Shown in pieces: positions 1 to 64,000 of a stretch of 64,000 bases of DNA (positions are counted from its first letter, which is position 1; the number at the start of each line of letters is the position of its first letter). Location: the NCBI RefSeq assembly GCF_037042905.1, contig NC_087246.1:12400001-12464000 (forward strand), in the 5' to 3' direction. Source of the DNA: Lytechinus pictus (taxonomy: Eukaryota). The notes under the pieces are model-generated. The model had not been told where the DNA came from and did not search any database. It worked only from the letters and a program-made list of their open reading frames with translations. The position numbers and the translations under genes are program-made.

Positions 1-1021
1 GTGCATTGCAAAAGATCAAATACATATGTTATATTATACTGCCAATGTCTCGCATTCAGCATCTCGGTCATGGGTCACCTCAACAAAATGCTACACTGAA
101 TCAATGTATTCTTTGGAAGGTCTGTATTTATTTCCTTTGAGCTCAACATTTAGCCATCGGACGAAAATCATAATCAAATTTAGGAAGGCAATTTATCCAT
201 GGAACGGGAATCCTAGGAAAGAAAATATCCAGAGTTGTGGATACATCCGTCTACATTCCGCCTCTCTAACCTTTTCTAAATTTTACAGAATAGTGTTGGG
301 GATTTTGCACTATACCATAGTTTCATGAAATTTATAACAAATATTAATAGGCATTGCAAAAAACCCTTAAAATTCAGTGTAAGTAAATATTAGGACTTAA
401 AATCAATGATGTCATTACATCATTACATTTCTATTATCATCAATCTCAAAACTCACCAAGGATTAAAAAAAAATGAAATATGGATCATTTGACAAGATTT
501 TAATAGACTGCAATGGACTGCAAAAACAATCCTTTTTTATTTTTTTATTTCTCTAATTATTGGTAAAAATATGACAAACTATTATTACCGTGATCATCCA
601 GGATGCCATGTTACAAAATCTGGCTTAATATAACTCTGGTTCTTTTTTTACAAGATTTTGCAATCAATCTGCCTTTTAAGAGCCAGTCGATCAGAAAACG
701 TTGGACCATTGAGTTATCTCGTATGTCTCTGGATAGTGTAGAATGATAAAGATGTTTCGATATCAATGATGTAAGCATACTCCCCATTTGCCTTAAAGGG
801 TGATTTTTCTCCAACCGTATGTTTGATCTGCAGGCATGGGAGAGGAAGACCAGTCCTTGGATAACAAGCATTTGAATGACAGCATATGCCGCAGTAGGTT
901 TCGGAATGTAGCCGGTATTAATTTAATTACTATTTGCATTTGTTACAGATGTGCAGTTTCATGTGGCAAAGCTCCCAGCCTTCTGGATGTTTTTTTTTCT
1001 TATTTCTGCTGAGTTGCTCTC

Positions 1022-1526
1022 ATATGCTTTTCACACTGCATTTCCTTAACCCCATACTATCTTTAACCCCGGACTATCCTTAACCCTATACTATCTTTTT
1101 TTCGATTCACACTGTCTTTCTTAACCCCGTACTATTTGCTTAGCCGGGGTTAACGCCTTAACCCCGGGCAATCACACAGCTCATAAATATTGATGATTTT
1201 ACCATACAGAGCGCGATTAACGTGCAATTTCGACTTCTGTGATTGGCTAATGCTTAGCCCCACTTTTGCTTAGCCCTGTTTCGTTTCACATTGCATCTCT
1301 AAGCACCGCAATTGTGGTGCTAGCACCACAATAAGCCGGCTAACCCTGCTTTTTTGCAGGGCCAGATAGTACCGTACTATTTACCGTGCTAGCCCACTTT
1401 GCTAAAAGTAGTGTGAAAACCAAGTGGGCTAAGCTTAAACCCGGGAAATTGGTGGGGCTAAGACCCCCCCTTAGCCCCACCAATTTCCTGGGGTTAAGGG
1501 AAAAAAGTGCAGTGTGAAAAGCATAT
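1022..1526. mobile_element. MITE (non-autonomous TIR element, Harbinger-like)
   Basis: Perfect 19-bp inverted ends ATATGCTTTTCACACTGCA (1022-1040) / TGCAGTGTGAAAAGCATAT (1508-1526); internal repeated TTAACCCC, TTAGCCCC and TCACAC motifs; no ORF. Superfamily is a guess from terminal similarity. Confidence 0.75.
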
Positions 1527-2047
1527 TATAGTTTGAAATTAAGGTCAAGATTTGGTGGGTGAAGCCATGAAGGATGGGCAATGTTCGCTGTGGTAGAATG
1601 CCTGCTTCAAGATCAAGAGGTTGATTTCTCTGGCTGAGCCAAAGATACTCTTAAAAATGCATTGGCCATGACAGTGACGTCAACATCAAAATTTGAATGT
1701 AAGGTGAAAGTGGAAGTCCATCCTGACTTCAAGTTGGTTTTTGTAAAAAAAAAATAATAATAAAGTTTGGCTATTTATAGCACATTACCCAAAGAAGATT
1801 GTTCTTTTGTCCGTATCAGTCATCTTCAGTGATATTTTTCTAGAGTAATCTATTACATTAGAATGTTCCCTAAAGTGAAAAAAATAACAAGGGTCAATTT
1901 TTCTTATTGTGATTTTCATCCAGAGATGCATATCATAAAGACTTATGGTAACCGTGGAAACATTAAATTTGACAGCTGAATGTGATTATCATGGTAGATA
2001 ATGGCAAAGTAACCGTAATCAGAAGTCCTTAATGGAAATGGCTCCTA

Positions 2048-2589
2048 CAGACCTGCCAACCAGTACGTTTTTGGCGTATTTAGTACGTTTTTGCAACCAA
2101 AATACGGCAGTACATTTTTTCTTTATTTTGTAAAAAAAATTATTTAAAAAAGTCGTAATTTATTGAGAAAAATCATCTCTATATGTGTCTATTTCATAAA
2201 AAACTTACACAAATATGGTTATTAGATCAATGTAATTTCAGGTAACTTGTTTTTTTTTTCAATCATTTTGTTAAAACCAGGGTGAGATATACACATGTTT
2301 CAATGTTGTTTTTTTTTCATCTGCAAGAGCAGTGCGCATTTTAGCTTGCATGCAGCTTGAGTGCCGCAATGAGCGAGTGCGCCACGCATTTTATTATGAA
2401 ATACACTTTTTTGGGGTAAAATACAGTTTTTTTATCACAGAATACAGTTTTTCATTCCCAGAGTTTGGCAGGTCTGCATTATGCATGCATATTTATCTCA
2501 CACGGTAAAAATACTGATTTTTTTTTGTCAAAATACTGATTTTGGGGGATAAGAATACTGAAAATGCAAAATACAACTTGGCAGCTCTG
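2048..2589. mobile_element. Non-autonomous TIR element with 6-bp TSD and a second internal right end
   Basis: Left end CAGACCTGCCAA (2048-2059); inverted matches TTGGCAGGTCTG (2465-2476) and TTGGCAGCTCTG (2578-2589); direct repeat CTCCTA at 2042-2047 and 2590-2595; internal AATAC/AGTAC subrepeats. Confidence 0.7.
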
Positions 2590-3883
2590 CTCCTAGTATA
2601 ATTGATATTTCTCATTACAACTGATTGTCCCAATAGTAGACTTGTCTTAGAAAACTGAATAGTCTAAGATTGTATAGATACATGTACATGACATTTGTCT
2701 TAGCAGCTAATCAATTTAATAGCCTCTCAACCTGATGTTTTAGATTTAAAAGGTAAATTGGGAGTTAAATTGAAGTCAGTCTTTCTTCATAGTGCAGCAA
2801 TCTATCTACAGTAAGTGGAGAGAGTAGGGGAAAAATTTTACACAAGTAAATGACCTAAAGCGATGTTTTAGTGATTCTTATCCCATAAACATGGAGTGAA
2901 ATTGGCTCTTAATAGCTCTCTTATCATAGTAGATACTTGCTTCTTTCTGTTGTCTCACCTACTTTTCTCTTTTCTATCATAGTTATGTCATTTATTTCAC
3001 TTTCATTCCTACTACTCTCCCACTCTCCCTCCCTCTTGTATGCTTTGCCCCCTTCCCCATCTCTGTCTTCCCTTTCTTTCCTCCCCCGCCTCGCTTGATA
3101 TCATTTCATTTATGAAATTAAATGAAATATCCTGAAATGAAATGAAATGAAATAGCCATTCAATATCCTGTGTTGGTTTATTTTGCCCCCCCCCCCCGTA
3201 CTTTCCAATTTTCTCGTATACTTTGAAAGAAAATGCATGTTAAAATAGTTAATCATCTAGCTGTAACAGATAAACAAAAATATTGTAATTCTTCATTAAA
3301 AAAATGTTAATATCATTTTATGGTATTTTGTTTTGGTATTACAATTCTTTGATCTAAGTTGATTTATTATGAGTTAGATTATAGGCATTCTAGGATTAAA
3401 TGGTTATTGAAATCAGTACTCAATGTACTGTCCTAGTTTGCAATCATCAAAAATAATATCTTGTTGGTATCATTGAAATTTTATCTGCCTCTAATTTTCA
3501 AATAAAGATTTGTTTTTGTTTTCAGAGGATCATTAAGATCAATATTCTTGATAAATGTCCTAGTTCATGTTCATCATGTATAAGAGAAAAGTCAATTTAC
3601 AAGACAGATCATCAATTGCTCTTTGAGTGAAAGAAAACAAATTTGAGGTTATCCAGAAATAGCAAATAGAGTGGGAGGCATAGAGATGGGGAAGACAATG
3701 GTCAGGGAGAAGGAGATAGGCTGAGATGATAGATAATAATGAGGGATAGAATGGAAGAAGTTAGGGGAAATATTAGTAGTGGCAAAAGGGGTTGGATTGA
3801 GAGTGATATTGCAGTAAAATGGAAAAGGGATATATTTAGAAAAGACTTGGCGAGATGAAAGAGGGGGAGGGGGATAGGACTTC

Positions 3884-4030
3884 CAGGACTTCAAGACAAA
3901 GCTCCGCTTCCAGAGCTCCGCCATGATGGCCATTGAAGAATCTAGTGAGGTCTGTCTGGTAGGGCTGTTTGATGGCACCAACTTGTGTGCCTTCTATGCG
4001 AAGAGGGTTATGCTGAAAGATGAATAGTTG
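3884..4030 (+). pseudogene. Histone H3 pseudogene fragment (C-terminal histone fold; orphon-like)
   Basis: The frame from 3884 reads [48 protein letters not shown] versus canonical H3 [51 protein letters not shown]. No N-terminal half, 2-codon deletion, in-frame TAG at 4025-4027. Confidence 0.9.
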
Positions 4031-7000
4031 GTTGGAAATGATGGAGAGTTTTTGTGGCAATTTGTGTGGGTGGATATTAGAAATAGATGGGGAGGAGGGA
4101 GAGACGGGGAAAAAACAAGTAAGGAAATGGATGGAGAGTGAATGAGAGAGAGGAGGGGGATGCAAGTGTAGTGATAATGTAGAAATGAATCATTGAGAGA
4201 AGATAAGAGAGAGAGAGAGAGAGATAAAGAGAATTACATCGACATAGTCCTATTATAGATGACAGAGATATATAATTAATCTATAGAGAAGATTGAACAA
4301 GATATAGGGAGAAATTTAGTGTAAGGTTTAGACGAGGAGGCAATTACAGGAGTTGAATGGGTGTGTTGATTTGGTTGATGAAAGCAAATAATATTTAGAA
4401 CTTTAAAAAGTTGTCATATATCGCTCATATATAAGTCGCTTTGGTTCCATAGCCATGCTTAGTTGTAAAATTAAGCTTTAAGAGATGTAGGTCAAAATTG
4501 TGAGCTCTATTTCAGCTGACTTTATCATCACTAAAAGGGGGATAATAGCAGCAGTTTGCTGTGAATCTCTGAATGCAGTCTTACTGCATCATGATACCTT
4601 CCGAAGGTCATGATAAAGTTGGAAGAATTACTGATATGGTAACAAATAGTTTTGATTGATAATAGTAATGTGAGAGGAAGTAGGAAATATGGAGGTCTGG
4701 TTTAAGACTGTGTCATGTTTGAATATTACATTCTTCATTTTGTAAGTTTGGGAGTTAACACAACCGTCGTGTGTCGTATGCAGAGAAACAAGAGTGATTG
4801 ATTAACGTGTCTCTGCATCAGGTCACCTTTATCTATATACTCTGTCATGAACATACGTGGTAGTTTAAATGAGAAAATATATGAGGCCTTAATCTTGATA
4901 TTTGCAGATAAAGGTGAAAATATGTTACAATCAGAAATGCCCAATATTCTATGAAAGAGCATTTCATTGTTAGAATTCAAAATGCTTTAAGTCTAAAAAG
5001 TAACGAAAGTTATCCTTGATAGAGACTTTCATAGTTAAAAAAACTAGTGTTGTTGTCTGATCACCATACAAAATGAAGGAGAAGAAAGGAAAGGTGACTG
5101 TCACAGCGTTGTCAGGGAGACTGTGAGCTTGCTGATCTTCTATGTTCATAGTATGTATCATGATATAGAATGAGTCCTGTTTGCAATAATGGCGTTGCCA
5201 TGTTTGCATACAGTTTTGCAAACATTTTTTTAGCTATTCTTGGATTTTATTGTTTTATTTAGAAATTTACATTGATATAAACTAAAAATTTTCGATTGAA
5301 GTTCGTTCAGATGTAGCATCATGATCCTTCCTGTTTGTTTCTTATGTTGTTTGTTAGAATTGTAAATTTGTTCCAAATATAAATTAATTACTAGAGGTCA
5401 AAAAGAAAACTTTGCCTACATCAAAAACTCCATGCCTGGTTATCGAATAGATTTTATTCAGATGCATTGCAGCATATGATGACTTGGTTAAGTGGTATAC
5501 ATTATCATCATGCATCTCCCCACCTCATGAATTGCACAAATATTTACAAGAAAATTGATTAATGCAATGTTTTCATTAAAAAGGGGAGAAATGAAAATAT
5601 CTTGGACCTTATAAACACTTGATACCATCCTTCTATCATTAATGGAAACTTTTTGTCCTCTTCCTTGCTTCCTTCTGTTTGCTTCAAACTGTTCTCTATT
5701 ATGCCTAGTCGTGTGCCATTTTGAGTGCCAATATAGCATCATTCTTTTGAAATATGGGTTTTTAGGATAGAGTTTCGAGAGTGAGTGCCTAAGAGTGTTT
5801 TGCCGCTCTTGAAAAAGAAAGGAGTGGGCTTGGCCAAATAAGAGTGCCCCCAACCATCTAGGTTTTATACAAATATCATAAAATTGCTATTTTTTTATGA
5901 GTTTTGATACTTTATTGAATTTCTTAATTTGTTTGAATAATGAAAAGCTTTCCCATTAAAATATAAGAATATGAGAATTTCACATATTAATTGACTAGCC
6001 AAATTGATAAAATAATGGGGTTTAACTATTTTAAAGTTGTTAAATTTACTCTATATGGAAATAAAAAATCTATATTTGTTGAAAAAGAGTGAAAAAAATA
6101 ATGAATAAAAAAACGTTATCGATTTGTTATTTTCCATTTTATGGCAGGATATTGTGTGCCGATAGGGAAGAAAAAATACTTTACTGTTTGTAGGGATTTC
6201 ATGCTTTGAAAATGAATTTCTGCCTTAGAAAGTATTTGGAGATGATTATCGTATGTGGGATTTTTTTTTCTTTGTTCTTCATCTTTTGGGCTTTTGGTAG
6301 TCAGTACTGATCAGAATGTGTTTTTAGGAATGGAAATGAATTCAACTCAGATATCCCATTATATCTTCTGCCAATAGCAATTTATGATCCTTTTAGGGTC
6401 ACTGAATGGGGGCTGCACTAAATCTTCAAGAAACAGACAGTTTTTGGTTAGATATGAGGGCAAAAAACTTGTACAATTCCACTAGAATGGTTGAGCATGA
6501 TTGCTAGAATAATGAGTTATTATTATTGCCCCAAAACATTTGTTATCTAGAGTAGATATGAAGATACTATGTACTTGAACATCACGGTAAGAATGCTTTG
6601 ATTGGTTTTTAATCTGAGATGTATGTGGTTGTCCCAGCGCTATGTCATTTTTCATGTAAATTAATGTTATGCTTTTCCTGACACCCCTCTTGTGTGTATA
6701 CATGTTCTTGTATCTTCTTTATAAGGTTGTCACAATTACTAGCATGTTTTCATTTTTAGGTAGCTTGCCAATGTACCATAGTTATCATCCAGTGTGAACA
6801 CTCCACCCTTTATGTTAATCCTAGATTATCCCTCCCTAGTTCCTGCACCTCTTATCCATCAAAAGGTCCATACTTGGTAATCTCCTCAGAGAATAACTTT
6901 GACTCAATGAGTCTCAAAGTCCTCTTTAGGAAATGTAGAGAAAGTGCAAAATGAATAGTAATATGATGGGACTTAAGGGATTTTTTTATTAATTAAGTTG

Positions 7001-8444
7001 CCAGAGACTTGCATTTCCTCACAAAGCTTTTATTCTCCATTGTGTCGGAATAATAAACCCCAACATATTTTTGCAAATCATAACATGGTAGAGTCATAGT
7101 AAATCGTCATTTTAGATTATTTAGTGAGCTCCACATATATTTTGTACTGAATTTAAATCAATAGTTTTTTTCTTTTGATAGCTGTCATAGTTTTTCATAA
7201 ATGACTCGCAATGTGCATACATGTTCCACTTCCTGTGTAGTATTCAAGCAATAAACCTCTCAGTGACTGAACAACTCCTACATTTTATGTTCACATCCTA
7301 TCAGGTCAGCCTTTCAATGTTTGGTTTGAGTGAGCCAAGCGTTGAAAATATATTTTTAAATTCATTATTTCAGGACTGAGTAATGAACCCTGCACCTTGC
7401 ATTCTTATTCTTGAGGTTTGACCAGTAGACCATACTCTTGTCTCCGTGCTTTCAAGTCATTACTATGATGAATAATAGTTCTTTATTTTCCCCCATGGAA
7501 CAGCCGAGTTACTATGGGAGTTACCATAAACAGAAATAGAAAAAGAAAGTTGTCTAATCTTTACAGTTGTGCACGATGAGTTGACACCTTTTTTCTTAGA
7601 AGCGCAGTAGCTCACACCTACATGTACATCGCTTTTGAATTATTCATCTCATGGTTTTGTGACTGTTGACTCCTACATAACTATTCTTCAGTTTGGGTAG
7701 TAATGCAATTGATATTCAACAAGCGTATATCCCCCTTTCCTCAGTAGAGGCATGTCTAATCCATTACTGCGGAGGATCTGGAGCTTGGAAAGATTAAAGA
7801 GAAAGTTTGGTTTTTTGGATTGGCTACAAATAATTTGTAAGCTTTCACTTTTGGTTCCTGACAGTAAGACCTTGGGTGAAAAAGTTTCCCCTTCAAAGGA
7901 TTTCTTTCCGAATACTTAGGTTTAGAAACATCAAAACAAATGTCTGAAAATTTTGGCAAATCACTCATGCCATGTTTGTGGTCCCATATACTTCTCTTTT
8001 TTGCATGAGACAGAGTGAATCTACTGTAAACTCAAAGCATCTCAAATCGCACCCTCTACTTTCAAATGATAATTTCCCAACTGCCTTCCATCAGTTTCTT
8101 TTTATATATATATACAATAACCTTTCATTAAATCAATACACGCATAATGATTTGAGTGAAACTTTGTTTTCACATTTTGTATTATTGAGCAACCTGACAT
8201 GATATTAATTGTGGATAATATGTACCAAGAGGATGGCTTGATGATTTTAGTTGAGTAACTGTTCAGTTTGAATAAATTTGAATGTATAAGAAAGTTCCTA
8301 CAAATGATAGGTTAATATCTTCATTAGATAGCTATCATAACCTGCCTGGTATCAATTGTATTTATTTAGTATAAAATTGTTTTTATTTTTTTTAATTTAT
8401 ATTCAGGTGGGAGGGGGGTTTCAATCTGCTTTGTTGGTTGTGCC

Positions 8445-8812
8445 CCAGGGGGGGGGGCACTCAGTATATAATGCATAGTGGGTACATATGTGCCGCGGAG
8501 GGGACCCCCATTTTTACACTCAAATTTCCGTTCCAGGGCATAGCATTTTCATCTTATAAGAAAAAGGACTAAGAAAGCCGCTCCGAAGCATAGCATTTTC
8601 TTCTTATTGAGAGAAAAGAAAAGAGAAATCCGCTCCAAAGCTTCGCATATTTTTCGTTACGCCGTTCCGGTCACATTGATCCGCCACATTGAGCTGCAAT
8701 TTTGGTGAAAAGCAGCTGCTGAGCGCTGTCCGACCATCGCCACTGTGCGAGCGCACCCGGCGCCCGCGGCACACACCTACCAATTTTTTGGTCGAGTACC
8801 CCCCCCCCCTGG
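8445..8812. mobile_element. MITE with poly-G/poly-C termini (Mutator-like TSD length)
   Basis: Ends CCAGGGGGGGGGGCACTC ... GAGTACCCCCCCCCCCTGG; flanked by direct repeat GGTTGTGCC (8436-8444 and 8813-8821; 7 bp if the ends are drawn one base wider). A related end fragment lies at about 22668-22740. Confidence 0.75.
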
Positions 8813-11800
8813 GGTTGTGCCAGTGACAATTTCTATATTCTTTACTTTTGGGCTTGGGGGGAATGTTGCCCCCCCCCCCCACAAAAAAAAACAAATGTTT
8901 CTCAATTTTTTTCTTTAAAGCCATCCATTTCATGCATAGTTTGATAGCAAGTTATTACCATCCTGCTTGAAAGTTGCCCTTGAATATAGCAAATGTAATT
9001 AAATAAGGATGGGATCGCATGTTTTAACTTTCCTTTCATTTTTGAAGGACATAAAACAGCAAATAGAAACATCATTGAATATTATGAACTCAGTTTTATA
9101 TTAACTTTAAAGGGATTCCTTGTAGATATAGTTAGGAAGTCAATGCATGTAACTTGTAGGATATTTGTTTGTTTTAACACAAGATGAAATGCTAGTTTGA
9201 CAGATTAAACATATCATGTATGTTTTCAAAATTATTTATTTATTTTCAAAGAAAATGCAGTTGGCGCATTTTGTTTGTAGAAAATTATATTTTTTAAATA
9301 AGAAATTATTAAAAGAATGAGGGTGATGTGTAATCCCACCATCATGTATTGACGTACAGAATAGCGTTGATCTATGTTGTATAGAATACTGAAGACAGAA
9401 CACCAAAGGATGAGAAACCAGACATAATGGAATCCCCAAAACTATCACGTTTCCTGGGAGTTGTAGAATTTAATATATGAAATTATCGATTGAGCTATTT
9501 CTATTGGCATAGACTTCCTGTCATTTTATATAAATCTTTGCTTTCAAATTAACTTTTTTTTTCATTTCACTCGATATCTATCCTCTTTCCATTACTCTTT
9601 GTCCATCTCTTTTTTTTTTTTATACTTTATTGAACTTTCTTCATTTTCATAGACACCCTGTTGCTCTCCCCCACCCCTCTCTCTCTTTCTCTATCTTTAT
9701 TGATTTTATTGATTCATCATGTTTGTCATTTTATGGAAGATTTTTCCATAGTTTCTCCCTGAACAGTGTGGACATGAGAAATGCAACCCCAGTTTCTGAT
9801 AATGCTGGTTTGCAATTAACTTGCCATTGCTGATATACCTCTTCAATAATCATTTACATCACAATATTTGTCTTCTTTGATTGAAAGGATGTCGTACAAG
9901 TAGTTGACCTTTATTTTAAGATGTTCGCTATCAATTTTAGTCAAACCACTTGTTTGATTTAGAAGTATACTCTACCTCATTGTTTGGAAACCTGCACTTT
10001 CATAGATGAAGGCATACCTGCTGTGTGATAAGCTTGTTAATATACCAGTAAACATATGAGTGAATATCTGGAGAGCAAAAGTAAATATGCACAATTTCAT
10101 GAATCAGGCCAACTAGACGCCATATCTAATTCTGAGGATGCTGTTCATGCTTCTCATAATGATGTCAATACTGTCTTTGAAAGGCTTGCCAATTAGGTAA
10201 AGTGCATCAATCAGATCCTGAAGCCTCAAAAGAGAAGGAGAGAATGATACTTGTACCGACTATAAAAATGAAGATTTTAAGGTTGCTCCATGCCTCCAAA
10301 GTGATTGGATGGCTACAATTTCCTTGCTTGGGGATTATAATTGTTTTATTGGAAGAAGGTATCACAAAGTATGTGAGAGGGATATGTGTGTATACATCAT
10401 TTCCTACCTGCAGGGAGGGCGTTACTGACATAGACTATTCAAAGCCTTCAGCCTTCTTGCAACAAAGACTCCAGCTGATCTGACATGGCTTGATTGTGCA
10501 TCACCTGTAAAATTTGATTAGCAAAGCAGCTTTTAAGCGTAGGGCTTGATCACATTGCATTCCTTTGGGATGTGCATTTAGATAGAAGTGAAAGGTTGGA
10601 AATGGGAAGGGACATCCTGTCTCTTTTGTGAGTTTGATCTCCCATTTCCAGATAGGGGAGTTTAACTAAAATTTTCTATAGGAGATTGCTGATATCTTAC
10701 CCAACACAAAGGCATTTTTTTTTTTCATTCTATGCAACTAGAAATCACCAGTTGAAAGCAAGCACATTGTAGGAACTGATATTATTGTTTTTTTTTTTAA
10801 GTTTCAACAAAGAAAACTCTGCAACATATTTTCTCTTTCTTTACTGTTTCTTCTGAAGCACATAGTGATGTATTTGATGTGTTATGCACTACATATAAAC
10901 ACACAGAATTGCTATAGATGGTATTTCCTATACCATTCAACATTTTGAAGTTTGATGTCTAAGGTATTTCATTACACGATTTCTGCTGCCTGTGTCTAAA
11001 AATGTTCATATGTTTCTAATTCAAGAATTCCAAGTTTGCCTTTTTGCTTTAGACTCCAAATAAAACATTAACGTTGTTAAGCTCTCCCCCCCCCCTCTTC
11101 CAACACCTCAGAAAGTGTGAACACACACGACTATGATAACATGATCTTTGTGTTTGTACACTCCTTCAGCCCTTGTATGTTATATTATACGAGCTTGCTA
11201 CCTTTACCATGTAATGTTTATCTCTCTCGAGGCTTTGTTTACAAGGTAGCTATTTGTGTCTGAATCTTGCCCCTTACGATATCTGAATATTTGTTCTCTT
11301 ACTCAATGTAGTCCTCAATCTATCCCTTTTTCCTATTCAGTTTTACAAGTGTGTTCACATAATATTCATTTCTAATATGTATAGTTATGCTGTCACTATG
11401 TTTCAATATTTTGTAACTGTTAAAATAATCTTAAAATCTTTCATCTCCTATGTTGGAATACAAATATACATTAATTTTGGCCTATGACTGACAGTGTCAT
11501 ACTTTTATCCACGTTTCACCTTCTTTTTTATTTCTTTCCCCCCCCCCCTTCTCAATTTTTCTCTTTCCTTCCCTGGTATTTGTAACTCAACACTTTTTTA
11601 CATTTTTTAATTTTTATTTCTGTACACCCATTTTCTTTTCTCTTTGTATTCTGTTTTATCTCCATGCATTATGTGATGAACAGTCATTGTCCATTTTTCA
11701 GAATAAATGTTTTATACTTCCATTCCTATGGTTGTCCATAGTCCACTCCCACCCTTTTTTATGACAAAGACCCATTTTGATTACCCCCACATACGTAGAT

Positions 11801-12260
11801 TTAAAAAAAGGGGGCTCAATTTCCTCCTTACAAAAGTCTTAGATCTGCCATTCTCTTCTTCATTCTCTCATCCCAATATAATTTTATGTCAAATATCCTC
11901 TCCCTCAATCTTTAAACTTATCATTTCTGTAGAATTAAACCTGATTTTTTTAAACTCTGTTTTAAAATCCTGGTTTTTATCTTTACATTTACCATTTTAG
12001 TATGTGACTATCACATCTTTTTGACAAAGTCCATTTTCATATTTGAACCAGTTTTGGGAGGTTTTATTTTCTTTTTTTTTTCATATCATATACTTTTTCT
12101 CCCTCATACTTATTTCCTGTAAAATATTTTCATCTTATACCTAAATTGTCACATAACATCATTTATTTTCTTTCATTATTTCTCATCTACAGTTTTCATC
12201 TGGTCTGATCTGGAATGCAGCAACTCTTCCCCACCAACACACACAAGTCTTCTGTGCTCT

Positions 12261-12367
12261 GATTGGACAGCCAGTATCATCCAAGTATCCTGATTGGCCA
12301 ATAATACCTCTGAGCCTGGAGCATATGCATACCAGAGCAATATCCAGCCTACAATTTCACTGCCAAT
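12261..12367 (+). promoter_or_regulatory. Cluster of CCAAT boxes upstream of the TPST coding region (candidate promoter)
   Basis: GATTGG 12261-12266, palindromic ATTGGCCAAT 12293-12302, CCAAT 12363-12367. Alternatively this is 5' UTR exon sequence after the acceptor-like TCTCATCTACAG ending at 12192. Confidence 0.3.
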
Positions 12368-13306
12368 AAATCCCGCCCTGCAATCAAATCTCCCCTTTCT
12401 GCTCAGATTCTCTTGACACTTTTAGGAAAAATAAGAAGGAAATGGCCCAGCTGTCCGTTTAGCCCCAATGCAAGGAGTCTGAAATGCGATCCTACCCTTG
12501 AGATAGGGATTGGCAAATGTCGCGTGGCCACCACGCTGGAGTATGAGTCGCTCAAAACATGAAGCAGCCAAAAGTTTCATTCAACTTGTAAAGGTCACAG
12601 GCTTGCAGCAACTGCGTGGATGAGGCTTGGATAAGACAGACGGCACGTTTTTGATCCTGGAAGAGTGTTACGCACAGAAAATATGCCCCTATTGATGAGG
12701 AGGTCGGGTAATGTGAGTCGACTTTGCAGGATTGATTGAATATAGCATCAGCAGCGACGAGAGGTGGATGCGTTCAGAGCTCTTCGTCATTGCTGCAAGC
12801 CATCTAGATAATCTTGTTAAAGATATTAATAAATTGAAAAGATAGAAGTAAAAGCAGAAAAAAGTATTGAAAATCTTTTGTGGAATTTCATTACCTACTT
12901 TCTGCATTTAACCTGGAGCCCTGAATTTGAGATGCAGACTTCATGAAGGATTGTGATGCCTCTAGGAGAAATTTCAAAATTTGATGTTATTTTAGTTATG
13001 GAAATTCTGATAAAGTGAAAGGAAGATTGTGCCAGAAGATAGCAAGGTAAAGGAGAGTACTTGAAATGATTATTATTAGGACGATTATCACTACTACAGA
13101 GAAAGCCCCTTGAAGACTGTCAATAGAGTAAATGTGATTTTCAACACACCACAGTAACCCCATAGGAGGATTGAAAATTTAATTAATTAATGGCTTGGTA
13201 TCGGAAGCATTTCAACTGAGAGTTAATTAGGTAAAGTAGAAGGATAAACAGAGAGATTGCCAATTTGATGTATAGTCCTCACCTTTTACGAATTATCAGT
13301 GTCACA

Positions 13307-14121
13307 ATGGCGCGATCCACAAAAGTACGCACAGTGGTGACTGTATTTGTAACAGCCACCATCACATATATGTTAATGCACTCAAACTGTGGAGATAAGA
13401 CAGAGAATGTACGAATGGTGCCCGTAGAACCTCATGTCCTCTATGACGATGCAAACAACGAATACACATACCACCGAGAAATGCCTCTTATATTCATCGG
13501 CGGGATGCCACGGAGTGGCACGACACTCATGCGTGCAATGTTAGATGCCCACGATGATGTGCGGTGCGGGGAAGAGACCCGTGTTATACCGCGGATACTG
13601 AGCATGCGAGCTCAGTGGATACGCTCTTCCAAAGAACATGCGAGACTGCTTGAGGCCGGACTCACAGACAATGTCGTCGACGATGCCATCTCGGCGTTCA
13701 TGCTTGAAATCATTGCCAAGCACGGGAATCCAGCCCCACGGTTATGCAATAAAGACCCATTTGTCCTCAAATCTATGTTATACCTTCATAAAGTGTTTCC
13801 AAATGGGAAGTATCTTCTGATGATACGAGATGGACGAGCCACCGTGCACTCCATCATCTCACGGAAAGTGACGATAACGGGATTCGACATCACAAACTAT
13901 CGGGATTGCTTGAAGAAGTGGAATCAGGCAGTTGAGAGCATGTATGACCAGTGCATGAGAGTAGGAAAGCAATACTGTCTACCAGTCTACTATGAACAGC
14001 TTGTTCTACACCCAAAGGAATGGATGGAGAAGATACTAACGTTCTTGGATCTACCCTGGGATGAGGCAGTCTTGCATCATGAGGAACACATAGGAAAACC
14101 TGGTGGAATCTCATTGTCAAG
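13307..14121 (+). CDS. TPST: TPST coding exon 1 (TM anchor and most of the sulfotransferase domain)
   Basis: ATG in ACAATGG context at 13307 (in-frame upstream ATG at 13268); ends AG|GTAACAG with donor at 14122. Confidence 0.95.
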
Positions 14122-17100
14122 GTAACAGTATACTTTCAATTATTTTCCAAGAGAGGGGAGGGAGGGGGGGTGTTGGCAGGAGTGCACTTGCAGCATGTCC
14201 TGAAGAAAACACAGATTGCTTACTAAAGTAAGTAGAGGGTACTAGGAAGGGATCCTCTTTCTATTGAGAAGGAATTTAGTCCATTCTATGGATTCCAATG
14301 ATATACATGCCAACTGTTGGGGGAGAGATATATTACTATTTTAATCTTTATGTTCATATTTCTTTAAAAATGTTATTTCAGTATTGAAGAGGTAGTATAA
14401 GAATGTTCCTATTTCTGGAAATTACACTGACGAGGATCCAATAAGGATTGTTCTTTCAAATTAGCGATAAATTGCTAAGGGCCCCATGTCTTTAGAAGAA
14501 TTCAGATAGTAGCAGTTATAACACTAAAAAACATCTTGTTACCATCTGCTTGCATCTTGTTGTCATGGTCATAGGATTGCCTTCATATATAACTAAAGAA
14601 AAGATAAAGGGTTGGAAGGGAATGATGTATTGAGGATACTTTTTCAGACCCATTTAGAACATGAAAGCATTATGTTTTTGTGGTAATATGGTGTTTTCAT
14701 TTTCTCACCAAAGTAAGGAAGGATGCTACATAATGTGGATATGTCATGAACATTATTCACTGTTAATAAGCATTTCATTATCATCCAACTCCTCCTACAA
14801 TGGACTCCTTTTGAGAATTCATTGGTTACTTGTTGTCTTGTCAAGTTTAAAAGCTTGGAAATAAAACTTGAAAGTTATAGGAATTCCATTTTTAATGTAA
14901 TTGTAGAGGTACCGAACTACCGATTATACATTTAGTGATCATGCCGTTGTCAAAGTAACAAAGTACTAGCCAATTGTTCAAAGAGCATTGACAGATGAAG
15001 GGAGGGTGAGAAGTCAGGTTGCTTTATTTCGCTTTTTATTCAGAAAAGCAAGTAGTAAAAACTGTGAAAAAGAGGAATAAAAAAAGGGATGGAATTTGTG
15101 TGAAGGATATATCTTGGAGGAGAGACCTGCGGGTCATAGTGATTCAGTTCGCTTTTCGCCTCCCAGGCACAGGTGACGCCAAACAAATAATAATAATAAG
15201 AAACTGGATAGTCTTCTCATTAAAACAAGACATGACATTTTTTTTGTCTTGAATTGTACTAAGTGTCATTGAAGGTGCTCATGTGATAAGCTGAAGTACA
15301 AAAAATTGCACCAATAGCCCAGCACAAGTAAAAAAATGTACATTGTTAAGCCATCGGGATCGGGGTGCCTTATTTCTGTGACAATAAAAGTGACAGGTTA
15401 TATTCAGAATACTGGCCCTGTAGGGGGTTTCACAAATACTTCAAGTTGCTCTCAAATTCCATGTTGTGTGAAGAAAGTGACACATCACCACAGTTGCCGT
15501 ATAGGGAACTTGTATTTTAATAAGATTATGCTTGAAATATTATGGCAAGCCAGAAGTTAATGCAACATTATGAAATTCATAGTTTTTCATGTGATAGGAA
15601 TGGAATGTAAACTTTTAGGATCACAATCTTTACCAAGAACTAGTAATCTTAAAATGATATCTATCATTTACAAAATCTTACCTCTTAAGATATCATATTC
15701 AAGTATTTTTGTCATTATTGTTATTGTATTGTTATGCAGCTTTATAACATTTTCTGTTTATTTTTCTTAAAGGAAAATGCATTTTCCCTCTTGTAAAGTT
15801 CATTAGGAGAAGGGAATTGTCCATTCAACTACACTAATATAGATCGGCTTACAAGGCAGTTAGCATTGTGTTGTAAAGTGAGCTTAGGAGGATGTCTTTT
15901 GAAGCAAAATTCAATTTACAGCTTGTGTCACGTTTGATCCCGAAGACACTTGACAGACAAATCCATATCGCAATTCAATTATACCAATCGGATTACATCA
16001 ATGATAGCACACGCTTCAAGAAGATCATGGATTAGAATTGAGTGAGAACCATGCACCCAATGGTTTGTTTAACCATCACGTTTGTAAAATCCAAACATTA
16101 TTGAATTAATGGCTGCTCTCTGTTCTCTGTCATGAGTATTGTAAAAGGCCAGAAAAGCGTTGCACAACTAGGTGCTGTAGGGTGCGCCTGTAATCCAAGC
16201 TATATGGGGAAGTTAGAAATTGATGCAGAGGTTCGAGGTTTGAGCCCCGGTCCACCTTTCGGATGGTGACGTTAAAGGTCATTCCCAGACGTAAATAATC
16301 ATACCTGATTGAGACACATCTGACAAAACTCAGTTAAGCACATGCATACATAGAGGCCGTTCTCATTACGCTTTCTAAAACTAGTTTACTGGAAACCGAT
16401 TCAGGCTTTGCTAGCGTTCCCACTTGATCACACGAAAGTGGTTTTCAAAATCACTTCACGTAAAGCGCTCTTGTTGCTATGGAAACGCTCTCAGTGGGGT
16501 GACATGTTTTGCGCGAAATTCAAAACCGCACCATAGGCATTCTACACCTGTCGTGTGGAGTAGCACGCTCAAAATGTGGGAAGATCGCTTCCCGAAGAAC
16601 GGTTGTGTCCTCACTTACGCTAAAACCAGTTTAACGAGGCAAAGCGATCTTGAAAACTACATCGCGAGGTGGTTTTCCAAACTGGTTTGGAAGATTGCTT
16701 CCAAGACCGCTTTGACCGTTCTCACTACGCGTTAAACTAGTTTCCACTAAACTAGTTTTAGGAACGTAGTGAGAACAGCCTCTTTTACACCTAAAGCAAT
16801 AAAAAAGAACTGAATGAAATGTTTATCAGCATGAGCATTTCTTTTAATGTGATACTCCTTTCTTGAATTTGTGCATGTGGGTTGGATGTGGATCAGATGC
16901 AGCTTGTTACAATTCATGAAAGGTTGAGGACCAAAATGATCCACATTTATCTGAGCGCTGCTTGCAGAAGGACTTGATCCACTCTCTGTCTCATCTTAGG
17001 ATTCATGAACAGGATTTTCAAATAATGCAGCTCTTCTACGGTCGATCGAAGGCACTCACAGGCACTGCACTGACTTGCCGTGATGATAAGCCACATTATT

Positions 17101-20100
17101 TCCTTGCTGCACCCTAAAAAAATAATGTCGACTATTTTTTAATCATGAACTCTGATCTGCATTCAGTCTGGACTTTTGAGGATGATTGAATGAAAGGGGT
17201 ATGAGAATGTTACCCAATCATTTTGAAAATTTTGGAGGCTTTTTATAATTTTGTGGGAAGTTGCAATCGTTGCGATCATGTGCAAAATATCTTGTATCCA
17301 AATGGTTGCAAACGGTCGCACGACTATCATCCTATTTGCAATTTGGGAAAATAGCTTTTAGGATTAGACTGTAGTGTATTAAGAGATACTTTATTCTTGA
17401 CAATTGGCTATGAATGTTAATTTAAAGAAAGAGTTTGTATCAAGCATTAGAAAGATGGATTTAGCTAGATCCAAATGTCTGTCGTCTTTCTGTCCGATCT
17501 TGAAGAATGTTTTAGAGATGTGAATATTTCATATTTGCACATTTGTAGCCAGGATTGATAACATATTTCCTATGTTTTTTTCATTCACTGGGCAAATTTT
17601 CTTGTATAACATCAAAGGTCAAATAAAGTAAAGTTAAATGTTGGTGATTAGTTTCTTCATTTATTAGTTCACACTTTCTTCCAGGTCTGATAAGTAGGGG
17701 AAGGCGGGGTAAGTTGAGCATAGGGGCAAGTTGAGCCACCGCCCCCAGGCCAATAATGAATTAGTTAGACATTATGGTGGTGTCATGTATTGATGACCCA
17801 TTACATAACCCTTAACCCCACCACATTGTTTTCAACTTTGAAACAAAAAGTACTTTTTTAGAGGGAAAATTACAAATTTCAGCCAAAAAAGTAAAAAAGG
17901 GTGTGAAATAGATATGTGTTTTTTACACACACACTTCTTTACATATAATAAAGCATATGAACAACATTGTCAGTCCAGGTATGGATCTTCATTCTTGTCA
18001 CAGTTTTTTACATGATGGATACATAAGAAATGTGTGGATGCGAAATTATCGCATTAAGTTCGGACTGGGGTGAGTTGAGCCAGCAAACATGGGGCAAGTT
18101 GAGCCATGGTAATTCTTATGGTAATGTAAATGAAAACGCAATCAAACCTTAAAAAGCCATCGATATGCAGGCAGAAAAGAGCAAATTCACATGACAGTTC
18201 TTTTACTTTTAGAGAATGTTAGTATTTTTAGAGAATTAGCAAGTGAAAAGACTTTAAATAAAAAATTGACATGCGGGTTCTTCCCGCATACATTTTGTAC
18301 ATAGTTTTTGTGGCTCAACTTACCCTCGAAGGTGGCACAACTTACCCCACAGATGGGGCAAGTTGTGCCACTTGACATCGTTTTTTTCAAAGGTCACAAC
18401 GACTTTCAGTGTGGGGGTAGAAAGTTGAATATAGGTGAAAAAGATTTCCCAATAATCATATTTAAAGGCAAGGTACTTATTTCTACAATATTATTAGTCA
18501 TATCAATTCTATCATGCAAAATGCAAAAAGTGTCACAACTTACCCCGCCTTCCCCTACCCTTTTAACTCCTAAGTTGCATTGTTTAATGCCCTTTTTTAG
18601 TGACATCAGTGTTACTATGGTGTTAGAAGACATTCTGGTCTTTCAGACGTTTTTTACTCTTTTGTGATTGCATTAGTGATACTTTTTTATATAAATCTGA
18701 TCTATATGTCGTGCTTAAAATATTTTTGATGATGGTAAGACTTAGGTACGCAAGCACTTCATCTACATTAATGGAATTTATAAAAAGGACTTTGAACATA
18801 TCAATCATTCTAGTTTTTCCGACAAAATACACTTTCACATGAGGTATCATCTAGAAGGAAAGGGGTTGCATATCTAAGAAAATAAAATTTGATGATAATT
18901 TTATCAGCCTTTATAGGATACATTCTTACCCGTGATTCTTCTTCAGAATTCTGCCTTTTGGAAGAATATTGAGCGCCTCAGAGAAATCTCTCCCCTCTTC
19001 CCCTTGATCAAGAGGTCAGAAGATAATATTTGGAGGAGAGAGCAACTTCGGTTGTAATTTGATTGGACCCAGTTGTTTTCACATAATGTGCAGCCTAAGA
19101 GGTGTGATGTGCCATTCACAGAGCAAGGCTGTAAAAATAAAATCAGACCAGCAGAGACTGTGCTATTCCTCAGGCAATAGTCTGAATGCAAGGGACTTTA
19201 AACTCATCTCTGCTTAGCTGTGCTTGACCGTTGTGTTGGCTCAGTTGGTAGAGCATCCGTCTCACAACTGGGAGGATGAGAGTTCAAACCCCCGCCGCGT
19301 CAGACCAAAAGACATAAGAAGATGGGAGATGCTGCTACCCTGTGTGGCGTTCAACATTTAGGGGATAGAGCCTCGTCGATCTGGCGCTGCAAAGTGGCTG
19401 CCGAGCCTACGATTAATTCAGCAAATGAATTTTCAGAATATTTCTATTCTCAGATTAAAATATGGATTTTCATTTTTTTTGTCAAATTTCAATTTCCAGT
19501 TCCATGTTGAAAATCTTAATAATGGATCGTAAGAGAAACTTAAGCATACAGCAATAATGTGCATCTTTCCCCCCTTTTTTTTTTGTTGTGTTCAAGTGCC
19601 CATATTTTATGATTGAGAAATAGAAATAAATTGGAAAATATGTATTTACAATCATGGGTCTGTTCAAACCATAGTTGCCAGAATAACTTTGTAAAAAAAT
19701 TCTCAATCATATATATAGTGTTTCTCTGCCCTGAATGGTTTTATTGGAACCACATGCATTACACTTGACCATTAATTGATCTTTTGTTTTTAAGGTCAAA
19801 CTCAACAGTGCCAAATTTCACCTCAAATCTCATCAACAGTAATTTGCATGAGCGCTCTTGCAGATGAGACATTACAATACACATTAATTAATACACAAAC
19901 ATTAATCAGGGTTCATGCTCAGATGAAAATTTGCATGAACGCAGCTTTGACTATGAGGTTAGAGCCTCGTTTGCATGGGATGTAGTGTGTTTTATCAGCA
20001 CTCATCCGAATGTTTGCTATCCATTAGAGAGAGTGATGAGAGGAATGACAGACAGATAGAGGTAGGGAGATGCAGTAAAAAAAGAGAAAGGAGAGAAAGG

Positions 20101-23100
20101 TAATGAACTGAAAATATTACCCAAGTTGGTATAGAGAGAGATGAAAGAAGACATGGACATTTTGTATTGATAAAATTAGACAGAGATGAGAGGTGAAAAA
20201 GAGCAAAGTGCCCCTTGTTCACATTCTGGAGCCAATTCAGTATGACTATGGATGCTCTAAGTGAATTTTGGAAACAGCGACGTGGTATTCAAGATTGCTC
20301 TCCTTTGTGAACCAGTACACCATCGTGTGTCAAGAATGCCGTTTAAAGAAGTGATCTTCACATGGAAATATTTGTATTGCGTTGTGCAGGAAATATGAAA
20401 TCAGTGAAACCATGGACCTATTACGAATGGACATTCAACGAATCCCCTCCTTTGACACAGAGACCGTCGCCGCTAATCCTTTTATAAACAAAGCGCTGGC
20501 AGCTGACACCCATCAAGCCGGTCGTAAAACATGCTCTCACTGATTGACAGCGGAAATCAATTGTACGCTGCTCCTACCCATTGCGATGTTGTTCGTTCAC
20601 TTTATCAAAAGCAACGCACAGCAGCGAACGTTAGCGCTATGAAAATGATAGCAGAAACAAGAAAACAGGCGTGCATAAACGTATTTTTTACGTACATCGC
20701 TAACAACCGGAAATGAAATGCATTGACATCACCTTGCAGATCCGTATATCTACGGCAAAAAAGCAGTTGAAATTCGACGAAAAAATCTGCGGAAAAACGT
20801 TAAAATCTCAGCTTTTTCGGACAGTATCGATGTCGATAGTAGCGCTTACCTTCGGTCAGAAGTTGATTTTCATTTGGGCATAAAATTCCACAGGATTGAT
20901 GAAATTTAACGGGATTTTTTTTGATGGACAGACGACAATCGCACATTATAGAGAGCCTAAAATAATGTACTGAAAAACCGGATATGAATTGCGCATTGCA
21001 TTCTAGGTAATGTAAGGACTTTCCCTATTGGCAATCGGGGCTACAACATGACCGTCTTTGGTCGAAAGAGGGCCAGTGATCGATCGGTGACGATCATCGG
21101 GCGAAAGGAGCTTGTGTAAACAATCACCCCGGGCGGTCGTTGTAAAAACCGCGTAAAGAGAAAGTTAAGGGTTAGACAGCAATTTTGACAGCTGGAAACA
21201 GGTGGTGGTCATAAAATGCTCTCGTTGAATGTCCATTCGTAATAGGTCCATGGTGAAACAAAGGTCTAGTTTAAAAGTTACGCATCAACCTTTGATCCCC
21301 ACTGGTGCTGAGAATGTTCCCTTAGCAACAAGATTAATTAAGCTTGCTGTCCAGTTGAAAGTGAACACTAACCAAGTAATTTCCTGAACTGGTTCGGTGC
21401 ATTTGTTCAGTGAAAACTGGTTCCCACAGAACCAATTCAGAGAGAGCTGGTTTCATAGTGACTGTGAACGAGGTCTCATACAGAGAAAGGAGAGGGAGAG
21501 ATAGAGAGGGAATTGGAAAGAGAAAGATAGCAAAGACATATGGAGGCTTAGACAGACATAAATTGGGGAATATGAAGAGGTGTGAGTAAATCATATCATC
21601 CATGTGAGGACTGATATGCACGATTCGATGGAATGGCGTTGAATGAGACTGAAAGTCTGAAACCCCATACTAGATATGTTATGACAAACGAGGATCATCC
21701 TTACCATTCATCAAAGCATCACTGATGAAACCTCATCTTGGTTGCCTTACATCAATGCTTGATGTTTACAATGTCAACAATGAGACTTCCAAGAAGGAAG
21801 AAAATAATGTATTGAATTTTAAAAAACAAGAGATGCCAAGTCAGCTCACTGCCTTCCTTCTGCAGTTCATAGTACAATACAGAAAATAAGCAGCAAAGAT
21901 ATACTACTATTTTAGTTTTGGAGACGTTAATACTTTTCCTTACGTATTTGCAAATTAAAATAGGCATATTTATCATAGAAAAGCTTGTGTTTATTGGGTC
22001 ACAACTAAGAAGTTTGAAATGAGATTTGAATAAATCCTAGAGAGGCAGGCAATGCATTTCAGTCAAATATCTAATCATATTGAAGACTACTGACAGGACA
22101 AATCATCAATCCACTCTCAATTTCAATCCCTTCTGGTTTATTTTTAGACGTGTTTGACAATGTTCTTGGGGGTGATGAGAATTGAGGCCTGGTAATTTCG
22201 CAAATTGGGCCTGGTGTCGGCAGTCTTAAGCATTATCCCCTGTGGAAACGTGAATGTTCGGTTGTCTCATTGCTCTTTGCCTTTGTTTTGACATTTGATG
22301 AGTGGTTTTTGACAACCAGAACTCAATGTGTTGCTTGGATGTGAACTAAAAAAAATATGTACATGACTAGATGAATGGTTTAGGATATATACTTTAACAA
22401 TTTGTGTCTAAGAATACCATGGAACTGTACTAGTTCCATGCCTTTGGAGATGTTCATATGGATAGGTCAGAATCATTTACTTTTTAAAGGCAGACATGAT
22501 ATCATAAACATCAATAACATTCTATCTAGAAGTCTTTAAGAATTTGAGATCTGACCATCCATATTTTCTTCTACAGTGTAGTTTTGAATGCAACAACTCC
22601 ACTCAACTCTGTCTTTTGCCATTTTAGCATTATGTAGTCTGCTCCAATTGATTCTGCCCCCCCCCCCCCCTGGGCGGGGGGGGGGGTACTCAAATTATAA
22701 CATGATACCTATGTGACACGCCAAAGGCCAAAGTCGGGGGCTTAGATCCTCTCCTCCATCATGTCATTTATATCATTGCAATCAACTGATTTGAAATATC
22801 AGTTGTTCTGCAGAATTGCCTTTCAAACTCATCATTTTCAGCAATATATTTTCATTTTTAAAGACATTTGATTTTAAAAGCGACCAATGATAGATTGAAA
22901 ACAGGCTCAGTTTGGATTTAATATCTGTGAGAAATATATTTCTATGGTGGAAAGGTGTTGATTAAATACAGCCTTTACCTTAACCCAGTGACTACTACAT
23001 TCTCCAATTAAGCTTAATTTTTGTTGAGAAATTCATCTGGTTTAACGTAAGGTTCACTGGTATAATGATGAAGGGGAAAAGCAATTATTACAATTGTTAA

Positions 23101-26100
23101 ATTCAATTTTCAAAGGTGCAATTTTGCATGTAAAAGTGGAGGGGGTGTCGCTTGAGGGTGTACCAGCAATAGTCATGTGAGAACTTGAATTACGGGACAG
23201 ATGAATGTGATTAGCAGAGAGACCAATGGATTACAATTAGCATGCATTAATATGTGCAGTGTAGACTGTTTCAAGGTAATAAAGTAGTTATTACTGTGTC
23301 ACTCTTATTTTATTTTGTTTCTCTCTACGCTTTCTTGTATCTTTTCTCTTCATCCCTTTTATTTTTTTATATTTTTCTCTGTAGATGCTTTAAATGCCCC
23401 TGTCTGCATCTTTTCCTTCTCTCATTTTTTTCTCCCTCCCCGTCTTCCATTTTTTATTGTATGTGTATGATTTCCATTAAGAAATGTTTCACATGCCTCC
23501 TTTTTTTCATCTTATTCCATTTCCCACTTGGTTCTAAATCTTTTGCCTTTTTTCTAACATCTCTGTTTATATCTTTTATCTCTCATTTGCTACCTTTCTA
23601 AGTTTTGCCCTTCCCTTTCTTGCTTTTATTCTATGGTTTAATTGCTCCTTGTTCTTATTATTTCTACCCCTATTAGTTATACATTCCCCTGTCATCTCCC
23701 TTACTCTCACCCCCTTACGTTCTCTCTCTCTATTTCTTTCTCCCTCTTTCTTTCACTCCTCACAATTCCTCACCATTTTATACAATAAACATCATCCACA
23801 AGTAGTTGGAGGGGCCATATCATGATGGAATTAACCACTCCTTGACCCCTTACTGTAAATATCCATTTAACACAGAGAATGTGTATGTATTCCAATGATA
23901 GTGATGTTGAGATGGGGCAATATCAGACTACAAATTAGCCTTATGCACGCTTGTCAGTATCTATCTGTGAATACGAAGGTCACCGATGATTGTTGAAATG
24001 TCATCGAGTGATTTTGTTTTTCATTCACTTGAGAAGGTCATGGAACGAACAAAGTACTGAATCCGGACATTGAAAAACATACTTAATTTTGAGGACTCAA
24101 GGTCCAATTCTCACACTTTAAGAATGATCTTTATTATTCTTATTTAAATTTCATAGTACTTTCAAAAGTATATTTTATAATATTTTTTTGAATAGTTAAA
24201 GGGTATTTGATAGTTACAGCCACAGTAGCAGAAGTCATGTATTTGATATGTAATTGTTCAGTACTAGTAGAAATTATAGAAGTGGCAATCATAGAAGATT
24301 TATAAATGATAATATTGGTCATGAAAGTAGTTGTAGTAGAAATGAACAAGGGCAAGTCAGCAACATCAACTGCAGTGGTTGAACATAGCAGAAACAGGAA
24401 CATTTAATGTAGTAGTAGAACAATTATCAGAGCAGAGGTAATAGAACTATGCATACACTTGCCAATTAATTGACAATAGAATGAAGGTTACAGTACATGT
24501 TATGCAGGCATCATTAATTTCCTGGTGGAAAATTGGTGAAATTAGACATGAGCTCATTAAATAGATTAATAATCATCTAACGTCTCATAGAGGAAGCAAA
24601 TGTGCACCATATTCTGATAAATATGAAATAAAATTCAATTGCCATTTGTACCCTGATTGCTTTGCTCATATCTAATTTTTTATCCAAATGTTGAATATTT
24701 CATTTCTTCTGTAAACCACCAAAATATACATCATTTTTGTCTCGCCTGCATAGCAGAGCGAGACTATAGGCGCCGCTTTTCCGACGGCGGCAACGGCGGC
24801 GGCGTCAACATCAAATCTTAACCTAAGGTTAAGTTTTTGAAATAACATCATAACTTAGAAAGTATATGGACCTAGTTCATGAAACTTGGACATAAGGTTA
24901 ATCAAGTATTACTGAACATCCTGCTTGAGTTTCAGGTCACATGACTAAGGTCAAAGGTCATTTAGGGTCAATGAACTTAGACCATGTTGGGAGAATTATT
25001 TTCAAAATCTTAACCGAAGGTTAAGTTTTTGAAATGACATCATAACTTAGAAAGTATATGGACCTAGTTCATGAAACTTGGGCATAAGGTTAATGAAGTA
25101 TTAGTAAACATCCTGCTCGAGTTTCAGGTTACATGACCAAGGTCAAAGGTCATTTAGGGTCAATTAACTTTGGTCAAGTTGGGGGTATTTGTTGAATTAC
25201 TATCACAACTTTGAAAATTTATCTAGTTAATGAAACTTGGACATAAGGTTAATCAAGTATTAGTGAACATCCTTCCTGATTTTCAGGTCACATGGCCAAG
25301 GTCAAAGGTCATTTAGGGTCAATGAACTTTGGCCAAGTTGGGGGTATTTGTTGAATTACCTTCATAACTTTAAAAATTTATGGATCTAGTTCATGAAACT
25401 TGGACATTAGTACCCCTTTCATAAACCCAATAAAACATATCCTCCAATTAGCCGCCTAAGAGTAATGCGGATAATTCAATAAAAATTACGTTCACAAACT
25501 CCATAAATTATTTTTACGAGCGCCTGTCCTGAAAAAGGCGGATAATCGTCATGACAACTGGACACGCCCCCTCCAATGTGGTTGTGTTGGAAAAGGGTGA
25601 CCTTGTGACCGCACCATGGCAATTATCCGCATTATTTGGAAATACGTTCATAAACTCAAAATCTTGTCCCGATGCCGCTATTATGCGGATAATAGCAGCA
25701 TCAGAATAATGCGGATAACTCTTGTCCTCCTCTGATTTTACAACCAAATTATGCTGCTATTAGCCGCATAATTGTGTTTTATTGGGTTTATGAAAGGGGT
25801 ATAGGTTAATCAAGTATTACTGAATATCCTGTGCGAGTTTCAGGTCACATGACCATGGTCAGTGGTCATTTAAGGTCAATGAACTTTGCCCGTGTTGGGG
25901 GTCTTTGTTAAATTACCATCCTAACTCTGAAGGTTTATGGATCTAGTTCATAAAACTTGGACATAAGAGTAATCGAGTATCACTGAACATCCTGTACGAG
26001 TTTCAGGTCACATGACCATGGTCAAAGGTCATTTAAGGTCAATGAACTTTGGCCGTGTTGGGGGTATTTGTTGAATTACCATCCTAACTCTGAAGTTTAT

Positions 26101-27440
26101 GGATCTATTTCATAAAACTTGGGATATAAGAGTAATCAAGTATCACTAAACATCCCCTGTGAGTTTCAGGTCACAAAACCAAGGTCAAAGGTCAGTTAAG
26201 GTCAATAAACTTAGGCCATGTTGGGGTAATTGTTGAATTGCCATCATAACTTTGAAAGTTTATGGATAGAGTGAATGAAATGTGGACATGGGTGTATTTG
26301 ACAAGTCTTAAGTCACCGTTCAAATGTCATCTATGGTCAATGAACGTGGTATTATGTCATTATATGAATGTTGTGTTTGTGAATGATTATTTTATAGTAG
26401 TTTTCAAAGTTAGCACTGCTGCTATATTAAATTGCGTAATGCAGGCGAGACTGCCAGAGGCGTTCCACTTGTTTCTACATTGTAGATGTAACCTGAAACC
26501 TGCTGCCCTGGAACATTTAGGGATATGATAATTCTTACAATTAATTATAACTCTTCGTTATATGGTTTGCCATAGTGTTACAACTAGTATCACACATAAA
26601 AATTCAGAAACAAAACAGTGTTTGAAATGAGAACCATGAATATCTATGTGCTATAGCAGACATACATTTTTTTCATTTTTGTTCTGTCCAAAAGAGGACC
26701 AAACTCAACACTGAGTACAGTCAAGACCTTAGAATATTACTTTCCAATATATTTCTCTAGTTTGAAGACAGTCCGAGTGTAATTTCCATTTAGAACCACT
26801 CTTTCCTTACCTGTAAAGTTGTTCTGATTAACTTGTCATGAGAGGCAATCATTGTACATTCTTTTCAAGTATCCAGAACATCTCTTGATTATTGCTTCAC
26901 TGACTGGCTTTGTCATAAAAATTATTAATATGTCATTTATCAGAATTGACTTCAATTGTTATATTTGTTTAATTTGCTTTGATTTATTGCAGGAAGGAGA
27001 AATCAACAGATCAAGTGATTAAGCCTGTTAACCTGGAAGCACTCAGCAAGTGGGTTGGTCATATACCCCTAGATGTAGTCTCAGACATGCCTAACCTTGC
27101 CCCTATGCTAACCCGACTTGGCTACGACCCCTATGCCCGTCAGCCAAAGTACGGTGACCCCGACAGGTTTGTACTCGACAACGAGGAAAAGATCGCCAAC
27201 AATGCCGCCGGTTTCAACGAAAACCTAAAAAGAGTTTACCGCGAGAAGGAAATAGATCAACAGATTGAAGGGCCTCAGGATGCTAGGCCCGAACAACATG
27301 GACAACCAATGGACAATCAAGATAGGGGTGGCCAAGATCATTTCCCAAGAGCGCCCCCTGTAGATAGGAGAGATCCTAGGCAGTACGCAAGAGACAGAAG
27401 GAATAGGAGAAGAGAAGGCCCTTATCCTGTGCCTGCATGA
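13307..27440 (+). CDS. TPST: Tyrosylprotein sulfotransferase, join(13307..14121,26993..27440), 420 aa
   Basis: Type II membrane N-terminus ([15 protein letters not shown]), 5'-[28 protein letters not shown], 3'-[13 protein letters not shown]; the spliced junction restores [20 protein letters not shown]. Phase-2 GT-AG intron of about 12.9 kb. Confidence 0.97.
16167..16806 (+). mobile_element. SINE with 7SL/Alu-like head and Deu/Nin-like core, interrupted by a MITE
   Basis: 16167-16208 resembles the 5' end of SRP 7SL RNA (GCGCCTGTAATCCAAGCTA); B-box-like GGTTTGAGCCCC; core CTTTCGGATGGTGACGTTAAAGGTC at 16256-16280; A-rich end at about 16798-16806. Confidence 0.55.
16352..16783. mobile_element. 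MITE (Harbinger-like) in the TPST intron
   Basis: Imperfect ~36-bp TIRs AGAGGCCGTTCTCATTACGCTTTCTAAAACTAGTTTA / TAAACTAGTTTTAGGAACGTAGTGAGAACAGCCTCT; CpG-rich interior, no coding similarity. Confidence 0.75.
17697..18555. mobile_element. TA-TSD non-autonomous DNA transposon (Tc1/mariner-pogo-like)
   Basis: Perfect 20-bp TIR GGGGAAGGCGGGGTAAGTTG / CAACTTACCCCGCCTTCCCC, TA on both flanks (17695-17696, 18556-18557); internal GGGGCAAGTTGAGCCA repeats in both orientations. Confidence 0.85.
19226..19481 (+). mobile_element. tRNA-derived SINE
   Basis: A box TGGCTCAGTTGG (19237-19248), B box GTTCAAACC (19282-19290), tRNA-Val-like loop (CTCACAA), then about 180 bp of non-tRNA body and a T-rich end. 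Confidence 0.8.
20411..21252. mobile_element. Non-autonomous P-element-like transposon
   Basis: Perfect 31-bp TIR CATGGACCTATTACGAATGGACATTCAACGA; 7-bp TSD GTGAAAC (20404-20410, 21253-21259); CpG-rich interior suggests a young insertion. Confidence 0.85.
24735..26473 (+). mobile_element. Helentron-associated (HINE/DINE-1-like) element, copy 1
   Basis: 5' TTTT-GTCTCGCCTGCAT subTIR plus adjacent inverted GCAGAGCGAGAC, (GGC)n tract, central ~120-180-bp tandem units (GGTCAAAGGTCATTTAGGGTCAATGAACTT...), 3' subTIR ATGCAGGCGAGAC, short hairpin, CACTTGTT end in T-rich context. Confidence 0.85.
25411..25801. mobile_element. Harbinger-like MITE nested in the HINE tandem array
   Basis: Perfect 27-bp TIR TACCCCTTTCATAAACCCAATAAAACA; 3-bp TSD TAG (25408-25410, 25802-25804); removing it restores the host repeat unit. 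Confidence 0.85.
26993..27440 (+). CDS. TPST: TPST coding exon 2 (C-terminal)
   Basis: Acceptor TTTATTGCAG|G at 26992/26993; [25 protein letters not shown]...[22 protein letters not shown]; TGA at 27438-27440. Confidence 0.95.
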
Positions 27441-29295
27441 TAAAGGGCTTGTAGATTAGTTGTAGCTTGTATATATTTATAAATATATTTTAATATTTGG
27501 GAATAAACAGAAAGTGCCAATGATTTGCTTTTGAAGAGGACGATTAGTTGGACTCCTGCCCGTGCAGTTTTAGATTAGATACTTGATAGAAAATAAAAAA
27601 TGTAGGAATCTTAAACCTCATCATTTGAAATGTTACAGAAAAAGCTGTGATCCATTTCTGTGTTTCGATTTATCTATATGAAGATTATAATGTATTATAT
27701 TTTTCTTATGACAATTTATTTCCTTTGTCACTGTTCAGAATGTGTGCAAAATACAGAGCCTTGGTTGGTCTACAAGAAATACAGAGAGATTAGAAATTTA
27801 TATCTTTAAATCTTCTCTTGTACAATTTCCATCGAAATTAAGCTTCAATTTCAGCTGTCATTCAAATGAAGTAGATGAAACTGGTCAAACTGATCTCCAG
27901 ATACAAGGTTGCATTCAAGTGATTTTATAAGCTAGAATCACAATCATAAAATCACAATGTAAAATATAAAATGCTCATTGTTGGCTAGCATTTTTATCAT
28001 CACTGATTCTCCCTCGTTTCAAGCACAGTTTGCTTGACCCAAGAAGAAACTTAGGTGAACTCAGAGTGTATGCAATCTATGTCCAATCAGGTCTGTTATA
28101 CAATTATGATTGACATCTATGTTGCATTCGTGTAATTTTTAATGACCTTGGTTCGGTAGAATCACCTTTTTAAAACACACCTTTTTCAGTGACCCATATG
28201 TGCAATTGTTTAAGAGACATTCATATTTATATTGAACAAAAACTTGCTCGTACACGGCCATTGTTTGAACTGAAAGTAATATCTTTGAAAACTGTGTTTC
28301 TGAGGTTAAAATGTGTGAATTGATTGTAGTCCAAGTCAAGCCTTGTCTGGTTGTCAGCATGATATCTCATTTGAGAATAGCAAGCAGACTTTTAACGGAT
28401 TAAGATTACAAAGATTAAGTGTTTTTTATGTCATATAGCGAACAAAAACTAGGTTATCAGACTGATATGACATGGATGTGTGTGTTGTATCTGTAGAAGT
28501 AGAAGGGCATTATTTGATATCTTGTATAACCCACCTCATAGGCCTACTGTAATCAATCTGTCCAACATCCTGTTTCATGAAGCTATTTGTAAGTTAGGCA
28601 TGATTTTATGAACAAATGGAACACACTCTTGTGCTAAATCAGATTTTCAAGTATTTTAATACCCATCAGCTGACATTTAAATATATTTGTAGATTAAATT
28701 TGTTGTTGTGAACAAGCATTTCAATCGCAGAGTTAATCATAATTTGACATATTTGACAAAATTTGATGGGGGGGGGGTAAACTCTGAGGAAATTCAGTGC
28801 CACTTTGTGAAAATGTCTTGAAAAATTTGGGCATTTTATTTACATATACATGTACATTGTAGTATATACCAGTCATTTTTTAAATCATGTGTAACATACA
28901 GACAGCTGTATAAAACACTTCTCAGTTTGAATTCACCAAAGCTATGGATATAAAAATTCAAGGGAAAAATCCTTAAGTAAGGATATAGTGAAATGCTATG
29001 TGCTGACTGATTTTTATTCAATTATTGTATTTTAAAATCATGTTCAGGAAGTTTGCATGATGGTTGGATAACTTGCTACTTTTAACAGTTGAGTCAACTT
29101 GCCCAAAGAGACCTTTTTGCGCTGATTTTTTTTTTCATTTTGATTGAAAAACAATAGTGGGTGGGGGTTTTTAAGAGAGGTTATGTCCAACCTGTAACTA
29201 AATATATACATTATTGACTGTTTTTGTAAGATACTCATTTGTCATTAGTGGCATTGATAGCCTTGTAGCAGGTAGTTAACATTTTCTCCATTCCG

Positions 29296-29972
29296 TTTTT
29301 GTCTCGCCTGCATAGCAGAGCGAGACTATAGGCGCTGTTTTCCGATGGCGGCGGCGTCGTTGTCAACATTGAAATCTTAATCAAGGTTAAGTTTTTTAAA
29401 TGTCATTATAACTAAGAAAGTATATGGATCTAGTTCATGAAACTTGGACATAAGGGTAATCAAGTATTACTTAACACCTTGCCTGAGTTTCTGGTCACAT
29501 GACCAAGGTCAAAAGTCACATAGGGTCAATGAACTTAGACCATGTTGGGGAATCAAAATCTTAACCAAGGTTAAGTTTTTTTAAATGTCTTCATAACTTA
29601 AAAAGTATATGGACCTAGTTAATGAAACTTGGACATAATGGTAATCAAGTATTACTGAACATCCTGTACAAGTTTCAGGTCACATGACCAAGGTCAAAGG
29701 CCATTTAAGGTCAATGAGCTTTGGCCGTGTTAGGGGTATTTGTTGAATTGGCATCATAAGTTTATGGATCTAGTTCATGAAACATAGACATAAGGGTAAT
29801 CAAGTATAAATGATTGTTTTGCACACGTCTTAGGTCATATGATCATGGTCAAAGGCCATTTTGGGTCAATGGACGCAGTATTTTATTATCATATGAATGT
29901 TTTCAAAGTCAGCACTGCTGCTATATCAAATAGCGTAATGCAGGCGAGACTGCTAGAGGTGTTTCACTTGTT
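29296..29972 (+). mobile_element. HINE/DINE-1-like element, copy 2
   Basis: Same 5' GTCTCGCCTGCATAGCAGAGCGAGAC and 3' ATGCAGGCGAGAC...CACTTGTT ends as 24735-26473, with fewer central units. Confidence 0.85.
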
Positions 29973-31431
29973 CATACAATTCAGCTTTCTCCCAGGGAAC
30001 GTGCTTTCGTAATGGTCAAGGCTGTATGGTGTCGGTGGATACTCAGTGTATTTTACACAAAGAGAAATTCTTGAGTTATATTATTGAAAGTAGGCTAAGA
30101 TACTGTTAGCCCCAGGGAAGCATAAACATGTACGTAAGTGTTAACCTTGAAATATAACAGTCATAGAGTGGAATAGCATTGTGTTTGTGAAGAGAAAGTG
30201 ACTGATTAACAAGAAATATATACATATTTACCTTGAATATGATTATATGTAAAATGAATATGGTATGCATATTTAAATCTATGTTTTCAAGTCCATTAAT
30301 ATCCTTTAAGAAAATTGTATCTGCCAATCTAGAATCAATAAGTTGTATTTTGTCTTTTTGACATTAAAAAGGCCACAAATAAAAAAGTTTTTAAATAGTG
30401 ACTGATGTAAGTTTTGGGCAGTATAACACTTACTGGGTACCGTCTATTTGAATGAGATATCACATTTTGTTTGAATTTGCACATGTTATTTATTTCTTAA
30501 GAGGAACTGGTTTTAAGATTTTGCTTTCATTTTAACAGGGTTACTTTGTTTTGTTTTTTTTTTTTTTTGCTTTTTGTAGATATAGTTTGGTCCTCATTCT
30601 TGGAATTTTGATATTTTTTCATTTTGATAAACGAATATTCATGTAAAAAATATCTGCCATTTTGTTTGTATGTACACTAACAGATTCAAGGCTGAAAAAA
30701 AAAACACAAAACATAAATTTCTTGCTTTATTACCTTGTATGAATGTCTTGACAATCATTTAATAGGGGGCGTTTTTTAAGAAGGCTAGCCCTGAATATTT
30801 AAGTATAGATTTCATAGAATAAGAAAAAAAAAACTCACAGAAAGTTGTTATCATTATCACTTGTGTTCTTTGATGACTTTTTTTTAAATTAGGGCTACAA
30901 ACGATAAACTGCCCCCTCCGGCATATATGTCATATAAATATATTTCCACTGCCCATGGAGTAGGCCTGTATGTGATTTTACTTTCTGTTCTGCATCTATT
31001 CCTGTCCATTTAATTGCTTGATAAGAACATAATTGACTGCTGATGGCTTCTCAATTGTGGCTTAATTAAATCCCAGTAGAAAGATTTTGGGAAAACAACC
31101 AAACGATGCGACATGGACACTCACATTATTATTCCAATTGAGATTGATAATGTAGATCCACTACAAATAGTATCCATCATCTATTGATCTCTCTCTGCTT
31201 TATACTCAAATCTAATGTGATAATTGGATGTGACTTTGTGGAATTGACTATACAGTGTGTACAAAACGGAGCAACATTATCAAGCATATATATATAAAAC
31301 ATTGTTATCAGTATGTAGTTTCACGACATGTTACATGCTGACAATGGTATCAGGGTTGAGATTTTAATATTTTGTTTTAGTTATCATATCATACAAAATG
31401 TATCAGATAGTTACTATTTAAGCCAATATCT

Positions 31432-31585
31432 TGGGCTTCATTTCACGAAGCTCGTCACCACTGACAATTTGTCATTATATGACAATTACCATAGTAACAG
31501 TTAGAGATCATTGCTTCTCAGCCAATCAAAACCAAGGATTTCAGTGATAATTGTCAGCTCAGACAACTTTCATAGAATGCCCCAG
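31432..31585. mobile_element. Short decayed MITE, same family as 43824-43993 in opposite orientation
   Basis: Shares TTACCATAGTAA, AGCCAATCA/TGATTGGCT and TGTCAG...GACAAC motifs; degenerate GGG...TTTCA / ...ATGCCCCAG ends. Confidence 0.55.
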
Positions 31586-31931
31586 TGAACTTTTTTTCTT
31601 TTCAAAGTATTTATTGAACATATTCAAAAGGTATTATTTTCTCTATTTTATTTTGTGATATCGTGCACAGGAATTGAATTTTTATTTTATTTGGATTCTG
31701 GATAAGGTGAAAAATAAAAGTGCATCGAAATAAAAATCAGCTCATACTGTACATAAGGTAAACAGTTAAACTTGAAGTAAATCTAGTCCAAAAAATGCAT
31801 TGGGAAAGGAGAGCTTTAATAACACAAAGAATTAGGTCTTATGTCATTCCGAGGGGGGGGGGGGGGTCTTGTTAGAATGAATATGAAAGAAAAGTAGGAT
31901 TAGCCACCTTGTTGAGCATTCAGTTCTTTAA

Positions 31932-32093
31932 TACCTTGGTCACATTTGATCTACGGCGGTCGTACAGCAAGTCGAAAACAGCCGTTTGAAAAATTATTGT
32001 ACCAACTACATATAGGTGGTTTGAATCAAAATTAATAAAACGGCTGTTTTCGACTCGCTGTATGGTTGCCGTAGAGCAAATGTGACCAAGGTA
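31932..32093. mobile_element. Palindromic Tourist/Harbinger-like MITE
   Basis: TACCTTGGTCACATTTG...CAAATGTGACCAAGGTA, near-complete fold-back over 162 bp; TAA TSD (31929-31931, 32094-32096). Confidence 0.85.
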
Positions 32094-33350
32094 TAAGTAA
32101 CCTCTCAATATTAATATGAGTACATGATATTTAGTCACCTTATACCAATGTATAGTAATCACATAGCATTGTGAGGCTAAACAAGATTTGAAGGTTTTAT
32201 TTCCTGATAATCACTGATGCATTTAGAATATATCCATGATATATATTTCAGGTTTTAGGCCTGTGGATAGGCATGGCATTATCAAATATCAACTATCTCT
32301 GCATGTGATTTTAAGGGGAGTAGAGATGTTGTTAGGTGGCCAACATTCTCGCTGAAATTCAAGAATTGTATTAGTAGTAATTCATGATTCAGTTTGGTTT
32401 ATAGACTTGTTTTTTCTTGAGGCTACACATGGTCAGGAGTTCATCAACATCCTGCATAAAGTGAGAAGCTCAGAAGCATTGTGTAAACATATCATTAAAC
32501 CTCCCACTTTCCTGATTAAATACAAAGGATTTACAATTCCAATTGAATATCAATGTATGACACGTACATGATAATCATAAGAAGTGAACCACTTTGGCTC
32601 GATGAAAAGCACATCCTGAGATAAAGAAAGTTATCAAATTTTAGGTTAGAGAGCTCAATCGGGTGGAAAATTTGAAACTATTGGTCTTAATTACCCTGCT
32701 TGTAACGTAGAGATCAGTGGCTGATGATATGCTGGATTGCTGAAAATTGGCCTATTCAAGTTTATACCAATGGGGCGTTGTTTAATGCAAGCCCATTCCA
32801 TCGGGCATTCTTATGAAGATGTGACATACATCATGATATGATACCATGATGTAGTACAATATTTTGGGAGTGAAATATATGAAGATGATGACTTTGTTCC
32901 TTTTAAGTCTTTGGAGAGGACAGAGTTTGCATAATTTTAAATCCAATCCCAGAACTATCCCTTGATGTTCAAGATTATGCAATTTGGAATTTATTAATGG
33001 AATGAAATGTGAAGTCAATTACCTTTATGTCCACAAAGTATGAATATAATACATTCCTTAAATATTATTTTTACCTCAGCTTCTGCCATATTTTTATTAA
33101 TGATATTAAAGTAGGTAAGGGTACAGGTATATTTAACTCTGCATTGTATTCATTGTGTAAAGGTTAGGTAAATTTAGGTAAGGTTTTTTTTCTTTTCCTT
33201 TTGTTATCAAATTTAATCAATACAGTCACAAAGTTTTTGTACTTTACACATCTTTGCTAAATGAAATGTTAGTTTAACATTGATTTAAAACATATATATT
33301 TTTTTATTTTCTCTGATTATATGTTGGACTTACCTAGTTACATTTCATTT

Positions 33351-34010
33351 TTTTTGTCTCACCTGCATAGCAGAGTGAGACTATAGGCGCTGCTTTTCCG
33401 ACAGCGGCGGCGTCAACATCAAATTTTAACCGAAGGTTAAGTTTTTGAAATGTCATCATAACTTAGAAAGTATATGGACCTAGTTTATGAAACTTGGCCT
33501 AAGTTTAATAATATATTACTGAACAGTTTCAAGTCACAAGACCAAGGTCAAAGGTCATTTAGGGTTAATCAACTTTGACCAAGTTTGGGGTATTTGTTGA
33601 ATTACCATGATAACTTTGAAAGTTTATGGATCTGATTCATAAAACTTGGACATAAGAGTAATCAAGAATCATTGGACATCCTGTGCAAGTTTCAGGTCAC
33701 ATGACCAAGGTCATTAAGGTCAATGAACTCTGGCCATGTTGGAGGTAATTATTAAATTGCTGTCATAACTTTCAAAGTTTATGGATATAGTTTATGAATT
33801 GTGGACATAGGGTAATCAAGTATCACTGACAAAGTCTTAGGTCCCATGATCAAGGTCAAATGTCATTTAGCGTCCATGAACGTAGTATTGTATCATTACA
33901 TGAATGGTGATTTTTTTAAATAATTATTTTATAGTAGTTTTCAAAGTCAGCACTGCTGCTATATTGAATCACGTAATGCAGGTGAGACTGCCAGAGGCGC
34001 TCCACTTATT
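33351..34010 (+). mobile_element. HINE/DINE-1-like element, copy 3 (variant subTIRs)
   Basis: 5' GTCTCACCTGCATAGCAGAGTGAGAC, 3' ATGCAGGTGAGACTGCCAGAGGCGCTCCACTTATT; same central units. Confidence 0.85.
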
Positions 34011-36107
34011 TTCATTTAAAGTGATAGTATTGCATAAAGTAATCCATTTTGGTAGTTTGAATGATTTCCATTTATGTCAGATGTAAGTATACCCACCAGA
34101 TTGACATGGATTTGCCATGATCATAATTTTGTATGTTTTATAGCGAATGAAATTCAGTTAACAGATTGAATTTTTGTTCATAGCTGCAGTATTTATTGTT
34201 AGTTATTATTGTTAGGTAGATATAGATATTGACATGTTAATATTGCTAGAAGAAATGCACAACTTTGGTATATCAGTATTTCAATTTGAACATGGAATCT
34301 ATGACCATTTTATATTATTCTTTGAATGCAGTTGAAGCTTGATGTTAGTATTATTTGTGTTCCATTGCTTAAAAACTTTTTTTTTTTATTAAAACTGATT
34401 TTTGCATTTTCTTCATTTTTACTTCATGTCACAAACTGCTCAAGTCTTGATTTTTTAAAGATTATTATAACTTTTCATATGAATTAGAAAACAATGAAAA
34501 TAATTTCTGGAAGTTCCCACAAAGGTCAGACTTTCATAATTTGCCCTATTTTTTGTATTTATATTCAATTGTTACAATTTTGCTTAGACATGTTCATAAT
34601 TTTTTTTAGGGGATTATCAACTTTACCACTTGGATTTCAAAGCTCTTTATATACCTTTTTCTGAAGTTTCAGAAATGAAATTTGTAATGATTTTCATAGA
34701 ATTTTGGATAAATAGAAGGCATTTTAGATCTTTCATTCCTATAGGTAAGTCTCATTATTGTTTTTAAATCAGAAGTTTTTGTGTGACTGAACTTTTTACA
34801 GTATTTTCTGGTTATACTTTTTGTTTTTATTATTAATATGTGACCAAACCAAGTAAGGCTGAAAAGAACATGTGAAACAGAACTGTTGAAGCTAATGAAC
34901 AATTTTGACAGAAATTGATGATTTTTCAGCATGTTACTGGACTAAAACGATCAGGGTTTCATTCCCAATGCTGCATCGTTAATTTGACATTTTTCTCTCC
35001 ACATCCAGGGTAAGTGGGTATACTTAAGAAAGAAATTTCCTTGGAATATTTGAGTCCTGAAATGGATTTGCTTATAAGCGAGGGTTGGATATTCTATGTG
35101 AATATCCAACATTTTCATTTGTTGCGATTTTAAAAAGCAAGGTAATATTAATTCTTCTTGTAATGATGTGACTTTCAGAGACTTTATGAAAAACATTCTT
35201 GCCATTTGCTGGTGTATTTGTTATTGTCAATGTAGCTCTTCTGCTATTGACAAGTTGCTAAATTTCCATATTTAATAATTCTCACATGCATGTAGATATT
35301 TAAACAATATTTGCTTTTTTGTGATGAAATTGTACATTCATGTCTACAATGAAATGATTTATTCAATATTTGTAATTAAATGTGAATTCAGAGAAACATT
35401 ATATTTTTATGCACTGTGTATGTGTGTTATGAGATGTAATGTTATCTTGCATTGACAATTTGCTGAAGAATATATTCACACCGAATGTTCGTTTAATTTC
35501 ATGTAGATAAAACTAGGAACATATTCAATTTATACACCAAATATTAATTGGATTTCAGACAATTTGATTCATGTTGGATTACAATTTTTTCTAGAGTATA
35601 GTACCAGAACAATTCAGTATTTTCATATTTTATTGATCATTTCCCCCAATTTTAGTTTGATTTTGCGAGTATGTTTTCCTTTAGTTTATTCATGTTATCC
35701 ATACATTGTGTAGAATGTCAGCATTTGTTACTGCTACAACTACAAATATCTCCTCATTATAATATATGAATTTGTCATGTAAAGTATTAAAAAGAAAACC
35801 TTTTCATATTTTAACATATACCTACCCAGAAGGGGCAGTTAATAAAACACTTATTAAAATATTAACAGATTCTTGTTAAAGTGAATAAATTCCATTCATT
35901 TAAATGACAAGGTTTTTAACAAGAAACTTTTTATTTTGTAATAGACATTTTATTAAGTGTCCCTCTGATAAGTTATCTCTTTGAATTTGAGTAGACTGTT
36001 TTCAGAATATATATTTAATATTTTGCCATTTTGTATGGAAACCTTCCTCGTGTCTCTCATGCCATGCTAACTAACAATAAATTCTATCTGAGGCAAATCT
36101 ATTCACA

Positions 36108-36360
36108 TGTGAGTTTGTGTAACTTAGTTTTGATATTGTTTGTTTTATTTGAGTTTGATATGAATTGAGTATGAGTTGAGTTAAAGTAAGAATTCAGATT
36201 AAGTCGATTGAGTGTGAGTTAAGAGAGTTTGATTCAAGTGACAGTTGAGTTTTATTTTTTATGTTAGTAGAGTTTGAGTTGAGTAAAACTTGTAATCTAT
36301 ATGAGTAGATTTTGAACCGAGTATGATATGATTTAGAGATGGGTCTAGTTGGGTTTAATT
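36108..36360. repeat. Degenerate (GAGTT)n simple repeat
   Basis: Many GAGTT, GAGTTT and TGAGT units. Confidence 0.6.
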
Positions 36361-36472
36361 TTATTAATGGAATGTATTCTGCATTCAGTAGTGTTGATGC
36401 TTTTTAACAAGGTCTCAAATTGAGTTAATTAATCATTGAAAATTATCTTCATTTATTGATACTGCCCCATTT

Positions 36473-36692
36473 GGTGACACGACATGTGCTCCTGCGACAT
36501 TTGCTCCGGTCTTAATGTCTCAGAAGGCAAAGGATTAGAGTTAGGATTGTAAAAGAGTTTTGGTTCAAAATACTAGTAATGTAAAGATTAGGATTAGGGT
36601 TTAATTAGTTTTGGTGGTTAGGTTTTATGTTTGTCTTAACGTGCAGATTTTCCATCAGGGCAATTGTCGCCGGAGCGATTGTCATGGAACCC
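36473..36692. mobile_element. Short TIR element with TTAGG-like interior
   Basis: GCGACATTTGCTCC-type motifs on the left and inverted GGAGCGATTGTC / GGGCAATTGTCGC on the right, around degenerate GGTTAG/GATTAG repeats. Confidence 0.5.
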
Positions 36693-36883
36693 CTACATAT
36701 ATACCATTTCAGTGATTGTTTTTTTTTGTCTTTAGTCTTCACTTTTTGATATATATGATTAACACTTAAATGTGAATCGTCTAATGAGAGATGCATGTTC
36801 TAATATGAGTTTATCCTAACCATCTCTTATGAGCTATCATTTACAACTCGGGCCTATGTTTACCTGTAAGGGTAGACTCAGAC

Positions 36884-37059
36884 NNNNNNNNNNNNNNNNN
36901 NNNNNNNNNNNNNNNNNNNNNNNNNNNNNNNNNNNNNNNNNNNNNNNNNNNNNNNNNNNNNNNNNNNNNNNNNNNNNNNNNNNNNNNNNNNNNNNNNNNN
37001 NNNNNNNNNNNNNNNNNNNNNNNNNNNNNNNNNNNNNNNNNNNNNNNNNNNNNNNNNNN
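36884..37059. other. Assembly gap (176 N)
   Basis: Run of N bases. Confidence 1.
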
Positions 37060-38824
37060 GATCACAAACTACTGTGTCTGATGAGAAGAAATTTGAAGAT
37101 GAAACCTAGAGGATGTTTCATGATGAAATCATGCAGCAAAACCAGAAGAGACACAAAAGAGAACTAATTATCAATTCTTCATCTACATTGGTACATTCAG
37201 TGCTGGATAAAGTACATTATATCTATAAAAATTGTAAGTAAGCCCCAAATCAATAATTTTTAATACTCGCCCATATACATGTATATGACATTCGAAACTC
37301 CATTTTACCAGCTTGTCAAGAAAATATGAACCCAACAAAAAAAAATGAAGTTATGATACAATGATTTATTAAAAAACAATATAAAACACTAAATATTGTA
37401 AAAGTTATGGGCTGCAACTCCCCATCAAAAAAGGGTAACTGTATACTATTATTCATATGAAAACAAACTATGCTTGTATCGTGTTTCTATTATAAAACAT
37501 GGATTTTGTTGAATAAAAAAAGTGACGCATAATTCTCTGATATAATTTACAAAGAGGAAGCAATATATCAACTTCCTGATAATACTGCGAACAATACCCA
37601 ATATATCATTTCAATATTATTATATAGGCCTATTATACCAGGAATATAAGTGAAGTGTGAAAACTGATAGGTATATTCGCCGACAAGTCTTCAAACTTTT
37701 TATCTACATCCTTTTCACCTTTGTACCTCACTATCTCACTTAACCTGTAATGCGGAGTGGTCGTTTCCCCAGTTCATATTCTAAAGTTTATCCAAACAAG
37801 ATTGAAGAATAAAATCGTGATTGATTAATTTATTACCCATAAAATACATGCTATATGATGACTTTACTATTTTTAATGCATATCTCTAAATGAATTGACA
37901 TGATGTCAACTAAACAAATGTTAAAATGATTAACAGAAAGTGTAAAGTGTCTTTTTCTTCTTCTTCTTCTTTTTTTTTTGGGGGGGGGGGCGGGTCGTCC
38001 CCATTCCAGGTGTCCTACCAATCTGCCATCAAAGCCTGCACAAGGACATTATTTGAATAGTCAAAATACATCAATGACAACGGAGACAAACATTGTTGTT
38101 CAATTCATGCTCGAATTGAGTTTCAAGTTGAGTAACCTTTAACAATTGAATTATTCACATGCACAACGATATCCCTATATAATCAGGATTGTAGACCGAT
38201 CAATTTATGAGTTAGACCCCCTTTTGTCAACTTACAGGAAGGTGGGCCCGGGAGGTGGGCATACATTATTTAATGTGTGCTACCACGCCATTTAGATTGG
38301 TCGTATATTTTTAATGTGAACGAGTTACTCTCCAGACGCAAAGTCATTCGCAGTGATAAAGACAAGAATGAGCTGTATGTAATAGAGTGTGCGTTCAAGA
38401 ATCAATGAAGAATAGGTTCCTCAGAGAGCTCTCAATCAGGCTGTACTGAATTCATCTGAATTTGGCATGTAAGTAAAATATATCTTCTCTATTTGTACAT
38501 TTAGCAAATTCGAGGAAACTTTGAGAATATATATCAAAAAATCATAAAGCAAAATTAAATGTAGAACCTTTTTACAACTTGAGGAGAAACTGTAGACAAG
38601 ATACAGATTTTATAACTAAGAACGTCGCTTAGGCGACGACCAATTGTAGCTCATAAATATGCAGTATACAAACCCCTACTTTGGCAGAATGTCAAAGGCC
38701 AAATTAAAATATATATATATTTTGTTTTTTAAAAATGGTGATAAATGTTTTTTATATTTTGAATCCAGTGTTATTATGAAGAACATATTTCTACTTTTAT
38801 TATTAGTTTGGCTTAGGACTCACA

Positions 38825-39361
38825 ATGGAGTCAAACTCGAATCAGCAAATAGGTGGTCAACCATCACTACCAAAACCAGAACCTCAGGACCAGACATCAT
38901 CAATACCTCAAAACAAACCATCATCCCCACCACCACCGCCACCATCATCATCTTCATCTTCATCATCACCATTAAGCAAACCAACATTATCACCACCTGC
39001 ACCACCACCATCAACATCATCATCACCACCACCATCAACGTCACTTTCTAAATCATCACCTCCAACTGCACAATCACAACAACAAATCAAGGTTTCGTCC
39101 CCACCAACACCACCACCAACAAAAACCTCTCCATCACCACCACCACCAGCACCATCATCATCACCACCATCATCATCAACTGCACCATGGATGGATGTCA
39201 AGCTCCAGTGGATCCTCATCATCTCTCATTGGATGTTAGTGTTTGGACCTGTTGTATTCATCAAGATGATAATGATAGCGGCCATCTCCTACTTTGCCTT
39301 TACCATCCTCACTACCAAACGCACAATGGATTCACTGTCAAAGATGTTCAAAGATGATAAG
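38825..39361 (+). CDS. GGR-like gene coding exon 1 (Pro/Ser-rich region plus hydrophobic segment)
   Basis: ACAATGG start; open frame through (CCA/TCA)n; 38-aa hydrophobic stretch at 39203-39316; phase-0 donor AAG|GTGGGT at 39362 joins in frame to 40746. Alternative start at 39191. Confidence 0.7.
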
Positions 39362-42300
39362 GTGGGTGACAGATACCCAAATTGGTGTCTTGGGGATAGT
39401 GAATATGATTGATTGCAAAACTTCATTTTACACTCTCATCTGTTTTAAGTAATTTTTTATCACTTTGCATTTCTGCAACATGATATAGTGTAATATGGTT
39501 ATGGTGTGTGTGTGTGTGGGGGGGGGGTGTAATGGATGTCCCATTTGTTAACTGATGGCAGTATTGAGTGCATGTGGGTGTGTGTGGGGTGAGGGGAGGG
39601 GGCAAATACTGTAAATGCGAATCATAATGATGATATGAAATTGATTTTCTTTCAGCAACAATTTTGTTAAATCAAAATGTACTGAAATCATTCCTCGTTA
39701 GGGTGGGTTAAGATTAAAAAATGATATATTTTCATTTTGAAAATTGATAAGTCAATTAGACTGATTTTAGTTTGAATATGTTTCCAGTTTTACTGTGAAT
39801 TTGACGTAATTCAATAGACAATAATTCATGAAATATCATTTGTCAATTAATCAATCTAGATGTATACCATTTTTCAAACTGGATAACTGGATTGTAAAAA
39901 TTAGTTTACTCCAGGGGGCCGTTTCATAAAGCTGTTCGTAAGTTAAGAGCGACTTTAAGAACGACTGGTGATCCTTTCTTGCGCGCTAAACCATTGCCAA
40001 TGGTATATACCATTTACTAAAAGAAAGGATCACCAGTCGTTCTTAAAGTCGCTCTTATCTTACGAACAGCTTTATGAAACACCCACCTGAAATAAAAGTG
40101 TTGAATGAATAAAAAGACCTGATTAATAGTATGTAAGAAGAACTGATTATTGTTTATCATTACTGATATGTGCTTTCTTTTAATTTCTTCATAAATCTAA
40201 AAGAAAATTGTGCAAGGTGTATTGTATTCCCTCATAATAATTTACATTTTCACTGATGATATGATACATGGCAAAAGAATAGTACAGAAAGAAGTAATCA
40301 GAAATGTGATAAATTTTATTTTCCTCTAAGCATTGGACAGAAATAGAATGATGGTAACGATGAGTGAGGTGGAAGTGGTAGTGGTGGTGGTGGTGATGGG
40401 GATGATGAGGATGATGATGTCATTAATTATTATCATGATGGTGGTGGAGGTGATGGTGTTGGTGTTGGAGGTGGTGATGATGTTGGAGGTGGTGATGATG
40501 GTATTGATGACTATTTATGTGGGTAGATGTGTTGGTAATGATAATGAGGGTAATGATTGTTGTAATGGTGATGACGGATGATGATGATGGTTGTGATAAT
40601 GGTGCTAGGATGATGATCTGATATTGAGGACGAGGATGATGATAATGATGGTATCAACAATTAAGAAGAAGGTGATGACTAAGAACTTTATGTTGAAAAA
40701 TCTAATTGACTCATACCCTCATTTCTTCACTACTTGAATTTACAGGGTACCAAGAAGGCCCACTATGATGTCGCTATCGTTGGAGCTGGTCCAGCTGGGT
40801 CTACCCTGGCTTATTACCTGGCAAAGTCTGGTCGGAAGGTTCTACTCTTGGAAAAGAAAAAGTTCCCCCGAGACAAATATTGTGGCGATGCAGTCTGTAA
40901 GACAGCGGTAGAGATACTGATGGATATGGGTATCTATGACGATCTTATAAACCAGAAAAAGGCCCATGTGGTAAGAAAATTTGAGGATTTAGTATAATAA
41001 ATGAAATCATATTAAAAATTCATGCAAATCTACTTTCCCTCCCAAGTATAAAATCAAACAATATTAATTTTTTTTTCCACAAAAAGTGCCCCCGTTTTAT
41101 TTTTAGTCTGATTGTCAGTGGTATAAACATAAAATGTTATTATATGTATATAACCTAACTTTATTCATTGGTAAACATAACTTATTGACCTATGACCGTA
41201 TTTATATAATCACTTATTATAATTTCAGTAGAAGTAGTATTAGTAGCAGTCTTAATAGCAGCAGCAGCAATTGCAATAGCAACATCAATAGTAATAGTAA
41301 TAGTACTACAGTGCGTCCCAAAAAAAACTATACACTTTTGAAATGGCTGCCAAATAAAAGATTTAGCACTTTGGGGGAAAAGACTTATAGATATGGAAAG
41401 CCAATATAGTCATCTTTCAAATGACACAAAAAAGTTGAAAAACTATTTATGCTTGAGCGAGTACTGCCCATTAAAACAAAGGGTATGAAAATTAGGGTGG
41501 GCCGGAATTAGCCTTCCAATTTCTTTCAGGTTTTTTTGTTTGATACTTGCAAAGTTGAGGGTTATTTGGTGAATAAAAGATCAGATGTGATCAGATTGTT
41601 GTTTGTGAAAATGTAATGCATTATTAAATTGAAATGTAATGCATGAGTGATCATGAATTGCAATTTTTAGTGCAGTATTTTGTCTTTATCATGTGGATCT
41701 CAACAATGTGTTCATGACAGTCAGAAGAGGGGGGTAATATGACTTACATGTAGGTAGGTGAAGTACGTCGATGGTATAAAGGTCAACAGAACATTTAGCA
41801 ACCCCTCCCTCCATCTCTACCCCCTTCCCCCACTTCTTGAGAGACTAAGCTTGTCTAGGCTGGGCAGGAATTAGCCTTACAGTTTTTTGAGAGGTTAGTC
41901 CTTTGGAACTTACAAAGCTAAGGGTGTTCTGCTATTTATGAGTGAGATAAGGTTTGGTTTTTAGGCAAATTTCACGAGTTACTAAATTGAAATGTTATGC
42001 ATGAGTGAACAGGAATTGTAATTTTAGTGTAGCATATTCATCTTGTGGGCCTCAGAAGTGTATTCGTGAGAGTCAGATTAATGTGATGGTACATGTTACA
42101 AGCAACAGGCCGAGATATGCTAACTTGCTAAGACTTGGTTAAAAGGGCATTCCTCTTCATTTTGTCCTTTTACAAATTAAAAGTCATATGTACCCTCCCC
42201 TCTCCACCTCCATTTCCCAGCCCCCCTCTCTCTCTTTCTCTGTATCATTTCCTGGATTGTAGCCTATTCAAAACTTAACTGCCAAGTGACCGGTGGCTGA

Positions 42301-45300
42301 TGGTCAGTTTTTTTTATTTAATGATTACCAAGAAATTTAATGATTATGGTGATTAATGAAGTAATTTATTGAAAAAAACGAATGTTTGATTGGTCACATT
42401 GCACATTGAATGAGTTGATTTACTGATAAATTGTTGATTAAATGATTGATAGGAAAAAGTTGATGCCCCAATTCAGAATTAATCATGAAATCAACATTCT
42501 GCTCTGGACTTCACGTGTACATGACAATAGCCATCAGTCTCTCAACAGGAGGGGAGGGCGGGAAAGATGGAGGGGACGGGGGCTGAATGTTCCGTTGACC
42601 CTTGTTCCATCAACCTACTTCTCCCACTTAAGTCCTATCTCACCCCCTATTCTTCCGACTCCCATGAACACATTGCTGATATCCACATGATAAAGTTGAA
42701 ATGCTGCCCCAAAAGAGATCCAAATGATAAAGTTGAAATGCTGCCCAAAAAGTGTAATTTATGTTCACTCATGCATTAAAGTTCAATTTAATAATTTAAA
42801 AAAATTGCTTAAGCAACCAAAACTGGTCACGGTTGATCATTAATTTATCACAACGCCCTTAACTTTGCAAGTTCGAAAGGATTTGCCTCTCAAATACTGA
42901 CATAAGTTGGAAGGCTAATTCCAGCCCACCCTAATTTTCATACCCTTTGTTTCAGTGGGCAGTGCTCGCTCAAGCATGAATAGTTTTCCAACTTTTTGGT
43001 GTTATTTGAAAGTTGACTTTATTGGCTTTCCATATATGTAAGTCTTTTCCCCCAAAGTGCTACATTTTTTATTTGCCAGCCATTTCAAAAGTGTATAGTT
43101 TTTTTTGGGACGCACTGTAGTGTGGTAAACCTAATTGCATGAACAGCAGTAGTATACTAATGTCGTTGATATCATTACCTTTTCCCAACAGGCAGACAGT
43201 GGAGGTCTTGTTAGCCCTGGTGGTTTGAGCTTCATAGGGCGGAGTCTTGAGATCATGGGTGATATCCCAGCAGCCATTGCATGTAAGAGACTCCATCTTG
43301 ACAATGCTATTGCCATGGCAGCTAAAAAGTGAGTTCACAACCTCTGGTTTCATTAAAATTATTATTGACAATATATTCAATAAATCTATTCACATTTCCA
43401 TTAGCTATTTAAGTGACATGATTTAGTAGCTTGGAGCCTGTTGTTGATAATAGTAATTATCGAGCAGCCACCATGCAATACAGATCTCTAACCAATTTTT
43501 CTCCACATAATTAAATATGCACGGTTAAGATTTGTTTACTTAAAAATAAGAGGGTATCTTCCTTAATACATATATATTTATCAGTGTTGATGTGCATGTG
43601 TACATATTTCAAAATTCTCAAAAATTAAAAACTTAAAGATGACAAAAAGAACATAATTACTAATATCCAGTTTCTAAATTGTCACTGTGATACACATTTG
43701 AAACTGATTGAATGTAAAGCTACAGGTCCCCTAAATAAAATATACTAATTATTTATAAAGTGACAATTTTTACGTTTTAATTTTGTATATGCATATGTCT
43801 GGGAAAAGACTGTTCTTTACAACCAGGGGGGGGGGGGGCGTTTCATCAACATTTTCGTCCGACAAGTTGTCAGATCTGACAACTTTCCTTGATAATGATT
43901 GGCTGGGAGTCACTGTTACCATAGTAAATGTCGGATAAAACAGTACTTGTCGGATAAAACGTCCGACAAGTCCTTTCATGAAACGCTCCCCTGAAAGGTT
44001 ATTAGTAACATGACTTGCTAAGCAACAAGTGATGTGTGCAAACTAATTCAAATTAGTTACTAAATTAATTAATTGAATTATGTTATGTTTTCATAGCGAA
44101 AATCTGAGTACTTAATTCACATGGTAAAAAGTATATGGGAGGACAAATTTCCAGAATTCTATATAAAATAATAGTTCTACATCTCATTTAGATAGCCACG
44201 TTGCATTTGATATGCACCATACAGAACATTACCCAAGTGAATACAACATTGCTGAAGATTTATTGCTTCAGTTTTCCCACTGAGAATGGAATCCACGACC
44301 CGAACTAGTCACCTCTATAGTATGTTTGCTAGTTAACCTGACATAAAGATCCTGATTTATTCCCTTTTCCCCCAGAGCCGGGGCGGATTTGAAGGAGAAC
44401 AGTTCCGTATCGGCTGCTACCCTTGATAAATCAACAGGACTGTGGACCATGTTTCTGGAGGGTGGGGAGCAGCAGACCTACCAGGCACGTGTTCTAGCCT
44501 GCTGCGATGGTGCCCCGTCCACCATGGCTACCAAGCTAGGTATCATTGATACCCCACCCCAGGGATCATGCTCTAGGGCGTATGTAGAGCCGGGGACCCA
44601 CAGGTTTAAGGCTGATGGTGTGGTGATTTATAACAAAGACATGCTCCCAGGTAATGAAATTTCTTCCAATGTTATAAACTCTGTTTACGAAGAGAGATAA
44701 ATATATGTTATACAGTGCTTGGAACAGCAGTTACTAGATGACTGTACACACGATGATCATCATCCTTAGTGATTGTTGCATATATTACTAATCGATGTGT
44801 AGTCATAGAGGTACCATATTATATGCTGTGGATATTTTCTGCAGATATCAACATGTTGTAAATCATATTGTAAAGGACGTTCTTTCAATTGAATTTTATC
44901 AGCCTTTACAGTCACTCCATATTTCAGTGGTAACTTTACATGTGCTTGATTAATACTCTTCTAAGAATATGGCATTTGGATTAGGTTAAACTCTACTTTA
45001 AATTATCCTGTTTTATGTTAAAAGAAATAAAAAATACAATATTGTGAATAAATGTAGTATTGTAATTTATTTGATTTATGAGCAGTAAGTAAAATAATCT
45101 TTTACATCTTGCAGGATATTCTGCCCTATTCCGCCATCCAAACAACGAGCTTAATTACTGTGTCTACATAATCCCTGGTAATCCTCAAATTGGCAATGAT
45201 GACCTACCCTATTGGCATGACAACATCATGAAAAATGATCCCTATGTCAGCAGGGCACTAGGGGACAAGGCTAAAGTGGAAAGGATGAAAGTTGGTAGGT

Positions 45301-48300
45301 ATTTAAGATAATATGAATATGAATATCCGAAGGTTAGTTTAATGTAATATCTCTAAACTTTACATCTGCACTCTCTGGACTACAATGCCATCATCTTTGT
45401 TCTGCAAATTTAAGAAATAGAGGGATGGAAAAGTTTAAAACACATCAAGCTAGAGGAGAAACAAAATACCGTAAAAGTCTATTTATGCAAAAATTATCAT
45501 TCATCTGGGCTTGAAAAGTTCTTTTTGCTACTGATCATTAAATAAATCATGTAATTTTTAATAACTTTTTTTATTTATTATTTTCTTCAATAACTAAGGT
45601 AAACATATATATTTTGCAATAGCTTGTAAAAGAAGAATTATGAAAAGGGCCTTGGAATAAAAAAAAAATTACTGGTTCATTGTTCCTACACCTGTGCAGA
45701 TCTTCTATAAAGAAATAAATTTTGCAATTGAAAAATTGTCACGCACTGTAGTAGAAATACTGATTAACATTGGGATAAACAAAGTGTTGCAACTATCAGG
45801 CAAAATTTCCAAGAAATTGTGCCAATAGACGGTAAAGAGCTTATGCTTGGTATGTTTTTTATTGGTAAATGACGTACGTAGCTATTATGTGGAGTGATCT
45901 ATATTCATCTCTATTATGTAAACTGATCATGTGTTAATTTTCTTGCTGGTACGAGTTAAATGTTTAATCATCTCATGTTACAGCTAGTCTGCGTTTTGGT
46001 GGTGTACCGCGTTCCTATGGCAACCAGGTAATTCTTGTCGGAGATGCAGCTGGCATGATTGACCCTATGACAGGTATGTAACCTTATTAAAAGTATGCAC
46101 ATATTCTTAGAATAGCATGAGATCTTTAAGACCTCAAATATGAACTGAAGATCTTTCCTTCCCAGATGCTTTGTAATTAAAATTTGACAAATTATGGGAG
46201 CTGGCACCTTTGAATACCTCATACAGATTAAATACTTTACACTCGACTCTTTTCCTTAACCCTATTTGATTTTCTCTAATTTCTTTTACTTTGATGTTCT
46301 TTATTCTCTCCTTTTCCCTTTCTCTCTCCTCCTCCAACCTGCATCTGCCTTTCTGACGTTTTTTGACTCTCTTATCAATCTCTCTCTCTTTCTCTCTCTG
46401 AAGCTAATTAAAGACCTGTATTATCAAAGACCTGTCCATGTTCCTTATTCTAGCTCCTTTATATGAAGAAATGTGAATTATTTTAACAAAATCAGCTTGC
46501 TCTTGTAACATAAAACAATTATTCTGTAAAGTTATTCTATCATTCAATGAACACAAATATTCCTTAAAAAGGAATTTAATATGGAACTCCAAGTTCAGTA
46601 CTAAATGCTGATCACATTTTTTAATGAAATGATTTGATCCCTTCTCATAATCCATATAACTGCATGGTTAAGTATAGGGGAATGATTACCATCTGAGCTC
46701 TCTCAGGCTCACACAGTAATATCAAATGAAAAATACTTATAATCAAGACCACTTTACATAGAACCTAACATGTAAAATGAAATAAAAGAGAAAAGCCCTA
46801 AAAAGTGACATCTCAACTAGAATTCCCTTACACCATCCAAGAATATGATTTTAATTATTCATGAACTGATTTTGATCTAATCAATTTATCATGTCCCAAA
46901 GGGGAAGGAATCCATCTTGCCATGGATGGCGGACGCTTAGCGGCAATGTTCTTGGAGGAGGCCCTCGCTCATGGGAACGTGTCCAGGGAGGCTATGGAGA
47001 TCTATCATCAGCGCTGGATGGATAAGTTTGGACACGATTTCAAATGGTGAGAAATCACTGTTGCTATGGTAACTAGTTGAATAATGTGAAAACTGGACTT
47101 CAGGAAAATATGCATGCACACATACAGAGCCATTAGCAGCACTCCATGTGAGGAGAATGCACATACATGTGATACAATGTAAATAACATGATTGAAGGGA
47201 ACCTTCTGGGCCGTGTGAAATAAAGAAATACAATCACTTTTATTATTGAGTATAACTGTGTAGAAAAGTTACAATCACTTTTATATATTAATTGTATCTC
47301 TGTATGTTTGTATGTTATACTCTTAAGTTCTGGGGAGGGTAACAACTATTTTGTTTTTACGCTTTCACAATTTTTCTTGTCATTTATGAATCATATAAAA
47401 ATATTAAGTTCTACTGAAATATGATTATCCTTTGAATTCATTTGTACTGAACTAAGGGGGGGTGGACCAAACTTTCAAACCAAATTCATTTGTGGTTCCT
47501 AAATCTTTGTTTCTGTCTGCAGCTCCAGTATATTTATTGGAAAGTGAGTGAATTCAATCATACCTAAATCCTCCACGGAACAACATTGCTTTTGTGTTCA
47601 GCTCATCTTCTGTACGCAAATACTTGGAAAAAAGTTTTTAAAAGCATGAATATCACCTGACCAGATTTAATATTACCCTAAGTACCTGTAGTTTTGTGTA
47701 GCTTCCCCCGGACATTCTTGAAGAGTGCAGGATTTCTTATCAATTACTGTCACATGTAAAATTTTATCATTCTATAATAGGTCATCATATATTAGTCAAC
47801 TTCAATATAAGTTCCCAATATTACTGGATGCAGCAACAGCAGGTATTCAACGTAAAGGTAACTAATCTCTTACCCTATTATGTCATTTCTGCTGTTTGTA
47901 ATTATAGTATGAAATTGTATTTGGAAAGCTGGACTTGCAATTTTCAAAGAGAACATTCACGCTCAGGCAAGCTGAGGAAATCATCCAAGATCAGATATGG
48001 ATTGTTTTCTTGCTTGAAAAGTCCAGATTTATGATTCCCTACTTTCCTTGACTACAGTGTATATCTTCCATGGTGATTCGAAAGTAGAATTGGTTTATTG
48101 TACACGATGTGACAGGATCCAGTACAACATGGCACTGGTTGTTAAGAAATGAGTTTCAGGTGTCCTTAGTAAGAATGTCTCATTGCTTTGATTTTCTTGT
48201 TTACTGAATTCTTTATTTGATATTCCATTTCATAAACCTCCAGCCAATAATAATTGTTGACTATCTCTACAATCTAGGAAAATAAAAAGTTTCGTTAAAA

Positions 48301-48664
48301 GAACCATGTTTTCTAGTGGATCGGGACGATGTTCCCCTCAAGGCAAGTAAAAGACAATATTATGTAACTAAATAACTCTTCTAAAATATCAAAGACAACA
48401 TACAACTAACATTTTCCTTTTTAATTCCTCAGCATGACATCTTAAAGACAGTCATCCTTTTGTATTAATTCCTTTTCAGGTGATTCTTTCATGGCCAAAT
48501 GGGCGGACATCATGACCGGTCGAGTGCCAAAGGTCAACCTACTTAGACCGGAGTTTGTTATTGTTGTTGGCTTTGAACTTGCTTGCCTCCTGTCTCAGCG
48601 ATTACTTGGGTTTGAATCAGGAGATACAAGTCAGGAGCATGAAGCAAGGCAAAAGGAAGAGTGA
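38825..48664 (+). CDS. Geranylgeranyl-reductase-family FAD-dependent oxidoreductase, 616 aa; join(38825..39361,40746..40970,43192..43328,44376..44650,45115..45294,45984..46073,46902..47046,47781..47857,48480..48664)
   Basis: All eight introns are GT-AG with matching phases; total 1851 nt = 617 codons. Motifs: DVAIVGAGPAGS (GxGxxG), LLEKKKFPRDKYCGDAV, RLHLDNAIAMAAKKAGA, CCDGAPS, LVGDAAGMIDPMTGEGIHLAM. I recall similar invertebrate proteins being auto-annotated as conditioned medium factor receptor 1-like (Dictyostelium CmfB); unverified. Confidence 0.9.
39912..40089. mobile_element. Palindromic MITE (second copy at 61386-61549)
   Basis: GTTTCATAAAGCTGTTCGTAAG...AGAGCGACTTTAAGAACGACTGGTGATCCTTTCTT and its inverted copy ending TTTATGAAACACCCACCTG. 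Confidence 0.8.
40345..40680. repeat. (GAT/GGT)n compound microsatellite in GGR-like intron 1
   Basis: GGTGGTGATGATG runs. Confidence 0.85.
40746..40970 (+). CDS. GGR-like coding exon 2 (FAD-binding Rossmann motif)
   Basis: TTTACAG|GGT; GTKKAHYDVAIVGAGPAGSTLAYYLAKSGRKVLLLEKKKFPRDKYCGDAVC...KAHV; donor GTAAGA at 40971. Confidence 0.95.
41309..43117 (+). mobile_element. 1.8-kb non-autonomous Tc1/mariner-like element, copy A (GGR-like intron 2)
   Basis: CAGTGCGTCCCAAAAAAAACTATACACTTTTGAAATGGCTG ends, ~210-bp imperfect TIRs, TA on both flanks (41307-41308, 43118-43119); inserted at the end of an (AGT/AGC)n tract; no transposase ORF. Confidence 0.9.
43192..43328 (+). CDS. GGR-like coding exon 3
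   Basis: CCCAACAG|GCA; ADSGGLVSPGGLSFIGRSLEIMGDIPAAIACKRLHLDNAIAMAAK; donor GTGAGT at 43329, phase 2. Confidence 0.9.
43824..43993. mobile_element. Short MITE in GGR-like intron 3
   Basis: CAGGGG...GCGTTTCATCAA / TTCATGAAACGCTCCCCTG ends; internal TCCGACA/TGTCGGA repeats. Confidence 0.7.
44376..44650 (+). CDS. GGR-like coding exon 4
   Basis: CCCCCAG|A; AGADLKENS...ARVLACCDGAPSTMATKLG...KDMLP; donor GTAATG at 44651, phase 1. Confidence 0.92.
45115..45294 (+). CDS. GGR-like coding exon 5
   Basis: CTTGCAG|GA; GYSALFRHPNNELNYCVYIIPGNP...KAKVERMKV; donor GTAGGT at 45295. Confidence 0.88.
45984..46073 (+). CDS. GGR-like coding exon 6 (GD motif)
   Basis: TTACAG|CT; ASLRFGGVPRSYGNQVILVGDAAGMIDPMT; donor GTATGT at 46074. 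Confidence 0.93.
46902..47046 (+). CDS. GGR-like coding exon 7
   Basis: CCCAAAG|GG; GEGIHLAMDGGRLAAMFLEEALAHGNVSREAMEIYHQRWMDKFGHDFK; donor GTGAGA at 47047. Confidence 0.92.
47781..47857 (+). CDS. GGR-like coding exon 8
   Basis: TAATAG|G; WSSYISQLQYKFPILLDAATAGIQRK; donor GTAACT at 47858; phases fit both neighbours. Confidence 0.8.
48480..48664 (+). CDS. GGR-like coding exon 9 (last)
   Basis: CCTTTTCAG|GT; GDSFMAKWADIMTGRVPKVNLLRPEFVIVVGFELACLLSQRLLGF...QKEE, TGA at 48662-48664; AATAAA at 48770 and 49346. Confidence 0.85.
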
Positions 48665-49732
48665 CAAAAACAATCATGAACAGTCAAGAGGAAAATATAT
48701 TTTGATATTCTATGATTATTTAAGATATATGATAAAATCACTGTGGAAACAAGAAGTTATGCCCAATGAAATAAAGTCAATCATACCCTTGCCAAATTTC
48801 GTAATTGAGATGTACATGAACAATTATCTTGTCCCGATTTATGTTTAGAAGATGAATATGACATGATTATCGAAGCTTAGATAGCTTAACAAAAAAAATG
48901 TCTGTTGCCTAATATAATAGCTTCACAGCTTATTGGGTTTCACTGCGATTTTTTTGTATTCCTAATTGGTTTGTCTATGCATTAATGGTAGGATTACAAA
49001 GGAAAAGATGCTGAGTGGGTTCCTGATCAAATTTGGCTTGGAGTTTTACTTCTTGTTATATCATCTTTTTTTAAACTATTTTTTCCCTAACCATTTTCAA
49101 ACAATCGATAGTAATGACCAAATTGCTTTTCAATTATCTGTAATTGCAGGAACCAAAAATTCAATATAGATGAACACATTCTTCTTATCAAACATATTTT
49201 TATACATATTTGATACTACTATTTTCATACTACTTTGAACATTCGGTATAGTTTGATGAAACACTCCAAGTTGTAATTACTCTCGAATCACAGAGGCAAT
49301 TAATATTCATTTTCAAATTTTTTTAGACTTTGTTGATGGAAACAAAATAAATGTTTAAATCAGAAAAATTAAAGTAGAGCTCATTTTTTTTGTCTCAAAT
49401 ATTGATGCTGCTGACTGATTTAGAATAGATTTCTGAAAAAGGATGGACGGTTAATCACAAAGGAAAGAAATTTTATTCTATTCCTTATACTATTTACATT
49501 CTCATACATGTTGAAGATGGAGGGTGAACCTAGAATTAAGTCTGGAGTTAAACCTAGGTTTAATTATGAAGATTCAACACATTCTGAAAGAAGGATGTTA
49601 TTACACTCTTACATTGTAAGTGGAGTAAGCATAAGTTATGGTTTAGAAAGTCTTTAAAACTATATATATAACCAGAGAATATATGTGAGAATGTCACCAA
49701 AAATGAATTGGTATTGTCAACCTCACTCTCTA

Positions 49733-51549
49733 CAGTGCGTCCCAAAAAAAACTATACACTTTTGAAATGGCTGCCAAATAAAAAATGTAGCACTTTGGGG
49801 GAAAAGACTTACATATATAGAAAGCCAATAAAGTCAACTTTTAAATAACACCAAAAAGTTGGAAAAACTATTCATGCTTGAGCGAGCACTGCCCACTGAA
49901 ACAAAGGGTATGAAAATTAGGGTGGGCTGGAATTAGCCTTTCAACTTATGTCAGTTTTTGAGAGGCAAATCCTTTCGAACTTGCAAAGTTAAGGGCGTTG
50001 TGATAAATTAATGATCAACCGTGACCAGTTTTGGTTGCTTAAGCAATTTTTTTAAATTATTAAATTGAACTTTAATGCATGAGTGAACATAAATTACACT
50101 TTCTGGGCAGCATTTCAACTTTATCATTTGGATCTCTTTTGGGGCAGCATTTCAACTTTATTATGTGGATATCAGCAATGTGTTCATGGGTGTCGGAAGA
50201 ATAGGGGGGGGGTAGGACTTAAGTGGGAGAAGTAGGTTGATGGAACAAGGGTCAACAGAACATTCAGCCCCCGCCCCCTCCCTCTTTCCCGCCCCCCCCC
50301 TCCTGTTGAGAGACTGATGGCTATTGTCATGTACAAGTGAAGTCCAGAGCAGAATGTTGATTTAATGATTAATTCTGAATTGGGGCATCAACTTTTTCCT
50401 ATCAATCATTCAATCAACAATTCATCAGTAAATCAACTCATTCAATGTGCAATGTGACCAATCAAACATTCGTTTTTTTCAATAAATTACTTCATTAATC
50501 ACCATAATCATTAAATTTCTTGGTAATCATTAAATAAAAAAAACTGACCATCAGCCACCGGTCACTTGGCAGTTAAGTTTTGAATAGGCTACAATCCATG
50601 AAATGAGACAGAGAAAGAGAGAGAGGGGGGGGGGGCTGGGAAATGGAGGTGGAGAGGGGAGGGTACATATGACTTTTAATTTGTAAAAGGACAAAATGAA
50701 GAGGAATGCCCTTTTAACCAAGTCTTAGCAAGTTAGCATATCTCGGCCTGTTGCTTGTAACATGTACCATCACATTAATCTGACTCGCACGAATACACTT
50801 CTGAGGTCCACAAGATGAATATGCTACACTAAAATTACAATTCCTGTTCACTCATGCATAACATTTCAATTTAGTAACTCATGAAATTTGCCTAAGAAAC
50901 CAAACCTTATCTCACTCATAAATAGCAGAACACCCTTAGCTTTGTAAGTTCCAAAGGACTAACCTCTCAAAAAAACTGTAAGGCTAATTCCTGCCCAGCC
51001 TAGTCAAGCTTAGTCTCTCAAGAAGTGGGGGGAGGGGGTAGAGATGGAGGGAGGGGTTGCTAAATGTTCTGTTGACCGTTATACCATCAACGTACTACAC
51101 CTACCTACATGTAAGTCATATTACCCCCCTCTTCTGACTGTCATGAATACATTGTTGAGATCCACATGATAAAGACAAAATGCCGCACTAAAAATTGCAA
51201 TTCATGATCACTCATGCATTACATTTCAATTTAATAATGCACTACATTTTCACAAACAACAATCTGATCACATCTGATCTCTTATTGACCAAATAACCCT
51301 CAACTTTGCAAGTATCAAACAAAAAAACCTGAGAGAAATTGGAAGGCTAATTCCGGCCCACCCTAATTTTCATACCCTTTGTTTCAGTGGGCAGTACTCG
51401 CTCAAGCATGAATAGTTTTTCAACTTTTTGGTGTCATTTGAAAGTTGACTATATTGGCTTTCCATATCTATAAGTCTTTTACCCCAAAGTGCTAAATCTT
51501 TTATTTGGCAGCCATTTCAAAAGTGTATAGTTTTTTTTGGGACGCACTG
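49733..51549 (-). mobile_element. 1.8-kb non-autonomous Tc1/mariner-like element, copy B (inverted relative to copy A)
   Basis: Same CAGTGCGTCCC...GGGACGCACTG ends with TA flanks (49731-49732, 51550-51551); interior is the reverse complement of 41309-43117 with scattered substitutions. Confidence 0.9.
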
Positions 51550-52810
51550 TATTTTGTCTTCTTCCAGCTCCCCTCTTATTTTCTTTTTTTTTCTAACTCT
51601 TCCTCTCTCTCTTTCTCTAACATCATTAAATAAGGACAATATCCCCCTTAACCATCTTTTTAAGAATTTTGTATTAATAAATCTCTATAATTGTGTTCCA
51701 ATGTGCCTAGAAGCCTCTTTATGTAATAGTCAAGACTTCTGATATGAATTACAAATAATTAGTAAGAATGACTTGTACGTGGTGCCTGTGGAATAGTTCT
51801 TACATTATGAAGATGATAGCAAAGGGTTTGAAGGTACACTGCACTGATCATACATACACACACCAATCCCTAAGGTCCACTTTCATTATAACTATAATGC
51901 AAAATACCATCTTAAATGAAGTAAAACACATAATGACCCTTTGATGTTGACCACAACAGCATTTATTCAATCATTGTGGCACATTCCTTTGCCTGTAGCA
52001 CAAGAGATTTGATTATACTTAGAAAACACTTTACATTGTTTTTATTTAATACAAACAATCTCAATTCATATATATCCATATAATGGTAAGAGGAATAAAT
52101 AATATTTATAATTGAATCATTTGGTCTTCCTGTGAAGAACAGTACAGGAAAACAGTTTTCAGAAATATGAGTCACTCGTCAAAATGACAGATATAATAAT
52201 TACAAAGAAGGCAAGCCCCAAAATATAGACCATAATTCCACAAAAAGCAGCTGGAATAGTTACATTTAGGTGGGATAAAATAAAGCAACATATGAAGATT
52301 AATTAGATTTTATAGTAGAATGTAATTATCAAAAGAATATATGTTCATGAAGAGTAATCAATTTTCTGCATTCCTTCATGAACATGGATAATCAGAAAGA
52401 TAGCACATATCATGTTCATATTTTACATACTAAAAATACATGTACATATTTCAGAAAAGAAACTAGAAAGTATGTAATCATATGAGATAATTCATAATCA
52501 CAAATAGAGTTAATATCCCAATAAATAAGAAGGAAACTGCAGTTCAATAGGGTAGCATATATGATATGTTTCCTAATATTGAATATGGTAAAAATATGAT
52601 TATATTGGAAGATTTCAAGCTTGGTGTCAACAGCTGGTATATGTTGGGCCAATTTTCAAACCAGCCACAGCTCAAAACTGTAAAGAAGGCTCTTGCTAGG
52701 AATCGCTACGTGATGAGATATCAGTTATCTTGTCAGTATCATTTTAAAATGATTTGTCATTCTTTGAAGGATACAGGTTTCATTCATACATTGATGAAAC
52801 AAGGAGACCT

Positions 52811-52942
52811 GGGGGCCATAACACAAAGCTTAGCAATCACCGTAGAATATTTTTTGTACTGATTGATTGTATTGTCTACAATGTACAATCAATCGTGAAA
52901 GTCAGGTGTACGTTTAATCACTAACCTTTGTGTTATGGGACC
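52811..52942. mobile_element. Short MITE
   Basis: Inverted ends CCATAACACAAAG / CTTTGTGTTATGG with partial internal fold-back. Confidence 0.6.
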
Positions 52943-55931
52943 AATCTTACAAACCAACTGGAACATGGTAAGCAAAGTGTATTTCTCATTAGCATTACCT
53001 AAAGTTGAAATACCTTGATTTTGATAAGAATTTTATTGTTGAACACGTTTCCAGGGCAAATGGTATATATTGTACTTTGCTATTAATGAAAGTATTTCTA
53101 ATAAATTACATTTATAGTTTATGATATGAAAAATCTTGAGATTGGATTTTAGCTCTTAATAGAATTATGCATAACATTACAATTATTTATGAATTGGGTT
53201 CCAGGTGCATTAGTACTTCTAGAAATAAATAAAATGACAAAATTTACAATCCAATAAAAAGAATACATATAGTACACTTGATATAAACAGATCAAATAAT
53301 CAATTCACCTTGAATATACCTTTGGACGGAGAATAACAAGCAACAGACTAGACCATAACCACACACAGTACCAGCAGAATAACACATAAGCCCATGATTT
53401 AACCAAGATCACACATATACCAACAATATAACTGTGCATGCAGATGTCCTAGATTTCATATGCTGCCAATATATAAGAGACTTGAATGTCTTTTTAGAAG
53501 ATATTTGGATATTGAAATATTGATTGAGAGAAAATTGCAAGATTTCTTCAATAAATTTCCAGTTCTAAAGAAATTCCATTTGCCTATTCTCTGAATAAAA
53601 TGCACCATATTGATGCATGTTCACCGCAAGATTTATTTTAATACAATCTTCCCCTGAATTAAATAAATGAATGAATTAATATTTAAAATGAAGTTGTTTT
53701 AATACAAAAGGGCAAATATTTTTATCTGGCTGTTTTTACTATCTCATTACCATATGAGCCTGTTGTAAATCATTATTGTAATAATGTTGCATATCCAGTT
53801 TTCCTTGACTTTTGATTACATACCATGCCCATTTAACCCCCAAGTTAATATTTCAATCTATAAATAAGATATCTCAAATCTTGAAATTAAGACTTATACT
53901 CTAGTGCAAAACCCACAACAATTAAACTGAAAGCACAAAGAAAAACTCTTTAATAAGAAAAAATAAGCATTAAAAAAAAAGGTTTGAATTATAAATATAA
54001 ATGCTCTTTAGCATTATATTACCAATGTATATACACCTAGTTTTAATATGAAAAATGTCGGCTATAAAGATGTGAATTTGGTTTAAATGAGCAACATTTC
54101 ATTTATGTACATATTTACAGTAATAATATAGTATGTACATCAGGTGACATATATTTGCACACTTATAATACAATTATATCGATTTGAATTCATTTTTTTT
54201 AATAAGTTAATTTTAAACATCATAAATGGAAGCATTGAACCAAACAATACTTGAATACAACTATGAACACAGTGGCTGCAAATTTGAGGTTAAAAACCAA
54301 CAAGGGAGTACATATGCAAAAAATTGCAGATATAATAATGTAGAACAAAAATGTGTCCTAAAAGAAGGCAGAGTGTAAAAATATAGGAATTACTGTTGAC
54401 AATTACAGTAAAAATCAAGCAAAATAACATGGAATGCATTTATAAAAGGAAATTAATCATCACACAGGCACTTGTAAATTTATTTAAGATACTCCTGAAT
54501 AATCTGTCTTATATGCCATATACTAAGAACTAAACTCAATGACAAAGTAATATTCACCTGATGAATGTCTACTGTGTGAAAGGTCCTGTAATTCATATGA
54601 ATATTAAAAGGGACGTTCAATCTAGCATGAAGTCGTTTTCATAGAAGCAGAAAAACAGAAGAAATGCATTAGTAAATATTTGGTGAAAATCTATCCAAGA
54701 AAAAAATCTATCAAAAATTAACAGAGTTATGGACTTAAAATCACATGCGAACAGCTCAACTTTTAATGTGATGCAAATTACAGAAAATGTGATTTTTTTC
54801 CTCCCCCAAAATATCTGGAATGATTTAGGCTGTGCATTCATTATATCATCGGATCACAAGAAAATGGTGAGAGCGTGCATTGTCTAAAGGAACTTATGAA
54901 AGTTAAATCCCTGCGTCATTATAAAACAAGTGCATTGTATTTCAGCATATTCAAGATTTATCTTACCCTAGCAACATTGCCCAAAGGCATGTTCATACTG
55001 AATTTACCATATAATGAGTTGCACATTAAATTCATTTAGATGAGGAAAAAGGTATATAATAACTAAAATGATATCGACCAACATATATTGTTCAAAAGAT
55101 CATAGTAATCCAATGGAATAAGAGGCTTTTATGACAATAATAACCAACTGGAATGAAATCATCAATGTAAAGTTTAGTTTAGAGGCTGTTTTAAAGAAAT
55201 AACAAACTTTTATTGAGTTTGGAAATTGCATCCTGAGAAGTTACATTTAAAAGATCCACAAAAACGTTCTTTGTGAGAACTAATTTTGAATTGTGTCTTT
55301 TATGTATAGTTCAAAACTGTTTCATATCTATTATTCATATAAAAGAAAATAAATCACAGACCCAATTTCGAAACCAAATGTCAAGTCAGAAAATGTTTTT
55401 ATAAAACACCCATAGAAAAACTTTATTCAAATGGGTCAAAATTCAATGGAGAGTGAGATCTTTAGCTTGTGAAATGTTGACCTATATAAAAATTTGTTGG
55501 CAACTATGCAACTCGTGGAAAACTGTTATTGAGCACTTATTTTATATCTGTGGTTGTTTGTCTTTGGTAGTGTCTGAGGGCACATATTTTTTTGTACACA
55601 TTCACCAATATATACCACCATATGTAACATATAAAATGCAGTAACATGTTTCTTTTTCATCACACTCATATTTTCACATGAATAATTATTCCTTTCTTAG
55701 CAACAAGTTGACCTTAATTCTAACAAATTGCTCATGAATAGCTCAAGAAATTGTTCACAGAGCTATAGTCTTAAAGAGCATTTGCCACACTATCAACACC
55801 ATCTTGAAGAAGTCATGCAAGCGATTCAATACTGTTCATATTTGTGTTTCAACTGAGGGTGGGTATGTGTAAGTCATATTTTGCACACAATGCACAACAA
55901 TACATCATCTGTAATAAGAGTGTTTTCTTTG

Positions 55932-58015
55932 CTAGCAAGGGGAAGACTGGAATACCCTCTGGCCAACAATCTTGCGTTCCCCATCTTTGGTCATTACCGT
56001 ATGATCCCTCGGTGAGGCTAGAGGTGAGCGGATGCCTCCATTCATCATAGGTCTGTTTGGGGACTGAGGTGTACGTGGGGACATGGTGAGACCTAGACTG
56101 TCTGTTGAAGCATTACTGTCCAGGCTTCCTTGTCGGGCAGTGGTAAGCTGTCGGGGCGGTGTCTGCCTGTTTGTAGACCCTCCTGTTGGTACATGTATCA
56201 CGCTTTGAATGGAGGATGTGGATGAGTAGAGGCTACTGTTAGTACTGAGGGCGCTGCCGGGTCGTCTACCAATATTCTGACCTGATGAAAGCTGGGTGAA
56301 TGGTGAATTGCTGGAGTGATCTGAACTATTATTGGGACTTGGATTTAGATTCTTTTGGCGTGACAGCATGACTTGTTTGTAGTCTGGTGGTGAAGAGTAG
56401 TTGATAGGCTTGGTTAGTGGCAAGGTGGACTTGTTATGAATGGAATGACTGTTGTATGGTGGGGTCTGACGGCTGCTGTCAGGATCACTCGAAATAGAAC
56501 TACGAGTGTAATCTGAACTCTTGTCACTACTATCACTAGTCCTTGATTCTCTTGAATGACTATTATTGGGTCTATATGGTATTGGTCCAAAAGTAGTTCT
56601 TGTGGGACCATTACTAGAGTTGGTCCCTTGTGGATTAAATCCATTAGTCGTATGAGGAATGCTACCATTTGGCTTGGAATGGGTGCTTTGGTTATTAGCT
56701 GTCAAATTACGAGACTTGTCAAAGAGAGGTTTAGCTTTGATAGGAGGCGGAGGCTTCCTGCCCGCCTTCTCCAATCGTCCAACCAATGAAGTGGTAGGGG
56801 CCGACATGCTCTCTGCATTAGCTGTGTGATGCTGTATCTTACTCTCCACCACTGTTGCAGAAACAGGATTATTGACCTTAGCAGCACTGTTATTGCTAGT
56901 GGTGGCGCTGTTGTTATTGTTGCTGGAAGTACTGTTGAATTTGGTCTCTTGTTCCAAGGGGCTGGCTCGATCCTGGCTGCTGTTTCTACGAAGCTTCTCC
57001 CTGTTGTGCTGGAGATCAGAATATTGCTGCATGCGTTCTACAGCAGTCATGTGCTTCATGGTGTCCTTCAGAATCTTCATGGCAATGTTCTCATGACCAA
57101 GGGTCTGCAGAGGGGATGTCCTGTTTTTTTGCCTGGCACCCTTAGTAGTACTATCAACACTGTCAGTGCTACTTTGTCGTCTTGCCCTTCCAGCTACGGC
57201 TGATTTTCCTGATGGGCTGTTGCCCCTGCTACTATTCTTTGAAGTCGGTCCCAGACTGGTAGAAGCTGCATTTGGCAAGAAGACATCTCCTGGTGATGGT
57301 GACCTACTGGGCCTGTTTACTACAGGCTTCCCTCTGGCTGTCGGACTCATCCGTCTCAAAGCAGCAAGAGTATAGCCACGCTCACTGACAATGTCATCAG
57401 TCTCATCAATGAATGCAGGATTAACTGTCCCTGCAACAGGTGAATTTGTGCCTCCAATCAACGATTCTCTCGATGACCTCTGAGAACTGATGGACACGGG
57501 ACTTTCAGCCTTCAGCGTCAGTGGCGGTGGCACCGATTCAGGACTAAAGGCATTCTCATCCTGCAGGAAGGCCAAGACCTCTTGAGGAATACCTAGATGA
57601 CCCAACCGCTTATCACTCTTGTTGCTATCACTCTCCTTCCGCCCTTCAGGAATAGGAGGTGGACTTGGAGACACAGGTGACAACTCTGGATTGTGCAAAC
57701 CCATTGAACTCAAGCTGGTATTGGAGAAATCTCCTCTCCAGTTATGCGCCTTTGGGGTGGATGTTGTTGCATGAAGGTGATTCTGTCTGCCTTCCTTGAC
57801 ACTTCTCATCATGGATCTCGATGAAACCTTAGGGGGTTTGGACACCGGCACATCTCCTGATTTGAGGGAGTGACTGGAGATGATTGATGTCCCTGACATG
57901 GCTGACATAGAGAACCCTGACATACCAGACATTGAGGTACCCGATGTCTCCGAGTTCAAGCTCTCCATCGAGGAGAAACTCTCCAAGGGCAGGGTCTTAG
58001 GAGCTTCTGACGGAT
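55932..58015 (-). CDS. TTC28: TTC28 last exon (694 codons, Ser/Pro/Asn-rich, likely disordered)
   Basis: Acceptor CAG at 58018-58016; NPSEAPKTLPLESFSSMESL...RVFQSSPC, TAG at 55934-55932. Confidence 0.92.
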
Positions 58016-61000
58016 CTGTAGAGGTACAAAAAGATGAATTCTTCAGAGTTCAAAGTTTTTAATCTTATTTTAGACTTTAAAAAAACATTGATTTTGTTGA
58101 ATATGATATATATCTTAGCACCTATCGACCAAGACAACATAAAAAGATAATCTTGATCCTGCATAAAACAGCAGTTATCAATGGTGACCAGTTCATACCT
58201 ACTGAATGATACATGCTGACCACTGACATGATATTAATAAGCCTTGCACATATTACCTTCTTGTCAACAGATCACAACAACAATGCCAAATATCATGCTT
58301 AAAGGTCCTATGAAATACAGCAAAGATGCTGATTTATTTGTTAGCTTAGTGTTTACTAATAACGATTCCATCAAAATTTTACCCGAAAAACATCCCACAT
58401 CAGGTTCAAAGGCAGTTTTATATTGAAAATTGAGCCAAATTCGCCATGCCCACAAAAATTCAGCCCGATTTGGTTTCGCATATCACGTGACAATTATGAC
58501 GTCAGGGGAAGAATCTGCTGAGTGTTGCTGACGTTTGGAGCGTGAAGTGCCTATTGTGGTTGCACGTGTGGATTCAAAGTAAATAAATTGAATTGCTGGA
58601 ATAATATTCAGAACCTGAATCTTCAAAGTATGAAGAATCAGACGCAGCTGATGACGATGCTGCAGCCATGATCAAAACCTCATAAAAATCTTAAAAATCC
58701 GTTAAGGATGAGTTCGGTCGAAACAGCAACTACACAAGAAACATGTGCAATAACTAGGGGTCCGGCTGCACAGCTGAGAAAGCTTTCTTTCGATGACATC
58801 ACGATGATTGACAGGTCAATGGGCCGACTTTTTCAAAAATTTTAGTGGGCGTTCAAGTAGAAGTTCATTTCCATGGAATAACTCAACACCGGTTCGTCAT
58901 ACACAGAAACCGATGGCAAATTCGTATTTTTCAAGTAAAACTACCCAAGAATAGATATATATCCAAAATAAGATGGTTTTTGTGTCATACATGTAGGACC
59001 TTTAAGTATAGTTGTACAAGTGACATTTTGAAATGTTTATTTTTTACAGATGACATACTGCAAACGTGCTAGATACAGCAAAAGGTGTTATGTGCATATT
59101 GAATTCTGAATGCTGCAGTTCATTCATCAATGACAGGTTGTTGGAAACTTTGTCATTCGATCCCACGAAGAGAACCAGGAATAATATGCTTGTTGGATAT
59201 ATAAAAATGTATTCATGAATGAACTACTTAGCTTGACAGATAATGTAAAGCTAATTATGAACTGGTCTCCGGACATGATTTGTGACAGAAATGGTATCTG
59301 TGATAAGATTAAGAATGAAGATACTTTAAGTAGTACTTACTAAAGATAGCCAGTAATCCCTGTAAGGTGTAATGGATGAATCTTCTACTGACTTGTTTCC
59401 TAGTGATGAGAAGAACTTCCTCCGGTCCCATGTCTATCACATCAAACCCTGCACAATACAAAAGATAAGAAAGAAATTTGTAGGTTCATTCAAACATAAT
59501 TGCCAAGAACATGCTTCGAGTGAAAGCAATTGAAATACTTGGTCAATTCTGGTCCACAGTTTATGTCTTTGTTGAAATATCTTGGGGTTTTACACACCCA
59601 TTGAGGATGCATTATCAAACTATTTTGAATATCCTCATTGGCAGGTAAAGATGTTTGTGTGCAATCATCATGAACTGTACTGAAGTATAATGTAATGATT
59701 TTGGGGTGGTAACATTAATAGATAAGCTTGATATTTACAAATGATTATAAATTTTTTTTCTATACGGCTTGCCATGGATACACAACTACTCTTAATTGTA
59801 CAACTAATCAACTTTATTATGTTACAGGATTCTAGTGTGGGATATTCATTGCGCATGATTCTACTAGGATGGATGTGATGTCAAAGAGCCTCTCAGTCAT
59901 ACTGACTAAAGTATAATATCAAGTTTATAATTGAATTTGACTTTAGTAAATTTCTAAAACAAATGAATATTAATATCTAAATGGATCCTAGTACTGAGTT
60001 GAATGTTGGCTCGGAGACCAAAGGTTTTAGGTCCTTTTAGAGGGACCTGGTCAAATGATGATGAGACCACTATTCTACCAACTGAGCTATTGTGCCTCCT
60101 GTTTAGTTAAATAGTCTGGGGTAGAGGCCAGAAAGCGAGTTCCATGTCAAAAGGCCACTGTAGAAAACCATCTCCCACGGACTGTAGACAAGTGGCTCAG
60201 CCTGAGGCCAAGGCCAAGGTGGGCCTGAGGTTAAGGCGAAGGCTGGCTTAGACTAAATTCCTGCTAGTAATGTGTAAAACGCCAAATGAGCAGAACCTTG
60301 GTCATACTAATCAGGTTAAATAATCAACAAACATGACCTCACCTAATGAAGATAGGAGTTCATGACACCCCGGTGTCTGCCACAGCTTAACGTTGACTGG
60401 TAGCTGCATACCCCCTTCTCCATCTCTACTGTACTTGGACTGCACATGCTGGAGCTATGGACAGGTTAGAATGAGAAAGGGTAACCATTACATAATCCAT
60501 CCAGGAACATACTATGCAATATATATTGTTTTCTAGTATTGTTACATTTTTTATTGCCATTTATTTTTGCTGAAAGAGATAATACTACTCAAGAACTTAT
60601 ATGAGTAAAGTATGGATATGGTCATAATTGCATTAGGATATTTTGAAATATGTAGTTTGCAACAAGATAAACATGGCACATTTTTAGAAATAGTATAGAG
60701 AGGGCATTGGTATACTAGTACTGTTTGGTAAAGAAAAATCATTTAATGGCAATCTTGGGCAAATTGCAGGTAAGCACACGGCACGTTTCCATACAATACC
60801 ATATTTTGAAGCATGATCCAAAAGAACGATTTTTTGTGCCTGATCAAAAATAAAAATAGTGTGTATGCATTCAACAACCTTTTTTTTTTTTACCTCAAAA
60901 TATTATGTACATGGTAAACTTCAAAATTTGTAATCATTAAGATAAATGGGTCAAAGGTGCATATAAGTATTTCAGTGCAATTTATATGATTGTACAATAT

Positions 61001-63482
61001 GGATTTAAAGAAACATCAACACACAAAATAAGCTGCTAAAATACACAAAGTGCATAATTTGCATTACATGCTCTTTAAGCTCTTTAAACCCAAGGGGGAT
61101 GTTTTAAGCTAATAAGGCAGGCAGGTGCATTTCATCACAACACACTTTTTCTATCTCTGTTACCATGTTGTTTTGCAAAGCTCCTGGGGACTCCAATCGC
61201 TTGGGATGTGAGCTTCTAGCAAACAGGTGCATTTTGATCATGACACGCTCTATAACTCTGATGCCATGTTGTTTTGCACAGCTCCTGAGAAGACTTTGAA
61301 TAGCTAGGGGTATGCAAGTTTTTATTCTAAAAGGTGCTTCGAGTTAGGGGTGTGCTTTCATATACACAAAGCAAGCGGGTGCAATCAGATTGGTGTTTCA
61401 TAAAGCTGTTCTTAAGATACGAATGACTTTATGCACGACTGGTGATCGTTTCTTAAGCTATGTGATATCTCTATGTAATTGAATTATGACCTAAGAACAT
61501 GCTCCAGTCGTGCGTAACTTTACGAACAGCTTTATGAAACACCCACCTGATCATGACTCTGCCTCTCTGCCTCTACAACCATGCTGTTTTCACTGTTCCT
61601 GAGAAGTTTGAATAGTTAGGGATGTGTAAGCTCTTTACTCTAAAAGGTGCATTGTGCAGTTGCATGTATAACTTCATATACACAAAGCAAGTGGGTGAAC
61701 TGTGATTGCACTCTCTCCTTTGAGTTTCAACATGTGCAAGATGCTAATCTATAATGTGGCTCTTTGATTAAGAGTGCGTGCAATCATGCATTTCAAGCAA
61801 GCAGGTGGATCACAACACACTCTCTACTACCATGTGTTTCTGTACTGTTCCAGGGGATTCTAGATAGCTAGGGATGTGTAAGCTACTGGCTTCAAGCACA
61901 GGACTCTCTCCCCTATGTTCCCGTCTCAACTTCTCCAGCTCAATGAGAAGTGTTCCCAGCTACTCAGATGATGGGGCGAGGCATGGGGGCGGGGCATGGT
62001 GAGCAAATGAGTACATGCATGAGGGTGGGGGTGGGGAGAAATACATTGATAGGAAAAATACAGGTGAATGAATGAAAACAAAGGAAATGCACAATGCCAT
62101 TGGTATAAAAATAGAGATAAAAAAATAAAATGCAAATTAGCAGGAAAAATTAGATAGTCCATATCAAAAGTGAACTGTAACAAATTCTCCTTACACATGA
62201 TGCCATACCAAAGATGAATAATTTATTGATGGAAGAGGGATATCAAATGTGAGAATCAAATTAAAAAAAAAACCCAACTGAACCATGGGGATAAAACTGA
62301 TTTTTCTTCATGACATGATAAAAAATGAAAGTATGAAATCTATCTTACCAACAAGTTGAAATCATAAACAAATAATGCATGCATGTTTCAAATGATAGAT
62401 GACCACATGAGACAATGCAACCAATGACACTTTATATAAATGATGATGTGACAAATAAAACAACAAAGATAGGATGAAATATCCAACAAAGTTCAGAATA
62501 CCATTTCAAATTATAAATATGTTTAATATATTCTGCTCAATTAGGCATATCTTTATAACATAAAGATACAAACTGATAAAGTAAAGTGAATGGGATGGAT
62601 AGAAAGAATTACTGTATTTACCATTTCAATGATTTCTAATGCTGCCTCAGGGAATGGAAGAAGCTTGGATATAGCCAAGTTGGTTTGGTTTGTCAGTCCT
62701 GAAAAATTGAAAAGGTACAAAATCTCAACTATTGAGAAGGCTGTGCATTGGAGTTAACAGATACAATACATTGACCCACTATTAGATTGACTACCGGTAC
62801 CCAGTTTAAAATGAAGTAATGTGTATTTCCTTGTTTCATAAATGACCAAAAGAAAGAAGCTGGAAACTTGGATATAGCAACGTCAAAGTCCTGTTAGAGT
62901 TCACTTTTACAACTCCAACTTCGTAGCAGGCAATGCAGTAATTAATTTGAATTTGTATACTGGTACATAGAGTGCACATCAGTGTAGACAACCTCCTGAT
63001 TTATAGCAAGTTTTTAAATTTCACAAACAAGTTGAGAAGCTAACAGCTTGCTTGTGAAAACTAAAAACTTAAACAGAAGCCAAATCTACTGTATTTAATC
63101 AAAGTTTATTCTCTTCACTTGCTCTCAGCTACAATGATTCCAAGAGCTTATAACATTTATCAGTAAAAATCAAAGACAAATTGCTTCTTGAAACACACCC
63201 AGCACCGTACACCAAGTATCAGAGTTGTGGAAGGGTAAAGGACTTACCTAGCAAAGCCTGGAGACTGGAGCTTGCTTGTAGCAGCCTATCCCCTGGATCT
63301 GACTGAGGGAAGAAAACAGATGGAGGGATGGATGAAGAGATCTCTTCTTCAAACCTGAAACCAACAGACTTGAGAAGCTCCTGCCAACCTCGGACTGGCC
63401 CAACTCTCTTGGTGATGCTAAGCTGTGTGGTGTACATGGGGTTGGTCTGACCGCGGTTGATGCGTTGCAGAGACTTCTCGAT
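55932..63482 (-). CDS. TTC28: Tetratricopeptide repeat protein 28, 3' part; complement(join(55932..58015,59341..59448,60343..60454,62622..62698,63248..63482)), 5'-partial
   Basis: The spliced peptide IEKSLQRINRGQTNPMYTTQ...GWQELLKSVGFRF...VFFPQSDPGDRL...LWQTPGCHELLSSLGFD...RRFIHYTLQGLLAIF...LESFSSMESL matches my recollection of the post-CHAT region of vertebrate TTC28; all junctions are GT-AG and phase-consistent. Confidence 0.93.
58303..59001. mobile_element. Kolobok-like non-autonomous element in the last TTC28 intron
   Basis: TTAA|AGGTCCTA ... TAGGACCT|TTAA (TTAA at 58299-58302 and 59002-59005); CpG-rich interior. Confidence 0.7.
59341..59448 (-). CDS. TTC28: TTC28 internal exon
   Basis: GFDVIDMGPEEVLLITRKQVSRRFIHYTLQGLLAIF; CAG acceptor and GTAAGT donor on the minus strand. 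Confidence 0.92.
60343..60454 (-). CDS. TTC28: TTC28 internal exon
   Basis: LQHVQSKYSRDGEGGMQLPVNVKLWQTPGCHELLSSL; TAG acceptor, GTGAGG donor. Confidence 0.9.
61115..61890. repeat. Degenerate ~100-200-bp tandem repeat in a TTC28 intron
   Basis: Recurrent CAGGTG...CACAACACAC...ACCATGTTGTTTTGC...CTCCTG...ATAGCTAGGGATGTGTAAGCT motif series, about 4-5 units. Confidence 0.6.
61386..61549. mobile_element. Palindromic MITE (same family as 39912-40089)
   Basis: GTTTCATAAAGCTGTTC...CGACTGGTGATC ... CCAGTCG...TACGAACAGCTTTATGAAACACCCACCTG. Confidence 0.75.
62622..62698 (-). CDS. TTC28: TTC28 internal exon
   Basis: GLTNQTNLAISKLLPFPEAALEIIEM; CAG acceptor, GTAAAT donor; phases fit. Confidence 0.85.
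63248..63482 (-). CDS. TTC28: TTC28 internal exon
   Basis: IEKSLQRINRGQ...SDPGDRLLQASSSLQALL; CAG acceptor at 63485-63483, GTAAGT donor at 63247-63242. Confidence 0.93.
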
Positions 63483-64000
63483 CTGGAGGCAAAGAAGAGG
63501 AGATGTGTTGATCTCATAGGAATGGGTGTACCAATGTAAAGGAGAGAAAGAATGAGGGATTGGAATATAAAGAGTTACAAGAGAGGACATGGATAGAAGG
63601 AAAATGTGACATAGACAGGCAAAGACAGGAAAGAAAGACATCTCATGAGAAAAGTAAGTTGACAATGTTTAGAAGAACAAAAATAAAGAAAAAGATCATA
63701 CCAAAATATAGTATCGAGTCAAATGTCAGACAAGATGTACAAGTTTAGAAAAAAATAAGAAAACTAAAATACTGAAAAGGGCTGAAGATATTTAATATAT
63801 TGTGGAGACAGAGAGGAATGGTTATTGATAAACAGAGTTCACATCAGAGCATTGATTAAAAATTAGGACTAATCCAGTAATGAGAGAAAAAACTAAGAAA
63901 AAGAGAGTTAAACCTTAGGTAAATGAAATAGTTCTATCAAGTTAAAAAAAAAAAACAGGCTACACAAATACAACATTTACAACAAGCTATTTAAATAGAT

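What the first reader, a model, noticed from the sequence alone, without database searches (positions are those of the whole stretch)
38825..48664. Intron-rich animal gene encoding a geranylgeranyl-reductase-family flavoenzyme: candidate unknown isoprenoid/lipid-saturation pathway
Seen: nine phase-consistent exons give an intact 616-aa protein with GAGPAG, FPRDKYCGDAV, RxxLDxxIxxxAxxAGA, DG and GDAAGxxDPxTGEGI motifs; the ORF track shows only three unconnected fragments. Established: this motif set defines the GGR family (plant and cyanobacterial ChlP, archaeal digeranylgeranylglycerophospholipid reductase, mycobacterial MenJ), which saturates prenyl double bonds; the Cys of the KxCG motif lies next to FAD and is retained here. 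I know of no human ortholog and no characterised animal member. Inference: this animal has an uncharacterised prenyl/lipid reductase (possible substrates include prenylquinone side chains, dietary algal isoprenoids, polyprenols or pigment/saponin intermediates), from ancient eukaryotic inheritance or old horizontal transfer. Eight introns exclude contamination. I recall Dictyostelium CmfB (CMFR1, described as a receptor) as a relative, so the family may be mis-annotated as a receptor.
Basis: partly seen in the sequence, partly recalled or inferred. Interest (0 to 1): 0.8.

Follow-up and report, generated by a model that had tools for sequence, protein, structure and literature searches.

The report
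Sea-urchin CMFR1-like membrane flavin reductase
This is a real, spliced and transcribed sea-urchin gene for a membrane-anchored flavin enzyme that databases label a "receptor"; it belongs to an odd branch of the prenyl-reductase superfamily, and its bacterial cousins sit inside sterol-synthesis gene clusters, so it may saturate a sterol side chain.

Summary
Nine GT-AG exons (38825-48664, + strand) give an intact 616-aa protein. RNA contigs and stranded reads confirm six junctions exactly; orthologue colinearity supports the other two.

The gene is not unannotated. It is 95% identical to Lytechinus pictus "conditioned medium factor receptor 1-like" and is the orthologue of Dictyostelium CMFR1/cmfB.

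The family just passes the geranylgeranyl-reductase superfamily model (162.2 bits, cutoff 158.8) but fails every characterised equivalog (MenJ, ChlP, archaeal DGGR). It keeps the FAD motifs and the catalytic Cys. The GGR fingerprint YxWxFP...GxG is replaced clade-wide by YxA[LI]FRH...NYCxYIIP.

Two things are new here. In at least five bacterial lineages, members of the same clade sit inside sterol-synthesis clusters (oxidosqualene cyclase, CYP51, ERG4/24, EBP/ERG2, sterol methyltransferase). Other bacterial members are fused to a P450-reductase-like diflavin module.

My best reading (about 0.45) is an ER-anchored, CPR-fed FAD reductase that saturates a C=C bond of a sterol side chain. A classical prenyl-chain reductase (0.25) is the main rival.

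A GGR-family sterol C-24 reductase (Bsr) is published for bacteria and was stated to be absent from eukaryotes. I found no assay of any eukaryotic member. The substrate remains inferred.

The parts
38825..39361 (+). Exon 1 (aa 1-179). Start ATG at 38825. Pro/Ser-rich low-complexity extension (aa 1-120, 38825-39184), also present in the Lytechinus pictus orthologue but absent or much shorter in S. purpuratus and Diadema. Hydrophobic membrane anchor aa 127-164 (39203-39316).
40746..40970 (+). Exon 2 (aa 180-254). FAD dinucleotide-binding GAGPAG (40782-40799) and FPRDKYCGD with the invariant Cys225 (codon 40881-40883).
   Evidence: (TIGR02032 positions 1-57, 74.8 bits)
43192..43328 (+). Exon 3 (aa 255-299). 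GGLVSPGG strand and the start of the RxxxD...GA motif.
   Evidence: (junction 43328>44376)
44376..44650 (+). Exon 4 (aa 300-391). DG motif (44506-44511).
45115..45294 (+). Exon 5 (aa 392-451). Clade-specific YSALFRHPNNELNYCVYIIP (45117-45176), which replaces the GGR fingerprint YxWxFPx7-8GxG.
45984..46073 (+). Exon 6 (aa 452-481). First half of GDAAGMIDPMTG.
46902..47046 (+). Exon 7 (aa 482-529). EGI of the GD motif and the start of the helical C-terminal domain.
47781..47857 (+). Exon 8 (aa 530-555). WSSYISQLQYKFPILLDAATAGIQRK helix. The acceptor was corrected from 47796 to 47781.
48480..48664 (+). Exon 9 (aa 556-616 plus stop). C-terminal hydrophobic helix aa 576-600 (48539-48613).

Best explanation
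The gene encodes the sea-urchin orthologue of the CMFR1/cmfB family. The protein is a flavoenzyme held in a membrane by an N-terminal hydrophobic hairpin and a C-terminal hydrophobic helix, and its catalytic domain is a divergent branch of the geranylgeranyl-reductase (GGR) superfamily.

Shown: the gene is real, spliced and transcribed. The FAD-binding motifs and the GGR catalytic Cys are invariant across the clade.

Inferred: bound FAD is reduced by an external NADPH-dependent diflavin reductase (the ER cytochrome-P450 reductase in eukaryotes), not by direct pyridine-nucleotide binding. Reduced FAD, together with Cys225, then saturates a carbon-carbon double bond of a membrane isoprenoid.

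The most likely substrate class is a sterol, and within it the isoprenoid side chain (delta-24, delta-24(28) or delta-25(27)). In an alga-grazing animal that could be an endogenous intermediate or a dietary algal sterol. The clade-wide replacement of the flavin-facing Trp of YxWxFP by Ala, and of GxG by CxY, fits a pocket reshaped for a substrate other than a linear prenyl chain.
For: Gene and transcript.

Orthology to Dictyostelium CMFR1 and to RefSeq 'CMFR1-like' proteins.

GGR-superfamily placement: TIGR02032 is the best family for every member tested (155.6-173.8 bits) and MenJ is the next best in six of the seven (BchP-ChlP in the Dictyostelium protein). After CMFR1, the top 30 Swiss-Prot structural neighbours are named GGR-family proteins (DGGR, MenJ, BchP) plus one uncharacterised archaeal protein.

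Catalytic Cys: 40/40 in the clade and 30/30 in ordinary GGRs. DPxTGEGI is kept. There is no conserved halogenase Lys.

Tree: the clade is monophyletic, with SH-aLRT 100 in both trees and a stem of 2.05 in the tree. It contains eukaryotes from several supergroups plus a few bacterial groups.

Sterol context of the bacterial members:
- L002/L158/L090/L084: AKR-EBP-ERG4/24-[gene]-TPR-3bHSD-P450-Rieske(VanA_C)-cyclase. The L002 P450 is CYP51 (6mcw, 1.7e-112) and the L002 cyclase is an oxidosqualene cyclase (1w6k 426.8 bits against SHC 156).
- L001: P450, Rieske, EBP, Rieske/KshA_C, [gene], with ERG4/24 overlapping its stop codon.
- L094: OSC, CYP51, radical SAM, sterol methyltransferase divergently adjacent to [gene], Rieske, second methyltransferase, ERG4/24, ERG2.
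- In total, 10 of 11 metagenomic loci at about 56% identity or more to L002 with usable flanks carry specific sterol genes.

Electron supply: L003, L004 and P0096 are fusions of [gene] with Flavodoxin_1, FAD_binding_1 and NAD_binding_1.

Precedent: a GGR-family protein, Bsr, is an assayed sterol C-24 reductase in Myxococcota (PMC12004948).

Membrane anchors. AF2 model pLDDT 94.7.
Against: No enzyme assay exists for any member of this clade, so substrate and even reaction direction are inferred.

The sterol context belongs to only one bacterial subgroup. It is not resolved as the specific sister of the eukaryotes (a polytomy). Other bacterial subgroups with long flanks show no sterol genes.

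Identity between the animal protein and the sterol-cluster proteins is only about 46%.

The GGR substrate-positioning fingerprint, which Bsr keeps, is lost here, so the mechanism may differ.

I did not check whether this genome encodes the canonical delta-24 reductase DHCR24. If it does, as animals generally do (my general knowledge), an endogenous delta-24 role would be redundant.

Dictyostelium CMFR1 was isolated as a CMF-binding protein and is detectable at the cell surface by biotinylation (PMC3937094). That does not fit a purely ER enzyme.

The CPR fusion would equally suit an oxygenase.
Confidence: 0.45

Rival explanations
1. It is a classical prenyl-chain reductase. It would saturate double bonds of a linear isoprenoid such as a quinone side chain, a polyprenol or dolichol precursor, geranylgeranyl or phytyl groups, or dietary algal isoprenoids.
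For: GG-red-SF is the best-scoring family, and MenJ is the best equivalog for six of the seven members tested, including all four animal proteins. Apart from CMFR1 itself and one uncharacterised archaeal protein, the top 30 Swiss-Prot structural neighbours are all prenyl reductases. The catalytic Cys and FAD motifs are invariant. Several bacterial subgroups of the clade have no sterol genes nearby.
Against: The YxWxFP...GxG fingerprint that positions linear prenyl chains is absent: W in 0/40 clade members against 30/30 ordinary GGRs. Scores are far below every equivalog cutoff, for example MenJ 107-113 against 700. The only informative genomic contexts are sterol clusters.
Confidence: 0.25
2. 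It is not a reductase but an oxygen-using flavoenzyme, either a monooxygenase/epoxidase fed by CPR like squalene monooxygenase or a halogenase-like enzyme, acting on a lipid.
For: The family profile matches pyrrole halogenase PltA (172.9 bits) as well as it matches archaeal GGR 3oz2 (170.9). Foldseek PDB top hits mix FixC, Mpy16, PltA and GGR. The C-terminal helices align with Mpy16 and PltA. Fusion to a CPR-like module is typical of oxygenase systems.
Against: There is no conserved Lys at the halogenase catalytic position, no WxWxIP, and the motif is DPxTGEGI rather than the halogenase FxDPxxSxG. The invariant Cys is a GGR feature that the aligned halogenases and FixC lack. Squalene monooxygenase scores only 51 bits.
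Confidence: 0.12
3. It is what its name says: a cell-surface receptor, or receptor subunit, for a secreted density-sensing factor, with the flavoenzyme fold retained only as a scaffold.
For: Dictyostelium CMFR1 is cited in the literature as a CMF receptor with knock-out phenotypes, and it was detected among biotinylated surface proteins (PMC3937094). The sea-urchin protein is its orthologue.
Against: Every FAD-binding and catalytic residue is invariant across animals, algae, amoebae, diatoms and bacteria. That indicates selection on catalysis. Bacteria embed the gene in sterol clusters or fuse it to a reductase. The receptor name in animals is transferred by homology alone.
Confidence: 0.05

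Closest known systems
Dictyostelium discoideum CMFR1 / cmfB (UniProt Q9U641)
   Same: It is the orthologue: 46% identity over 471 residues and TM 0.84 between models. It has the same N-terminal hydrophobic segment plus GGR-like domain, and it falls in the same clade.
   Different: It is described only as a receptor for conditioned-medium factor, and no enzymatic activity has been reported. The Lytechinus protein adds a 120-aa Pro/Ser-rich N-terminus.
Bsr, bacterial sterol C-24 reductase of Myxococcota (Lee & Welander 2025, PMC12004948)
   Same: It is a GGR-superfamily flavoprotein with the catalytic Cys. It was found through co-location with sterol genes, and it reduces the delta-24 bond of zymosterol and desmosterol. 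It is the best functional analogy.
   Different: Bsr keeps YxWxFP, groups with MenJ, and is reported as absent from eukaryotes. The clade here has lost that fingerprint. I could not obtain a Bsr sequence to place in my trees.
Archaeal digeranylgeranylglycerophospholipid reductases (Sulfolobus SaGGR 3atq, Thermoplasma 3oz2) and mycobacterial MenJ
   Same: They share the fold (TM 0.6-0.65), GxGxxG, (K/R)xCG[DE], the DG motif and GDAAGxxDPxTGxGI.
   Different: Identity is 20-25%. They are soluble or peripheral, without the terminal membrane anchors, and they have YxWxFPx7-8GxG. HMM cutoffs for these equivalogs are missed by several hundred bits.
Pyrrole halogenases PltA / Mpy16 / Bmp2
   Same: Profile and fold similarity equal that to the GGRs, including the C-terminal helices.
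   Different: The catalytic Lys, WxWxIP and FxDPxxSxG motifs are absent here, and the halogenases lack the Cys.
Squalene monooxygenase (SQLE/ERG1)
   Same: It is an ER-anchored group-A-like flavoprotein of sterol metabolism that takes electrons from cytochrome-P450 reductase. That is the electron route suggested here by the bacterial CPR fusions (the SQLE property is established knowledge).
   Different: It is only distantly related (51 bits), it is an oxygenase, and it has no GGR Cys.

Membership tests
Geranylgeranyl-reductase superfamily (NCBIfam TIGR02032 GG-red-SF) | Whole-protein HMM score at or above the curated cutoff (158.8 bits) | tested here: met
   The 95%-identical L. pictus orthologue and the S. 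purpuratus protein each score 162.2, Saccoglossus 161.4 and amphioxus 173.8. Dictyostelium falls just below at 155.6. The window's exons hit colinear parts of the model. The pass is marginal.
Geranylgeranyl-reductase superfamily | N-terminal GxGxxG FAD fold and the GDAAGxxDPxTGxGI motif | tested here: met
   GAGPAG and GDAAGMIDPMTGEGI are present and invariant in 40/40 clade members.
Geranylgeranyl-reductase superfamily | Catalytic Cys beside the flavin (Cys47 of SaGGR) in a (K/R)xCG[DE] motif | tested here: met
   Cys225 in FPRDKYCGD is C in 40/40 clade members and 30/30 ordinary GGRs. It aligns to the RCGEG Cys of 3oz2.
Geranylgeranyl-reductase superfamily | YxWxFPx7-8GxG substrate-positioning fingerprint | tested here: not met
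   The window has YSALFRHPNNELNYCVY. Clade-wide, W is replaced by A (W in 0/40 against 30/30), P by R/K (39/40), and GxG by [CG]xY (second Gly to Tyr in 39/40). Only Y and F are kept.
Geranylgeranyl-reductase superfamily | FAD-dependent saturation of isoprenoid C=C bonds | not testable with these tools
   No assay of any clade member was found in the literature.
Characterised equivalogs: MenJ (NF045655), ChlP/BchP (TIGR02028/TIGR02023), DGGGPL reductase (NF041080) | HMM score at or above the equivalog cutoff | tested here: not met
   For the four animal proteins tested: MenJ 106-113 against 700, BchP-ChlP 93-102 against 343, ChlP 53-63 against 505, DGGGPL reductase 59-71 against 580.
Bsr (bacterial GGR-type sterol C-24 reductase) | Gene sits in sterol-biosynthesis clusters | tested here: inconclusive
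   This is met for one bacterial subgroup of the same clade, covering at least five lineages. It is not applicable to the intron-bearing animal gene and is absent in other bacterial subgroups.
Bsr (bacterial GGR-type sterol C-24 reductase) | Retains YxWxFP and groups with MenJ in the Bsr clade | tested here: not met
   The motif is lost. Clade placement relative to true Bsr was not tested, because no Bsr sequence could be fetched. The Archangium/Cystobacter homologue I retrieved lies beside chemotaxis genes and is probably not Bsr.
Flavin-dependent halogenases | Conserved catalytic Lys, WxWxIP and FxDPxxSxG motifs | tested here: not met
   The aligned positions are H/V with no conserved K. The motifs here are A[LI]FRHP and DPxTGEG.
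CMFR1/cmfB orthogroup | Full-length orthology to Dictyostelium CMFR1 with the N-terminal membrane segment | tested here: met
CMFR1/cmfB orthogroup | Binds conditioned-medium factor and acts as a receptor | not testable with these tools
   This is known only from Dictyostelium work cited in PMC3937094.

The most novel reading that the evidence does not exclude
The CMFR1-like proteins are a eukaryote-wide family of CPR-dependent sterol side-chain reductases that has gone unrecognised because it was named as a receptor. On this reading they are the eukaryotic counterpart of bacterial Bsr. They would also be a candidate for the unassigned delta-25(27)/delta-24 reduction step in green algae and amoebae, and in alga-grazing invertebrates for converting dietary algal sterols. 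The family would be inherited from, or shared with, sterol-producing bacteria.
Probability: 0.3. Interest if true: 0.8.

Novelty: new variant of a known kind. Interest (0 to 1): 0.6.

Why it matters
Sterol side-chain reduction in eukaryotes is credited to DHCR24/DWF1 and ERG4-type enzymes. A GGR-type sterol reductase was described only in 2025, in bacteria, and was reported as absent from eukaryotes.

If this family does the same kind of chemistry, four things follow:
- It adds a third, flavin-based route to eukaryotic sterol metabolism.
- It gives a candidate gene for side-chain reductions for which the algal and amoebal sterol papers I read name no gene.
- It could explain how marine grazers handle algal sterols.
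- It would bear on the debate about bacterial contributions to eukaryotic sterol synthesis and on reading sterane biomarkers.

It would also correct a receptor annotation that has been propagated to dozens of animal genomes, and it would prompt a re-reading of the Dictyostelium cmfB phenotype. Even if the substrate is not a sterol, the family is a conserved flavoenzyme with no enzymatic function assigned that vertebrates appear to lack.

Tried and rejected
- My first exon-8 acceptor (47796, 611 aa) was rejected by the orthologue alignment and by RNA.
- Pfam on single exons gave only generic FAD-fold hits.
- I tried to obtain a true Bsr sequence by searching with the Archangium homologue L027. 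The Cystobacter fuscus member of that family lies beside chemotaxis genes, so I did not use it as Bsr.
- The nearest outgroup, L036 (Methylococcaceae), is a GGR::epimerase fusion with signalling neighbours and a long branch, and is uninformative.
- Contexts of the non-sterol bacterial subgroups were uninformative: DUF1523, an amine-oxidase-like flavoprotein, a sulfotransferase, MCP/HAMP and SpoIIE.
- The halogenase reading was considered because PDB sequence hits are led by Mpy16 and PltA. I rejected it as the main reading on motif grounds.
- A squalene-epoxidase role in the clusters was considered. It is disfavoured by the Cys motif and the weak SQLE similarity, but it is not excluded, because no canonical epoxidase was seen in the flanks examined.
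- Rfam found nothing in 38000-49500.
- Earlier scan notes held nothing on this gene.
- The first attempt at the metagenome scan failed because the machine was busy.
- The J Lipid Res 2012 delta-25(27) paper is not held in the library.

Full report
**1. The observation**

The plain ORF list shows only exon-sized pieces on the + strand between 38.8 and 48.7 kb. A three-frame scan finds nine open blocks that carry recognisable flavoprotein sequence.

Joining the blocks at canonical sites gives these exons: 38825-39361, 40746-40970, 43192-43328, 44376-44650, 45115-45294, 45984-46073, 46902-47046, 47781-47857 and 48480-48664. All introns are GT..AG and are preceded by pyrimidine tracts.

My first guess for the exon-8 acceptor (47796) was five codons short. 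Orthologues have WSSYIS at that point, and RNA settles the acceptor at 47781.

Transcriptome contigs of 1.5-1.6 kb from two runs of the same species, laid on 43100-48700, skip exactly 43328>44376, 44650>45115, 45294>45984, 46073>46902, 47046>47781 and 47857>48480. The few raw reads from two stranded libraries all have the first mate on the minus strand, as expected for a + strand mRNA. Depth is confined to the exons, apart from an unrelated repeat in intron 3.

The first two junctions lie outside the 6-kb stretch I was allowed to lay. They rest on gap-free alignment with five orthologues.

**2. What the gene is**

A search with exon 2 returned full-length relatives. The spliced model aligns end to end with them.

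- The closest is Lytechinus pictus 'conditioned medium factor receptor 1-like', 607 aa, 95% identical over the whole length.
- Next come S. purpuratus 'conditioned medium factor receptor 1' (87%), Diadema (78%), amphioxus (70%), and hemichordates and molluscs (60-65%).

So the gene is already annotated in public records, under a name transferred from Dictyostelium. The AlphaFold2 model of the orthologue's residues 115-607 is confident (pLDDT 94.7). Its best match among reviewed proteins is Dictyostelium CMFR1 itself (Q9U641; E 1e-59, TM 0.84, 46% identity). The rest of the top 30 are archaeal digeranylgeranylglycerophospholipid reductases, MenJ, BchP and one uncharacterised archaeal protein, at TM 0.58-0.65.

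Named hits come from echinoids, cephalochordates, hemichordates, many molluscs, a bryozoan, a sponge, an ichthyosporean, Amoebozoa, green algae, a red alga, a diatom, a gregarine and other protists. No vertebrate, tunicate, arthropod or nematode protein appears among hits that score above the algal ones. That agrees with 'no human orthologue', but it is not an exhaustive test.

**3. Family membership, tested feature by feature**

*HMM scores.* Against NCBIfam, full-length members hit TIGR02032 (GG-red-SF) best, at 155.6-173.8 bits against a cutoff of 158.8. The near-identical L. pictus protein scores 162.2. This is a marginal pass. MenJ, ChlP/BchP and DGGGPL-reductase models score 50-113 bits against cutoffs of 343-700.

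*PDB comparisons.* By sequence and by profile, pyrrole halogenases (PltA 172.9 bits; Mpy16) tie with the Thermoplasma GGR 3oz2 (170.9), and FixC follows. Foldseek cannot separate them either. I therefore compared residues in an alignment of 40 clade members and 30 ordinary GGR-family proteins.

*Shared by both sets, invariant or nearly so:*
- GxGPxG
- FPR[DE]KxCGD, with the Cys in 70/70
- RxxxD
- DG
- GDAAGxxDPxTGEGI

*Different in this clade:*
- Ordinary GGRs read Y-x-W-[IV]-F-[PG]...N-V-G-x-G, with W and the first G in 30/30.
- This clade reads Y-x-A-[LI]-F-[RK]-H...N-[YLF]-[CG]-x-Y-I-I-P, with W in 0/40, plus an invariant Pro and a GG pair at 258-259.

*Halogenase marks:* none is present. 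There is no conserved Lys where PltA has KK, no WxWxIP, and the motif is DPxTGEG rather than FxDPxxSxG.

The protein is therefore a member of the GGR superfamily by score and by catalytic residues. It belongs to a distinct branch that has replaced the motif which positions the prenyl chain over the flavin. It is not a member of any characterised equivalog.

Hydropathy shows a 38-residue hydrophobic stretch (aa 127-164, with a central Gly-Pro) and a C-terminal hydrophobic helix (aa 576-600) flanking the catalytic domain. The first 120 residues are Pro/Ser-rich low complexity. The Lytechinus pictus orthologue shares this extension; it is absent from the S. purpuratus protein and much shorter in Diadema.

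**4. Relatives elsewhere and their surroundings**

In one genome per prokaryotic species, only four loci encode close relatives (42-47% identity, full length). The rest are about 30%-identical GGR-family proteins, mostly from Actinomycetota, with Micrarchaeota and others.

Trees place all eukaryotic sequences and these few bacterial ones in one clade (SH-aLRT 100 in both trees; stem length 2.05 in the tree). Animals group with the sponge and the ichthyosporean. This fits vertical descent in Holozoa with later losses, although Balamuthia sits oddly inside that group.

The bacterial members gave two leads.

*Lead 1: fusion to a reductase.* The Rhodocyclaceae proteins (L003, L004) and P0096 are about 1,080-1,100 aa fusions of this domain to Flavodoxin_1, FAD_binding_1 and NAD_binding_1, the architecture of cytochrome-P450 reductase. 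That group nests beside diatom sequences. I read the fusion as a Rosetta-stone hint that the flavin of this enzyme is reduced by a CPR-type partner.

*Lead 2: sterol gene clusters.*
- The Rokubacteria-type locus L002 and its metagenomic relatives L084, L090 and L158 have this order: aldo-keto reductase, EBP, ERG4/ERG24, this gene, a TPR protein, 3-beta-HSD, P450, Rieske/VanA_C, cyclase.
- The L002 P450 is CYP51 (best PDB hit Methylococcus CYP51, 1.7e-112). The L002 cyclase is an oxidosqualene cyclase (lanosterol synthase 426.8 bits against squalene-hopene cyclase 156).
- In the alphaproteobacterial locus L001, the gene lies among a P450, two Rieske oxygenases, EBP and an amine-oxidase-type flavoprotein. 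Its stop codon overlaps the start of an ERG4/ERG24 gene.
- A metagenome scan seeded with these proteins returned 80 loci. Of the 11 loci with about 56% identity or more to L002 and usable flanks, 10 carry ERG4/24, EBP, CYP51-like or OSC genes. These 10 fall into at least five sequence and GC groups. None of the roughly dozen lower-identity loci with long flanks does.
- In the 538-kb contig behind L094, the gene is divergently adjacent to a sterol methyltransferase (Sterol_MT_C). A Rieske oxygenase and a second methyltransferase follow it. OSC, CYP51, a radical-SAM gene, ERG4/24 and ERG2 are in the same 16 kb.

*Limits of the context evidence.* In the larger tree the sterol-linked sequences form one subgroup of a bacterial group. 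That group sits in an unresolved three-way split with the eukaryotes and another bacterial group that has no informative context. The link to sterols is real for that subgroup. It is extrapolated to the eukaryotes.

**5. Literature**

Full-text searches found CMFR1 only in Dictyostelium signalling papers. There it is treated as a plasma-membrane receptor, a cmfB- strain exists, and the protein was recovered among biotinylated surface proteins. No paper links it to GGRs or assays an animal member.

Lee & Welander (2025, PMC12004948) showed that a GGR-family protein, Bsr, found through its place in a myxobacterial sterol cluster, reduces zymosterol and desmosterol at C-24 in lysates. They state that Bsr keeps YxWxFP and the Cys, groups with MenJ, and occurs only in sterol-producing bacteria, not in eukaryotes.

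Brown et al. (2023, PMC10070321) describe bacterial sterol clusters with methyltransferases. Their main text contains no mention of FAD and only one, unrelated, mention of a reductase.

Work from the Nes laboratory describes a delta-25(27)-olefin route in green algae and Acanthamoeba. In the algal pathway tables I read, side-chain reduction is assigned only to an ERG4/24 homologue, which is missing in one Chlorella.

**6. Mechanism proposed**

*Shown:* an intact, expressed, membrane-anchored protein with every FAD-binding residue and the GGR Cys conserved.

*Inferred:*
- Electrons flow NADPH > CPR-type diflavin reductase > enzyme FAD. Hydride and proton are then delivered to a C=C bond, with Cys225 assisting as proposed for SaGGR.
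- The substrate is a membrane isoprenoid, most probably a sterol side chain. The Trp-to-Ala and GxG-to-CxY changes would reshape the pocket at the flavin.
- In a grazing sea urchin the substrate could be a dietary algal sterol.

I put this reading at about 0.45. A classical prenyl-chain reductase gets 0.25, an oxygenase or halogenase-like chemistry 0.12, and a true receptor 0.05. The remainder is unassigned.

**7. Novelty and verdict**

The gene and its GGR-like fold are already in databases, so the bare observation is not new. What appears to be undescribed is threefold:
- the clade-defining loss of the GGR fingerprint;
- the repeated embedding of bacterial members in sterol clusters;
- the CPR fusions.

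Together these turn a 'receptor-like' annotation into a testable sterol-reductase hypothesis, for a family present in many invertebrates and protists that did not turn up in any vertebrate in my searches. I class it as a new variant of a known kind and give it an interest of 0.6.

Noticed in passing
window 43833-43995 (intron 3 of the gene): A roughly 160-bp element with terminal inverted repeats (GGGG(A/C)GCGTTTCAT...CGTCCGACAAGT at both ends, in opposite orientation). RNA contigs and reads cover it on both strands at enormous depth (word depth about 35,000 against about 15 for the exons), with many variant letters and loose ends. It looks like a very high-copy MITE-like repeat carried in many transcripts. 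There is only one copy in this window.
   Followed up: partly
window 38825-39184: The first 120 codons are Pro/Ser-rich low complexity (37 P and 37 S). The region is open in several frames on both strands, which produces spurious His-rich and Gly/Asp-rich ORFs in the ORF list. The extension is shared with L. pictus but is absent or much shorter in S. purpuratus and Diadema.
   Followed up: partly
L003:1735-5046, L004:985-4242, P0096 (L087:1762-4992): Bacterial (Rhodocyclaceae MAG) natural fusions of the CMFR1-like flavoprotein to a complete cytochrome-P450-reductase-like module. They are self-sufficient enzymes that would be convenient for assays. In the tree they nest next to diatom sequences, which suggests transfer between eukaryotes and bacteria.
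   Followed up: partly
L094:7274-8917 and 8892-13294: In a 538-kb metagenomic contig, a DUF4070 radical-SAM gene, a sterol C-24 methyltransferase, a Rieske/KshA-like oxygenase and a second methyltransferase surround the CMFR1-like gene. OSC, CYP51, ERG4/24 and ERG2 lie nearby. This may be a bacterial pathway for side-chain-alkylated sterols, and it includes an ABC/FtsX/HlyD exporter.
   Followed up: partly
L036:7914-10589: A Methylococcaceae MAG encodes an 891-aa fusion of a GGR-family domain to an NAD-dependent epimerase/dehydratase (SDR) domain. It sits on a long branch just outside the CMFR1-like clade, and its function is unknown.
   Followed up: no
trees: The Balamuthia mandrillaris protein groups inside or next to the animal/ichthyosporean clade rather than with other Amoebozoa. 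This may reflect transfer, contamination or a tree artefact.
   Followed up: no
window 36884-37059: A run of 176 N (assembly gap or masked stretch) lies 1.8 kb upstream of the start codon. I left it untouched.
   Followed up: no
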